Below, one piece after another: positions 1 to 49,844 of a DNA stretch of 49,844 nucleotides. Where the stretch lies: the NCBI GenBank assembly GCA_029068395.1, contig JAIECQ010000152.1, positions 1 through 49,844 on the forward strand, read 5' to 3'. Origin of the DNA: Rikenellaceae bacterium (GTDB taxonomy: Bacteria; Bacteroidota; Bacteroidia; Bacteroidales; Rikenellaceae). A program made the position numbers and the translations under genes. The notes under the pieces were generated by a model, which was given only the letters and a program-made list of their open reading frames with translations, was not told where the DNA came from and did not search any database. Numbering within the stretch: the stretch's first letter is position 1; every line of letters begins with the position of its first letter.

Positions 1-242
1 ACTCATCCGATTATGGATATATCAAGTTCACCTCCGGCTCTAATTCCGTGGAGTTTCCCGCTGTCGGTTACCGCGACTACTCGGACGGTTCGTTGGGCAA
101 TGCGGGTACGTGGGGCTACTATTGGTCGTCAGTTGTGTATAGTTCTAGCCGCGCGTACAATCTGTACTTCAGTAGCAGTAGTGTGGATCCGCAGGATGGC
201 TGGAGTAAGCGGTACGGGCTTAGCGTGCGTTGTGTCCGCTAA
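1..242 (+). CDS. C-terminal end of a FISUMP (Fibrobacter succinogenes major paralogous, TIGR02145-type) domain protein; the 5' end lies outside the window
   Basis: The reading frame is open from the window edge (codons from nt 3) to TAA at 240-242. The translation ...FPAVGYRDYSDGSLGNAGTWGYYWSS...AYNLYF...RYGLSVRCVR carries the family's typical GxYWSS and SVRCV C-terminal signature. Confidence 0.7.
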   Translation, partial: SSDYGYIKFTSGSNSVEFPAVGYRDYSDGSLGNAGTWGYYWSSVVYSSSRAYNLYFSSSSVDPQDGWSKRYGLSVRCVR

Positions 243-361
243 ATATTAATACTTTGGTTCTTTGATTTCTTTGATTCTTCCCCGAGGGCTTGCGTAAGGG
301 GTAGAGTAGGGCGGGCAGATCAGTTTGGGGCTGCCGATAATGTGCTTTGGGAGTGTATGGT

Positions 362-409
362 AAAAACACTCCGTCCTGCGTCAGAAGCATTCCGGCGCAG
401 GACGGAGTG
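362..409 (-). terminator. Rho-independent terminator of typA
   Basis: Perfect 14-bp stem CACTCCGTCCTGCG (367-380) / CGCAGGACGGAGTG (396-409). On the minus strand it is followed by a T5 run (A362-366). It begins 4 nt after the typA stop. Confidence 0.8.
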
Positions 410-412
410 ATG

Positions 413-2230
413 TTATATCTCGTCGCCTATTTTGTTGGAGGCTCTTTTGCGGTCGACTTCGCTGAGCAGTATCTTCCTAAGTCGCATGCACTTGGGTGTG
501 ACCTCGACATATTCGTCGCCTTGTATGTATTCGAGGGCTTCTTCAAGCGAGAATATCTTGGGCGGAGCTATGTTGGTCTTTTCGTCAGAGCCGCTGGCAC
601 GCATGTTGGTGAGCTTTTTCGACTTGGTGAGGTTGATGACTATATCGTCTGCGCGGGTGCTTTCGCCCACAACCTGGCCGGCATAAATCTCATCGTTGGG
701 GGCGACAAAGAATGTGCCGCGGTCTTGCAGCTTGTTTATGGCGTAGGCAAAGGCGTTGCCCGTCTCCATGGCTATCAGCGAGCCGTTGGTGCGCATCTCG
801 ATGGGGCCTTTGTACGGCTCGAAGCCTTTAAGACGGTGTGCCATGACCGCTTCGCCGGCCGTTGCCGTGAGCAGGTTGCTGCGCAGACCTATTATGCCTC
901 GCGAGGGTATCTCGAATGTCAGGCGGGTACGTTCGCCGGTAGACACCATGTCAAGCATCGAACCCTTGCGTTTGGTCACCATCTCTATGGCCTTGCCTGA
1001 CATCTCGTCGGGCAGGTCTATGGTGAGTTCCTCGATAGGTTCGCATTTTTTGCCGTCTATCTCTTTGATGATGACGCGCGGCTGGCCCACCTGAAGCTCG
1101 TAGCCCTCTCGGCGCATCGTCTCTATGAGCACGCTGAGGTGAAGCACGCCGCGACCGAACACTATGAACGAGTCGGCCGTCTCGCCCGGTTTGACACGCA
1201 GTGCGAGGTTCTTTTCAAGCTCGCGGTCGAGGCGCTCCTTGAGGTGGCGTGAGGTGACGAATTTGCCGTCACGGCCATAGAACGGCGAGTCGTTGATGGT
1301 GAACAACATGCTCATGGTAGGCTCGTCTATGGCTATGGGGGCGAGCGCTTCGGGGTTTTCAAAGTCGGCAACGGTGTCGCCTATCTCGAAGCCTTCGATG
1401 CCGGTTAGGGCGCATATCTCGCCGCAGGGCACCTCTTCCACCTTCTCTTTGCCCATGCCCTCGAAGAGCATAAGCTCTTTGATGCGGGTCTTGGTCATAG
1501 TGACGCCGTCACGTGCCACTAAAGTGACTGGCATGCCTGCGCGGAAGGTGCCGCGGGTGAGCTTGCCTATGGCGGTGCGTCCCACATAGGGCGAATATTC
1601 GAGCGAGGTGATGAGCATCTGCGGGGTGCCCTCAACGGTGGCCGGCGCGGGTATCTCTTCTATGATAAGGTCTAAAAGCGCCGTTATGTCGGTTGCGGGC
1701 TTTTTCCAGTCGAGCGACATCCATCCCTGCTTGGCGCTTCCGTACACTGTCTTGAAGTCGAGCTGCTCTTCGGTGGCGCCAAGGGCGAACATAAGGTCGA
1801 ACACCTCTTCGTGCACCTCGTCGGGACGGCAGTTTTGCTTGTCTACCTTGTTGATGACCACGATAGGCTTCTTGCCTAACGACAACGCCTTCTGAAGCAC
1901 GAACCGCGTTTGCGGCATGGTGCCCTCAAATGCGTCGACCAGCAGTATGACGCCGTCGGCCATGTTGAGCACGCGTTCAACCTCGCCGCCGAAATCGGAG
2001 TGACCCGGGGTGTCTATGATGTTGATTTTGTAGTCTTTGTATTTGACAGAGACATTTTTTGCCAAGATGGTGATACCACGTTCGCGCTCAATGTCGTTGT
2101 TGTCCATTATAAGGTCGCCTGCCTTGTCTTGTTCGCGGAAAAGTTTGCCCTGAAGAATCATTTTGTCGACAAGGGTGGTTTTGCCGTGGTCGACGTGGGC
2201 AATGATTGCAATGTTTCTGAGTTTAAGCAT
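413..2230 (-). CDS. typA: Translational GTPase TypA/BipA
   Basis: [28 protein letters not shown] and NKVD GTPase motifs, with EF-G-like domains; about 605 aa. I chose the ATG at 2230 (cat at 2228-2230) instead of the longer ORF start at 2398, because the 56-aa extension is not TypA-like and lies upstream of the predicted -7 box. Confidence 0.93.
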
Positions 2231-2296
2231 CTTACGGTCTTGTGAAGAATAGAGCACGAGGCTCTTTTTCGCCCCTTGTGGGGTAATTTTATGTGG

Positions 2297-2304
2297 CAAA
2301 GGTA
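2297..2304 (-). promoter_or_regulatory. Bacteroidetes-type -7 promoter box (TACCTTTG) for typA
   Basis: The reverse complement of caaaggta matches TAnnTTTG, about 65 nt upstream of the typA ATG. Confidence 0.45.
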
Positions 2305-2612
2305 ATATTTTGCGGTGAAAACAAAAATATTTCGTCCGACATGTTTGTAGTGTTTTTGCGCTCCACGCACAACATGCTGCTGATTTGACCTGCGCCATGG
2401 TTCAGATTGGCTCCGTATTGGATAATGGTTTCGCAGCATCGCTGGACATACCCGGGTTCAATTATAAGCCGCAGTATTAATAGACATGCTTATGAAAAAC
2501 TGCCCAGAGATTGATTCTCGCTTCTTTTCGTCAAGAGGTGTATGCCATTTTCCGGTATCATTTGAAAAAGAGCATAATCAGGTGAGGCACTCTGACCATC
2601 AGTCGTCAGGTT

Positions 2613-3038
2613 ATGACAACGAAACGTGCGATTGGTCCAATACTCCCGACATTGATTTGCACATGGACGAACAGCTATGGGTTCTCGTGCGGTTTGTATG
2701 GACGGGCCCATCATATCGTCTTGAGGTCTGACCGGTATGCTCTCAACGCTGACGGTGATGACCTTGCATACATTACTGTTCAGATTGCCGATAAGGATGG
2801 GAATGTGATTCCGACAGATAACAGGCGTGTCGGATTTTCAGTGTCAGGCTCCGGAACATTTGAGGCCACGGCCAACGGCGATCCCACATCGCCGATGTCG
2901 TTTCAGAATCCTGAAATGTATTTGTTCAGCGGTGCGGCAACTGCAATCGTGCGCAGTGGTAAAGATAGCGGCTATTTGATTTTTACAGCATCTGCAAAGG
3001 GGGTAAGACCTGCAACGCTGACTATAAAGGTGTGGTGA
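2613..3038 (+). pseudogene. Orphan 3' fragment of a GH2-type beta-galactosidase (C-terminal Ig-like/DUF4982-type domain)
   Basis: The translation ...LRSDRYALNADGDDLAYITVQIADKDGNVIPTDNRRVGFSVSGSGTFEATANGDPTS...GAATAIVRSGKDSGYLIFTASAKGVRPATLTIKV matches the conserved C-terminal module of Bacteroides GH2 enzymes. No catalytic domain exists upstream: 2400-2612 is broken in all frames. Confidence 0.6.
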
Positions 3039-3066
3039 TTTTTATTGCGATACCGTGTGCTGTATG

Positions 3067-3600
3067 CTATTGAAGCCGCATGCTGTTCAGTTTCAAATGA
3101 TGTAAAAGCTTGTTGTCTAACTCTTTGCAACTATCTTCTATTGATTTGCCGGCGGTGTCAATAACTATCCTGTCGCTTTCCCATGGGTGAAATGTCCTGT
3201 TCTCGACATCTTCCCATGAGGGCAGTTTCAGGTTTTCAACCTCTGTAATCCTTGTCTCTATCCTCTGCTTATGTTCTTTACGGTCTGAGCAGGTGATTTC
3301 GATGTTGACAAAATCACTGTGATTGTTTTTTGCTATGGTCTCCCACGCCATGCGGGTGATGTTGATGGGGTTACAGCTGTCAGCCACAACATTGATGCCC
3401 AGCTTCAAGTGTTCTGCCGCAATACGGTAAGCCAATTGGTAGCCTTCCGTAACGACCTCAATATGGCATAGGTCTCTCAGTCCTTGCTCGATGGTGTCGA
3501 TTCGGATGTATGGAATATTGTATTTCTTGGCCAGAAATTGAGAGAGTGTTGATTTGCCGGTGCCAGGCAGGCCTGACATGATAAATAATATCGGATTCAT
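3067..3600 (-). CDS. P-loop kinase of the AAA_33/zeta-toxin-like superfamily (uncharacterised ATP-binding protein)
   Basis: Walker A motif MSGLPGTGKSTL directly after the chosen start (MNPILFIMSGLPGTGKS, ATG at 3600); about 177 aa. The gene is visibly AT-richer than its neighbours. Confidence 0.7.
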   Translation of the reverse strand: MNPILFIMSGLPGTGKSTLSQFLAKKYNIPYIRIDTIEQGLRDLCHIEVVTEGYQLAYRIAAEHLKLGINVVADSCNPINITRMAWETIAKNNHSDFVNIEITCSDRKEHKQRIETRITEVENLKLPSWEDVENRTFHPWESDRIVIDTAGKSIEDSCKELDNKLLHHLKLNSMRLQ

Positions 3601-3822
3601 AAATAAAGCTCTTGTTGTTTTGGTTAATGTTGATACCTTTGTCTGAGACAAGGCTTTTCATTACCCCGTCGGCTGTCGTTATGTTTCGGCAGATGCACAA
3701 GGTCTCTTGTCTTTCGGGTACAAAAGTAGTTAATCTTATGGAGATTGTTTTGTGTCGCTTGTCGATAGTGTTGCACTACTTGTACTTCGGGTGGGTGTCT
3801 TTGTCATGTAGTGGGAAAGTCG

Positions 3823-3830
3823 TATTTTTG
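3823..3830 (+). promoter_or_regulatory. -7 promoter box TATTTTTG for aroB-nth
   Basis: Exact TAnnTTTG match 22 nt upstream of the aroB ATG. Confidence 0.5.
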
Positions 3831-3851
3831 CGTATGTTAACATAGTGAACC

Positions 3852-4886
3852 ATGAGACAGGTGATAGAGATAGAGCGGCCGGGGAGTGAGCCGTCGCGCA
3901 TAATGATAGGCTCTGTGGGCGAGTGTCTGCCTCAGTTGACGGCAGGGCTCGACCCCATAGTGATAACCGACCGGAGGGTGGCGGCATGTTATCCCGAGCT
4001 TGTGGAGCCTTACCGCCACATAGTCATAGGGCAGGGCGAAGAGAGCAAGAACCTCGACACCATGGCTGTCATATATCGTCGGCTGGTTGAAGAGGAGGCC
4101 GACAGAGGCGCTTTTCTGCTGGGCATAGGCGGCGGCATAGTGACCGACATAACTGGTTTTGCCGCCTCGACATACATGCGTGGGGTTAGGTTCGGGTTTG
4201 TCGCCACCACATTGTTGGCACAGGTGGATGCCAGCGTCGGCGGCAAGAACGGCGTCAACTTTGACGGTTATAAGAATATGGTGGGCAACTTCAACCAGCC
4301 CGATTTTGTGGTGTGCGATCCGGCCATGTTGCGCACTCTTCCCGAGCGTGAGGTGCGGTGCGGTATTGCCGAGGCTATAAAGGCGGGACTGATAGGGTCG
4401 GAGGGGTTGTTTGTCCGGTTAGAGGGCGGCTATGAGACTGTCATGGGTGACAGTGAGCTTTTGTTTGCGGTAATACGCGAGGCGATAGAGATAAAGGCGT
4501 CAGTTGTGGCTGACGATTTCACCGAGAGCGGCAGACGCAAGATACTCAACTTCGGGCATACCATAGGACATGCAGTAGAGAAGTGTTGCAGAAGCTATAC
4601 ACATGGCGAGGCGGTGGCCATAGGGTGCTGTCATGCCGCCGAGATAAGCCGGCGTATGGGCTTTATGTCTGAGTGTGACAAAAGTCGTGTGGTGGCGGCC
4701 ATTGAGCGCATGGGGCTTCCGACAGAGTGTGACGTGAGTGCCCGAGAGCTTTTCGAGGCGTTGCTGCACGACAAAAAACGTTGCGGTGACGGTATTGGTT
4801 TCGTGGTGTTAGACGCCATAGGACGGTGTCATGTCGAAAGGCTTGCCTTTGAACGTCTGGCCCGGTTGATGGAGGTTGAGTTATGA
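3852..4886 (+). CDS. aroB: 3-dehydroquinate synthase
   Basis: GGGIVTDITGFAASTYMRGVRFGFVATTLLAQVDASVGGKNGVNF and HGEAVAIG motifs typical of AroB; 344 aa. Confidence 0.9.
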   Translation: MRQVIEIERPGSEPSRIMIGSVGECLPQLTAGLDPIVITDRRVAACYPELVEPYRHIVIGQGEESKNLDTMAVIYRRLVEEEADRGAFLLGIGGGIVTDITGFAASTYMRGVRFGFVATTLLAQVDASVGGKNGVNFDGYKNMVGNFNQPDFVVCDPAMLRTLPEREVRCGIAEAIKAGLIGSEGLFVRLEGGYETVMGDSELLFAVIREAIEIKASVVADDFTESGRRKILNFGHTIGHAVEKCCRSYTHGEAVAIGCCHAAEISRRMGFMSECDKSRVVAAIERMGLPTECDVSARELFEALLHDKKRCGDGIGFVVLDAIGRCHVERLAFERLARLMEVEL

Positions 4887-5518
4887 CTATAAAAGAGAGA
4901 TATAGGGCTGTGACCGAGTGGTTTAAGGCCAATATGCCGGTGGCTGAGACCGAGTTGCGCTATGGTGACGCATTTCAGCTTCTTGTGGCTGTCATACTGT
5001 CGGCCCAGTGTACCGACAAGAGGGTCAACATGGTGACACCGGCGCTTTTCGAGGCCTATCCGGCACCTGCCGATATGGCTGCCGCCTCGGTGGACGACAT
5101 ATTCGGCTATATAAAGTCGGTGTCGTATCCCAACAGCAAGGCGGCGAACCTTAAGAGCATGGCCATGCGTTTAGTAGAGGCGTATGGTTCGCAAGTGCCT
5201 GACAATATGGACGATTTGCTCACGTTGGCGGGGGTGGGGCGCAAGACCGCCAATGTGATGATGTCGGTGGCGTTCGGCAAGCAGGCAATGGCTGTCGACA
5301 CCCATGTGCACCGCGTGTCGGCCCGCATAGGTCTTACGCGTAATGCCAAGACGCCGCTTGAGACAGAGAGGCAGTTGGTGGCGGGGTTTGACGGCGATAT
5401 TTTGGGCACGGCGCACCATTGGCTGATACTTCACGGCAGGTATGTGTGCACAGCCAGAAATCCCAAGTGCGGCGATTGCGGTCTTGCGGGTATGTGTAAG
5501 TCGGCGCCCAAAGGTTAG
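4883..5518 (+). CDS. nth: Endonuclease III
   Basis: HhH-GPD motif LAGVGRKTANV and C-terminal 4Fe-4S cluster loop CTARNPKCGDCGLAGMC. The start overlaps the aroB stop (ATGA at 4883-4886). Confidence 0.92.
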   Translation: MTIKERYRAVTEWFKANMPVAETELRYGDAFQLLVAVILSAQCTDKRVNMVTPALFEAYPAPADMAAASVDDIFGYIKSVSYPNSKAANLKSMAMRLVEAYGSQVPDNMDDLLTLAGVGRKTANVMMSVAFGKQAMAVDTHVHRVSARIGLTRNAKTPLETERQLVAGFDGDILGTAHHWLILHGRYVCTARNPKCGDCGLAGMCKSAPKG

Positions 5519-5538
5519 TGCGGGCCGGTGAGTATGGT

Positions 5539-5561
5539 AAGTCGCTTCGGCGGCTTTTTTT
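5539..5561 (+). terminator. Terminator after nth
   Basis: Stem AAGTCGC/GCGGCTT with a TTCG loop, followed by a T run (5555-5561). Confidence 0.6.
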
Positions 5562-5630
5562 ATTGGTGGAGGTGGGGCAGGGCATGATTGTTGTTATGCA
5601 AGGGGTGTAACCGAATCAATATAATATATT

Positions 5631-5933
5631 ATGGAAAATGAGATTTATAACAACGAAAAGGCGTGTCGTCTTGAGATAGATGTGGATGGCAAGTATGCCT
5701 ATGTAGAATATTTGCTTACGCCCGACTGCATTGCACTCACCCACACGTTTGTGCCCCGCGAGCTGAGAGGACGCAAGTTTGCCGAGAGGTTAGTGGAGGC
5801 CGCCATAGAGATGGGCAAGAAGAAAAAGCTCAAACTCAACCCGGTGTGTCCATATGTTCAGGCATATATATTGCGGCACAAGCCCGATATAGAGGTGGTG
5901 TCGGTAAACACTGCGTCGAGTTGCGTGTTATGA
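5631..5933 (+). CDS. Small GNAT-like N-acetyltransferase (YjdJ type)
   Basis: 100 aa. THTFVPRELRGRKFAERLVEAAIEMGKKKKLKLNPVCPYV matches the single-domain GNAT-like family. Confidence 0.7.
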   Translation: MENEIYNNEKACRLEIDVDGKYAYVEYLLTPDCIALTHTFVPRELRGRKFAERLVEAAIEMGKKKKLKLNPVCPYVQAYILRHKPDIEVVSVNTASSCVL

Positions 5934-5950
5934 TGATAGCACAGTGACGG

Positions 5951-5986
5951 AAAAAAGGTCTGCATAAACAGATATGCAGACCTTTT
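5951..5986. terminator. Bidirectional terminator between the convergent GNAT and thioesterase genes
   Basis: AAAAGGTCTGCATA (5953-5966) / TATGCAGACCTTTT (5973-5986): a GC core flanked by an A run and a T run. Confidence 0.75.
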
Positions 5987-6002
5987 GTGTTGTTGTGTGG
6001 TG

Positions 6003-6710
6003 TTATCTCCACTCTATAGATGCAAGCATTACAGGCGTTTGGTCTATGACAATGAAACTGTCGGTGTCTTGGTGTCGGTCTGTTTTGAGGGTGAGTCTTT
6101 GACCCAATACCGACTCTTTGATGAAGTTGGCGTCCAAGCGTCTTATTGTCTGCGACCTGAAGCGTTCGGTGTCTATTGTGTCGAGCATCCAGCCTATATA
6201 TCTTACCGTGTTGGTATGGCCGTTGAAGTCTATGTCGGAATAGCGTACCGACCGGGTCTCCTGCTCTTGGTAAGAGGCGAGCGGACGCAGCCTGAGCGGA
6301 CGTGCCATGCCTATGTCGCAGGGTTCTGTGGCGCAGTTGTCGAGCCACTCCAACGACATCGGCTTGCGTGTTGTCAGGTCTATCACAGACCATAGCGTCG
6401 TGGCGCGCGCCACTGTCTGTCCGTTGCCGTCACACACACGGTGGTGGCGTGTGGTGAAAATGCGGTCGAGCGATTCGACCCATGTTGTTATGGTGAATCG
6501 CTCGTGTTCCGCAAGTCTGCGTTCTATCTCGACGGCAAAGCGTGACAGCACCCATGTGGCGTTACGTGCACTCAGGTGCACGACACCGAAGCCTCCTGCA
6601 TCGGCATCTTCGCCTGCCGACTGCAAGATACAGTCGCTAAGGGCTGTGAGTGTCTGCCCTCTGGTAAAGTCGACATCTTTAGGCCATACCTTATGTTCGT
6701 ATGCGGCCAT
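6003..6710 (-). CDS. Acyl-[acyl-carrier-protein] thioesterase
   Basis: 235 aa. Double hot-dog thioesterase pattern (VDFTRGQTL..., ATWVLSRFAVEIERR, DIDFNGHTNTVRYIGW). The start lies 3 nt after the glyA stop, so it is probably co-transcribed. Confidence 0.8.
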   Translation of the reverse strand: MAAYEHKVWPKDVDFTRGQTLTALSDCILQSAGEDADAGGFGVVHLSARNATWVLSRFAVEIERRLAEHERFTITTWVESLDRIFTTRHHRVCDGNGQTVARATTLWSVIDLTTRKPMSLEWLDNCATEPCDIGMARPLRLRPLASYQEQETRSVRYSDIDFNGHTNTVRYIGWMLDTIDTERFRSQTIRRLDANFIKESVLGQRLTLKTDRHQDTDSFIVIDQTPVMLASIEWR

Positions 6711-6713
6711 GAC

Positions 6714-8003
6714 TTATCGGCGTGACCAAGCGAACAGCGGGTAATTGGCCATCATCTTGTTGACCTCGTGCTTGACCTCGGCGATGACCTCTTCTGAGTC
6801 GGGGTTTGAGAGCACACGGTCTATAAGCGCCACTATCGCATCCATCTGCTCTTCTTTGAGTCCACGGGTGGTTATGGCTGGCGTTCCTACGCGTATGCCC
6901 GAGGTGAGGAAGGGCGAGCGGCTGTCGTAAGGCACCATGTTTTTGTTGGTGGTTATGTCGGCGTTAACCAGTGCTTTCTCTGCCGCCTTGCCGGTAAGCT
7001 CCGGGAATTTGGTGCGCAGGTCTATGAGCATAAGGTGGTTGTCGGTGCCTCCCGACACTAACTTATAGCCGCGTTTGATAAAGGCGGCAGCCATTGCCTG
7101 GGCGTTTTTCCTGACCTGGGTCTGGTATTCGACATAAGACGGTTCGAGTGCTTCGAGGAAAGCTACCGCTTTGGCCGCTATGACATGTTCGAGCGGGCCG
7201 CCCTGCACCCCGGGGAAGACTGCCGAGTTCAATATCTGCGACATCATCTTGACCTGTCCTTTGGGTGTGGTGTAGCCCCACGGATTCTCGAAGTCCTTGC
7301 CCATGAGAATGATGCCTCCGCGGGGACCGCGCAGTGTCTTGTGGGTGGTCGATGTCACTATGTGGGCATGTTTCACCGGGTTGTCGAGCAGGCCTGCGGC
7401 TATGAGACCTGCCGTGTGTGCCATGTCTATCATGAGCAGGGCGCCCACCTTGTCGGCAATCTGACGCATGCGTGCATAGTTCCATTCGCGGCAGTAGGCC
7501 GATGCACCGCCCACTATGAGCTTGGGCTTGGTCTCGAGAGCCAGCTTCTCCATCTTGTCATAGTCGATGGTGCCTGTGGCTTCGTCGACCTGATAGCCTA
7601 CGGCCTTGTAGTTGATGCCCGAGAAGTTGACGGGAGAGCCGTGCGAGAGGTGGCCTCCGTGGGCAAGGTCGAGACCCATGAAGGTGTCGCCGTGACGCAA
7701 TACAGCCGTGAAGACGGCCATGTTGGCCTGGGCGCCCGAGTGGGGCTGCACATTGGCGTATTCGGCGCCGTAGAGCTTGCAAAGACGGTCTATGGCCAGC
7801 TGCTCGACCTTGTCGACAATCTGGCAGCCGCCGTAATAACGGGCTGACGGATAACCTTCTGCATATTTATTGGTGAGCACCGAGCCCATGGCCTCCATTA
7901 CCTGGTCGCTGACGAAGTTCTCAGAGGCGATAAGCTCTATGCCGTGCATTTGACGCTCTTTCTCTTGCTCTATGAGAGAAAATATTTGGGTGTCTCTTTC
8001 CAT
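6714..8003 (-). CDS. glyA: Serine hydroxymethyltransferase
   Basis: [20 protein letters not shown] and [15 protein letters not shown] (PLP lysine) motifs; 429 aa. Confidence 0.97.
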
Positions 8004-8029
8004 GATGTGTGGTTTGATTTTTTATCTAT

Positions 8030-8037
8030 CAAAGATA
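8030..8037 (-). promoter_or_regulatory. -7 promoter box TATCTTTG for glyA
   Basis: The reverse complement of caaagata matches, 27 nt upstream of the glyA ATG. An AT-rich palindrome TTTGATAAATCAAA (8047-8060) sits near the expected -33 position. Confidence 0.45.
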
Positions 8038-8141
8038 AAGAGTTTATTTGATAAATCAAAATATGGTTTCATTTTTATATGAAAACATCCGTTTGTCCTA
8101 AATGTCAGAGTGTGAGACGGTGTGTCGCGTGGCGGTGTCTG

Positions 8142-9005
8142 TCAGTTCATGGCCGTTATGGCCCATACGGTGAAGATGGCATAGAGGCAGCTGGCCACGC
8201 CGTTGGTGGTTCCGAAGGCCAATCCGACGCGCGAGAGGTCGTCGGGTCTGACTATGGTGTGCTGATATGTCACAAGGCATGTGAATATTATTGCTCCTAT
8301 GGCGTAAATGGCTGTTGGTATGTAGCATAACCCTATTGTAATGACTAAGGCCGTTGCGCACATGTGCATGGCTCGGCTGACGGCCAGTGCCTTGCTGGCG
8401 CCGAGGGCGGCGGGTATGGAGTGGAGTCCGGCCCGGCGGTCGAAATGCTCGTCTTGCAGGGCGTATATGATGTCGAAGCCGCCGCACCACATCACAACCA
8501 GCAGCGAGAGCAGCATGGGCGCCACGGCGAAGCTGCCGGTGACCGATATGTAGGCCGCAGTGGGAGCCACACCCAGGCTGAGACCCAGCACAATGTGACA
8601 CAGTGCCGTGAAGCGCTTGGTGTAACTGTAGCCCAGCACCAGCGCCAATGCCACGGGCGACAGGGCCAGCGTGAGGGTGTTTATGGTGGCTGCCGTGGCC
8701 ACGAAGAGCACCGAGCAGACGATAACGGCGGCCAGCACGCTACGGGGAGAGAGCACCCCCGCAGGCAGCTCGCGATTTTCCGTGCGCGGGTTTGCCGCGT
8801 CGATGTGGCGGTCGGCATAACGGTTGAAGGCCATGGCTGCCGTGCGGGCGAAAAACATGCACAGCACCACCTTGGCCAGCAGTATGGCAGAGAAACCGCC
8901 GGGATGCGCCGAGGTGCCCATTGCAAAACCGATAATCGCAAAGGGTAACGCAAATATGGTGTGGGCAATCTTTATGAGCGATGCGAAATTCTTTATCGTG
9001 GACAT
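8142..9005 (-). CDS. UbiA-family aromatic prenyltransferase (4-hydroxybenzoate polyprenyltransferase-like)
   Basis: 287 aa, polytopic. Contains the Asp-rich motif NRYADRHIDAANPRTENRELP and a second DxxxD-like region (ALQDEHFDRRAG). Confidence 0.8.
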   Translation of the reverse strand: MSTIKNFASLIKIAHTIFALPFAIIGFAMGTSAHPGGFSAILLAKVVLCMFFARTAAMAFNRYADRHIDAANPRTENRELPAGVLSPRSVLAAVIVCSVLFVATAATINTLTLALSPVALALVLGYSYTKRFTALCHIVLGLSLGVAPTAAYISVTGSFAVAPMLLSLLVVMWCGGFDIIYALQDEHFDRRAGLHSIPAALGASKALAVSRAMHMCATALVITIGLCYIPTAIYAIGAIIFTCLVTYQHTIVRPDDLSRVGLAFGTTNGVASCLYAIFTVWAITAMN

Positions 9006-9089
9006 GATGGTGGGTTTGTGTGCTTTGGTCTGTTTTTGTCTGCCTGTGGCCGTGTTGTGTCCTGACCGCTCTTTGCGGGCAAAAGCGTC

Positions 9090-11204
9090 TTATATCTTTT
9101 TCAGCTGTATGCGTCCGCGTGCCTTGTCGACCGACAATATGCGCACTGTCACATGCTGGTGCAGCCTGACCACGGTTGACGGGTCGCTTATGTAACGGTC
9201 GGCCAGCTGCGATATGTGCACCAGTCCGTCTTGCTTGACGCCTATGTCGACGAATGCTCCGAAAGCGGTGATGTTGGTCACTATGCCCGGCACCTCCATG
9301 CCCTCGGCAAGGTCGTCGATGGAGCGGAGCCCGTCGGCAAACTCGAACGCCTCTATCTTGTCGCGCGGGTCACGTCCCGGCTTGGCCAGCTCGGCCATAA
9401 TGTCGCCTATGGTGGGCATGCCTATCTTGTCGGTGACATAGTTCTGGGGCACTATACGGGCCTGTAACGTCTTGTCGGCAACCAGTGAGGCGGTGTCGAC
9501 ACCCAGGTCGTGCGCCATGCGTTCCACCACAGGGTAGCTCTCGGGATGCACGGCGCTGTTGTCGAGGGGGTTGTCAGCGCCGGGTATGCGCATGAAGCCC
9601 GCGCATTGCTCGAAGGCCTTGGCGCCGAGGCGGGGCACCTGCCTGAGCTGGCGGCGGCTTTTGAAGGGTCCGTTTTGCGCGCGATAGTCGACAATGGCGG
9701 CGGCAAGGCTCTCGCCGATGCCGGAGACGTAACGCAGCAGGTGGCGCGAGGCGGTGTTGAGGTCGACACCCACGTTGTTGACGCAGCTTGCGACCACGCT
9801 GTCAAGCGACTCCTTGAGCTTGGCCTGGTCGACGTCGTGCTGGTATTGTCCCACGCCTATCGACTTGGGTTCTATCTTGACAAGCTCAGAGAGTGGGTCT
9901 ATGAGGCGGCGTCCTATTGATACCGACCCGCGCACCGTCACGTCATGGTCGGGAAACTCCTCGCGCGCCACTGCCGAGGCCGAATATACCGATGCGCCGT
10001 CTTCGCTGACCATGAAAACGCGGATACCCTCAGGCAGCCTCATCTCTTTTATCATGCGTTCGGTCTCGCGTCCCGCCGTGCCGTCGCCCACGGCCACCGC
10101 CTCGCACTTGTAACGCTCTATCAGTGAGCGCAGCGTTGACATTGTCTTTTCGCGTTCGTTCTGCGGCGGATGGGGGTAGACCGTCTGGTTGTGCAACAGC
10201 GAGCCGTCACTGTCGAGGCACACCACCTTGCAGCCGGTGCGGAAGCCGGGGTCTATGGCCAGCACGCGGCATGCGCCCAGCGGCGGCGACAGTAGCAGCT
10301 GGCGCAGGTTTTCGCCAAAGACGCGTATCGACTCGCCATCGGCACGCTCTTTGGCCTCGGCGATGGTCTCGTTTTCGATGGAGGGGCGCAGCAGACGCTT
10401 GTAACCGTCGCGTACGGCGGCGTCGACAAATGCGGCGGCCGGCTGACGCATGCCGGGAGCGAATGTGCGTGTTATGGTGTCTGAAATCTCGGCGTCGTCG
10501 ACCTGTATGCCCATCTTTATCACACCCTCGTCGGCGGCGCGCATAAGGGCCAGTAGGCGATGCGCAGGTATGCGTTTCAAAGGCTCGCTGAAGTCGAAGT
10601 AGTCTGAATATTTGGCGCCCTCCTGCTCTTTGCCTGACACAACCTTTGCCGTCACCGAGCCTTTGGTGGAGAAAATGCGTCGTACAGAGCCTCTTATGCG
10701 CACATTCTCAGCGACCCACTCGGCAATTATGTCTGAGGCTCCCGCCAGCGCCTCCTCTTCTGTGGTCACCTTGTCGCCAGTGAATCGTGATGCCGCACGT
10801 TCGGGGTCGGCGCCCTTCATTATCATGGCGGCCAACGGTTCAAGCCCCTTCTGGCGGGCTGCGGCGGCACGGGTGCGTCGCTTGGGCCTGTAGGGCAGAT
10901 AGAGGTCTTCAAGCTCTTTGGGGTCGGTGCATGCCTCTATGCGGGCTTTCAGCTGGTCGGTCAAGGCGCCGGCCCCAGCTATAGCCTCACACACCGTCAC
11001 CTTGCGCTTTTCAAGCTCGGTGAGAGCGCGGTACATGGCGGCAATGTCGCCTATGGTGACCTCGTCCATGCCGCCGGTGGCCTCCTTGCGGTAACGGCTC
11101 ACGAAAGGTATGGTGGCCGACTCCTCGAACAATAGACGGCAGAGGGCCGCAACGTGAGAGCTTTTACGCCCAGTTCTCTGTGAAATGATCTCTATTATAT
11201 TCAT
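9090..11204 (-). CDS. tex: Tex-like transcription accessory protein (YqgF/HhH/S1 domains)
   Basis: N-terminus ...ATIPFVSRYRKEATGGMDEV and a C-terminal S1 domain (GIVTNITAFGAFVDIGVKQDGLVHISQL). ATG at 11204 chosen (MNIIEIISQ...). Confidence 0.9.
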   Translation of the reverse strand: MNIIEIISQRTGRKSSHVAALCRLLFEESATIPFVSRYRKEATGGMDEVTIGDIAAMYRALTELEKRKVTVCEAIAGAGALTDQLKARIEACTDPKELEDLYLPYRPKRRTRAAAARQKGLEPLAAMIMKGADPERAASRFTGDKVTTEEEALAGASDIIAEWVAENVRIRGSVRRIFSTKGSVTAKVVSGKEQEGAKYSDYFDFSEPLKRIPAHRLLALMRAADEGVIKMGIQVDDAEISDTITRTFAPGMRQPAAAFVDAAVRDGYKRLLRPSIENETIAEAKERADGESIRVFGENLRQLLLSPPLGACRVLAIDPGFRTGCKVVCLDSDGSLLHNQTVYPHPPQNEREKTMSTLRSLIERYKCEAVAVGDGTAGRETERMIKEMRLPEGIRVFMVSEDGASVYSASAVAREEFPDHDVTVRGSVSIGRRLIDPLSELVKIEPKSIGVGQYQHDVDQAKLKESLDSVVASCVNNVGVDLNTASRHLLRYVSGIGESLAAAIVDYRAQNGPFKSRRQLRQVPRLGAKAFEQCAGFMRIPGADNPLDNSAVHPESYPVVERMAHDLGVDTASLVADKTLQARIVPQNYVTDKIGMPTIGDIMAELAKPGRDPRDKIEAFEFADGLRSIDDLAEGMEVPGIVTNITAFGAFVDIGVKQDGLVHISQLADRYISDPSTVVRLHQHVTVRILSVDKARGRIQLKKI

Positions 11205-11419
11205 ATAAAGTCTGTTTGACAAAACCACGGTTTCATGGGTGCCGCAGGGGTTTTGCCGGTGTGTTGTGGCCTGTCAATTTTTTTTACCGGAAAAAACATA
11301 CTATCTTTATAACCTTGAAATGCAGATACGCCTGTGGTGCGGTATGATAATTGCGGTCTGTAAAGTGCAGGCCGATAGCGATATATGGTGTGTATTTGCC
11401 AAATAACAACACAAATTTT

Positions 11420-13678
11420 ATGTCAAAGAAAGTAAAAAAAGAGTTTCAATCCAAAGAGGAGATTCTCAAAGCAATCAAATATCAGTTTCAGGAAGACCCG
11501 TTACGTGTGTTTACCACGCGCGATTTCACACGCATAAAGTCGTTGCGCGGGCTGACCATGGCGCAGTCTAAAGAGGCGCTCAGAACGCTGTTGTCTGACG
11601 GTTACATAACAAGTGTCGAAGATGACCGTTTTCGTGTCAATCCCGACGGGCGCGACCTCATCTCGGGCGAGGTGACGGGCATGACGCAGTATTGCTATTT
11701 TGTAAAGACCGATGCCATGGATGAGGATCTTGTGGTGGCCATGGAGAACGGCATGAACGCCCTTGTGGGCGACGTTGTCAACGTGGCATTGTTGAGCAAG
11801 CTGCGCCGCGGTCGCCGTCAGGGTGTGATAATGAAGATAGTGGAGCGTAAGAATAACCGTTTTGTCGGCGTGGTAGAGCGCTCGGAGCGTTACGCCTTTG
11901 TCGTGACCGACTCGCGGCGCATGCCCTTCGACATATTCGTGCCCATAGCCGACCTGCTCGGTGCCTCTGACGGCGAGAAGGTGCTGGTGGAGATTGTTTC
12001 GTGGGACCACGGCAACCGCACCCCCAACGGACGTGTGGTAAGCCGCTTCGGAGCCTCGGGCGACAACAATGCCGAGATGCACGCCATACTTGCCGAATAT
12101 GGTCTGCCATACAGGTTTGACGAGTCGATAGAGGCTGAGGCGGAAAAGATTCCCGAGTCCATAACAGACAAGGAGACGGAGGGACGACGCGACTTTACCG
12201 GCATAACCACCTTTACCATAGACCCCGACGATGCCAAGGACTTTGACGACGCCCTGTCGATACGTCGTCTTGACAACGGTCTGTGGGAGATAGGCGTGCA
12301 TATTGCCGACGTGACCCATTACGTCACCGAGGGTACATTGCTCGACAAGGAGGCGTTAGACCGTGCCACATCGGTCTATCTGGTAGACCGCGTGGTGCCC
12401 ATGTTGCCCGAGAGGCTCTCCAACGGGTTGTGCTCGCTGCGTCCGGGCGAGAAGAAGCTGTGCTTTTCCGCCGTATTCGAGATGAACGATGAGTGCGAGG
12501 TGTTGTCGGAGTGGTTCGGCCGGACTGTCATATATTCCGACCGCCGATTTACCTACGATGAGGCCCAGCAGGTGATAGAGACGGGCAAGGGCGACTTGGC
12601 CGAAGAGATAACCACCCTCAACCGTCTGGCTCTCAAGATGCGCGCCGACAGGTTCAAAAACGGCTCCATAGCCTTCGAGCGCGACGAACCCAAGTTCAGA
12701 TTAGACGATAAGGGGCATCCTACCGGTGTCTATTTCAAGGTGATGAAAGAGGCCAACCATCTTATAGAGGAGTTCATGCTGCTGGCCAATCGCCACGTGG
12801 CCCGCTTCATAGGTTCGCGCAAGAAGGGACGCGCCAAGGCCCCCACGTTCGTGTATCGTGTGCACGACAAGCCCAACGAAGAGAAGTATCAGGATTTCAG
12901 GACGTTTGCGTCCAAATTTGGCTACACCATTAAAGAGGCCACATCAGACCGTGCCATAGCACGCGAGCTCAACCGTTTCCTTGGCAAGATAAAGGGCAAA
13001 AAAGAGGAGAACCTATTCTCCATACTGGCCCTCAGGTCTATGGCCAAGGCTATCTATTCGGTCGACAACATAGGCCATTACGGCTTGGCGTTCGACTATT
13101 ACACCCACTTCACATCGCCCATCAGGCGTTATCCCGACATGATGGTGCACCGTCTGTTGCAGCACTATCTCGACGGCGGCAAATCGGCCGACCGCGACCA
13201 TTACGAGGAGCTGTGCCGTCACTCGTCAGAGCGTGAGGTAAGGGCTGCCGAAGCCGAGCGCGCCTCTATCAAGTACAAGATGGTGGAGTTCATGTCAGAC
13301 AAGATAGGTGCGGAGTTTGACGGCTTCATATCGGGCATCACCGACTGGGGCATATTCGTGGAGCTGGCCGACACCAAGATAGAGGGCATGGTGTCGGTGC
13401 GCGACATGACCGACGATACCTACAACTTCGACCAGGAGAATTACAGGCTGGTGGGTGTGCGCTCACGCCGCGTCATCATGCTGGGCGACGCCGTCAGGGT
13501 GCGTGTGTTGCGTGCCGACCTCAAACGCAAGCAGCTCGACTATGAGCTGGTGTCGCACAAAGATTACGCCACGGGCCGTGAGGTCTCTTTCGAGCCTGAC
13601 GATTTGCGCGGAAGCTCTGGCAGAAAGGGTGGCAAAGGCAAACGGCGCGATAAGAAGGAGGGCAAGAAAAAACGATAG
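11420..13678 (+). CDS. rnr: Ribonuclease R
   Basis: RNB domain motifs (TIDPDDAKDFDDALS, HYGLAFDYYTHFTSPIRRYPD), a C-terminal S1 domain and a basic K/R tail. ATG at 11420 (MSKKVKKEF) chosen over the TTG at 11351. Confidence 0.93.
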   Translation: MSKKVKKEFQSKEEILKAIKYQFQEDPLRVFTTRDFTRIKSLRGLTMAQSKEALRTLLSDGYITSVEDDRFRVNPDGRDLISGEVTGMTQYCYFVKTDAMDEDLVVAMENGMNALVGDVVNVALLSKLRRGRRQGVIMKIVERKNNRFVGVVERSERYAFVVTDSRRMPFDIFVPIADLLGASDGEKVLVEIVSWDHGNRTPNGRVVSRFGASGDNNAEMHAILAEYGLPYRFDESIEAEAEKIPESITDKETEGRRDFTGITTFTIDPDDAKDFDDALSIRRLDNGLWEIGVHIADVTHYVTEGTLLDKEALDRATSVYLVDRVVPMLPERLSNGLCSLRPGEKKLCFSAVFEMNDECEVLSEWFGRTVIYSDRRFTYDEAQQVIETGKGDLAEEITTLNRLALKMRADRFKNGSIAFERDEPKFRLDDKGHPTGVYFKVMKEANHLIEEFMLLANRHVARFIGSRKKGRAKAPTFVYRVHDKPNEEKYQDFRTFASKFGYTIKEATSDRAIARELNRFLGKIKGKKEENLFSILALRSMAKAIYSVDNIGHYGLAFDYYTHFTSPIRRYPDMMVHRLLQHYLDGGKSADRDHYEELCRHSSEREVRAAEAERASIKYKMVEFMSDKIGAEFDGFISGITDWGIFVELADTKIEGMVSVRDMTDDTYNFDQENYRLVGVRSRRVIMLGDAVRVRVLRADLKRKQLDYELVSHKDYATGREVSFEPDDLRGSSGRKGGKGKRRDKKEGKKKR

Positions 13679-13690
13679 GCAGACTTGATG

Positions 13691-13728
13691 CAGGCGCGTC
13701 CTTTGCGGGGCGCGTCTGTTTTTTTTTT
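13691..13728 (+). terminator. Terminator of rnr
   Basis: GC-rich stem of about 11 bp CAGGCGCGTCC/GGGGCGCGTCTG, followed by T10 (13719-13728). Confidence 0.85.
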
Positions 13729-13925
13729 GAAGCGTGGCTTTTGTGTTTTTTTGAAAAATATGTCGTGAAAAAAATCAGGATTATTTGGTTGTCAGGAAAA
13801 TAAAAGGTATATTTGTTTTGTAATCATGAGGCTGGTTTTGGCTTGAATGCCATTCTTGTTTGTGTGGCGGCTTATTTTTGAATGTCCTTTGAGTTAGCGG
13901 CAGTCTTTGGCAAAACTTTTGTATC

Positions 13926-14474
13926 ATGAAAAAAATTCTGTTTTTTATTCTTTTCGCCTTCACATGTAGCGGCGTCTACGCTCAAAATTACGAGCCTGAA
14001 TTTGATGGCGAGGTTGTCGGTGTGTATGCCGACGGGTCTTCTAAGAAGCTTGAAAAGCATACCGTGCAGATAAGGACCACCGCAGGGGTGTACATAGCGG
14101 GGTTTGCGGCGAGCAAGGTCAAGACCAAGGTGATGATAGACGGCGACAAGGCCGGGGTGCGCTTCAGTGCCGACGAGCCTATTGTGCTGATAGTGCGTGC
14201 CAAAGACAACAAGGCAGACCCCATGTCTATAGTGCGCGTGTTTAATATGAAGAGTACCAAAAAGAACCGTCAGGCGGTCATCGCTGCCGTGGGGTCGTTT
14301 TCGGTCGACTCCAACACAATGGATTACCTGCCTTTCACGGCAAAGAAATATGGCGAAAGCTCTTATGAACTGTCATTAGAGCGCCGACCCTCGGGCGAAT
14401 ATGGCATCATAGTGCAGAATCCCAACAATGTTGACGAGAAGATGGTCATCGTCTCTACATTCGGCATAGACTGA
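13926..14474 (+). CDS. Hypothetical secreted protein (signal peptide)
   Basis: MKKILFFILFAFTCSGVYAQ is a signal peptide. 182 aa with no motif I recognise. It stands alone between two terminator and promoter regions. Confidence 0.6.
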   Translation: MKKILFFILFAFTCSGVYAQNYEPEFDGEVVGVYADGSSKKLEKHTVQIRTTAGVYIAGFAASKVKTKVMIDGDKAGVRFSADEPIVLIVRAKDNKADPMSIVRVFNMKSTKKNRQAVIAAVGSFSVDSNTMDYLPFTAKKYGESSYELSLERRPSGEYGIIVQNPNNVDEKMVIVSTFGID

Positions 14475-14511
14475 TAGGGTGACATAAAGTAATGACAGGG
14501 CAAGGTGCGGC

Positions 14512-14868
14512 TTAGTTGCGTCTTGCCTTTTTTCTGTTTTCCATTATCACGGGTAAATTGACGCGTCCCCATTCCATCAGTGACATTATGCGGGGCATGA
14601 GGTCGGTGCCGAGCGGGGTGATGCGATATTCCGAACGTGGCGGCACCTCGGCGTACAACGTGCGTTCGACAAGTCCGTCGTCGACAAGACGGTGGAGTGT
14701 CGAGGCCAGCACCTTTTCCGAGACCGAGGGTATCTGACGGTATAACTCGTTGAACCGCATGGTGCCGGCCTCAGTCAGCCGAAGCAACACGACGAGCATC
14801 CATTTGTCGGCGAACCATTCGAGTACGGGGGCTGCCGGGCAATATTCATAGTCTAACTTTTTTGCCAT
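14512..14868 (-). CDS. HxlR-family transcriptional regulator
   Basis: 118 aa. CPAAPVLEWFADKWMLVVLLRL...RFNELYRQIPSVSEKVLASTLHRLVDDGLVERTLY is the HxlR winged-helix signature. Confidence 0.88.
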   Translation of the reverse strand: MAKKLDYEYCPAAPVLEWFADKWMLVVLLRLTEAGTMRFNELYRQIPSVSEKVLASTLHRLVDDGLVERTLYAEVPPRSEYRITPLGTDLMPRIMSLMEWGRVNLPVIMENRKKARRN

Positions 14869-14986
14869 GCCGATTGGTTGAAAATGAGCGGAACTAACCT
14901 CGTGGTAAGGATGTTACCTGTGGGTAAGTTGTTGGGTGGTATTGTTTTGCGGTGTAAATTTACATCGTAAAATTAATAAAAACAAC

Positions 14987-15877
14987 ATGATTCCGCAATT
15001 ACATTTCACAGGGCCGGTGTGGCGTCCGCCATACGAGGCCGACTCGCAACTGTTGCAACTGACCTCCGGGTGTTCGTGGCACAAGTGCAAGTTTTGTTCG
15101 CTCTATCACGGCACACGTTTCAGAATGTCGCCTTTGTCGGAGATAGAAGAGGATCTGAAAGTCATACGAGAGTTTCAGCCGCGCGCGCGGAGGGTCTATC
15201 TTACCGGGGCCAATCCGTTTGTGTTGAGCTATGACCGTCTGTTCGAAGTGGCGGTTCTTCTGCGTAAGTATCTTAGACACATGGAGTCGTTCGGGATGTT
15301 CGCCCGCGTGACCGATATTGCACCCAAGACGGTCGAGCAGTTGCGCAATCTGCGTCATCTGAGACTCGACGGCATCAATATAGGCATAGAGACGGGCGAT
15401 GACGAGACGCTGGCCCGCATGAACAAAGGGTATGTCGCCGCCGACATCATAGAACAGTTGGGAAAGTTGGAGCAGGCGGGCATACGTTACAATGTGGTCT
15501 GTATGTCGGGATTGGCCGGCAGGGGCGGGGGAGTGCGTAACGCCCGTAATACGGCTGAGGTGCTCAACAGATTGGCGCCGTATATAGTCAATGTGGTGTC
15601 GCTCACGGTTTTCCCCGAGTCGGAGCTTTACGGCATGGTGGAGACAGGGGAGTTTGAAGAGGCGACGGAGAGGGAGCGGCTTATGGAGGTGCGCACGTTG
15701 ATAGAGAGGCTGGAGATCGAGACCACGCTGTTGGGTAACACCGTCTCAAACGCGACGCCTTTCGTCGGTATGTTGCCGCAGGATAAAGCACGTCTTTTGA
15801 GAGAGTTCGACAGGGCTGTCGGGCAATGCGACGAGGGGCGATTGAGATGTTACAGAGAGAGTATAGATCACCTTTGA
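14987..15877 (+). CDS. Radical SAM protein, function unknown
   Basis: Cluster motif GCSWHKCKFCSLY (spacing CX4CX2C as read from the DNA) in a TIM-barrel-like context; 296 aa from the ATG at 14987. Divergent from the HxlR gene. Confidence 0.75.
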   Translation: MIPQLHFTGPVWRPPYEADSQLLQLTSGCSWHKCKFCSLYHGTRFRMSPLSEIEEDLKVIREFQPRARRVYLTGANPFVLSYDRLFEVAVLLRKYLRHMESFGMFARVTDIAPKTVEQLRNLRHLRLDGINIGIETGDDETLARMNKGYVAADIIEQLGKLEQAGIRYNVVCMSGLAGRGGGVRNARNTAEVLNRLAPYIVNVVSLTVFPESELYGMVETGEFEEATERERLMEVRTLIERLEIETTLLGNTVSNATPFVGMLPQDKARLLREFDRAVGQCDEGRLRCYRESIDHL

Positions 15878-15958
15878 GGTATGGGGTCGTTTGGATTTTT
15901 GTATGCTGTCAAAAGGGAATGCGGCTGCAAATTTTTTTGAAGATAAGAAAAATGTTAT

Positions 15959-15966
15959 TATATTTG
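15959..15966 (+). promoter_or_regulatory. -7 promoter box TATATTTG for gcvH-mdh
   Basis: Exact TAnnTTTG match 43 nt upstream of the gcvH ATG. Confidence 0.5.
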
Positions 15967-16008
15967 TGAACAAAATAACAATTTTATCGTTTAAACGAAT
16001 ATACAGTC

Positions 16009-16386
16009 ATGAATGTTCCTTCTAATTTGAAGTACTCCAACGACCACGAGTGGGTCAGAGTAGAGGGTGATGTGGCCTATGTGGGCATCACCGATTATGC
16101 GCAAAGCCAGCTCGGCGACATTGTGTTCGTCGATGTGACCACCACAGGCGAGACCCTTGCGCAGAACGATGTATTCGGCACCATAGAGGCTGTCAAGACC
16201 GTTTCAGACGCCTTCACACCCGTGTCGGGCGAGGTGATCGAGTTTAACGAGGCTCTTAACGACGCGCCTGAGACAGTCAACAAAGATCCGTACGGCGAGG
16301 GCTGGATGATCAAAGTGAAGATGAGCAATCCCGCAGAGCTTGAGGGGCTTCTCACTGACGAGGGTTACAAGGCTGTAATAGCGTAA
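16009..16386 (+). CDS. gcvH: Glycine cleavage system protein H
   Basis: 125 aa. HEWVR..., the lipoyl-lysine context IEAVKTVSD, and [10 protein letters not shown]. Confidence 0.95.
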
Positions 16387-16425
16387 CCGTCTCAAGTTTT
16401 TAACGTTTATTTTCAATAGCATATC

Positions 16426-17394
16426 ATGGTAAATAAAGTTACAGTGGTAGGTGCCGGCAATGTCGGTGCCACATGTGCGCACGAGGTGGCGAGAATGGAT
16501 ATATGCAAAGAGGTGGTTATCGTCGATGTGAAAGACGGTGTGTCTCAGGGCAAAGGTCTCGATATGTGGCAGACAGCTCCCATATTGGGCTTCAACACCC
16601 GCATTACAGGCTCGACCAACGATTACTCTAAGACGGCAGGTTCTGATATCGTCGTTATAACGGCAGGTTTGCCCCGCAAGCCGGGCATGAGCCGCGACGA
16701 CCTTATCAACATCAATGCCGGTATAGTCAAAGAGGTGACCGAAAACATAATGAAATATAACGAGAACCCCATCATCATAGTGGTTTCCAATCCGTTGGAC
16801 GTGATGACCTATGCCGCTTTCTTAGCTTCGGGTCTTAAGTCTAACCGTGTGATGGGTATGGCCGGTATTCTCGACACGGCCCGTTATTGCGCGTTCATTG
16901 CCGACGAGCTTGGCACATCGCCCGAGCTTGTCAAGGCTCAGCTGATGGGCGGCCACGGTGATACCATGGTGCCGCTGCCCCGTCTGACAACAGTTTCGGG
17001 CATACCCGTCACCGAGCTTATAGGCAAAGAGAAACTCGACGCCATTGTCGAGAGAACCAAAAACGGCGGCGGCGAGATCGTCTCTCTTATGGGTACCTCG
17101 GCATGGTATGCGCCCGGACTGTCGGCAGCTATCATGGTGCAGGCCATAGCTAAAGACACCAAGGCCATATTGCCGGTGTGTGCCTCGCTCAACGGCGAGT
17201 ACGGTTACAAAGACCTTCACCTCGGGGTGCCTGTGGTGCTCGGCAAGGAGGGCGTAGAGAAGGTTGTGGAGCTGTCTCTCGATGCTGAAGAGAAGGCCCT
17301 GCTTGACGCTTCGGCACTTCATGTCAAGAAGATAATGAAGGTGCTTGACGATATGAACATGTTTTCTAAGAAATACGGAAGCGACACCCTTTAG
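16426..17394 (+). CDS. mdh: Malate dehydrogenase (LDH-like family)
   Basis: KVTVVGAGNVGATCA Rossmann motif, ITAGLPRKPGMSRDDL and MGGHGDTMVP; 322 aa. Confidence 0.93.
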   Translation: MVNKVTVVGAGNVGATCAHEVARMDICKEVVIVDVKDGVSQGKGLDMWQTAPILGFNTRITGSTNDYSKTAGSDIVVITAGLPRKPGMSRDDLININAGIVKEVTENIMKYNENPIIIVVSNPLDVMTYAAFLASGLKSNRVMGMAGILDTARYCAFIADELGTSPELVKAQLMGGHGDTMVPLPRLTTVSGIPVTELIGKEKLDAIVERTKNGGGEIVSLMGTSAWYAPGLSAAIMVQAIAKDTKAILPVCASLNGEYGYKDLHLGVPVVLGKEGVEKVVELSLDAEEKALLDASALHVKKIMKVLDDMNMFSKKYGSDTL

Positions 17395-17424
17395 TTTTTC
17401 CGTGCGATTGATATAACCGATGTC

Positions 17425-17466
17425 CCGGCCGCTCTTTTTACGGAAAGAGTAGGCCGGTTTTTTTTT
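17425..17466 (+). terminator. Terminator of mdh
   Basis: Stem CCGGCC(g)CTCTTT / AAAGAG(ta)GGCCGG followed by T9. Confidence 0.85.
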
Positions 17467-17570
17467 ATCGGCGCCCCTGAGAACGCGTTTTATGCCGCAG
17501 TAGGGCGCGTGAAGATTGTCGGGCGACTGAGAATAATTGTGCCGGAATTTTCAGAATGATTAAAAATGTT

Positions 17571-17578
17571 TACATTTG
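17571..17578 (+). promoter_or_regulatory. -7 promoter box TACATTTG for the 17625-20766 operon
   Basis: Exact TAnnTTTG match 47 nt upstream of the GTG at 17625. Confidence 0.45.
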
Positions 17579-17624
17579 TAACAGGAAGGAGATATAAGAT
17601 TGTAATAAATAAAGGAACTAAGAA

Positions 17625-19199
17625 GTGCTGGGTAGATTATCTATAGGCAGGCCGGTTGCAGGTGCGGTCATGCTTTTATCTTTGTTATGGTCTTGCAATC
17701 CGGTTGACGATTTCAAAGACCTCAGTCTTGGGGTAAATACATCGTTGCCTGTGGGCGGTATCGATTTCAGTCAGGCGAGCCTGTTTGAGCTTTCGGGTGT
17801 CGACACCAATATTGTGAGGTATGACCCGGAGGGTGTCATGGTCATTGTTGACAGCATAGGGCTGGACCTGATGAATGAAGGTCAGTTTGATGAGGTGCTG
17901 TCGTTTGATTTTCCGAAAGTGAGGCTCGATACAGATGATTTCATTCCCGACATATCACGGTTGTCGGGGTTAGATGCCGGCATAGAGATACCTGAAAAGA
18001 GGGTGGTCGAGAAACTTGATATGCCGGGTGACGAACGTCTCTCGAAGGTGAAACTGAGTGCCGGCAGCCTGCGCTTCTCGGACGGCGGGGCTTTGAGCGG
18101 GCTTGTGTGCAAGGTTGAGAATGTGTTTGATGTGTCGGGCAATCCGATAGAGATAAGGGCGGGTCAAGTTGTCGACCTTGCCGGATGTACCATAAAACCC
18201 TCTGACGGCAACAGCATGGCGTTTGTGTTCAGCGGCACGGTCTATCCGTCGGCCTCGCTCGGGGTGGAGCTGTCGTTTGATAATGTGAAGATATTCTCGG
18301 CGCGTGGATATTTCGGCCGCAAGGAGATAACTCCCGCCATGACCACCATCACCATAGACGAGAGCATAAACGATTTTCTGGGTAATGTCGACTCTATTTA
18401 CCTTGCCGACCCCTCGATAACCATCAACTTCAAGAACACTTTCGTGCTTCCGGTGGCAGTGATATTGACGAGTCTGAAGGCTGACGGACGCGATATTTTA
18501 CTTGACGACGGTTATGGCAAGACCCGTTTCTATGTTGGCGAGGGCGTGTCGAGCATCGTGATAGACAACAGCATAACCGCCAACGGCACGGGCATCTCTG
18601 ACATGTTGACCAAAGACCTGCGCACTGTAGAGTTTCTGTTCAGCATCATAACCAACCCCTCGTATGAAGACCTGATGGTATCTCAGGGCACCTTGCCCGA
18701 GGTGCAAGAGAATTATTACGACCGCACATGCGCGATTGACGGCTCGTTGGTTTTGGCAATGCCTCTTTACGGGGTGTTTGACAACATATCTTACAGCGAC
18801 ACTTACGACATGGATCTTGACTTGGGTTTAGATTTCAAGAAGGCGCAACTGGCCATAACCGGCAGCAACTATTTCCCGTTACAGCTGACACTCGACCTTG
18901 TAGGGGTGACCGTGCAGGGTCAGGAGAAGCCTTTTGCCATGGACAGGATAGTGATACCGTCGACAGAGAACAACCTGCCCATGTCTATGGCAACGCCTGT
19001 TGTGATAGACCAGAGCAACTACATATTGGTGGAGCTTAATCCGGAGGTGCTCAACGACATTGCCAATATCGACAAGATGCGCTTCAAGATAAGCGCCTCG
19101 TCGCTCGACGCCTCTAATAGGCGCAATGTCAAGATTTATAAAGATTCGAGACTCAAACTGAACCTTGCGATAGGCATAAATGGTGTTATAAACAACTAA
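17625..19199 (+). CDS. Uncharacterised lipoprotein (524 aa)
   Basis: N-terminus MLGRLSIGRPVAGAVMLLSLLWSC has a lipobox-like LLWSC. GTG start. No catalytic motif recognised. Separated by 4 nt from the next gene. Confidence 0.6.
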   Translation: MLGRLSIGRPVAGAVMLLSLLWSCNPVDDFKDLSLGVNTSLPVGGIDFSQASLFELSGVDTNIVRYDPEGVMVIVDSIGLDLMNEGQFDEVLSFDFPKVRLDTDDFIPDISRLSGLDAGIEIPEKRVVEKLDMPGDERLSKVKLSAGSLRFSDGGALSGLVCKVENVFDVSGNPIEIRAGQVVDLAGCTIKPSDGNSMAFVFSGTVYPSASLGVELSFDNVKIFSARGYFGRKEITPAMTTITIDESINDFLGNVDSIYLADPSITINFKNTFVLPVAVILTSLKADGRDILLDDGYGKTRFYVGEGVSSIVIDNSITANGTGISDMLTKDLRTVEFLFSIITNPSYEDLMVSQGTLPEVQENYYDRTCAIDGSLVLAMPLYGVFDNISYSDTYDMDLDLGLDFKKAQLAITGSNYFPLQLTLDLVGVTVQGQEKPFAMDRIVIPSTENNLPMSMATPVVIDQSNYILVELNPEVLNDIANIDKMRFKISASSLDASNRRNVKIYKDSRLKLNLAIGINGVINN

Positions 19200-19203
19200 G
19201 ACG

Positions 19204-20766
19204 ATGAGACAGACGCTGTTGACTATATTGGTGCTTTTGGCCTGTGCGTCGTCGCTCAGGGGGCAAGACATGCACCTGATGACCGCCGTGGGTGTCACGC
19301 CGCAGAATATGTATGTCAATCCGGCCGTTGTGCCGGAGCGGTCATACCTGTCATTGCCGTTGCTGGGGGCTGTGGGCATCAACGTGGGCACATCGCTCGG
19401 GTATGGCTCGTTTATCAGGAACGGAGAGATAGACGGTGCCAAGCTCGCCCGCAAGGTCCGCGGCAAGGCCTTCAGGCTGGAGATGGGGTTAGACCTGTTG
19501 AACGTGGGCGTCCGCACACGGCACGGCGGGCTTGTCAGCATCTCTGACCGTGTAAGGGTCTCTTCAGGGTCGACATATCCGGCTGGGCTGTTCGACTATC
19601 TGTTCAACAATCCGTTGGACTACTCCGGCCGTTTCGACCTTACGTTGAGGAGTAACGTGATGGCCTGGAACGAGACGGCCTTGGGGTATCACCGCAAGGT
19701 GGGACGTAATTTCAGTGTGGGCGGACGGGTGAAGTTCATTGCCGGACTTGCGCAGCTGTCGACCAACGACACACGCTTTACGATAGACAAGGACGTTGCC
19801 GGAAGCCTGATAAGGGGCAAGGTGGATATAACGGGAGGCAACATAGACCTGAGCAGTGAGAATGATTTGGTGAGCGTTGTGCTCAACCCGGGCATGGCAT
19901 TCGACATAGGCGCTCAGTGGAGGTCTGACGACAACAGGTGGCGTGTCGGTCTCGGGTTGACCGACATGGGGTTTATCAAGTGGTCGGGGCGTTCGTCGTC
20001 ACGCATATACTCGTCGGGCAACGGCTCGTATCGTTTCGAGGGCTTTGGCGACTTAGACTCATATATAGAGTCGTCGTCTGACAATGCGATAGACTCGATA
20101 TACAACGACCTTTTGAAGAGCATTGATTTGGATACCGTGGCCGGATATGCCCACACCAAAGCCATGCCCATGACCATGAATCTGAGTGGCGAGTATGACC
20201 TGAGAGGCGACTCGCGGCATGTGCTGTCGATGAATTTCCTGGGCACGTTCGGTGGCAGCCAGACCGCATACTACGCCCTTACGGCAGGATATCGTTACAC
20301 CTCGGCAAACGGTCGTTTCTCGGCCATTGCGGCCTTGTCTAACAAGAGGGTCGACCCTCTGTCGGTGGGCGTGGGTCTTATGGCCAATCTGCGGAGGTTT
20401 CAGTTTTATGCGATGAGCGATTTCAGCATCTCGTGTATAGGCGGCGGCTTAGGAGGGCTGCGAAGCCTCTCGTATCGTGCAGGCATGAACTTCTTCTGGG
20501 GCAAGGAGCCTGAGCCTAAAGCGGAAAGTCATAAAGGACGCGACACCGGCCAGTCGTCTTATTATATGGATTATGTGCATGACTATCAGATATATGATGG
20601 TGATAATGTAGATCCGATGAAGATAGACTTCCCCGGCAGCGCCGCGCGGTCTGACAAGAAGAGCCGTGCCGGCAAGAAGAGTCGTCAAGACCGTAACGTC
20701 ATCATCTTCGACAGAAGTTTCCCCGACAGGGCCATTGACGTAGAGGATGATGTGCCGGAGTTGTAA
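19204..20766 (+). CDS. Predicted outer-membrane beta-barrel protein (PorP/SprF- or DUF5723-like; assignment tentative) with a charged C-terminal extension
   Basis: Signal peptide MRQTLLTILVLLACASSLRGQ, an early ...QNMYVNPAVVPE motif reminiscent of PorP/SprF-type barrels, and alternating amphipathic strands through about residue 430. The tail is rich in K/R/D. Confidence 0.5.
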   Translation: MRQTLLTILVLLACASSLRGQDMHLMTAVGVTPQNMYVNPAVVPERSYLSLPLLGAVGINVGTSLGYGSFIRNGEIDGAKLARKVRGKAFRLEMGLDLLNVGVRTRHGGLVSISDRVRVSSGSTYPAGLFDYLFNNPLDYSGRFDLTLRSNVMAWNETALGYHRKVGRNFSVGGRVKFIAGLAQLSTNDTRFTIDKDVAGSLIRGKVDITGGNIDLSSENDLVSVVLNPGMAFDIGAQWRSDDNRWRVGLGLTDMGFIKWSGRSSSRIYSSGNGSYRFEGFGDLDSYIESSSDNAIDSIYNDLLKSIDLDTVAGYAHTKAMPMTMNLSGEYDLRGDSRHVLSMNFLGTFGGSQTAYYALTAGYRYTSANGRFSAIAALSNKRVDPLSVGVGLMANLRRFQFYAMSDFSISCIGGGLGGLRSLSYRAGMNFFWGKEPEPKAESHKGRDTGQSSYYMDYVHDYQIYDGDNVDPMKIDFPGSAARSDKKSRAGKKSRQDRNVIIFDRSFPDRAIDVEDDVPEL

Positions 20767-20867
20767 GCCGCTACTTGGCGTCGGACGCATGGTGTATTTT
20801 GTAGGTTGACGGTGTGTTTTTCAAACTATTTTTATTGTAAAGATGAACGCTTTTGCAATAAAAATGT

Positions 20868-20875
20868 TATCTTTG
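20868..20875 (+). promoter_or_regulatory. -7 promoter box TATCTTTG for ssb
   Basis: Exact match 29 nt upstream of the ssb ATG. Confidence 0.5.
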
Positions 20876-20903
20876 AAGGGTTTAATACTAAAAAACAGAG
20901 ACA

Positions 20904-21425
20904 ATGGTAAATAAAGTCATATTGGTAGGCAATGTGGGCAGTGACCCTGAGGTCAGGACATTTGAAGACGGCGGCAAGATGGCGCGAGTCAACATAGCGA
21001 CCAACGAACGCATATACAACCCTTCAACGCAGGAGTCGCGGGAGCATACCGAGTGGCATTCGCTCATATTCAACAGGCGGACGTCAAACGTTGTGGAGAT
21101 GTATGTGCGCAAGGGTTCGCTGATATATGTCGAGGGTAAGTTGCGTACGCGTCAGTGGGAAGATGAAAACAAGATAAGGCGTTACAGCACCGAGGTTCAT
21201 GTCGATGAGTTGCGCCTGCTTGGCCGTCGCGGCGACAACGACCGTCCTGCGATGCCGCCAATGAGCAGCTATGACGGCGCCAACAGCGCTCCCGCCCAAC
21301 AGCAGTATTCGCAGCCGCAACAGCAGACGTACGGAGGCGCACAGGCAGCCTCTTACGCCGCACCGGCACCCGAGACTCCTGCCGTTGAGATGACCGACGG
21401 CGGCGTTGACGACCTGCCATTCTAA
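20904..21425 (+). CDS. ssb: Single-stranded DNA-binding protein
   Basis: MVNKVILVGNVGSDPEVR OB-fold start, TEWH, a Q/P/G-rich linker and the acidic tip DDLPF. Confidence 0.95.
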   Translation: MVNKVILVGNVGSDPEVRTFEDGGKMARVNIATNERIYNPSTQESREHTEWHSLIFNRRTSNVVEMYVRKGSLIYVEGKLRTRQWEDENKIRRYSTEVHVDELRLLGRRGDNDRPAMPPMSSYDGANSAPAQQQYSQPQQQTYGGAQAASYAAPAPETPAVEMTDGGVDDLPF

Positions 21426-21659
21426 TGCCAAAGAGCAAACATGACAGAAGACCGGCTGCAAAGCCGGTCTTTCGGCGTTAGAAGAGGGGGTGTCAACGGC
21501 GGCAGGCATGCAGAGGGGTGACGGAATGTTGTAGTAGTGGCAGGGCCTTTGCGAGTGTGAGGCGGTTTTGGGGTGGCATGACTGCATGACGGAGCGCTAT
21601 TGTGGTCTTGCCGGCAGTTATTGTTGCAAGTGGCGTTTTGCCGTTGCGACGATTTTTTT

Positions 21660-21667
21660 TATTTTTG
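21660..21667 (+). promoter_or_regulatory. -7 promoter box TATTTTTG for the PSP1/gldH-like/trmB cluster
   Basis: Exact match 47 nt upstream of the ATG at 21714. This is the reason I reject the longer ORF start at 21600. Confidence 0.45.
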
Positions 21668-21713
21668 CAAATCGGGAGGCAGGCGAGCGTTGCAGCCTCT
21701 AAAAAACGGATGT

Positions 21714-23126
21714 ATGAAAGAGCATAAAAAGGAATATAGAACCGATGTCGGGCGCGGGTGCACGTTTGAAAACGGCGCCATACCCGAAGAGTCGTCGGCA
21801 AGGGCTTGTCCCGGGTGTTACAAGTTGGGGGCTTACGACTGGCTCTCAGACATACCCGAGGCTCAGGCGGGCGATATCTTTGAGGTGAGGTTCAAAAACA
21901 CGCGCAAGGGTTATTACCGCAATGCCTCCGATTTGCGTCTTGAGGTGGGCGACATTGTTGCGGTGGAGGCCTCGCCTGGACACGACATAGGCATTGTAAG
22001 CATGGCCGGCGACATGGTGGCCAAGCAGATGAGACGCACCGGTTTCAGGTCGGAGGGGATCGAGTTCAAGAAGATATACCGCAAGGCCAAGGCCGCCGAC
22101 ATAGTCAAGTGGCAGGAGGCCATAGCGTTAGAACACTCCACCATGATACGTTCGCGTGTCATAGCCGCCGATTTGGGGCTTAACATGAAGATAGGCGATG
22201 TAGAGTATCAGGGCGACAAGATGAAGGCGATATTTTATTACATCGCCGATGAGAGGGTCGATTTTCGCGAGCTGATCAAGATATTTGCCGAGCAGTTCCG
22301 CATACGCATAGAGATGAAGCAGATAGGTGCGCGTCAGGAGGCCGGTCGCATTGGCGGCATAGGCTCGTGCGGACGTGAGCTGTGTTGCTCTACATGGATG
22401 AGTGGCTTTGTGTCGGTCACCACCAACTCGGCCCGCTTTCAAGAGATATCGCTCAACCCGCAGAAACTCGCAGGACAGTGCGGCAAGCTCAAATGCTGCC
22501 TCAATTATGAGGTTGACACATATATAGATGCCCGACGCGAGTTTCCCAAGATCAACGCCCCGCTTGAGACCATGGAGGGTAGCTATTATCTGGTCAAGAC
22601 CGATATATTCAAAAAACAGTTGTCGTTCTCGTCAGACCCGGGCAGCACGGTAAACATTGTCACAGTGCCGCTTAGACGTGTCAAAGAGATATTGTCGATG
22701 AACCGCCGCGGCGTCAAGCCCGACACCCTTTTGTCGGCACAGGATGCGGCACCCCGTGAGCAACTGCCCGATTTCAAGAATGTTGTGGGGGAAGAGAGCA
22801 TCACCCGCTTCGATACCGGCAAGTCGGGTCGTCGAGACAACAGGCGGCGTCGTGACCGTCGTGATGACGGCGAGGGCCGACAGTCGCGCGGAGGGTCGCA
22901 GCCTCGCGGAGAGCAACGTGCCGACCAGTCACGCGGTGACCAGCCTCGCAGAGAGCCTCGTGGCGAGGGCGCACGCAAAGAACAGCCTCGTGGTGAGGGC
23001 CAGACGCGTGAAGGGCAGGGCGACGGACAGAGACCCCATCGTCGTAACGGAGGCGGCCGCAACAGACGGCGCCGTGGTGGCGGCAACAGCGGCGGCAATG
23101 GTGGCGGCAACAGTGCTGCAAACTGA
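21714..23126 (+). CDS. PSP1 domain protein (YaaT/RicT-like) with a long Arg/Gly-rich disordered tail
   Basis: PSP1 core (...KAIFYYIADERVDFRELIKIFAEQFRIRIEMKQIGARQEAGRIGGIGSCGRELCCSTW...GKLKCCLNYE). The last 100 aa or so are RRDNRRRRDRRDD...RGE...GGGRNRRRRGGGNSGGNGGG. Confidence 0.85.
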   Translation: MKEHKKEYRTDVGRGCTFENGAIPEESSARACPGCYKLGAYDWLSDIPEAQAGDIFEVRFKNTRKGYYRNASDLRLEVGDIVAVEASPGHDIGIVSMAGDMVAKQMRRTGFRSEGIEFKKIYRKAKAADIVKWQEAIALEHSTMIRSRVIAADLGLNMKIGDVEYQGDKMKAIFYYIADERVDFRELIKIFAEQFRIRIEMKQIGARQEAGRIGGIGSCGRELCCSTWMSGFVSVTTNSARFQEISLNPQKLAGQCGKLKCCLNYEVDTYIDARREFPKINAPLETMEGSYYLVKTDIFKKQLSFSSDPGSTVNIVTVPLRRVKEILSMNRRGVKPDTLLSAQDAAPREQLPDFKNVVGEESITRFDTGKSGRRDNRRRRDRRDDGEGRQSRGGSQPRGEQRADQSRGDQPRREPRGEGARKEQPRGEGQTREGQGDGQRPHRRNGGGRNRRRRGGGNSGGNGGGNSAAN

Positions 23127-23133
23127 CGGTGAC

Positions 23134-23598
23134 ATGCAGACGGATAACAGACACGCAGGCGGATGTCGGCTGAAAGGGCGGCTTGTGTTGGTGGCGGTAT
23201 GGACACTGGCGGCTTTCGCGTGCACCGACATGTGCCTTTATGAGCGTTTTTATGACGTCTCGGTCGAGCAGTGGGGTGACAGAGTCTTGCATTACACCTT
23301 TCATAACGACGACACGCTGACCCCAAGGAGCATAGACATGGTGATTGCCACCGAAAGGCTGCCCTTTGATGACACCCTGCATGTGGTGTTCGAGGTGTTC
23401 ACGCCCGATGGCGTGAGGTCGGGCGGCGACTATCGGGTGTCGTTGTCGGGCGATGCTCGCAATATGCCGTCAGAGCATGTGGTGTCGCTTGTCGACTCGG
23501 CGCGGTTTGTATGTCGGGGCAACTATCTGATGTCGTTGCGTCGTGTAGGTGGCGGCGAGCGTTGCGGCATAAAGGCGGTGGGCGTGGCCATAAGGTAG
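23134..23598 (+). CDS. gldH: GldH-like lipoprotein
   Basis: 154 aa from the ATG at 23134, 8 nt after the PSP1 stop. Lipobox LAAFAC. The layout resembles GldH (C..Y......W near the N-terminus, ...LPFDDTLHVVFEVFTPDG..., C-terminal ...GIKAVGVAI). The call is based on remembered family features and PSP1-gldH synteny. Confidence 0.55.
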   Translation: MQTDNRHAGGCRLKGRLVLVAVWTLAAFACTDMCLYERFYDVSVEQWGDRVLHYTFHNDDTLTPRSIDMVIATERLPFDDTLHVVFEVFTPDGVRSGGDYRVSLSGDARNMPSEHVVSLVDSARFVCRGNYLMSLRRVGGGERCGIKAVGVAIR

Positions 23599-23640
23599 TG
23601 ACGAGTGGCGGAGAAAAAAGGTGGCGAAAACAGTAGACAG

Positions 23641-24363
23641 ATGGGAAAGAATAAATTGATGAGGTTTGCCGAGAACGAGACTTTTCGTTGTCTGGTGCAG
23701 CCCGAGTTTGATGACATATTTGGCAAGGATCATCCGCTGAAAGGGCGGTGGCGTCGTGATTTCTTCGGAAATGACAATCCCGTAGTGCTTGAGTTGGGGT
23801 GTGGCAAGGGCGAATATACCGTCGGGTTGTCACGCATATATCCCGACTGCAATTTCATAGGTGTCGACATAAAGGGGGCGCGTATGTGGCGCGGGGCCAA
23901 GACCGTGACCGAGGAGGGTATATCCAATGCCGCCTTTTTGCGTACCCGCATAGAGTTCATAACCTCGTTTTTCGCTCCCGGCGAAGTGGATGAGGTGTGG
24001 ATAACGTTTGCCGATCCGCAGCTTAAGCCGGGACGTGCCAAGAAACGTCTTACCTCGCCTTTCTTCCTTGAGCGTTACGCCTCGTTCATGAAAGAAGACG
24101 GCGCCATAAACCTCAAGACCGACTCCCTGCATCTGCATCTTTACAGCAAGGCTGTGGCCGAGGCCAACGCTCTGCCTGTGGTGACGGCGCTGACCGACAT
24201 ATACAACGAGCCGGGGTTGCCGCGCGAGCTGTCTGATATTAAGACGACATACGAGACGCGTTTTCTCGGCGAGGGCAAGCCCATAACCTATCTGCGCTTT
24301 ACGCTCAACGGTAAAAAGCAGTTTGAGGCGCCTGATTTCGAGCCTGATATGCAGTTGGGTTAA
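23641..24363 (+). CDS. trmB: tRNA (guanine46-N7)-methyltransferase
   Basis: MGKNKLMRFAENETF..., the SAM motif VLELGCGKGEYT and WITFADPQ. ATG at 23641 preferred to the GTG at 23605. Confidence 0.9.
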   Translation: MGKNKLMRFAENETFRCLVQPEFDDIFGKDHPLKGRWRRDFFGNDNPVVLELGCGKGEYTVGLSRIYPDCNFIGVDIKGARMWRGAKTVTEEGISNAAFLRTRIEFITSFFAPGEVDEVWITFADPQLKPGRAKKRLTSPFFLERYASFMKEDGAINLKTDSLHLHLYSKAVAEANALPVVTALTDIYNEPGLPRELSDIKTTYETRFLGEGKPITYLRFTLNGKKQFEAPDFEPDMQLG

Positions 24364-24385
24364 GGATATTGCCGTTGTGAAGTGT

Positions 24386-24412
24386 GCCCGGGGTCGCTCT
24401 CCGGGCTTTTTT
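24386..24412 (+). terminator. Terminator of trmB
   Basis: GCCCGG / CCGGGC stem followed by T6. Confidence 0.7.
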
Positions 24413-24428
24413 GTGTTTGGACGGTGTG

Positions 24429-26456
24429 CTATTCAAATTCTATGAATCCCGGTTCGGTGGGAATGAATCGGTTGGTGTTGAGTCTTTGTTCGTGTCCGAA
24501 TCGGAAATATTGCGATGACATGGTCGGGCTGCCTTTGACCAAATAGGACAGTCTCAGTTGCAATGCGCTGAAAGATAGTTTCTCGTTGCGGAATCTGATG
24601 CCTATGCCCACGGCGGTGTAGAATTTGTTTTTGAACGGATTGTTGTCGTAGCCCAGTGTGCCCGAGTCGAGGAACGAGTAAAGGGAGAAGCGGAATCCGA
24701 ACACGTGCCAGGGGCTGAATATCACCGTTTCGGGCGAGAAATAGAGGCGCGAGGTGCCCGTGGTGTTATTGGTGCTGACGTCGCGCAGTTTGTAATTGCC
24801 GTTGAATGTGATGGTTTGTCCGTGGCCTACCATCATGTTAGAGCCTATTGTGGTGCCGAACTTGAAGAACTGTCGCAGGTGGTAGTTGCGCCTGAGCGAC
24901 ACAAGGTGTGTGAAGAAGAGCATGTCGAAACGCGTTATCATCTGATTGTAGCGGTTGAGGCTGCTGAGGTAGCTGCCCCATTGGGCACTGGCGGTCAGAT
25001 AGCCCAGGCGTGTGCGGTGTCCTGACGAGAGGCGCGCTCCTATATAGGGTATGTTGTCGTAGCGGCCCCAGCTGTAGCCGCCCAATATCTCGGCCTTGAA
25101 GCCGTAGGCTATGTCTTCGGTGCGGCCGAATCCGTATATGAGGTTGCCACGATAGAAGTGTTCGCGATAGATGCCGAAAGTGACCAGCAGTGACTTGTTG
25201 TTGTGATAGTAGCGGTTTACCCAGCGGTTGACGAAAGGGCCTTCGATGAAGTGGCGGTATTCATACCTGAGGTTGAAAAAGAGGGCCGTCTCTTTGGGGG
25301 CTATCTTTATGGAGGCACCTGCCCATGCCGAGAATATGTTGCTTGTGGTGCGTATGACAGAGTCCATAGAGGCGATATCCTCCATGTCGCGCGAGAAGTT
25401 GTGGTCGAGACCTCCGGCAATGTCGGTCGGTCTTATGTATGGCTTGGCGAGCCTGTTGTGTACGGTGAAATAGTTGCCGCGGTCGCCATATCCGAGGGTG
25501 GTGGTAAGGTCGGTGAACGAGCCGAAGAGGTTGTTGAACTTGTATGATATGTCGCCGGCTTTGGCGAAACGTTTCTCGTCGAAGTTGATGTAATTGGTGA
25601 ATTTAAGCGTGTTGCCTGTGCCGAGAAAGTTGTTGTCGTAGATGGATAGCCTGGAGTCGTCTTCGCTGCTTTCAAACTCGCCGCCTATTGAAAACTTGTC
25701 GCGCACGAAGACCGTCAGCACCACATGGCCAGGGGTGTTGTCGGGCTGGGCGAGTATCTGCACGTCGTTGATGAAGTTTTGTTCGCGCAAAAACACCTCG
25801 TTTCTCGATATGTCGGTGAAGTTGAGTCGGTCGCCGGGCTTTATCAGAATGTCTTTGAGTATCCTCTCTTGGCGTGTGAGCACGTGTATGTTGTTGCCCA
25901 CGCGATAGTGCCAGCGCAGGAATTTGTTTTTGACGTTCTCGTCGAATGCCGGTATGCGTATTATGATGACGGAGTCGATGATGTAACCCTCGTATTGTTT
26001 GTCGGGCCGTTCGGTAGTCAACCTTCCGGTGGGCGAAGGGGTGTATGAGAATATGTCGTGAAACTTGCGCGCCAGTTTCGATTTGTGGCGTATGGTGTCT
26101 ATCTTGATGTTGAGTATGCGGCCGGTATCGACCCTCTCTCTGATGTGCAGCTCTTCGGGGAGGTTGACAAGGCGGCGGAACATAAGGGTGTCAGACTCTT
26201 TTGCGTCACTGTCTTTGTCAGGCTCTGCATGCCTCTCTTTGACAGGCAGAGGACGGCTTGGCAGCATGTTGTCTGTCAGTGCTTTGCGCAAAATAGAGTC
26301 GCGGCTTTCCATTGCGTGGCACGAGATCTGTTGCAGCGAGGAGCTTTTGGGCGGTATGGTGTCTCTGTTTTGTGACGATGCGACGAGGGGGGCGACCGCA
26401 AGACCGACCGCAAGCAGTATGGTTGTAAGAAGCATATGGTGTGCTCTCGGTGCCAT
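24429..26456 (-). CDS. Omp85/BamA-family outer-membrane protein (POTRA-like segment plus beta-barrel)
   Basis: Signal peptide MLLTTILLAVGLAVAPLVASSQ, a POTRA-like block (IIDSVIIIRIP...ILIKPGDRLNF...VVLTVFVRDKF) and a long Gly/aromatic-rich alternating barrel region. The start abuts the stop of the upstream gene. Confidence 0.65.
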   Translation of the reverse strand: MAPRAHHMLLTTILLAVGLAVAPLVASSQNRDTIPPKSSSLQQISCHAMESRDSILRKALTDNMLPSRPLPVKERHAEPDKDSDAKESDTLMFRRLVNLPEELHIRERVDTGRILNIKIDTIRHKSKLARKFHDIFSYTPSPTGRLTTERPDKQYEGYIIDSVIIIRIPAFDENVKNKFLRWHYRVGNNIHVLTRQERILKDILIKPGDRLNFTDISRNEVFLREQNFINDVQILAQPDNTPGHVVLTVFVRDKFSIGGEFESSEDDSRLSIYDNNFLGTGNTLKFTNYINFDEKRFAKAGDISYKFNNLFGSFTDLTTTLGYGDRGNYFTVHNRLAKPYIRPTDIAGGLDHNFSRDMEDIASMDSVIRTTSNIFSAWAGASIKIAPKETALFFNLRYEYRHFIEGPFVNRWVNRYYHNNKSLLVTFGIYREHFYRGNLIYGFGRTEDIAYGFKAEILGGYSWGRYDNIPYIGARLSSGHRTRLGYLTASAQWGSYLSSLNRYNQMITRFDMLFFTHLVSLRRNYHLRQFFKFGTTIGSNMMVGHGQTITFNGNYKLRDVSTNNTTGTSRLYFSPETVIFSPWHVFGFRFSLYSFLDSGTLGYDNNPFKNKFYTAVGIGIRFRNEKLSFSALQLRLSYLVKGSPTMSSQYFRFGHEQRLNTNRFIPTEPGFIEFE

Positions 26457-26951
26457 CTATCTGTCCCATTGTCCCACCTCAAGGTCGCGGGGTATGCCGT
26501 TGTCTATGGTCAGCCGCACGGCGGTGCGCACACGGTGAAAGCCGTTGATGCCGGCGGCTCCGGGGTTGATGTGCAGGTGCTCCATCTGTTTGTCCCACAT
26601 CACTTTGAGTATGTGTGAGTGGCCTGTGACCACGATGGTGGGGCGGTATGCGGCTATCTTGTCTTTGAAGGAGGCTTCGTAACGGCCCGGATAACCTCCT
26701 ATGTGGGTCATGATGACTCTGGCGCCCTCGCTCTCGAACGCGGTCACGGCATTACGGTATGTCGACCGCACGGTGAAGTCGTCGATGTTGCCATAGACCG
26801 CAACGAGGGGTTTGAAAGCGTTTATGAGGTCGGCAGTCTCTATGTCGCCAATGTCGCCGGCGTGCCATATGGTGTCGACAGGGTCTAAAAAGTGTTTCAG
26901 CTTGTCATCGAAAACGGAATGGGTGTCTGATATGATGCCTATTTTTATCAT
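26457..26951 (-). CDS. Metallophosphoesterase (YfcE/MJ0936 family)
   Basis: MIKIGIISDTH..., WHAGDIGD, GNID, THIGG and TGHSH motifs. ATG at 26951 chosen; the 48-aa extension to 27095 is not family-like. Confidence 0.88.
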   Translation of the reverse strand: MIKIGIISDTHSVFDDKLKHFLDPVDTIWHAGDIGDIETADLINAFKPLVAVYGNIDDFTVRSTYRNAVTAFESEGARVIMTHIGGYPGRYEASFKDKIAAYRPTIVVTGHSHILKVMWDKQMEHLHINPGAAGINGFHRVRTAVRLTIDNGIPRDLEVGQWDR

Positions 26952-27126
26952 ATTGTTGCATTTGGGTCTAAAGATAATAAAAAAATCGGTATCTCTTTTT
27001 GTGTCGACCACCTGTCGCAAAAATTGTGCAAGATGTTGCCGGCGGTGAGAAAATGTGAGTGCGGCACGACTTGAGTTTGTGTCGTTTGATTGCATGAAAG
27101 AGCTTTTTTATATCCTCTTTTGTGTT

Positions 27127-27134
27127 TATCTTTG
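27127..27134 (+). promoter_or_regulatory. -7 promoter box TATCTTTG upstream of rarA-kdsA
   Basis: Exact TAnnTTTG match about 90 nt upstream of the rarA ATG. Confidence 0.4.
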
Positions 27135-27223
27135 CACTAAGGTAACCGTGCGGGCACTCGCAGGTGAGTTTGATGTTGTCTTTGCCCTGTTTGCACGAGG
27201 TTGTCTTTATATAAATTTGCACT

Positions 27224-28495
27224 ATGAGTTTCAGACCTCTTGCCGAACGACTCAGGCCGCAGACACTCGACGATTATATCGGGCAGGAACATCTGGTAGG
27301 TCCTGATGGGCTTTTCCGTCGTTTCATGTCGAGCGGGGCTGTGCCTTCATTCATATTGTGGGGGCCTCCCGGCGTGGGTAAGACCACCCTTGCCAAGATA
27401 GTGGCTCGCACGCTCGACCGTAAGATGTACACCCTCTCGGCTGTCTCTTCGGGGGTCAAGGATGTGCGCGAGGTGATATCGCAGGCGCGTTCCGACCGTT
27501 TCTTCGATTCGCCGCCGCCGTTGCTTTTCATAGATGAGATACACCGTTTCAGCAAGTCGCAGCAAGACTCTCTGTTAGGGGCGGTGGAAGAGGGTGTCGT
27601 TACCCTTATAGGTGCGACGACCGAGAATCCGTCGTTTGAGGTGATACGTCCGTTGTTGTCTCGCTGTCAGGTATATACGCTTAAGGCCCTCTCGGCCGAC
27701 GACCTCGACAAACTGTTGCACAGGGCCATAGAGAGCGACCAGGAGCTGTGTCGTCGCCATTTCGAGATAAGAGAGACCGACGCCCTGTTTCGCTTTTCAG
27801 GCGGTGATGCGCGTAAGTTGTTGAACATCATAGATGTGTTGTGCGGCGCCGTAGACGGTGACGTGATAATAGACGACAAGCGCGTGATAGACGCCCTCAA
27901 AGAGAACACCGCCACTTACGACAAGGGCGGCGAGCAACATTACGACATAATATCGGCATTCATAAAGTCGATAAGGGGCAGTGATCCCCAGGCGGCCATC
28001 TATTACCTTGCGCGCATGATAGACGGCGGCGAAGACCCCAAGTTCATAGCCCGCAGGCTCGTGATATCGGCCGCAGAGGATATCGGGCTGGCCAATCCCA
28101 ACGCCCTGTTGCTGGCCAACGCCTGTTTCGATGCCGTATCTAACATAGGCATGCCCGAGGGACGCATACCGTTGGCCGAGGCGACCGTATATCTGGCCAC
28201 CAGCCCCAAGAGCAACTCTGCCTATCTGGCCATAGATGCGGCCTTGGAGTATGTGCGCGGCGGCAACCGTCATGATGTGCCTTTGCACTTGCGCAACGCC
28301 CCCACATCGCTTATGAAAAAGCTCGGTTACGGTGCCACATACGAGTATGCGCACGACCATCCGGGCCATTTCGTATATCAGGAGTATATGCCCGACGAGC
28401 TTTCGTCGCACCGCTTCTACACCCCCGCCGACAACGCCCGTGAGCGCGAGACGGCACGGCTGCAAGATGCTATGTGGAGAGACAAGTATAAATAA
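27224..28495 (+). CDS. rarA: Replication-associated recombination protein A (MgsA/RarA AAA+ ATPase)
   Basis: LRPQTLDDYIGQEHL, Walker A GPPGVGKTT, Walker B LFIDEIHRF, GDAR and the C-terminal MgsA domain (HYD..SAFIKSIRGSDPQAAIYYLARM). Confidence 0.95.
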   Translation: MSFRPLAERLRPQTLDDYIGQEHLVGPDGLFRRFMSSGAVPSFILWGPPGVGKTTLAKIVARTLDRKMYTLSAVSSGVKDVREVISQARSDRFFDSPPPLLFIDEIHRFSKSQQDSLLGAVEEGVVTLIGATTENPSFEVIRPLLSRCQVYTLKALSADDLDKLLHRAIESDQELCRRHFEIRETDALFRFSGGDARKLLNIIDVLCGAVDGDVIIDDKRVIDALKENTATYDKGGEQHYDIISAFIKSIRGSDPQAAIYYLARMIDGGEDPKFIARRLVISAAEDIGLANPNALLLANACFDAVSNIGMPEGRIPLAEATVYLATSPKSNSAYLAIDAALEYVRGGNRHDVPLHLRNAPTSLMKKLGYGATYEYAHDHPGHFVYQEYMPDELSSHRFYTPADNARERETARLQDAMWRDKYK

Positions 28496-28506
28496 ACCAT
28501 ATCGTT

Positions 28507-29331
28507 ATGACAAAAGAAGAGATAATTTCATCTATACCTCTTATCGCCGACACCGGTTCGGGCAATTTTTTCCTCATGGCCGGTCCGTGTGTGGTCGAGA
28601 GCCGCGAGTGCGTGATGGAGGTGGCCTCTGTGGCCGTAGAGCTGACACGACGCCTTAAGATACCCTATATATTCAAGGCCTCTTACCGTAAGGCTAACCG
28701 TTCGTCGCGCACGTCGTTTACGGGCATAGGCGACAGTAAGGCGCTTGAGATATTGGCCGAGGTGAGAGAGCGGTTCGGTGTGCCGGTGGTTACAGACATA
28801 CATTCGGCCTCTGAGGCGGCTATGGCTGCCGGGTATGTCGATGTGCTTCAGATACCGGCTTTCCTGTGTCGTCAGAGCGACCTTCTTGAGGCCGCAGCCG
28901 CCACGGGCAAGGTGGTCAACATAAAGAAGGGGCAGTTTCTTGCGCCCGAGTCTATGTCTATGGCCGCCCAGAAGGTGATAGAGTGCGGTAACGGGCGTGT
29001 CATGCTCACCGACAGGGGCACCACGTTCGGCTATGGTGACCTGGTGGTCGACTTCCGCGGCATACCCACAATGCAGAAGACGGGTCTGCCCGTGGTGATG
29101 GACATAACCCACTCTTTGCAGCAGCCCAATCAGGGCACGGTGACGGGCGGACGCCCCGACATGATAGAGACCATTGCCCGCGCTGCCGTGGCCGTGGGGG
29201 TGGACGGCCTCTTTATGGAGACCCATCCCGACCCTGCGATAGCCAAGTCGGACGGTGCCAATATGCTTAAGCTCAGCATGCTGGAGCCGCTTTTAGAACG
29301 GCTGGTCAAGATAAGGGCGGCGGCTGTGTGA
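28507..29331 (+). CDS. kdsA: 3-deoxy-8-phosphooctulonate (KDO8P) synthase
   Basis: AGPCVVES, KASYRKANRSS, VVTDIH, LQIPAFLCRQSDL, NIKKGQF and DITHSLQ motifs. Confidence 0.95.
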   Translation: MTKEEIISSIPLIADTGSGNFFLMAGPCVVESRECVMEVASVAVELTRRLKIPYIFKASYRKANRSSRTSFTGIGDSKALEILAEVRERFGVPVVTDIHSASEAAMAAGYVDVLQIPAFLCRQSDLLEAAAATGKVVNIKKGQFLAPESMSMAAQKVIECGNGRVMLTDRGTTFGYGDLVVDFRGIPTMQKTGLPVVMDITHSLQQPNQGTVTGGRPDMIETIARAAVAVGVDGLFMETHPDPAIAKSDGANMLKLSMLEPLLERLVKIRAAAV

Positions 29332-29336
29332 TTTGT

Positions 29337-29370
29337 CGGGGAGGCGGCGGTTGTCGGCTCCCCGTTTTTT
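29337..29370 (+). terminator. Terminator of kdsA
   Basis: CGGGGAG / CTCCCCG stem followed by T6. Confidence 0.7.
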
Positions 29371-29374
29371 GTGG

Positions 29375-30055
29375 CTACTCCTGATATCTGATGGCTCTGT
29401 TGAGAAACTCTTTGAGGGGTTTGAGAGCGCGGCATACGGTCACCATCTCGTCGATGCCGGAGGGCGACGTCAAGGTTTGGTCAGACAAGCGTGCTCCGCC
29501 GTAAAAGCTTGTAAGTTTGAGGTATTCGGCTGCGGGGGAGTCTTTGGGGTAGCCGTTGGGAACACGTTTTAGCACCCGGTCTTCGCGGCATAGGTCGCCT
29601 ATGTGGTCGGCAAACAGCTTGTCGGCCATCACCTCGCTTTCAAACAGCTCCCAGTCGAGGTCGAAGGCGTCGCGCAACAGTTTGAGTACAGGGGCCTCGG
29701 GCATGTAACAGCCCGACAAGATGGCGCTTTCGCCCGGCTCTATATGTAGATAGTAACCGGCCAGCGGGTTTTTGAGCATGCCGTTGTCGTTTATCACAAG
29801 TCCGAGGTTGGTCTTGTAAGGCTCTTTGTTGCGGCTGAAACGGGTGTCGCGGTATATGCGGAACATGGAGCGTTTGATGGGGTAGTCGGGCGATATTTCG
29901 GGGTCGAACTCGCGTATCTTCTCGCGCAGCAGCTCTCCGAGAGCCATGACATCATCGCGGGCATCTTCGTAACGCGATTTGTTGTCGTTGAACCACTCGC
30001 GGTTGTTGTTCTGGCGCAAGTCCGATAAAAACAGTAATGTCGATTCTTTTAGCAT
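29375..30055 (-). CDS. DUF2461 (TIGR02453) family protein
   Basis: LSDLRQNNNREWFNDNKSRYE..., RIYRDTRFSRNKEPYKTNLG and GYYLHIEPGES are characteristic of the family. Confidence 0.8.
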   Translation of the reverse strand: MLKESTLLFLSDLRQNNNREWFNDNKSRYEDARDDVMALGELLREKIREFDPEISPDYPIKRSMFRIYRDTRFSRNKEPYKTNLGLVINDNGMLKNPLAGYYLHIEPGESAILSGCYMPEAPVLKLLRDAFDLDWELFESEVMADKLFADHIGDLCREDRVLKRVPNGYPKDSPAAEYLKLTSFYGGARLSDQTLTSPSGIDEMVTVCRALKPLKEFLNRAIRYQE

Positions 30056-30139
30056 GGCTGTAGGTTTTTATGTCACGAAGATAGTAAAAAAAGTGTAGCG
30101 ACATTATGCGCGGGAGGTGGCGGCAGATTAAAATTGTCG

Positions 30140-30147
30140 TACCTTTG
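30140..30147 (+). promoter_or_regulatory. -7 promoter box TACCTTTG for the GH89 gene
   Basis: Exact match 18 nt upstream of the ATG at 30165. Confidence 0.45.
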
Positions 30148-30164
30148 TGTAAAATATGTAAAAA

Positions 30165-32294
30165 ATGACGATGAATGTGCGTGTTTTTATAGTGTCGTTG
30201 TGTGCGGCGGTGATGTTGTGGGGGTGCGGCTCTGAGTCGTTGCCGGCAGAGGATTTGGCGGCACGTGTCACCGAGGGTACCTCAAAGGGGCGAATACTCT
30301 TCAGACTGACTGACGGCGAGAGTCCTGACGAGGATTATTTCAACATAACGTCTCAGAATGGCAAGGTGCTGATAGAGGGTAACTCTGACATATCGCTGGC
30401 CACGGGTCTCAACTGGTATCTCAAATATGTGGCTGGCATACATCTGTGTTGGAACAATATGACGCAAAAGCTGCCCGACACACTGCCTCTGCCGTCGGCG
30501 GCCATAACGCACAAGACCAAGATGCGCCACCGTTACTATCTCAACTATTGTACCCACTCTTACTCTATGGCCTTCTGGGACTGGTCACGGTGGGAGAAAG
30601 AGATTGACTGGATGGCTTTGCATGGCATATCCATGCCGCTGAGTGTCACCGGCATGGAGGCGGTGTGGTACAATCTGCTGAAGCGCGTGGGTTACTCCAC
30701 TGACGAGATAAACGAGTTTATTGCCGGTCCGGGTTTTACCGCCTGGTGGCACATGAACAACCTTGAGGGGTGGGGCGGTCCCAATCCCGACAGTTGGTAT
30801 CGCCGTCAGGAGGCGTTGCAGAAGAGGATAGTGGCCCGCATGCGTGAGTTGGGGATAGAGCCTGTTTTTCCCGGTTATGCCGGCATGGTGCCTCGCAACA
30901 TAGGGGCTAAGTTGGGCTATGAGGTGGCCGATCCGGGTATGTGGTGCGGCTTTCCTCGTCCGGCGTTCCTGTCCCCGAAAGATGCGCATTTTCAGGAGTT
31001 TGCCGATATGTATTACGGCGAGATAGAGCGGCTTTATGGCAAGACCTCGTATTATAGCATGGACCCTTTTCACGAGGGAGGCAACACCAAGGGGGTCGAC
31101 CTGGTCGAGGCGGGGCAGGCTATCATGGCGGCCATGAAGAGAGCCAATCCTGATGCCGTGTGGGTGGTTCAGGCATGGCAGGCCAATCCGCGTGCCGCTA
31201 TGACAGACTCGCTGGCGGCGGGCGATATGATGGTGCTCGACCTTTACAGCGAGAAGCTTCCCCAGTGGGGCGACAAGAGTTCCCCGTGGTATCGTCCTGA
31301 CGGTTTCGGCGGCCATGACTGGCTCTATTGCATGCTGCTCAATTTCGGCGGTAACGTTGGCATGCACGGTCGCATGGAGCGGTTGATCAACGGATATTAC
31401 GATGCCTGCGACCATGCTAACGGCGCCACATTGCGCGGTGTCGGTGCCACGCCCGAGGGCATAGAGAACAATCCCGTGATGTTTGAACTGCTTTATGAGC
31501 TGCCTTGGCGTCAGGAGCGTTTCTCTTCCGACGAGTGGCTGAGGGGCTATCTGAAAGCGCGTTACGGACGAGAGCCCGAAAAGGAGGTGTTGCAGGCATG
31601 GCGGGCCTTGGAGCACACCGTCTATAATGCACCGGCAGATTATCCCGGTGAGGGTACTGTGGAGTCGCTTTTGTGCGCGCGTCCAGGCTTGAGGCTCAGA
31701 AGCACGTCGACGTGGGGGTGCTCCGAGTTGTTTTATTCGCCCGACTCGACCGCCAAGGCCGCGGCTCTGCTAAGGTCGGTGGCTGACGGTTACGAAGGGT
31801 GTGATAACTTCGGGTATGACCTTGTAGACATTGAGCGTCAGTGCATTGCCGATAAGGCCAATGCCTTGCTCTCTGACATATCGCAGAGCTATGACCGCCG
31901 TGACAGAGAGTCTTTCCGCTTGCAGTCAACGCAGTTCCTTGATCTTATATTGCAGCAAGACAGTCTGTTGGCCACAAGAGACGAGTTTTGCGTGTCGTCA
32001 TGGCTGTCGTCGGCACGGGCTGCGGGTGCGACAGACGACGAAAAGAGGCTCTATGGGCGTAATGCCGCCATGCTGATAACGGTGTGGGGCGACAGCGTGG
32101 CGGCCAACAGAGGAGGCCTGCACGACTATTCGCATCGCGAGTGGAGCGGCATTTTACGAGAACTTTACTACAGGCGTTGGAAGGCTTTCTTTGAGCAGAA
32201 ACAGAGGCAGTTGGATGGCGCAGATGCGGGTCTGCCTATAGATTTCTATGGCATGGAGCGCAATTGGGTCGACAGCATGGCGATGGCTTATTAG
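30165..32294 (+). CDS. Alpha-N-acetylglucosaminidase (GH89, NAGLU-like)
   Basis: 709 aa with a signal peptide. YYLNYCTHSYSMAFWDWSRWEKEIDWMALHGISMPL, FTAWWHMNNLEGWGGP and MDPFHEGG blocks typical of NAGLU. Confidence 0.9.
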   Translation: MTMNVRVFIVSLCAAVMLWGCGSESLPAEDLAARVTEGTSKGRILFRLTDGESPDEDYFNITSQNGKVLIEGNSDISLATGLNWYLKYVAGIHLCWNNMTQKLPDTLPLPSAAITHKTKMRHRYYLNYCTHSYSMAFWDWSRWEKEIDWMALHGISMPLSVTGMEAVWYNLLKRVGYSTDEINEFIAGPGFTAWWHMNNLEGWGGPNPDSWYRRQEALQKRIVARMRELGIEPVFPGYAGMVPRNIGAKLGYEVADPGMWCGFPRPAFLSPKDAHFQEFADMYYGEIERLYGKTSYYSMDPFHEGGNTKGVDLVEAGQAIMAAMKRANPDAVWVVQAWQANPRAAMTDSLAAGDMMVLDLYSEKLPQWGDKSSPWYRPDGFGGHDWLYCMLLNFGGNVGMHGRMERLINGYYDACDHANGATLRGVGATPEGIENNPVMFELLYELPWRQERFSSDEWLRGYLKARYGREPEKEVLQAWRALEHTVYNAPADYPGEGTVESLLCARPGLRLRSTSTWGCSELFYSPDSTAKAAALLRSVADGYEGCDNFGYDLVDIERQCIADKANALLSDISQSYDRRDRESFRLQSTQFLDLILQQDSLLATRDEFCVSSWLSSARAAGATDDEKRLYGRNAAMLITVWGDSVAANRGGLHDYSHREWSGILRELYYRRWKAFFEQKQRQLDGADAGLPIDFYGMERNWVDSMAMAY

Positions 32295-32346
32295 TATCGT
32301 CACTGCCGGCGGATATGAGGTGCTGTGCATCTGCTGTTGTAACAGT

Positions 32347-32375
32347 CTGCCCGAGTTTTACGATAACTCGGGCAG
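32347..32375. terminator. Hairpin between the convergent GH89 and tpx genes (no U tract on either side)
   Basis: CTGCCCGAGTT (32347-32357) / AACTCGGGCAG (32365-32375): 11 bp perfect, 7-nt loop. Confidence 0.4.
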
Positions 32376-32407
32376 GGTCAGGAAAAATATGAAGCTATCC
32401 TGTGTGT

Positions 32408-32917
32408 TTACAGTGATTTCAGTGCGGCGATGGCTTTGTCGTAATCAGGTTCTTTGGTTATGTCGTCGAGGTATTCGACATAGGCCACCTTGCCGTTTTT
32501 GTCGACCACTATGACGCCTCGTCCGAGCAGGCCCATCTCTTTGATGAGAAAGCCGTATTTGGGGCCGAAGTCGCCGCGGAAGTCAGAAAGGGTGTAGTTG
32601 CGGTCGATGCCTTCAGCCGCGCAGAAGCGTCCGAGGGCGAACGGCAGGTCTTTAGATATGGATATTACAACGGTGTCGTCGTCTAACGATGCCGCCTTCT
32701 TGTTGAATGTGCGCGTTTGCGATGCACACACCGGCGTGTCTATAGATGGGAAGATGGATATAACCCTCTTTTTGCCGTTGAAGTCAGAGAGGCGCACCTG
32801 TTTGAAGTTGTTGTCGTATGCCTCGAAGTCGGGGGCTTGCATGCCCACCTCGATAATTTCGCCCTGAAGGGTGAGCGGCTGGCCACCCTTGGCTGTTATG
32901 TTCTTGTGCTCTTTCAT
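32408..32917 (-). CDS. tpx: Thiol peroxidase
   Basis: ...ISIFPSIDTPVCASQTRTFN... peroxidatic-Cys context; about 169 aa from the ATG at 32917. Confidence 0.92.
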   Translation of the reverse strand: MKEHKNITAKGGQPLTLQGEIIEVGMQAPDFEAYDNNFKQVRLSDFNGKKRVISIFPSIDTPVCASQTRTFNKKAASLDDDTVVISISKDLPFALGRFCAAEGIDRNYTLSDFRGDFGPKYGFLIKEMGLLGRGVIVVDKNGKVAYVEYLDDITKEPDYDKAIAALKSL

Positions 32918-33008
32918 GTCATATGGTTTTTGCCTCTTGTGCTGCAAAAAGTATGCCTGAAGAATATTGTGCGGCAGAATTCCTCAGGTTGATGAAAGAG
33001 CGTGTTTG

Positions 33009-33995
33009 TCAGGCTATAATTAGCGCGAGAATAACAAAGGCTATGGCTATGGCGTTCTTGACGTAGATGTTGGGCATCTGCCGGAATAATACCGATATGA
33101 TGACCGACAGAGGCACTGTCATGAGGGGCAGCAGAGTGTATGAAGTGCCGTATGCCAGCACGAGCATGACAGTCAATACCACAAGCAGATACATGAAGCA
33201 GACGTAAGAACGTACCGTTATGGCGTTGATGTGGTTGGCCGCCATAGCCATGCGCCAAAAGCCTTGCACTGCGAGGAATATGCACAGCGCAATGAATATG
33301 TATTGCGGAATGGTGACAGTGAATATGCTGAACGATTTGTGCAGCAATATGCTGTCGGTGATGTCATATATCTCGTTTACAGGGGCGAGGAATTTGCCGC
33401 CGGCGGCCCATGTGATGTAGCAATAGAGGAACAACGGCAGCAGCAGCCCCGTGACCGAAGCCAGCAACCCCTTGAACGTCACTATTCTGTATGTTATCAT
33501 GTAGACAAACAGAGCGAGGTATAAGAGCGCTGACGGAAGGAACAATATAGAGGCGATGCCCGTGTATGTGCAGGCGAGAAATGTCTGACGCACAATGTCG
33601 TTATATCTGTTGAGCATGAAGATTGTCTCTATGGAGACGATAATCAGGAATATGATGGCCTGCGTGTGGAAATTGCTTGTGAGCGACGATGTTGCTGCCG
33701 TCAGTGTGAGGTATGTGATTGCGGCGATATAGTTTTTGTCGCTAAGAGATATGAACCGCAACATTATGCGGGTGACCAGAAACGAGTTTATGACTGTCAG
33801 TGTCAATGACAAAGCTATGGCAAGCATGGGTATGGCGCCTATGCTCATGAAGATAGAGCCGGCTAAATGGGTGTATCCTCTCCACGATGTCGGCTCGTGA
33901 TAACTGATCGTGTCGCTTGTCAGAAAAAGTATGAACAGTAAAAAGAAGGTTACTGTTGTTTGTACGAGCGTATGTTTGGTGAGGTCTAATCGCAT
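33009..33995 (-). CDS. Polytopic inner-membrane protein, function unknown
   Basis: 328 aa with about 9-10 hydrophobic segments and no recognised motif. Confidence 0.55.
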   Translation of the reverse strand: MRLDLTKHTLVQTTVTFFLLFILFLTSDTISYHEPTSWRGYTHLAGSIFMSIGAIPMLAIALSLTLTVINSFLVTRIMLRFISLSDKNYIAAITYLTLTAATSSLTSNFHTQAIIFLIIVSIETIFMLNRYNDIVRQTFLACTYTGIASILFLPSALLYLALFVYMITYRIVTFKGLLASVTGLLLPLFLYCYITWAAGGKFLAPVNEIYDITDSILLHKSFSIFTVTIPQYIFIALCIFLAVQGFWRMAMAANHINAITVRSYVCFMYLLVVLTVMLVLAYGTSYTLLPLMTVPLSVIISVLFRQMPNIYVKNAIAIAFVILALIIA

Positions 33996-34136
33996 CGGTG
34001 ATACGGTGATAGTTGTTTACACCTTCATGTCCTGCATCCTCCCTTTGTTTGCCAAGGCATTAGTAAGGCAGGGATGCCGTTGTGGCAGTTGTATGTGAGA
34101 CATTACTGCCGGAGAGTCTGCACTTTGCTATAGAGG

Positions 34137-35564
34137 CTATTCTTCGGCGGTCTTCTTTTTGCGGGAGCGTGACGATGTCGTTTTTCGGGGAGCGCTCTCT
34201 TTGTCGGCATCATCGCTCTTGGAAGCCTTTTTGGGGGCTGCGGGCTTTTTAGGCTCTGCCTCGCCGGTGAGCTTCATTAGGTCTTTGCCTATGTCTTTGC
34301 GGTAGTTCATGCCCTCGAAAGAGAATTTCTTTATTGTGCCGTATGACTTGGTGGCTGCCTGTTTGATGCTGTCGCCCAGAGAGGTTACCGATATCACGCG
34401 TCCGCCCGATGTTACCACGCGTCCGCCATCTGAGGCGGTGCCTGCATGGAAGAGCATGCTTTTGCCGCCCACATTGTCAAGCCCCTCTATTACCTTGCCT
34501 TTCTCATAGTCGCCGGGGTAACCTTTAGAGGTGGTCATTACCGTTACGGCGGTCTTGGGAGAGGTTGACAGCTCTTTTTCGCTTAACGTCTCGTAGACAA
34601 TGCCTTCAAACAACTCTATGATGTCACTTTCTATGCGTGGTATGACAACCTCTGTTTCGGGGTCGCCCATGCGCACGTTGTATTCGATGACGTAAGGATC
34701 GCCATTTACATTCATCAAACCTATGAAAATGAAGCCGTTGTATGTTATCTTCTCTTTTTTGAGACCCTCGATGGTGGGTTTTATTATGCGCTCTTCCACC
34801 TTTGACATGAAAGCCTCGTCGGCAAAGGGAACGGGCGATACGGCACCCATGCCGCCGGTGTTGAGGCCCTTGTCGCCGTCACCCACGCGCTTGTAGTCTT
34901 TGGCCTCGGGCAAAATCTTATAGTCGATGCCGTCGGTGGCCACGAACACGGAAAGCTCTATGCCTGAGAGGTATTCCTCAATGACCACCTTGCTGCCCGC
35001 AGCTCCGAACCTGCCCTCTATCATAGAGTTAAGCTCTGTTACCGCCTGGTCGAAATCGTCTATTATAAGCACGCCTTTGCCGGCAGCCAGTCCGTTGGCT
35101 TTGAGCACGTAGGGCGGTGTGAGGGTTTTGAGAAAGTCGGGAGCCTCGGTTAGGTTGTCTTTAGAGAAAGACTTGTATTTGGCTGTGGGAATGCCGTGGC
35201 GTGTCATGAACTCTTTGGCGAACTGCTTGCTGCCTTCGAGCTTGGCACCATCGGCCGACGGACCCACAACAGGAGTGTAGCGTATCTCGTTGTCGCCGGC
35301 GAAAAAGTCGTGTATGCCTGCCACCAAAGGCTCCTCAGGGCCGACAACGACAAGGTTGATGTTTGAAGACAAAACGAATTGTTTGAGACTTGCAAAGTTG
35401 GTGGGCGCGATGTCGACATTCATGCCGCATTGGGCGGTGCCTGCATTGCCCGGAGCCGTGTAAAGTTTAGAGACTCTGTCGCTTTGAGCTATCTTCCACG
35501 CCAAGGCGTGTTCGCGGCCTCCTGAACCTAAAAGCAATACATTGACTTTTTGCGGTAGTTTCAT
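34137..35564 (-). CDS. purD: Phosphoribosylamine--glycine ligase with a Lys-rich C-terminal extension
   Basis: VLLLGSGGREHALAWK, ATP-grasp motifs, and a PurD C-domain ending near ...NYRKDIGKD. It is followed by about 45 aa of EPKKPAAPKKASKSDD...SRSRKKKTAEE. ATG at 35564. Confidence 0.93.
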   Translation of the reverse strand: MKLPQKVNVLLLGSGGREHALAWKIAQSDRVSKLYTAPGNAGTAQCGMNVDIAPTNFASLKQFVLSSNINLVVVGPEEPLVAGIHDFFAGDNEIRYTPVVGPSADGAKLEGSKQFAKEFMTRHGIPTAKYKSFSKDNLTEAPDFLKTLTPPYVLKANGLAAGKGVLIIDDFDQAVTELNSMIEGRFGAAGSKVVIEEYLSGIELSVFVATDGIDYKILPEAKDYKRVGDGDKGLNTGGMGAVSPVPFADEAFMSKVEERIIKPTIEGLKKEKITYNGFIFIGLMNVNGDPYVIEYNVRMGDPETEVVIPRIESDIIELFEGIVYETLSEKELSTSPKTAVTVMTTSKGYPGDYEKGKVIEGLDNVGGKSMLFHAGTASDGGRVVTSGGRVISVTSLGDSIKQAATKSYGTIKKFSFEGMNYRKDIGKDLMKLTGEAEPKKPAAPKKASKSDDADKESAPRKTTSSRSRKKKTAEE

Positions 35565-35643
35565 CGTAAAATTATCTTCAAACAAATGTGTAACTAATTA
35601 ACTATCAGTGGCACGATTGGGTTGATGGCCACATCACCATCTA

Positions 35644-35651
35644 CAAATATA
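35644..35651 (-). promoter_or_regulatory. -7 promoter box TATATTTG for purD
   Basis: The reverse complement of caaatata matches, about 80 nt upstream of the purD ATG. Confidence 0.4.
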
Positions 35652-35887
35652 CAAATTTTCGACGAGTCTCAAAACAGAATGCCATATTTTTATGTCTGTG
35701 CGGCTATTTTGGCTGCGTGACACGTGTTGGCGCTTGTCCGGTATTGTCGTGGCCAAAGTCGGTGAGTCGGGGGGTGCTCTCGCTCGGTAAAATGCAAACC
35801 CGTACTTTGACCTGTCGGTCTAAGATACTCCCGCTTCGGAAAACAAACGAGTTTGTTTTTCTCTCAGCTTATCCGTATCTTTGCATT

Positions 35888-37852
35888 GTGCGAAAGGTGT
35901 TGCCACATATAGTGTTATTGGTGTCGTTGTTTTTGGCGGCAGGGCGCTCTTATGCGCAGTTTGACCGCAATTACTTCTATTATGTGGCCGAGCAGAACAT
36001 CATGAAAGGCCATTACCGTCAAGCCATAAACGTTTTGGGAGTGTTGTTGCGTGGCGACACCACCGCCTATGACGGCATGTTTCTGCGTGGGGTAGCCAAG
36101 TTTAACCTTAACGATTTCGCCGGCGCCGAGCAAGATTTCACACGGGCCATAAGCCTCAATTCGGTGTTTACGCGTGCCTATCTTTATCGTGCCATAACAC
36201 GCACGCGCACCGGTAATTACGACGATGCACTTAAAGATTTCGCACAGGCGATAGAGATACGTCCCGACAACGAGAACACCTATTTCAGCCGTGGCGTGGC
36301 CTTGTTTCTCAACCAGCAGTTTGCAGAGGCGATAAAAGATTTCGATTATTTCATACGCAAGCGTCCGTATATTGTCGACGCCTATATAAACAGGGGCACG
36401 TGCCACCTTATGCTCAAAGACACCATGGCGGCATGGCGCGATTATGACAAGGCGGTGGAGGTCAACAAGTATAATCCGGACGGTTATATCCGCAGGGGCG
36501 GAATATTGATGATGCGCGGGCAGAAAAAAGAGGCATATGCCGACTTCACGCAGGCCATAGCGCTCGACAGCCTCAACATACAGGCCTATTTCAGCCGTGC
36601 CATAGTGAGCGCGGGCGACAACGACCCTTTGGGAGCCATAGCCGACTTCAGCAGGGTGCTTGATATTGACAGCCTTAACTCGTTGACCTACTTCAACAGA
36701 GCCATCGTTTATTCGCAGATAGGCGACTATCAGCGGGCGTTGGCCGATTATGACCGTGTGGCCGAATACAGTCCGCACAACGTGCTGGTCTTTTTCAACC
36801 GTGCGGCTCTCAACGACAGGTTGGGGCGTTTGCCAGAGGCCGAGAGCGATTATACGCGAGCCATAGAGCTGTTCCCCGACTTTGCCAACGCCTACATAGG
36901 ACGCTCTGCCGTGCGGCGACGCATGAACGACATGGCCGGTTCGCGCGCCGACCACAGCATGGCCGGGCGTAAGATATCGGCATACAGGACCAAGAGCGGT
37001 TCGCTGGCCGGACTCTCTGACACCAGCAAGGTGTTTACACGTCTGTTGTCGTTTGATGCCGACTTCGGAAACCGCGACTTCGACAACATCAAGATACGCG
37101 ATGTGGATGTGGTGCTGCTGCCGTTGTTCCGTGTGGTGATAGATGGCAGAGAGCCCTCATTGCGTCAGAAGCTCTATGACGCCTCTGTGTCGACATTTAA
37201 AGACAACATGCCTGCCGGGTCTGCCGTCAACAACATGGCCGTGACCACAGACAAAGAGCAGATAAAGAGGCTTGCGGCAAAGGCCGCCGGGGATATGGAG
37301 GCCGACAGGACGGCGCGCACGGTGTATGCCGCCGGCGTGACGCAATATATGATGCTTCAATACTCCAACGCCGTGCGGTTGTTTAAAGAGTCGATAGCCC
37401 TTGATGCGACCAATCCGTTATATTACATGTCGTGTGCCGTTGCGGTAACGGAGATGACCGACTTTGTATCGTCGCTCGACAGACGTCAGACCCTGCTGAT
37501 AGATGTCAATCCCTCGGAACGCCTCAACACCGCCACCGAGAACATTTACGACTACGATGAGCCGTTATCGTTGATAAACAGGGCTATAGAGATAGATCCC
37601 GACAACGCCTACCTTTATTACAACCGTGCCGGCATATTATGCAAGAGCGATGATATGACCGCTGCCATAGACGATTACACCAAGGCCATAGAGCTTTATC
37701 CCGACTTTGCCGAGGCATACTACAACCGCGGCATGATATTGCTGTGGCTTAAAGATTCGCGCAAGGGATTTCTCGACATGAGCCGTGCCGGTGAGCTTGG
37801 CATAGAGGAGGCTTATAAGTTGATGTCACGCATGGCAGGGACGATGAAATAG
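35888..37852 (+). CDS. Secreted tetratricopeptide-repeat (TPR) protein
   Basis: Multiple TPR units (...AY.NRG......A..DF..AI...P....AY..R...). The signal peptide RKVLPHIVLLVSLFLAAGRSYAQ requires a start near the GTG at 35888. A TATCTTTG box at 35876-35883 would make this nearly leaderless, so the start is uncertain (alternatives GTG 35897 and TTG 35900). Confidence 0.7.
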   Translation: MRKVLPHIVLLVSLFLAAGRSYAQFDRNYFYYVAEQNIMKGHYRQAINVLGVLLRGDTTAYDGMFLRGVAKFNLNDFAGAEQDFTRAISLNSVFTRAYLYRAITRTRTGNYDDALKDFAQAIEIRPDNENTYFSRGVALFLNQQFAEAIKDFDYFIRKRPYIVDAYINRGTCHLMLKDTMAAWRDYDKAVEVNKYNPDGYIRRGGILMMRGQKKEAYADFTQAIALDSLNIQAYFSRAIVSAGDNDPLGAIADFSRVLDIDSLNSLTYFNRAIVYSQIGDYQRALADYDRVAEYSPHNVLVFFNRAALNDRLGRLPEAESDYTRAIELFPDFANAYIGRSAVRRRMNDMAGSRADHSMAGRKISAYRTKSGSLAGLSDTSKVFTRLLSFDADFGNRDFDNIKIRDVDVVLLPLFRVVIDGREPSLRQKLYDASVSTFKDNMPAGSAVNNMAVTTDKEQIKRLAAKAAGDMEADRTARTVYAAGVTQYMMLQYSNAVRLFKESIALDATNPLYYMSCAVAVTEMTDFVSSLDRRQTLLIDVNPSERLNTATENIYDYDEPLSLINRAIEIDPDNAYLYYNRAGILCKSDDMTAAIDDYTKAIELYPDFAEAYYNRGMILLWLKDSRKGFLDMSRAGELGIEEAYKLMSRMAGTMK

Positions 37853-37890
37853 TCCGTAGGGTGGCATCCCCAATGTCATGACGGGTGGTT

Positions 37891-37943
37891 ATGGCACTGC
37901 GCCCCGCTTCAACGGTTTACGTCGTGGCGGGGCGCAGTGCCAT
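37891..37943. other. Perfect 17-bp GC-rich hairpin in the TPR / HMA convergent intergenic region
   Basis: ATGGCACTGCGCCCCGC (37891-37907) / GCGGGGCGCAGTGCCAT (37927-37943) with a 19-nt loop and no flanking U tract on either strand. Confidence 0.6.
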
Positions 37944-38042
37944 TGCGGGCGGCAGTGTCCTTGCGCCCGTGTCTTGTTGTGCTGTGTGTCGTCTGCCTCG
38001 GGCGGTGTCATGCCGGTATCCCGTGCTGACGGCAGGGTGTGT

Positions 38043-38252
38043 TTAGAGACGTTCGGCCTTGAATCCTGCCGATTTGACCAGCGTCACAATATCGTCGTCA
38101 GAGAGGCTGTCGTCCTCAACTGTGAGCAGCTTGTCGGGCGATGTCAGGTCGATGCTCCAGCTTCCGTCGGCAAGACGTCCCTCTAAGGCGGCGTCTATGC
38201 GGCTCACGCATCCGTTACATTTGGCCGATGTCTTAAACGTTCTCTTTTCCAT
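38043..38252 (-). CDS. Heavy-metal-associated (HMA) domain protein, CopZ-like
   Basis: 69 aa. The metal-binding CxxC sits in ...SAKCNGCVSRI... with a ferredoxin-like HMA layout. It is the last gene of the metal operon. Confidence 0.75.
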   Translation of the reverse strand: MEKRTFKTSAKCNGCVSRIDAALEGRLADGSWSIDLTSPDKLLTVEDDSLSDDDIVTLVKSAGFKAERL

Positions 38253-38293
38253 GTTGTCGTGTTTTTAGTTCGTGATGGTTATAGTTATGTGTG

Positions 38294-40486
38294 TTATAGG
38301 CGCACCCGTTTGAGTCGCAGGCTGTTGAGCACTACCGATACCGAGCTGAACATCATTGCGGCCCCTGCCCACATGGGGTTGAGCACCAGTCCGAAAGAGG
38401 GGTAGAGCGCTCCTGCTGCCACGGGTATGGCTATTATGTTGTATATGAATGCCCAAAACAGGTTTTGCCGTATCACGCCGACACATTTGCGCGACAGCCT
38501 TATGGCTACCGGCAACTTAGACAGGTCGGAGGTCATGAGCGTTATCATGGCCACATCCATGGCCACATCGGTGCCCTGACCCATGGCTATGCTGACGTCG
38601 GCGCGGGCCAGGGCCTGCGAGTCGTTGATGCCGTCGCCCACCATGGCCACCTTGTGCCCCTTGGTCTGAAGGTCAGATATGTAGTCGTCTTTGTCTTGCG
38701 GCAACATGCCGGCGCCCACATGCTCTATGCCTGTGAGGGCGGCAACCGCGCGGGCGGCCGACGGCGAGTCGCCAGTGAGCATGTGCACCTGAACGCCTTG
38801 ACGTTGAAGCGAGTCTACCGCCTCGGCAGAGCTTGCCTTGAGAGGGTCGCTGACAGCAATAAGGGCTATGAGCCTGTCGTCGGTGCCGTAGTAGATGACG
38901 CTGCCGCCGCTCTCTTGCCAGTGCGTCACAAACAATGAGGCTTTGTCGTCAGGCAGCGGTGTACGGGCTGCGAACGAGGCGTTGCCAACCCTGTAACGAC
39001 GTCCGCGGAACGAGGCTTCGACGCCACGCCCTGTGATGCTCTCGAAGCTGTCGGGGGCTGTCGCCTCTATGTCTAAAGAGGCTATCTTGTCGGCGATGGC
39101 CTGTGCCAGCGGATGTTCCGAGAGTGCCTCTATGCCTCGCAGCAGGGCCTTGTCGTCATTGTCGCCATACCATAGCATGTCGGTGACCACGGGGTGTCCC
39201 TGTGTGATGGTGCCTGTTTTGTCGAGCACCACACAGTCTGTGCGGCACAGGTTTTCAAGTGCAAAGGCATCTTTTATCAATATGTGGTTTTGGGCGCCGC
39301 GTCCCATGCCCACCATCAGGGCGGTGGGTGTGGCTAATCCCAGCGCGCATGGGCAGGCTATCACCAGCACCGTAGCCGCCGTTGTGACGGCAAGCGAGAG
39401 GTCGCCGCCCACAAAGAGCCACAGCAGGAATGTCGCCACCGATATGGCCACCACCGTAGGCACGAATATGGCGCTCACGCGGTCGACGATGCGTTGCACC
39501 GGAGCCTTGCTGCCCTGAGCCTGACGCACGGTCTCGACAATGCGTGCCAGCAGTGTGTCGCCGCCAACGGCACAGGCCTCCATGATAAAGGCGCCGCGTC
39601 CGTTGATGGTGCCCGAGAGCACCTTGTCGCCGCTGCTTTTATCGACGGGCAGGGGTTCGCCGCTTATCATGCTCTCGTCGACAAACGAGCTGCCGCTTAC
39701 CACCACTCCGTCGACGGCAATCTTCTCGCCCGGACGTACGCTTATGCGGTCGCCCACAGAGAGTGACGACACGGCCACCTCGCGTTCGCCGTCGGCATCG
39801 ACTAAGCGGGCCGTGAGGGGCTGAAGCCCCATCAGGCTCTTGATGGCAGAGCCGGTGCTGCGCTTGGCACGCTCTTCAAGCAGCTTGCCCAACGACACAA
39901 AGGCGATGACCATGACGGCAGCCTCGTAGTATAGGTGGGGCGTGACACCTCTGTCGAGCCAGAAGTGCGGAAACAGCATATTGAAAAGGCTGTAGACAAA
40001 CGCAATGGAGACACTCAGACTCACGAGCGTATCCATGCCTGCCGCTCCCTCTCTTATCTGCTTAAGCGCGTGGGTGAAGAACGGACGTCCGCAAAAGAGT
40101 ATGACGCACATGGTAAGCCCTAATTGCAGCCACCATGACCACATATGGTGCATGAACGCCATAGAGAGCACCATGACAGGAACCGAAAGAACCCATGCCG
40201 TTATTACGCGACGGCGTAGCGCCATGTACTGTTTGTGCTCTATGGCTTCTGTAATGTCTCCGGCGGGGTCTTCGTCTATGACAAGGTCGTAACCGATAGA
40301 TTGCACCTCTTGTCTGAGGTGGGGCAGTGTCACTTTGTCGGCATCGTATTCCACAGACAGTGTGGACGATGCGAAATTGACATTTGCCGACTTGACGCCG
40401 GGAATAGTCCTTACCTTTTTCTCTACGTTGCCCGCACACACGGCGCAACTCATTTCCAATACCGGCAACTCTCTTTTTTGAGTCAT
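38294..40486 (-). CDS. copA: Cu(I)-translocating P1B-1-type ATPase
   Basis: N-terminal HMA ([12 protein letters not shown]), TGE, CPC ([11 protein letters not shown]), DKTGTIT, GDGINDS, plus the TM signatures YN (AFIYNII) and MxxSS ([10 protein letters not shown]). Confidence 0.93.
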
Positions 40487-40537
40487 GGCGATAGTCGTCT
40501 TTTGATTGTTATGATGGCGGCAATGTTCATGCCGCCG

Positions 40538-40969
40538 TTAATATGTCGTCTGCTCTTTGTTGCAGTCGGGGCATAGACCTTTGAGCACATAGTTGACATC
40601 GTGTAATGCAAATCCAGCGGGGAGCTTAACCATAGGAGCCTGCACATTGCGTATGCAGACGGTCTTGTGGCAACGTTCGCAGGTGAAATGCACGTGCATG
40701 TGGTCGTGCGGAGAGCTGTCGCCCTTGCACAGCGAATATTTGACAGCCCCCGAGCCGTCGTCTATGTCGTGTATCAGGTGGCGTTCGGCAAAGAGGGTCA
40801 GCGTTCTGAAAACGGTCGACTTGTCTACCGTGTCGAGCGCTTGCTCTATGTCGCTCATGCTGAAGGCGGTGTCGAACATGTGCATCGTTCTCAGTATCAT
40901 TATCCTGACGGAAGTTGGTCTTATGCCTCTGGCGTCAAGTTCTTGTCTGTATGTCTCATGCTCTGTCAT
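40538..40969 (-). CDS. Fur-family metalloregulator (Fur/Zur/PerR class not resolvable by eye)
   Basis: 143 aa from the ATG at 40969. Winged helix (RPTSVRIMILRTM...STVFRTLTLFAERHLI), HDHMHVH, and two CxxC pairs (CERC, CPDC). The ATG overlaps the stop of the upstream ATPase (ATGA). Confidence 0.85.
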   Translation of the reverse strand: MTEHETYRQELDARGIRPTSVRIMILRTMHMFDTAFSMSDIEQALDTVDKSTVFRTLTLFAERHLIHDIDDGSGAVKYSLCKGDSSPHDHMHVHFTCERCHKTVCIRNVQAPMVKLPAGFALHDVNYVLKGLCPDCNKEQTTY

Positions 40970-42930
40970 CTTGTACCGAATTTCATCTTCAATATTCTCA
41001 GTGCGTTGGCTACCAGCACTATCAATATGCCCACGTCGGCAAATACCGCGCCCCATATCGAGAGTATGCCCAAAGCACCCGTCAGCAGCACCGCCATCTT
41101 AACGGCCACCGCCATTATGACATTCTGTCTCACCACGGCTACGGTTGCGCGTCCTATCTTAACGGCTACGGCTACCTTAGACGGCTCGTCAGACTCTATT
41201 ACCACATCGGCCGACAGCACCGCCACATCGCTGCCTTGTCTGCCCATGGCCACCGCCACGTCGGCTGTCGCCATGACGGGGGCGTCGTTGATGCCGTCGC
41301 CCACGAAGGCGCTCTTGTGTCCCCGGCGGGTCACAGACTCGACAAAGGCGGCCTTGTCACCCGGCAGCATGTCGCCGTGTCCCTCTATGGACAGCTTTCC
41401 GGCAACGGCGTCGACGGCCTGTTGATGGTCGCCCGAGAGTATGGCAATGTCTGTTATGCCGAGAGAGCGCAGCTGACGCACTGCATCGCGGGAATCGTCT
41501 TTGAGTCTGTCGCCCAGTGATATATAGCCGAGGAATGTGCCGTCGTACGCGCAGGCCACCATAGTGCCTTCGGCTTGCGACACATGGTCGGGGAGGGTTA
41601 TGTTTTCGTCTCTCAAGAGCGACAGATTGCCTGCCAGCAGCCTCTTTCCGCGGTATGAGCCGGCCATGCCGTGACCGGCAATCTCGGTTATCTGGTCAAC
41701 ATCTATAGGGGCTATCTTCTCTTTCTGCGCATAACGCACAACGGCACATGCCACAGGGTGGGTGCTGGCAGCCTCAAGTGCCGCGGTGAGACCGACCATG
41801 AGATGTTCGGAGACGTCAGAGACGCACACTACCGACTGCACGTCAAACACTCCGTCGGTGAGTGTGCCCGTCTTGTCGAAGAGCACCGTGTCGACTCTGG
41901 CCGCCGACTCGATGCTGTCGCCCCCCTTGAACAGTATGCCGTATCGTGAGGCTATGCCTATGCCGCTGAAATAGCTTAACGGCACGCTCATGACCAGAGC
42001 ACAGGGACACGACACCGCCAGAAAGACCACAGCCCTGTATATCCACTCAGAGACTGCAAACGAGCTCATGCCGCCAAGGCGCCACACAAGGTAGGGTACA
42101 GCCACTATAAGCACCGCGCCCAGTATGACGGCAGGGGTGTATATGCGGGCGAAGCGGCGTATGAACAGCTCGGTGCGGGCTTTGCGACGTCCTGCCTCCT
42201 CGACCATGCGCACCATGTCGCTGACGGCGCTTCGGTCATAGCTTTCGACGGTGACAAGACGCACGGCTCTCTCTTTGGCTATCAGTCCTGACGACACCCT
42301 GTCGCCCTCGCGGAAAAGGCGCGGTATGCTCTCGCCTGTCATAGCTGAGGTGTCGAACAGGGCCTCGGCACAGCTCAGGCGCGAGTCTATGGCTACGCTT
42401 TGTCCTGCCTTGACCTCTATGGTCGACCCTACGGCTACCTCTTGCGGAGGTGTCTCAACGGCTCCCGTGGGCGTTATAACCGTCACCATAAGTGAACGCA
42501 GACCCAGCAGAGCCTCTATGTCGGCATGGGCCTTGTGTACAGCTCTGTGTTGCAGGTATTCGCCCAAGGAGTAGAAGAGCATCACGGCCACACCCTCGGG
42601 GTATTCGCCTATGTAAAAGGCTCCTGCCGACGCCACAGTCATGAGCATGAACTCGCTGAACCACACCCCGCGGGCCATCTGTCGTGTCATCTGTACAATG
42701 ACGGGCAGACCCACAGGCAGAAAGGCTGCGGCAAACCACACCGCACGTGCGTGGGCAAACGACGAGAACAACATGTCGGCATACGGTGTCATGCCGAAAG
42801 CCAGCATCGCAGCCGAGACAACCATAGAGACAACAGTAACCATAAACTTGATCTTTATGCGGGATGTCGTCGTTTTATTCATGACGCATCCCTGACTGTC
42901 GGAGAGGCTCCCGGTCGCAGACTCGGGCAT
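40966..42930 (-). CDS. Heavy-metal P1B-type ATPase with a CPC motif and no N-terminal HMA domain (Zn/Cd/Co-type candidate)
   Basis: SCPCALVMSVP, DKTGTLT, TGES and GDGINDAP. The N-terminus goes straight into TM helices. The start is uncertain: ATG 42930 (MPESATG...) or ATG 42882 (MNKTTTS...). ORF start 42978 is rejected because it lies upstream of the predicted -7 box. Confidence 0.88.
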   Translation of the reverse strand: MPESATGSLSDSQGCVMNKTTTSRIKIKFMVTVVSMVVSAAMLAFGMTPYADMLFSSFAHARAVWFAAAFLPVGLPVIVQMTRQMARGVWFSEFMLMTVASAGAFYIGEYPEGVAVMLFYSLGEYLQHRAVHKAHADIEALLGLRSLMVTVITPTGAVETPPQEVAVGSTIEVKAGQSVAIDSRLSCAEALFDTSAMTGESIPRLFREGDRVSSGLIAKERAVRLVTVESYDRSAVSDMVRMVEEAGRRKARTELFIRRFARIYTPAVILGAVLIVAVPYLVWRLGGMSSFAVSEWIYRAVVFLAVSCPCALVMSVPLSYFSGIGIASRYGILFKGGDSIESAARVDTVLFDKTGTLTDGVFDVQSVVCVSDVSEHLMVGLTAALEAASTHPVACAVVRYAQKEKIAPIDVDQITEIAGHGMAGSYRGKRLLAGNLSLLRDENITLPDHVSQAEGTMVACAYDGTFLGYISLGDRLKDDSRDAVRQLRSLGITDIAILSGDHQQAVDAVAGKLSIEGHGDMLPGDKAAFVESVTRRGHKSAFVGDGINDAPVMATADVAVAMGRQGSDVAVLSADVVIESDEPSKVAVAVKIGRATVAVVRQNVIMAVAVKMAVLLTGALGILSIWGAVFADVGILIVLVANALRILKMKFGTR

Positions 42931-42953
42931 GCCTCCCCGACGATTAACGGTTA

Positions 42954-42961
42954 CAAATATA
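42954..42961 (-). promoter_or_regulatory. -7 promoter box TATATTTG for the metal operon
   Basis: The reverse complement of caaatata matches, 24 nt upstream of the ATG at 42930. Confidence 0.45.
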
Positions 42962-42972
42962 ATACTATTGTC

Positions 42973-42989
42973 TTGCAATCCGATTGCAA
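42973..42989. promoter_or_regulatory. Perfect 8-1-8 palindrome TTGCAATC-C-GATTGCAA over the -33 region of the metal-operon promoter (candidate operator)
   Basis: Read directly: TTGCAATC at 42973-42980, C at 42981, GATTGCAA at 42982-42989. It lies 12-28 nt upstream of the -7 box. Confidence 0.5.
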
Positions 42990-43134
42990 ATGTTCGCTAT
43001 TTCCCGTAATGTCGGTATTCGCTACGGCTTTACGCGCGTTGTTTGTCTTACGGCCGTTCCGTTACGACGCGTCGCTGTTCGTCGTCGGGTGCGACGGGCT
43101 TATCGGCGGCGGCTTGGCAGGAGAGCGTCGGCGC

Positions 43135-45054
43135 TTATATGCGGTGTCCGGCGGCGTGCTCCGACTCGTAATAACGTATGAAAGCCTCGTTTACGAGCCG
43201 TGTGCCGCCGGGGGTGGGGTAATTGCCCGAGAAATACCAGTCGCCGGTGTGGTCGGCGCATACGGCATGCAATGCCTCTATCGACTGGAAGACCACCTCC
43301 ACGGGACAGCTTATGCCGTCGGGCGTCACCAGGCGGCTTATAGTTCGCGCTATCGTCGCATCGCCGAAAGGCTCATATACGGCTTTGACGCAGTTGACGA
43401 GCTGTAGGTCGGCGACGCCCCTCTGCATGACGGCACGGCGATAGACCTGTTCGAGCGTCACCCCCGTGTCGTTCTCTTCGAGCAGCTTAACGGCCGCCCT
43501 GAAGGCCACCAGCGAGCCTATGTCGGACATGTCTATGCCGTAAAAATCGGGATAGCGTATCTGCGGCGACGACGACACGACCACCAGTTTCTTCGGATTC
43601 AATCGGGCCAGTATGCGCACGATGCTCCGGCGCAGGGTGGTGCCGCGAACGATACTGTCGTCGATCACCACCAGGTTGTCTTCCCGCGGACGCACAGAGC
43701 CGTAAATGACGTCGTACACATGGGCGGCCAGGTCGTCGCGGCAGTTGCCCTCAGCGATGAACGTGCGCAGTTTTATGTCTTTTACCGCCACCTTCTCGAT
43801 GCGCACTTTGCTTTCGAGAATGGAGGCGACTGCGGCATGGTCGGCAGTGCCCGACTCGATGATCCGTCGTGTCTTTATCTCGTCGAGACGTTTTTCGAGT
43901 GCCTGTACCATGCCGTAAAAGGCGTTTTCGGCGGTGTTGGGTATGAATGAGAAGACGGTGTTGTCCAGATCTCCGCCTATCGCCTCCATCACCTGCGGCA
44001 CCACCTCGGCTCCCAGCCCCTTGCGCTCTTTGTAGATGTCGCGGTCGCTTCCGCGCGAGAAATAGATGCGCTCGAAAGAGCACGAGGCACGTTTGCGAGG
44101 TTCGAGCACCTGCACCGTAACCACCTGGCCGTCGGCCCGGGTGATCAACGCTTCGCCGGGTTCTATTTCGCGTATATCGTCGGTGTCGAGATCCATCACC
44201 GTCTGTATCACAGGGCGTTCCGATGCCGTGACGACCATCTCTTCGCCGACATGGTAAAAGGCGGGACGTATGCCCCATGGGTCGCGTAAGACGAATGTCT
44301 CGCCGCTTCCGGTCATGCCGCATATAACGAAACCTCCGTCCCACATACGCGCGCAAGGCGCTATCACCCGTTCTATGCGTAAGTTGCGTTCTATCTGTTC
44401 GATAAGCTCGCGTTCGTCGGGAAACCGTCCTTCTGCCAGGCGTCTGAGCCTCTCTATCTCGAGATCGAGTTCATGCCCCACCTGCTCGAGCAACAGAGTG
44501 GTGTCGGAGGTGCTGCGTGGGTGTTGTCCGCGTTCGAGAAGGTCAGAGAACAACTCGTCTATGTTGGTCATGTTGAAATTGCCGCACAGAGCCATTGTGG
44601 CGGCACGATAGTTACTCCGTCTGAGAAACGGGTGGACGTACGTTATGCCCGAGCGGCCTGTGGTGCTGTAACGTAGATGGCCCATATATATGTCGCCCAC
44701 GAACGGCAGAGACATCCGTGCCGAGGAGTCTGCGTCGCCGCCTTTTCCGTCGGCATGGCCGGAGCGCGACTCTTTCTTCGCTTCGTCCATGCGCGCTCGT
44801 ATCGCCGCGAAGACCTCGCTTATGGCGTCGGCGCCTTCGGCCCTCTGGCGAAACATGAACTCTTCGCCGGGAGAGGAGGTGAGGCTGACGCATGCGACGC
44901 CGGCCCCCTCCTGACCGCGGTTGTGTTGCTTCTCCATGAGCAGGTATAACTTGTTGAGGGCATATTTGGTCGTGCCGTATTTCTTTAAAAAATAGTCTGT
45001 CGGTTTGCGCAACCTTATCATCGCAATGCCGCACTCGTGTTTCAATTGTTCCAT
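43135..45054 (-). CDS. purF: Amidophosphoribosyltransferase (class II Gln amidotransferase plus PRTase)
   Basis: MEQLKHE-CGIAMIRL places the Ntn catalytic Cys after a short propeptide. Also a GATase-2 domain and the PRPP-binding motif LVVIDDSIVRGTT. ATG at 45054; the upstream 89 codons of the ORF are not PurF-like. Confidence 0.9.
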   Translation of the reverse strand: MEQLKHECGIAMIRLRKPTDYFLKKYGTTKYALNKLYLLMEKQHNRGQEGAGVACVSLTSSPGEEFMFRQRAEGADAISEVFAAIRARMDEAKKESRSGHADGKGGDADSSARMSLPFVGDIYMGHLRYSTTGRSGITYVHPFLRRSNYRAATMALCGNFNMTNIDELFSDLLERGQHPRSTSDTTLLLEQVGHELDLEIERLRRLAEGRFPDERELIEQIERNLRIERVIAPCARMWDGGFVICGMTGSGETFVLRDPWGIRPAFYHVGEEMVVTASERPVIQTVMDLDTDDIREIEPGEALITRADGQVVTVQVLEPRKRASCSFERIYFSRGSDRDIYKERKGLGAEVVPQVMEAIGGDLDNTVFSFIPNTAENAFYGMVQALEKRLDEIKTRRIIESGTADHAAVASILESKVRIEKVAVKDIKLRTFIAEGNCRDDLAAHVYDVIYGSVRPREDNLVVIDDSIVRGTTLRRSIVRILARLNPKKLVVVSSSPQIRYPDFYGIDMSDIGSLVAFRAAVKLLEENDTGVTLEQVYRRAVMQRGVADLQLVNCVKAVYEPFGDATIARTISRLVTPDGISCPVEVVFQSIEALHAVCADHTGDWYFSGNYPTPGGTRLVNEAFIRYYESEHAAGHRI

Positions 45055-45130
45055 TATTTTCGATTTTAACCCGTCGTATCGCCATCCGAGCCAACCGCAT
45101 GAACCGCCGGCGGCAGAGGAGTGTAACGAT

Positions 45131-45165
45131 AAAAAAAAGGCTGCAAGCGTTTTGTCTTGCAGCCG
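45131..45165 (-). terminator. Terminator of the GSIII gene
   Basis: GGCTGCAAG (45139-45147) / CTTGCAGCC (45157-45165), followed on the minus strand by T8 (A45131-45138). Confidence 0.8.
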
Positions 45166-45173
45166 TGAAAAAG

Positions 45174-47366
45174 CTATCTTATGAAGAGCAGTTCGCGATA
45201 TTTGGGTAGCGTCCACACCCTGTCGTCGACGATAAGCTCGAGTTTGTCGATGTGTCGTCTTATCTCGCTCATAAGCGGCACCACAGTGTCGTGGTAGGCT
45301 ATGGCCTTCTCGCGCTCGCACTCTATCACGTTGGCGGTCTTGCGTGCGTTCACCAGTTTGGTGACGTTGTCGGTTATGAAGTCGACATGGCCCGATATCT
45401 GGCGTATAAGCTCTATGTCGTGGCGCGACATACGTTCGGCCTCCTCATGGTCAAAGAGCGCCTTTATCTTATAGACGTTGTCAAGCAGCACCGACTGATA
45501 GCCCGAGGCTACCGGCACTATGTGGTTCATGGTGAGGTCGCCAAGCACGCGGGCCTCTATCTGTATCTTCTTGGTGTAGGTCTCCCATGCCACCTCGGCG
45601 CGCGATTTGAGCTCGCGGCGGCTCAGCACCCCTGTACGCTCGAACATCTCCACGCTGCCGTTATCGACATAACGGTCAAAGATGAGGGGCACGCTCGTCT
45701 GGCAGTCGAGACCGCGTCGTGCCGCCTCGGCCTTCCACTCCTCGCTGTAGCCGTTGCCGTCGAACCATATGGCCTTGCAGTCGACGATAAGGCGTTTGAC
45801 GGCTGCAACCAAGGCCACCTCTTTGCTCATGCCTCCGGCGATAAGGGCGTCGACCTCGTCTTTGAAACGGCACAGCTGGTCGGCGACGGCGGCATTGAGC
45901 ACCAGCATGGCCTCGGCACTGTTGGCCGATGAACCTACGGCGCGGAACTCGAACCTGTTGCCCGTGAAAGCGAAGGGTGAGGTGCGGTTACGGTCGGTGT
46001 TGTCTAACAACAGCTCGGGTATGTTGGCCACGCCAAGCTCTAACTGCGACTTGCCGTCGAAAGTGATGATATCGTCGGTGTCGGCCGACTCCAGGCGTTC
46101 AAGCACATGGCTTATCTGTGTGCCCAAGAAGATGGATACTATGGCGGGGGGTGCCTCGCCTCCGCCCAGACGATGCGCGTTGGTGGCCGAGCTGATAGAG
46201 GCTTTGAGAAGTCCGTTGTGCGAGTGCACGGCTTTCATAACGTTGACAAGGAAGGTGACAAAACGCAGGTTCTCCAGCGCGTTGTCTCCGCCCGGCGACA
46301 GCAGGTTGACGCCTGTGTCGGTGCCGAGGCTCCAGTTGTTGTGTTTGCCCGATCCGTTGACTCCCTTGAAGGGCTTTTCGTGAAACAGCACGCGGAAGCC
46401 GTGGCGGCGGGCAACCCTGCGCATGACCACCATCAAAAGCAGGTTGTGGTCGTTGGCAAGGTTGGTCTCCTCGTATATGGGGGCCAGCTCGAACTGGTTG
46501 GGGGCCACCTCGTTATGACGTGTCCTGACAGGTATGCCTAACTTGAGGGCCTCTATCTCTAACTCGGTCATGAACGCCAGCACCCTTGATGGTATGGCGC
46601 CGAAGTAGTGGTCTTCGAGCTGCTGGTTTTTGGCGCTGTCGTGGCCCATGAGCGTGCGCCCCGTGAGCATGAGGTCGGGACGCGCAGCCCACAACGACTC
46701 GTCGACAAGGAAATACTCCTGCTCCCAGCCCAGATATGACACCACCTTGCTTACGTCGTCGTAGAAATAGCGGCACACATCGAGCGCGGCACGGCACACC
46801 GCATGGGTCGATTTGAGCAGCGGCGTCTTATAGTCGAGGGCATCGCCGGTGTATGATATGAACACCGTGGGTATGCAGAGTGTGTCGCCAACCACAAACG
46901 CCGGCGACGATATGTCCCAGGCAGAGTAACCGCGAGCCTCGAAGGTGTTGCGTATGCCTCCGTTGGGGAAGCTTGAGGCGTCGGTCTCTTGCTGTATCAG
47001 CATCTTGCCCGAGAACTCCTCTATGACACCGCCGCGGCCGTCATGCTCTATGAATGCGTCGTGCTTCTCGGCAGTGCCGCCCGTAAGAGGGTGGAACCAG
47101 TGGGTGTAATGGGTGGCGTTCATGTCTATGGCCCACTGACGCATGCCCTGGGCCACGCTGTCGGCGATATTGCGGTTCAACGGCAACCCTTTGTCGATAG
47201 ATTCGGTGAGGCTTCTGAAGGTACCCTTGGTGAGGTACTTCTGCATCCTCTCTCGGTTGAAGACGTTGACTCCGAAAAGTTCGGACGGACGGTGGGCGGG
47301 GGTCTCTAACTTGACCGGTTTGCGGCGGAAGGCCTCGGTAAGCAGTTCGAATCGCAAGATGCTCAT
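45174..47366 (-). CDS. glnN: Glutamine synthetase type III
   Basis: 730 aa, the size typical of GSIII. N-terminus MSILRFELL...FGVNVFNRERMQKYL, with catalytic-core motifs such as NGSGKHNNWS. Confidence 0.93.
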   Translation of the reverse strand: MSILRFELLTEAFRRKPVKLETPAHRPSELFGVNVFNRERMQKYLTKGTFRSLTESIDKGLPLNRNIADSVAQGMRQWAIDMNATHYTHWFHPLTGGTAEKHDAFIEHDGRGGVIEEFSGKMLIQQETDASSFPNGGIRNTFEARGYSAWDISSPAFVVGDTLCIPTVFISYTGDALDYKTPLLKSTHAVCRAALDVCRYFYDDVSKVVSYLGWEQEYFLVDESLWAARPDLMLTGRTLMGHDSAKNQQLEDHYFGAIPSRVLAFMTELEIEALKLGIPVRTRHNEVAPNQFELAPIYEETNLANDHNLLLMVVMRRVARRHGFRVLFHEKPFKGVNGSGKHNNWSLGTDTGVNLLSPGGDNALENLRFVTFLVNVMKAVHSHNGLLKASISSATNAHRLGGGEAPPAIVSIFLGTQISHVLERLESADTDDIITFDGKSQLELGVANIPELLLDNTDRNRTSPFAFTGNRFEFRAVGSSANSAEAMLVLNAAVADQLCRFKDEVDALIAGGMSKEVALVAAVKRLIVDCKAIWFDGNGYSEEWKAEAARRGLDCQTSVPLIFDRYVDNGSVEMFERTGVLSRRELKSRAEVAWETYTKKIQIEARVLGDLTMNHIVPVASGYQSVLLDNVYKIKALFDHEEAERMSRHDIELIRQISGHVDFITDNVTKLVNARKTANVIECEREKAIAYHDTVVPLMSEIRRHIDKLELIVDDRVWTLPKYRELLFIR

Positions 47367-47445
47367 ATTAGTGTGTTTAATTTAAATGATTCCTGTATCT
47401 TTTGTGCCGGTGTTTTTGTTTCTGTGCACGACCTTTATATGCCGG

Positions 47446-48150
47446 TTACAGCCCCAGATAGTTCATCACCACCGACACCAACGGTATGGCGAATGTGGTC
47501 ATTACGCCCATCACGCCTATGGCCAGCCCGCTGATGGCCCCTTCAACGGCACCCATCTTCATGGCGGCAGCCGTGCCCACGCCGTGTGACGAGGCTCCGA
47601 AAGCAAGCCCTCTGGCCACGGGTGACGATATGCGGAACACCCTGAACAGCCACGGAGCCGCCACCGCTCCGAAAATACCGCATATGACAACAGCCATGGA
47701 GGTGAGCGAGGCAATGCCGCCAGAGCGTTCCGACAGCTGTATGGCTATGGGCGTGGTGACCGACTTGGGCTGCATTGAGGCAACGACAGCATGGTCGGCA
47801 CCCGTGAGTCGCAATATGACGATGACGCTGACAACACCTACAATGCTGCCCACGAAGGTGGATACCAGTATGGAGGTGGCGTTCTCTTTTATATGTTCAA
47901 CCTGTTCATAGAGAACGTAACCCAATGACACCACCGTGGGGCCGAGCATGAACGATATCATCTCGGTCGACTCCTTATATGTCTGGTAAGGAACTCCCGT
48001 GACCTTGAGCAGCGTTATAAGCACCACCATGGACACGATGAGCGGATGAAGCACCCCTAAGTGTAGCTTGGAGAAGAGCCACACCGCACCCAGATAGGTG
48101 GCAATAGTCATGGTGAGCCAAAAGAGATGCGACCCTATGAACGCTTCCAT
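47446..48150 (-). CDS. lrgB: LrgB/CidB-family membrane protein
   Basis: 234 aa, polytopic. ...SVTTPIAIQLSE..GG...L....V...G family block. The start is adjacent to the lrgA stop. Confidence 0.88.
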   Translation of the reverse strand: MEAFIGSHLFWLTMTIATYLGAVWLFSKLHLGVLHPLIVSMVVLITLLKVTGVPYQTYKESTEMISFMLGPTVVSLGYVLYEQVEHIKENATSILVSTFVGSIVGVVSVIVILRLTGADHAVVASMQPKSVTTPIAIQLSERSGGIASLTSMAVVICGIFGAVAAPWLFRVFRISSPVARGLAFGASSHGVGTAAAMKMGAVEGAISGLAIGVMGVMTTFAIPLVSVVMNYLGL

Positions 48151-48516
48151 TTACCGACCCTCCTTTCTCTTGCGCCCGAAGCTTCTGACACCTATTTTCT
48201 GTTGCAGCAGTCCTACGGTGGCTATCACTATAATGGTGCTTAGTGTTGAGGCCAGTACTATGCCCAGGGCATTGCGCGATATGAGGTCTAACGATGCCAC
48301 CACACCAACGGCCGGAGGCAGGAAGAAGATGACCATGTTGCCGATAAGAGCTTTGGCTACCGTGTCGACACTTGCAGGCTTGACAATCTTAAGCGAGAGA
48401 GCACCGAACAAAAGCAACATGCCTATGACACTCCCGGGAATGAAATCGCCGGAGAGGATGGCGATGCCCTCGCCAATGAGGTAGAAAACAAGAATTACAA
48501 GCGTCTTATTAAGCAT
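48151..48516 (-). CDS. lrgA: LrgA/CidA-family holin-like membrane protein
   Basis: Four TM segments and about 121 aa from the ATG at 48516 (MLNKTLVILVFYLIGEGI...). The alternative ATG at 48546 would start only 8 nt after the -7 box. ORF start 48618 is rejected. Confidence 0.82.
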   Translation of the reverse strand: MLNKTLVILVFYLIGEGIAILSGDFIPGSVIGMLLLFGALSLKIVKPASVDTVAKALIGNMVIFFLPPAVGVVASLDLISRNALGIVLASTLSTIIVIATVGLLQQKIGVRSFGRKRKEGR

Positions 48517-48554
48517 TGTATTGGCGACATTGGTTTGTGTGCGCATTTCGGTGG

Positions 48555-48562
48555 CAAAGATA
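48555..48562 (-). promoter_or_regulatory. -7 promoter box TATCTTTG for lrgAB
   Basis: The reverse complement of caaagata matches, 38 nt upstream of the ATG at 48516. Confidence 0.45.
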
Positions 48563-48637
48563 AAAAGAAATAGATAAAAAACGATAAAAAATGACGGATA
48601 CTTACAGCCCAATACCACCCCGGTGATGCCATTGCAT

Positions 48638-48731
48638 TCACTGCCGGTGAGGCGGTCACTGCGGATATTGTCTTGCCTTCACTGCCGGGGATGGTTTGCG
48701 GTCACTGCCGGTATGTTTTGCTGGCACTGCC
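48638..48731. repeat. Array of five same-orientation TCACTGCCGG-type direct repeats at 18-23 bp spacing
   Basis: TCACTGCCGG at 48638, 48679 and 48702; TCACTGCGG at 48656; GCACTGCC at 48724. Confidence 0.75.
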
Positions 48732-48774
48732 TCCGGCGGCCCTTCCGGGGGAGGGGTCACGGACCCCGTTTTGA

Positions 48775-48782
48775 TATTTTTG
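48775..48782 (+). promoter_or_regulatory. Orphan -7 promoter box TATTTTTG with no downstream CDS
   Basis: Exact TAnnTTTG match. It is preceded by a small hairpin GGGGTC-ACG-GACCCC and followed 24 nt later by the long hairpin terminator. Confidence 0.35.
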
Positions 48783-48805
48783 AGGGCAAACTAAGCGGAT
48801 AAGTA

Positions 48806-48869
48806 CGAAAGATAGGAGTAAAGGTGTTTCGACTCGGGTCTCACACCTTTACACCTATCTTTCGTTTTT
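48806..48869 (+). terminator. Long hairpin (22-bp stem, one mismatch) plus T5: plus-strand intrinsic terminator with no upstream CDS
   Basis: CGAAAGATAGGAGTAAAGGTGT (48806-48827) / ACACCTTTACACCTATCTTTCG (48843-48864), 15-nt loop, TTTTT at 48865-48869. There is no T run in the minus-strand orientation. Confidence 0.6.
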
Positions 48870-49055
48870 GGCCCTTGGGCTGAGTGCCTGAATGATATTC
48901 AACAGGGGCAGGACTCTCGACGGAAAAGGGTGCGGGAGCAAAGCAGAAACATAACAGCAGGGCGGCAACCATAAGCAGCAGCGTAGCAAAGCATTACGGG
49001 CGGTACGGAAGCATAGCCGCACAGCCGCAACCACCGGCACAACGGAGAGCGGCAC

Positions 49056-49162
49056 GGAGCCTGCGGAGGGCACAGCATGAAAATGAAGAGCATCACTGCC
49101 GTCACTAATTCACTGTCATATATTGCTGTGCGGGGTTGCGGCCCTCCGTGGGGAGAGGCTCC
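49056..49162. repeat. GC-rich palindromic structured element, copy 1
   Basis: GGAGCCTGCGGAGGGC (49056-49071) pairs with GCCCTCCGTGGGGAGAGGCTCC (49141-49162). An inner helix CACAGC/GCTGTG is also possible. It is followed by hairpins at 49171-49192 and 49215-49232. Confidence 0.8.
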
Positions 49163-49311
49163 GGGCCGCTCGGGACTCGTTGCCTCGTCCCGGGCATAAG
49201 GAATTTTTGCTTACGGCATAGTTCGTTATGCCGGGCATGCAGCAAGCATAACATTAGCGCGGCAACCATAAGCAGCACAGCCGCAACCACCGGCACAGCG
49301 GAGAGCGGAAC

Positions 49312-49420
49312 GGAGCCTGCGGAGGGCACAGCGAGAAAGTCATGTGCATAATCACCGTTCCTAATTCACTGTCCTATATATTGCTGTGCGGGGTTGCGGC
49401 CCTCCGTGGGGAGAGGCTCC
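49312..49420. repeat. GC-rich palindromic structured element, copy 2
   Basis: Same arms as copy 1, at 49312-49327 and 49399-49420. It is followed by hairpins at 49429-49449 and 49473-49490. Confidence 0.8.
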
Positions 49421-49732
49421 GGGCCGCTCGGGCTTCGTTCCTCAGCCCGGACACAAAGAATTTTTTGCTTACGGCATACTTCGTTATGCCGGTGATAAGG
49501 AATAGTGTGCGGTTTCGTTGCACTAAAACCGCAGTGGTTGCTTTAATTGATTAGTTATTTACTGGTGTTCTCATTCCTTGTGCTTTCATTCCCTTGGTGG
49601 TTGTGGGCCGACCGCAGGTCGGCCTCATCGGCGTGGAGGTCGATGGCGTGATGATGGTATGGCGTGGTGAGTGACAAAGACGTGTGGCACCTTGGGTTGG
49701 CCGGTACGTGCCTTTAGCGTGGAGGAGCCACG

Positions 49733-49843
49733 GGCCGAGCCTGCGGAGGCAAGCGGGGAAGTGACGCGCATAACCGCCGTGACTTAGTCACTGTCTACAA
49801 TTGCGTGGCGGGGTTACGGGCCTCCGCGGGGGGAGGGTCGGCC
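49733..49843. repeat. GC-rich palindromic structured element, diverged copy 3 (abuts the window edge)
   Basis: GGCCGAGCCTGCGGAGGC (49733-49750) pairs with GCCTCCGCGGGGGGAGGGTCGGCC (49820-49843). The conserved loop half TCACTGTCTACAATTGCGTGGCGGGGTTACGG is retained. Confidence 0.7.
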
Positions 49844-49844
49844 C

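Follow-up and report, generated by a model that had tools for sequence, protein, structure and literature searches.

The tail of a 49,844-nt stretch of contig from a Rikenellaceae bacterium (the window, meaning the whole stretch of DNA that was analysed) consists of strongly folded modules, repeated in an array, that encode no protein. This feature is real and is structured on the + strand, and the array is most likely an RNA read from that strand. The reading we favour, at a probability of roughly 40%, makes the repeated element a structured-RNA accessory to a multi-template Rikenellaceae diversity-generating retroelement (DGR), a module travelling with the non-coding cassette arrays of that system and probably serving as a platform for protein binding or processing. 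The main rival reading is a REP/MITE-like repeat. The element family is undescribed and rare.

Layout of the array and its coding potential

The genes at the end of the window and the features beyond them are as follows.

45174-47366, − strand: type III glutamine synthetase gene
47446-48150, − strand: lrgB
48151-48546, − strand: lrgA
48632-48731, + strand: leader of five direct repeats, period ~22 nt, core TCACTGCCGG (repeat search; Tandem Repeats Finder, TRF, period 22)
48730-48782, + strand: M1, GC hairpin CCTCCGG/CCGGGGGAGG, then GGGGTC-ACG-GACCCC and GTTTTGATATTTTTG
48805-48870, + strand: M2, 23-bp hairpin, then TTTTT (inverted repeat, 96% complementary; terminator-like on the + strand)
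48942-49234, + strand: unit A, comprising preamble, element A, hp2 and hp3 (TRF, repeat search, alignment with unit B)
49047-49168, + strand: element A (covariance model, 129.7 bits)
49171-49192, + strand: hp2 of unit A, CGGGAC/GUCCCG, loop UCGUUGCCUC (fold, covariation)
49214-49233, + strand: hp3 of unit A, CGGCAUA/UAUGCCG, UUCG-containing loop (fold)
49241-49540, + strand: unit B, comprising preamble, element B, hp2, hp3, AUAAGGAAU and hp4
49303-49426, + strand: element B (covariance model, 132.9 bits)
49429-49449, + strand: hp2 of unit B, CGGGCU/AGCCCG (fold, covariation)
49472-49491, + strand: hp3 of unit B (fold)
49509-49532, + strand: hp4 of unit B, GCGGUUU/AAACCGC, loop CGUUGCACUA (fold)
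49541-49726: G/T-rich stretch with a palindrome
49607-49625, + strand: GC palindrome GGCCGACC-GCAG-GTCGGCC, in the preamble of element C
49727-49844, + strand: element C, type 2, cut by the window end (covariance model, 102.3 bits)

The first-pass annotation had seen no credible open reading frame (ORF) after lrgA, in agreement with the ORF list for the window tail, where the longest ORF beyond this gene encodes 74 aa. Pairwise alignment of units A and B contains indels of 1, 2 and 41 nt that break every frame, which excludes a conserved reading frame and with it a small coding peptide in the array. Six-frame translation of the array as a protein query returned no useful match, and ARAGORN detected no tRNA or tmRNA in the window.

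A covariance model built from the element copies themselves was used to scan the window and the related contigs. It found exactly three copies in the 49.8-kb window, all on the + strand and scoring 102-133 bits, with no dispersed copy in the other 48.5 kb, so that the three copies of one architecture first described are upheld. The inner pattern TCACTGTC..ATTGC...GCGGGGTT likewise occurs three times, against 0 expected from shuffles. TRF reports a 258-bp period at 49015-49492 (1.9 copies, 87% matches), and the similarity between units A and B reaches back to 48947 across the 41-nt indel. Elements A and B are both followed by hp2 and hp3, and element B in addition by hp4. The preamble of unit A is A-rich and T-poor, with ~21-nt periodicity (AT skew of +0.63 at 48900-49099). 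The elements are not GC-rich as had been described, given that their GC content of 60-69% is not high against the 50-63% of the neighbouring genes.

Units A and B differ from one another unevenly. Identity is 96% in the 5′ arms, 62% in the 32-nt 5′ part of the insert, 95% in its 3′ part and 100% in the 3′ arms, confirming that a conserved 3′ half of the insert stands beside a diverged 5′ part; hp2 is 77% identical, and its stem changes are compensatory (CGGGAC/GTCCCG vs CGGGCT/AGCCCG). In element C the outer helix is swapped from G-C to C-G and P2 is one G:C pair shorter on both arms, as had been noticed for the third copy.

Five further copies of the element are known from two other metagenome contigs, four in L002 and one in L012, giving eight copies from three genomes. 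L002 is a 6.8-kb contig from an uncultured Rikenellaceae metagenome-assembled genome (MAG) that ends inside the array, as the window does; its copies lie at 2104-2226, 2331-2450, 6254-6376 and 6558-6678. The copy at 2331-2450 is the nearest relative of element C, and is followed by ~190 nt more of structured sequence. The 23-mer GGCCGACCGCAGGTCGGCCTCAT in the preamble of element C is identical at L002 6131-6153. The L012 copy (436-565) is more diverged and forms a GC-rich island in AT-rich DNA.

The leader between lrgA and unit A is also kept in L002, as hairpins with T-runs and a long hairpin with compensatory differences. The core TCACTGCCGG has exactly three occurrences at 48632-48731, and a looser form of the 22-nt repeats is found at L002 5790-5860. 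M1, which is terminator-like on the + strand only (terminator scan match at 48753-48767), is kept at L002 5862-5925, and the counterpart of M2 (L002 ~5940-5995) differs in stem sequence and retains the pairing. A transposable-phage or Tn7-like end may also lie behind the 22-nt repeats; when phage and plasmid collections were searched with the tail by blastn, no match emerged to support it.

The array also coincides with breaks in assembly. Another assembly of the window’s organism, a 48,575-bp contig that is 100% identical over the 11.4 kb compared, ends at window 48843, inside the M2 hairpin; if the two are colinear, its other end would fall near window position 269, a little beyond the variable region described below. 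Both ends of the window would thus be repeat boundaries, which suggests further array copies elsewhere in the genome. That the tandem layout might itself be an assembly artefact, named at the outset as a refutation, is countered by the 13% difference between units A and B and by the same layout in the independent assembly L002.

Fold, covariation and folding strand

The element folds into P0-P1, then P2 and a loop of ~69 nt, with six unpaired nucleotides (GGGGAG or GGGGGG) in the 3′ arm alone forming an internal loop between P1 and P2. The long-range stem first proposed around this ~69-nt segment is present, but it is longer than described, and includes an outer helix P0 (CGGC/GCCG) to reach ~21 pairs. 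Across the eight copies from three genomes, the 21-pair long stem is 92.6% paired, with five pairs changed on both sides; column shuffles matched the observed stem measures in 0-2 of 500 trials, and sliding the partners by 1-3 columns lowered pairing to 39-54%, numbers that are supportive rather than conclusive, because the copies are related (inflating the significance of the shuffles) and the alignment used for counting pairs was fitted to the model’s own structure. In L002 2331-2450, one C and its partner G are gone from the two arms.

The smaller hairpins follow the same pattern. For hp2, pairing is 97% and three stem versions carry one conserved loop, UCGUUnCCUC; four of its six pairs are doubly changed across copies, which bears out the compensatory changes reported between A and B. 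The UUCG-containing loop of hp3 is constant over two unrelated stems, the L002 stem being ACAC/GUGU, and the hp4 stem is retained in the L002 copies via changes of U-A to U·G. The loops of hp2 to hp4 are conserved and each contain UCGUU, with AUAAGGAAU following hp2 and hp3 in each case. No conserved pairing among copies was detected in the ~69-nt interior: a candidate third helix in this loop, formed by CACAGC/GCUGUG in elements A and B and by CCGUGACUU/GGGGUUACGG in element C, is absent from the other copies. A pseudoknot in which CCUC of the hp2 loop would pair with the G-rich internal loop was also discarded, as it is not kept in L002 2104-2226.

The non-Watson-Crick cells of the long stem comprise 16 G·U vs one A·C over the eight copies, from which it follows that the + strand, not its complement, is the folding strand; the U·G changes of the hp2 and hp4 stems likewise give valid pairs on the + strand alone. 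This wobble asymmetry points to a single-stranded form (RNA, with single-stranded DNA less likely) and argues against a double-stranded inverted repeat. Together with the pairing and double changes of the long stem and of hp2, it supports the initial proposal that structure is under selection in a single-stranded form.

The same evidence bears on the suggestion that the element is an inverton, that is, an invertible promoter segment between inverted repeats. Near-matches to the −7 box of Bacteroidetes (TATATTGC, TATAATTG and TACAATTG) lie in the interior, and recombining inverted repeats would also co-vary. However, nearly every mismatch between the two arms is a G·T on one strand, the arms are just ~69 bp apart, and the interior has one orientation relative to the flanks in 8/8 copies; in addition, no TTTG occurs at the −33 distance and no invertase or recombinase in the adjacent sequence. 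We thus consider an inverton hardly credible.

Signals for transcription were sought with scans for terminators and for sigma-70-type promoters. Terminators on the + strand occur in the leader only, so that two of them lie upstream of the array, which we count against a + strand RNA. The promoter scan yielded no convincing + strand site for the array and no + strand promoter-like site inside the units.

Rarity of the family and its retroelement context

The element has few detectable relatives. An exact-pattern scan of 185,579 GTDB species genomes (one per species) gave one true match, L002, and one chance match in a coding sequence; the exact pattern in JGI metagenomes gave only two chance matches, both in high-GC coding sequences, and DNA patterns of the element had no match in IMG/VR. 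Relatives had been anticipated among Bacteroidales/Muribaculaceae; the carriers found are Rikenellaceae, not Muribaculaceae. The earlier failure to recognise any known RNA family is matched by Rfam, which gave 0 matches for the whole window at gathering threshold (Rfam 15), and only microRNA-type noise on the M2 hairpin for 47500-49844 at E<=10.

The known relatives of the element are located within a DGR or next to one, and the window itself carries a DGR part at its left end. Positions 3-242 are the 3′ end of a gene of which the last ~65 codons form a Fib_succ_major lectin-like module, and the left end of the window is, by its sequence, a DGR variable region (VR, 49-242). L002 carries four tandem, non-coding, AAC-rich Fib_succ_major template (TR) cassettes (1458-1645, 1739-1929, 2715-2905 and 3114-3307) downstream of a MutS_I-like (MutS-domain-I-like) gene and a bAvd-like gene. 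When the window VR is compared with the third of these cassettes, 25/38 mismatches fall on cassette adenines, which is a DGR signature even across genomes. Among the known accessory proteins of DGRs are Msl and Avd (PMC5758913; bioRxiv 10.1101/2024.11.15.621889). The L002 contig has no reverse transcriptase (RT), and relatives of its MSL protein were absent from IMG/VR.

Between the second and third cassettes of L002, and on the same strand, lies a module (~2000-2650) of two elements, hp2-hp4 and a ~190-nt tail, ending at ~2610-2630 in an M1-like hairpin plus GTTTTG. The 5′ portion of the flank that normally lies upstream of a TR comes before this module, which therefore occupies a cassette slot. 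In L012 the element lies ~550 nt upstream of MSL-Avd, co-oriented with these genes, in AT-rich DNA. Thus, in both informative loci the elements share a strand with whichever of MSL, Avd and TR cassettes are present. L002 was retrieved by the element sequence pattern only and L012 by MSL homology only; that each search, for a very rare element in one case and for a DGR gene in the other, led to both makes a chance link unlikely. A phylogenetic coincidence, with element and DGR both common in one clade, could also account for it.

Complete loci of the same DGR family were recovered via spurious ORFs called on TR cassettes. L017 comprises MSL, Avd, nine tandem TR cassettes and three RT-7-like RNAs, followed by RT. 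In L019-L027, a set of assemblies from a single species, 18-23 tandem cassettes occupy the 7-8 kb from Avd to RT, the number varying by strain. The element is absent from L017 and L019-L027, as well as from L010, L011, L015 and L018, all complete or long loci of this family, and must therefore be accessory, this DGR being able to do without it. The genes that adjoin the array in the window and in the second L002 cluster are unrelated ones (lrgA and a GH20 hydrolase gene, respectively), not DGR genes.

The main rival to an accessory RNA of the DGR is a palindromic repeat of the REP/BIME or MITE kind, selfish or neutral, that would spread or duplicate between genes and accumulate in tolerant non-coding DNA such as the TR-cassette arrays, with the stem acting as terminal inverted repeats or as a single-stranded DNA hairpin recognised by a transposase. 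REP/BIME and MITEs (e.g., Correia elements, ERIC) are short palindromic intergenic repeats, sometimes clustered; REP/BIME are recognised by high genomic copy number and an associated RAYT transposase, and MITEs by terminal inverted repeats with a target-site duplication. Like these, the element is palindromic and intergenic, occurs in several copies and breaks short-read assemblies, which suggests more genomic copies; its arms could serve as terminal inverted repeats, and one-strand G·T pairs would also be tolerable in a single-stranded DNA hairpin. Copies sit beside unrelated genes in different genomes (lrgA, GH20, upstream of MSL), most loci of the DGR family are without them, and the L002 DGR, having no RT on the contig, could be decaying.

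Unlike REP/BIME and MITEs, however, the element is rare, larger and composite (~120 nt plus three hairpins), and covaries under conserved loops; the covariation of hp2-hp4 in particular would not be needed by a mobile palindrome. In the two contexts examined (the L012 copy and the L002 insertion), no target-site duplication was found, the 53-nt direct repeats at L012 351-401 and 632-682 being part of a local AT-rich repeat, and no transposase or RAYT gene was seen. All three copies of the window are in one cluster with none dispersed, and what was duplicated is whole multi-module units, not the palindrome alone. Copies within a genome are also mosaic, with near-identical flanks around a diverged core, rather than uniformly similar. 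On balance, we judge a REP/MITE-like origin unlikely, while giving it more credence than the other alternatives to an accessory RNA of the DGR.

Candidate functions of the modules

If the modules are an accessory RNA of the DGR, the tail would be part of a long non-coding array expressed as + strand RNA, divergently from lrgA. Each unit of ~260-420 nt folds into a bipartite stem (P0-P1, the G-rich 3′ internal loop, and P2) capping the ~69-nt loop, of which the 3′ half is conserved (UCACUGUC..AUUGC..GCGGGGUU) and the 5′ half is free to vary, with as many as three small hairpins (hp2-hp4) after it. The occurrence of UCGUU in three hairpin loops per unit, with AUAAGGAAU after two of them, suggests a protein-binding platform, or one for processing or stability, acting on the cassette transcripts; Avd, Msl and RT are candidate partners, through which the platform may affect the DGR. 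The element family would then be an accessory, movable module of Rikenellaceae DGR cassette arrays.

There is precedent for structured RNAs in such a setting. The RT-7 and RT-10 motifs are structured RNAs beside RT genes (Weinberg et al. 2017, PMC5737381); in the Bordetella phage DGR, RT-10 is located in the interval from TR to RT, and RT motifs have been proposed as DGR or retron RNAs (PMC5737381). Like them, the element is structured and non-coding, and shares a strand with the TR in the non-coding portion of a DGR locus; RT-7-like RNAs even occur in the same arrays, between two cassettes of L002 (2950-3101; 42.7 bits, E ~4e-8, under the gathering score of 116.8) and three times in L017. Unlike RT-7 and RT-10, the element is missing from the majority of loci in the DGR family, is found also away from DGR genes, and has no match to either in sequence or structure. 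A diverged RT-7 (RF03028) was likewise dismissed as its origin, with no similarity detected and the RT-7-like matches (36-43 bits, gathering 116.8) lying elsewhere in L002 and L017.

The variable segment of the insert invites a different interpretation, in which the units are tandem sibling trans-acting sRNAs or guide-like RNAs, with the 32-nt segment as a variable seed on a conserved scaffold. Tandem sibling sRNAs such as LhrC1-5 of Listeria are paralogous units with a conserved scaffold and variable parts. The array resembles these in its tandem paralogous units of roughly 100-300 nt, and the sharp divergence of the segment (62%) relative to the scaffold (95-100%) is as would be expected of a seed; in L002 2331-2450, moreover, the interior has a perfect 13-nt complement 40-50 nt downstream. 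However, unlike LhrC1-5, the units have no promoter or terminator signals of their own, and no targets were identified: beyond that 13-nt complement, the variable segments had neither a significant match nor a significant complement elsewhere in the window or L002, duplex energies between modules and TR cassettes were no better than those of shuffled controls, and no effector gene is visible. The guide-like layout initially put forward is thus not borne out by target complementarity or by duplex stability with the cassettes, and we hold it to be improbable. DGR-type adenine mutagenesis of the 32-nt segment was also rejected; among its 12 substitutions, A is present in copy A at five and in copy B at three. 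Repeat RNAs of type III toxin-antitoxin systems, which are tandem repeats of ~34-48 nt followed by an endoribonuclease toxin gene, were set aside on account of the unit length of at least 258 nt.

Folding of one strand would also suit attC-like sites, which would be folded as single-stranded DNA and delimit exchangeable ORF-less cassettes in the manner of an integron, and which might shuffle the TR cassettes. Integron attC sites have the core sites R″ (RYYYAAC) and R′ (GTTRRRY) at their two ends, as in the Vibrio cholerae repeats. The element shares with attC an unpaired spacer between two helices, a terminal loop that varies, the asymmetry of one folded strand and short-spaced tandem arrays, and one module does occupy a TR-cassette slot in L002; the comparison also draws on the DUF1874 motif (PMC5737381). 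On the other hand, the R′/R″ core is missing, as GTTRRRY does not follow the 3′ arm and the 5′ GCGGAAC resembles RYYYAAC only loosely, with two purines for pyrimidines. No integrase was seen on the window and L002 contigs, both of which end inside the array; structured hairpins rather than genes lie between copies, and the TR cassettes of L017 and L019-L027 are not separated by the element. An attC-like role is accordingly very improbable.

Should the modules prove to be only selfish repeats, they would still explain the assembly breaks at this position in these Rikenellaceae genomes, and would still mark a tolerant, fast-evolving non-coding region. We did not find in the literature a multi-template DGR of this kind, in which dozens of target genes are fed by as many as 23 template cassettes in tandem, and if the modules are a functional RNA, they would constitute an undescribed motif tied to that architecture. 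A bolder and quite doubtful version is a new modular structured-RNA class of multi-template DGRs, a non-TR cassette whose UCGUU-loop hairpins and capped long stem would recruit or titrate RT-Avd-Msl, or which would direct processing of the long cassette transcript, with the hypervariable loop conferring copy-specificity; if this is true, no regulatory or scaffold RNA layer will have been described before for a DGR with a choice of many templates. An accessory structured RNA would be an obvious place to look for how templates are chosen, expressed and processed.

Leader and preamble of the element array

The sequence leading into the tandem units contains the following features, given as positions in the window:

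48632-48731: five direct repeats, period about 22 nt, core TCACTGCCGG
48753-48782 and 48805-48870, + strand: two successive hairpin-plus-T-run terminators
48775-48782: -7-box-like TATTTTTG, between the two terminators

The direct repeats have the promoter region of lrgA on one side and the first terminator-like hairpin on the other, and their CACTG(C/T)C core is found again within every element; a looser form occurs at 5790-5860 of L002, a Rikenellaceae MAG contig with four element copies and parts of a diversity-generating retroelement (DGR). These repeats may be iterons that bind a protein, or a small RNA with internal repeats. No + strand gene lies upstream of either terminator; both are conserved in L002, where the longer one (48805-48870) differs through compensatory changes.

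The unit A preamble (48942-49055) is strongly enriched in A and depleted in T (AT skew +0.63), with a periodicity of about 21 nt (CATAnCnGCAGnGCnGCAAn), and its start, ACATAACAGCAGGGC, is similar to the upstream flank of the template repeat (TR) cassettes in L017, a DGR locus of the same family that lacks the element (ACATAACAGGCAGTGCAGGGC). The genomes of the window and L002 also have in common a second family of promoter-proximal repeats: a sequence of about 80 nt precedes a TPR-protein ORF at 35800-35883 of the window, and L002 has it twice in tandem, at about 80% identity, ahead of a GH20 gene that is unrelated (5595-5741).

Variable regions and the possible number of DGR targets

The gene at the left end of the window is truncated:

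3-242, + strand: 3' end only, stop codon at 240-242

A DGR variable region (VR) with a Fib_succ_major / C-type-lectin-like end makes up its final ~65 codons, and cassette adenines account for 25 of the 38 mismatches between this VR and TR cassette 3 of L002. Single Rikenellaceae MAGs encode dozens of "Fib_succ_major" mini-proteins of 63-67 aa (protein matches P0044-P0084); in one such MAG (locus tags K2N21_...), many separate contigs carry one each. These may be the ends of genes with a VR, lying where a contig breaks off as at the left end of the window; if so, there would be dozens of DGR targets per genome.

Tandem TR cassette arrays

A Rikenellaceae DGR family carries TR cassettes in tandem arrays, placed between MSL-Avd and the reverse transcriptase (RT):

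L002 1458-3307: 4 cassettes
L010 1171-1920: at least 3 cassettes
L017 9029-11922: 9 cassettes
L019-L027 (assemblies of one species), about 7650-15200: 18-23 cassettes

Cassette count varies from strain to strain, and some cassettes are preceded by an RT-7-like RNA. L002 (1-6786) encodes MSL, Avd and its cassettes, with a terminator at their end, and no RT on the contig; possible reasons are an RT encoded at another place and decay of the locus. Immediately 3' of the Avd stop codon, a hairpin followed by a T-run is conserved at four loci of the family:

L002 1290-1380
L010 985-1060
L011 2505-2575
L012 1950-2020

This hairpin could be an attenuator separating the protein genes from the TR cassette array. 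No description of multi-TR arrays was found in the literature searched, and these arrays may merit more attention than the structured element itself.
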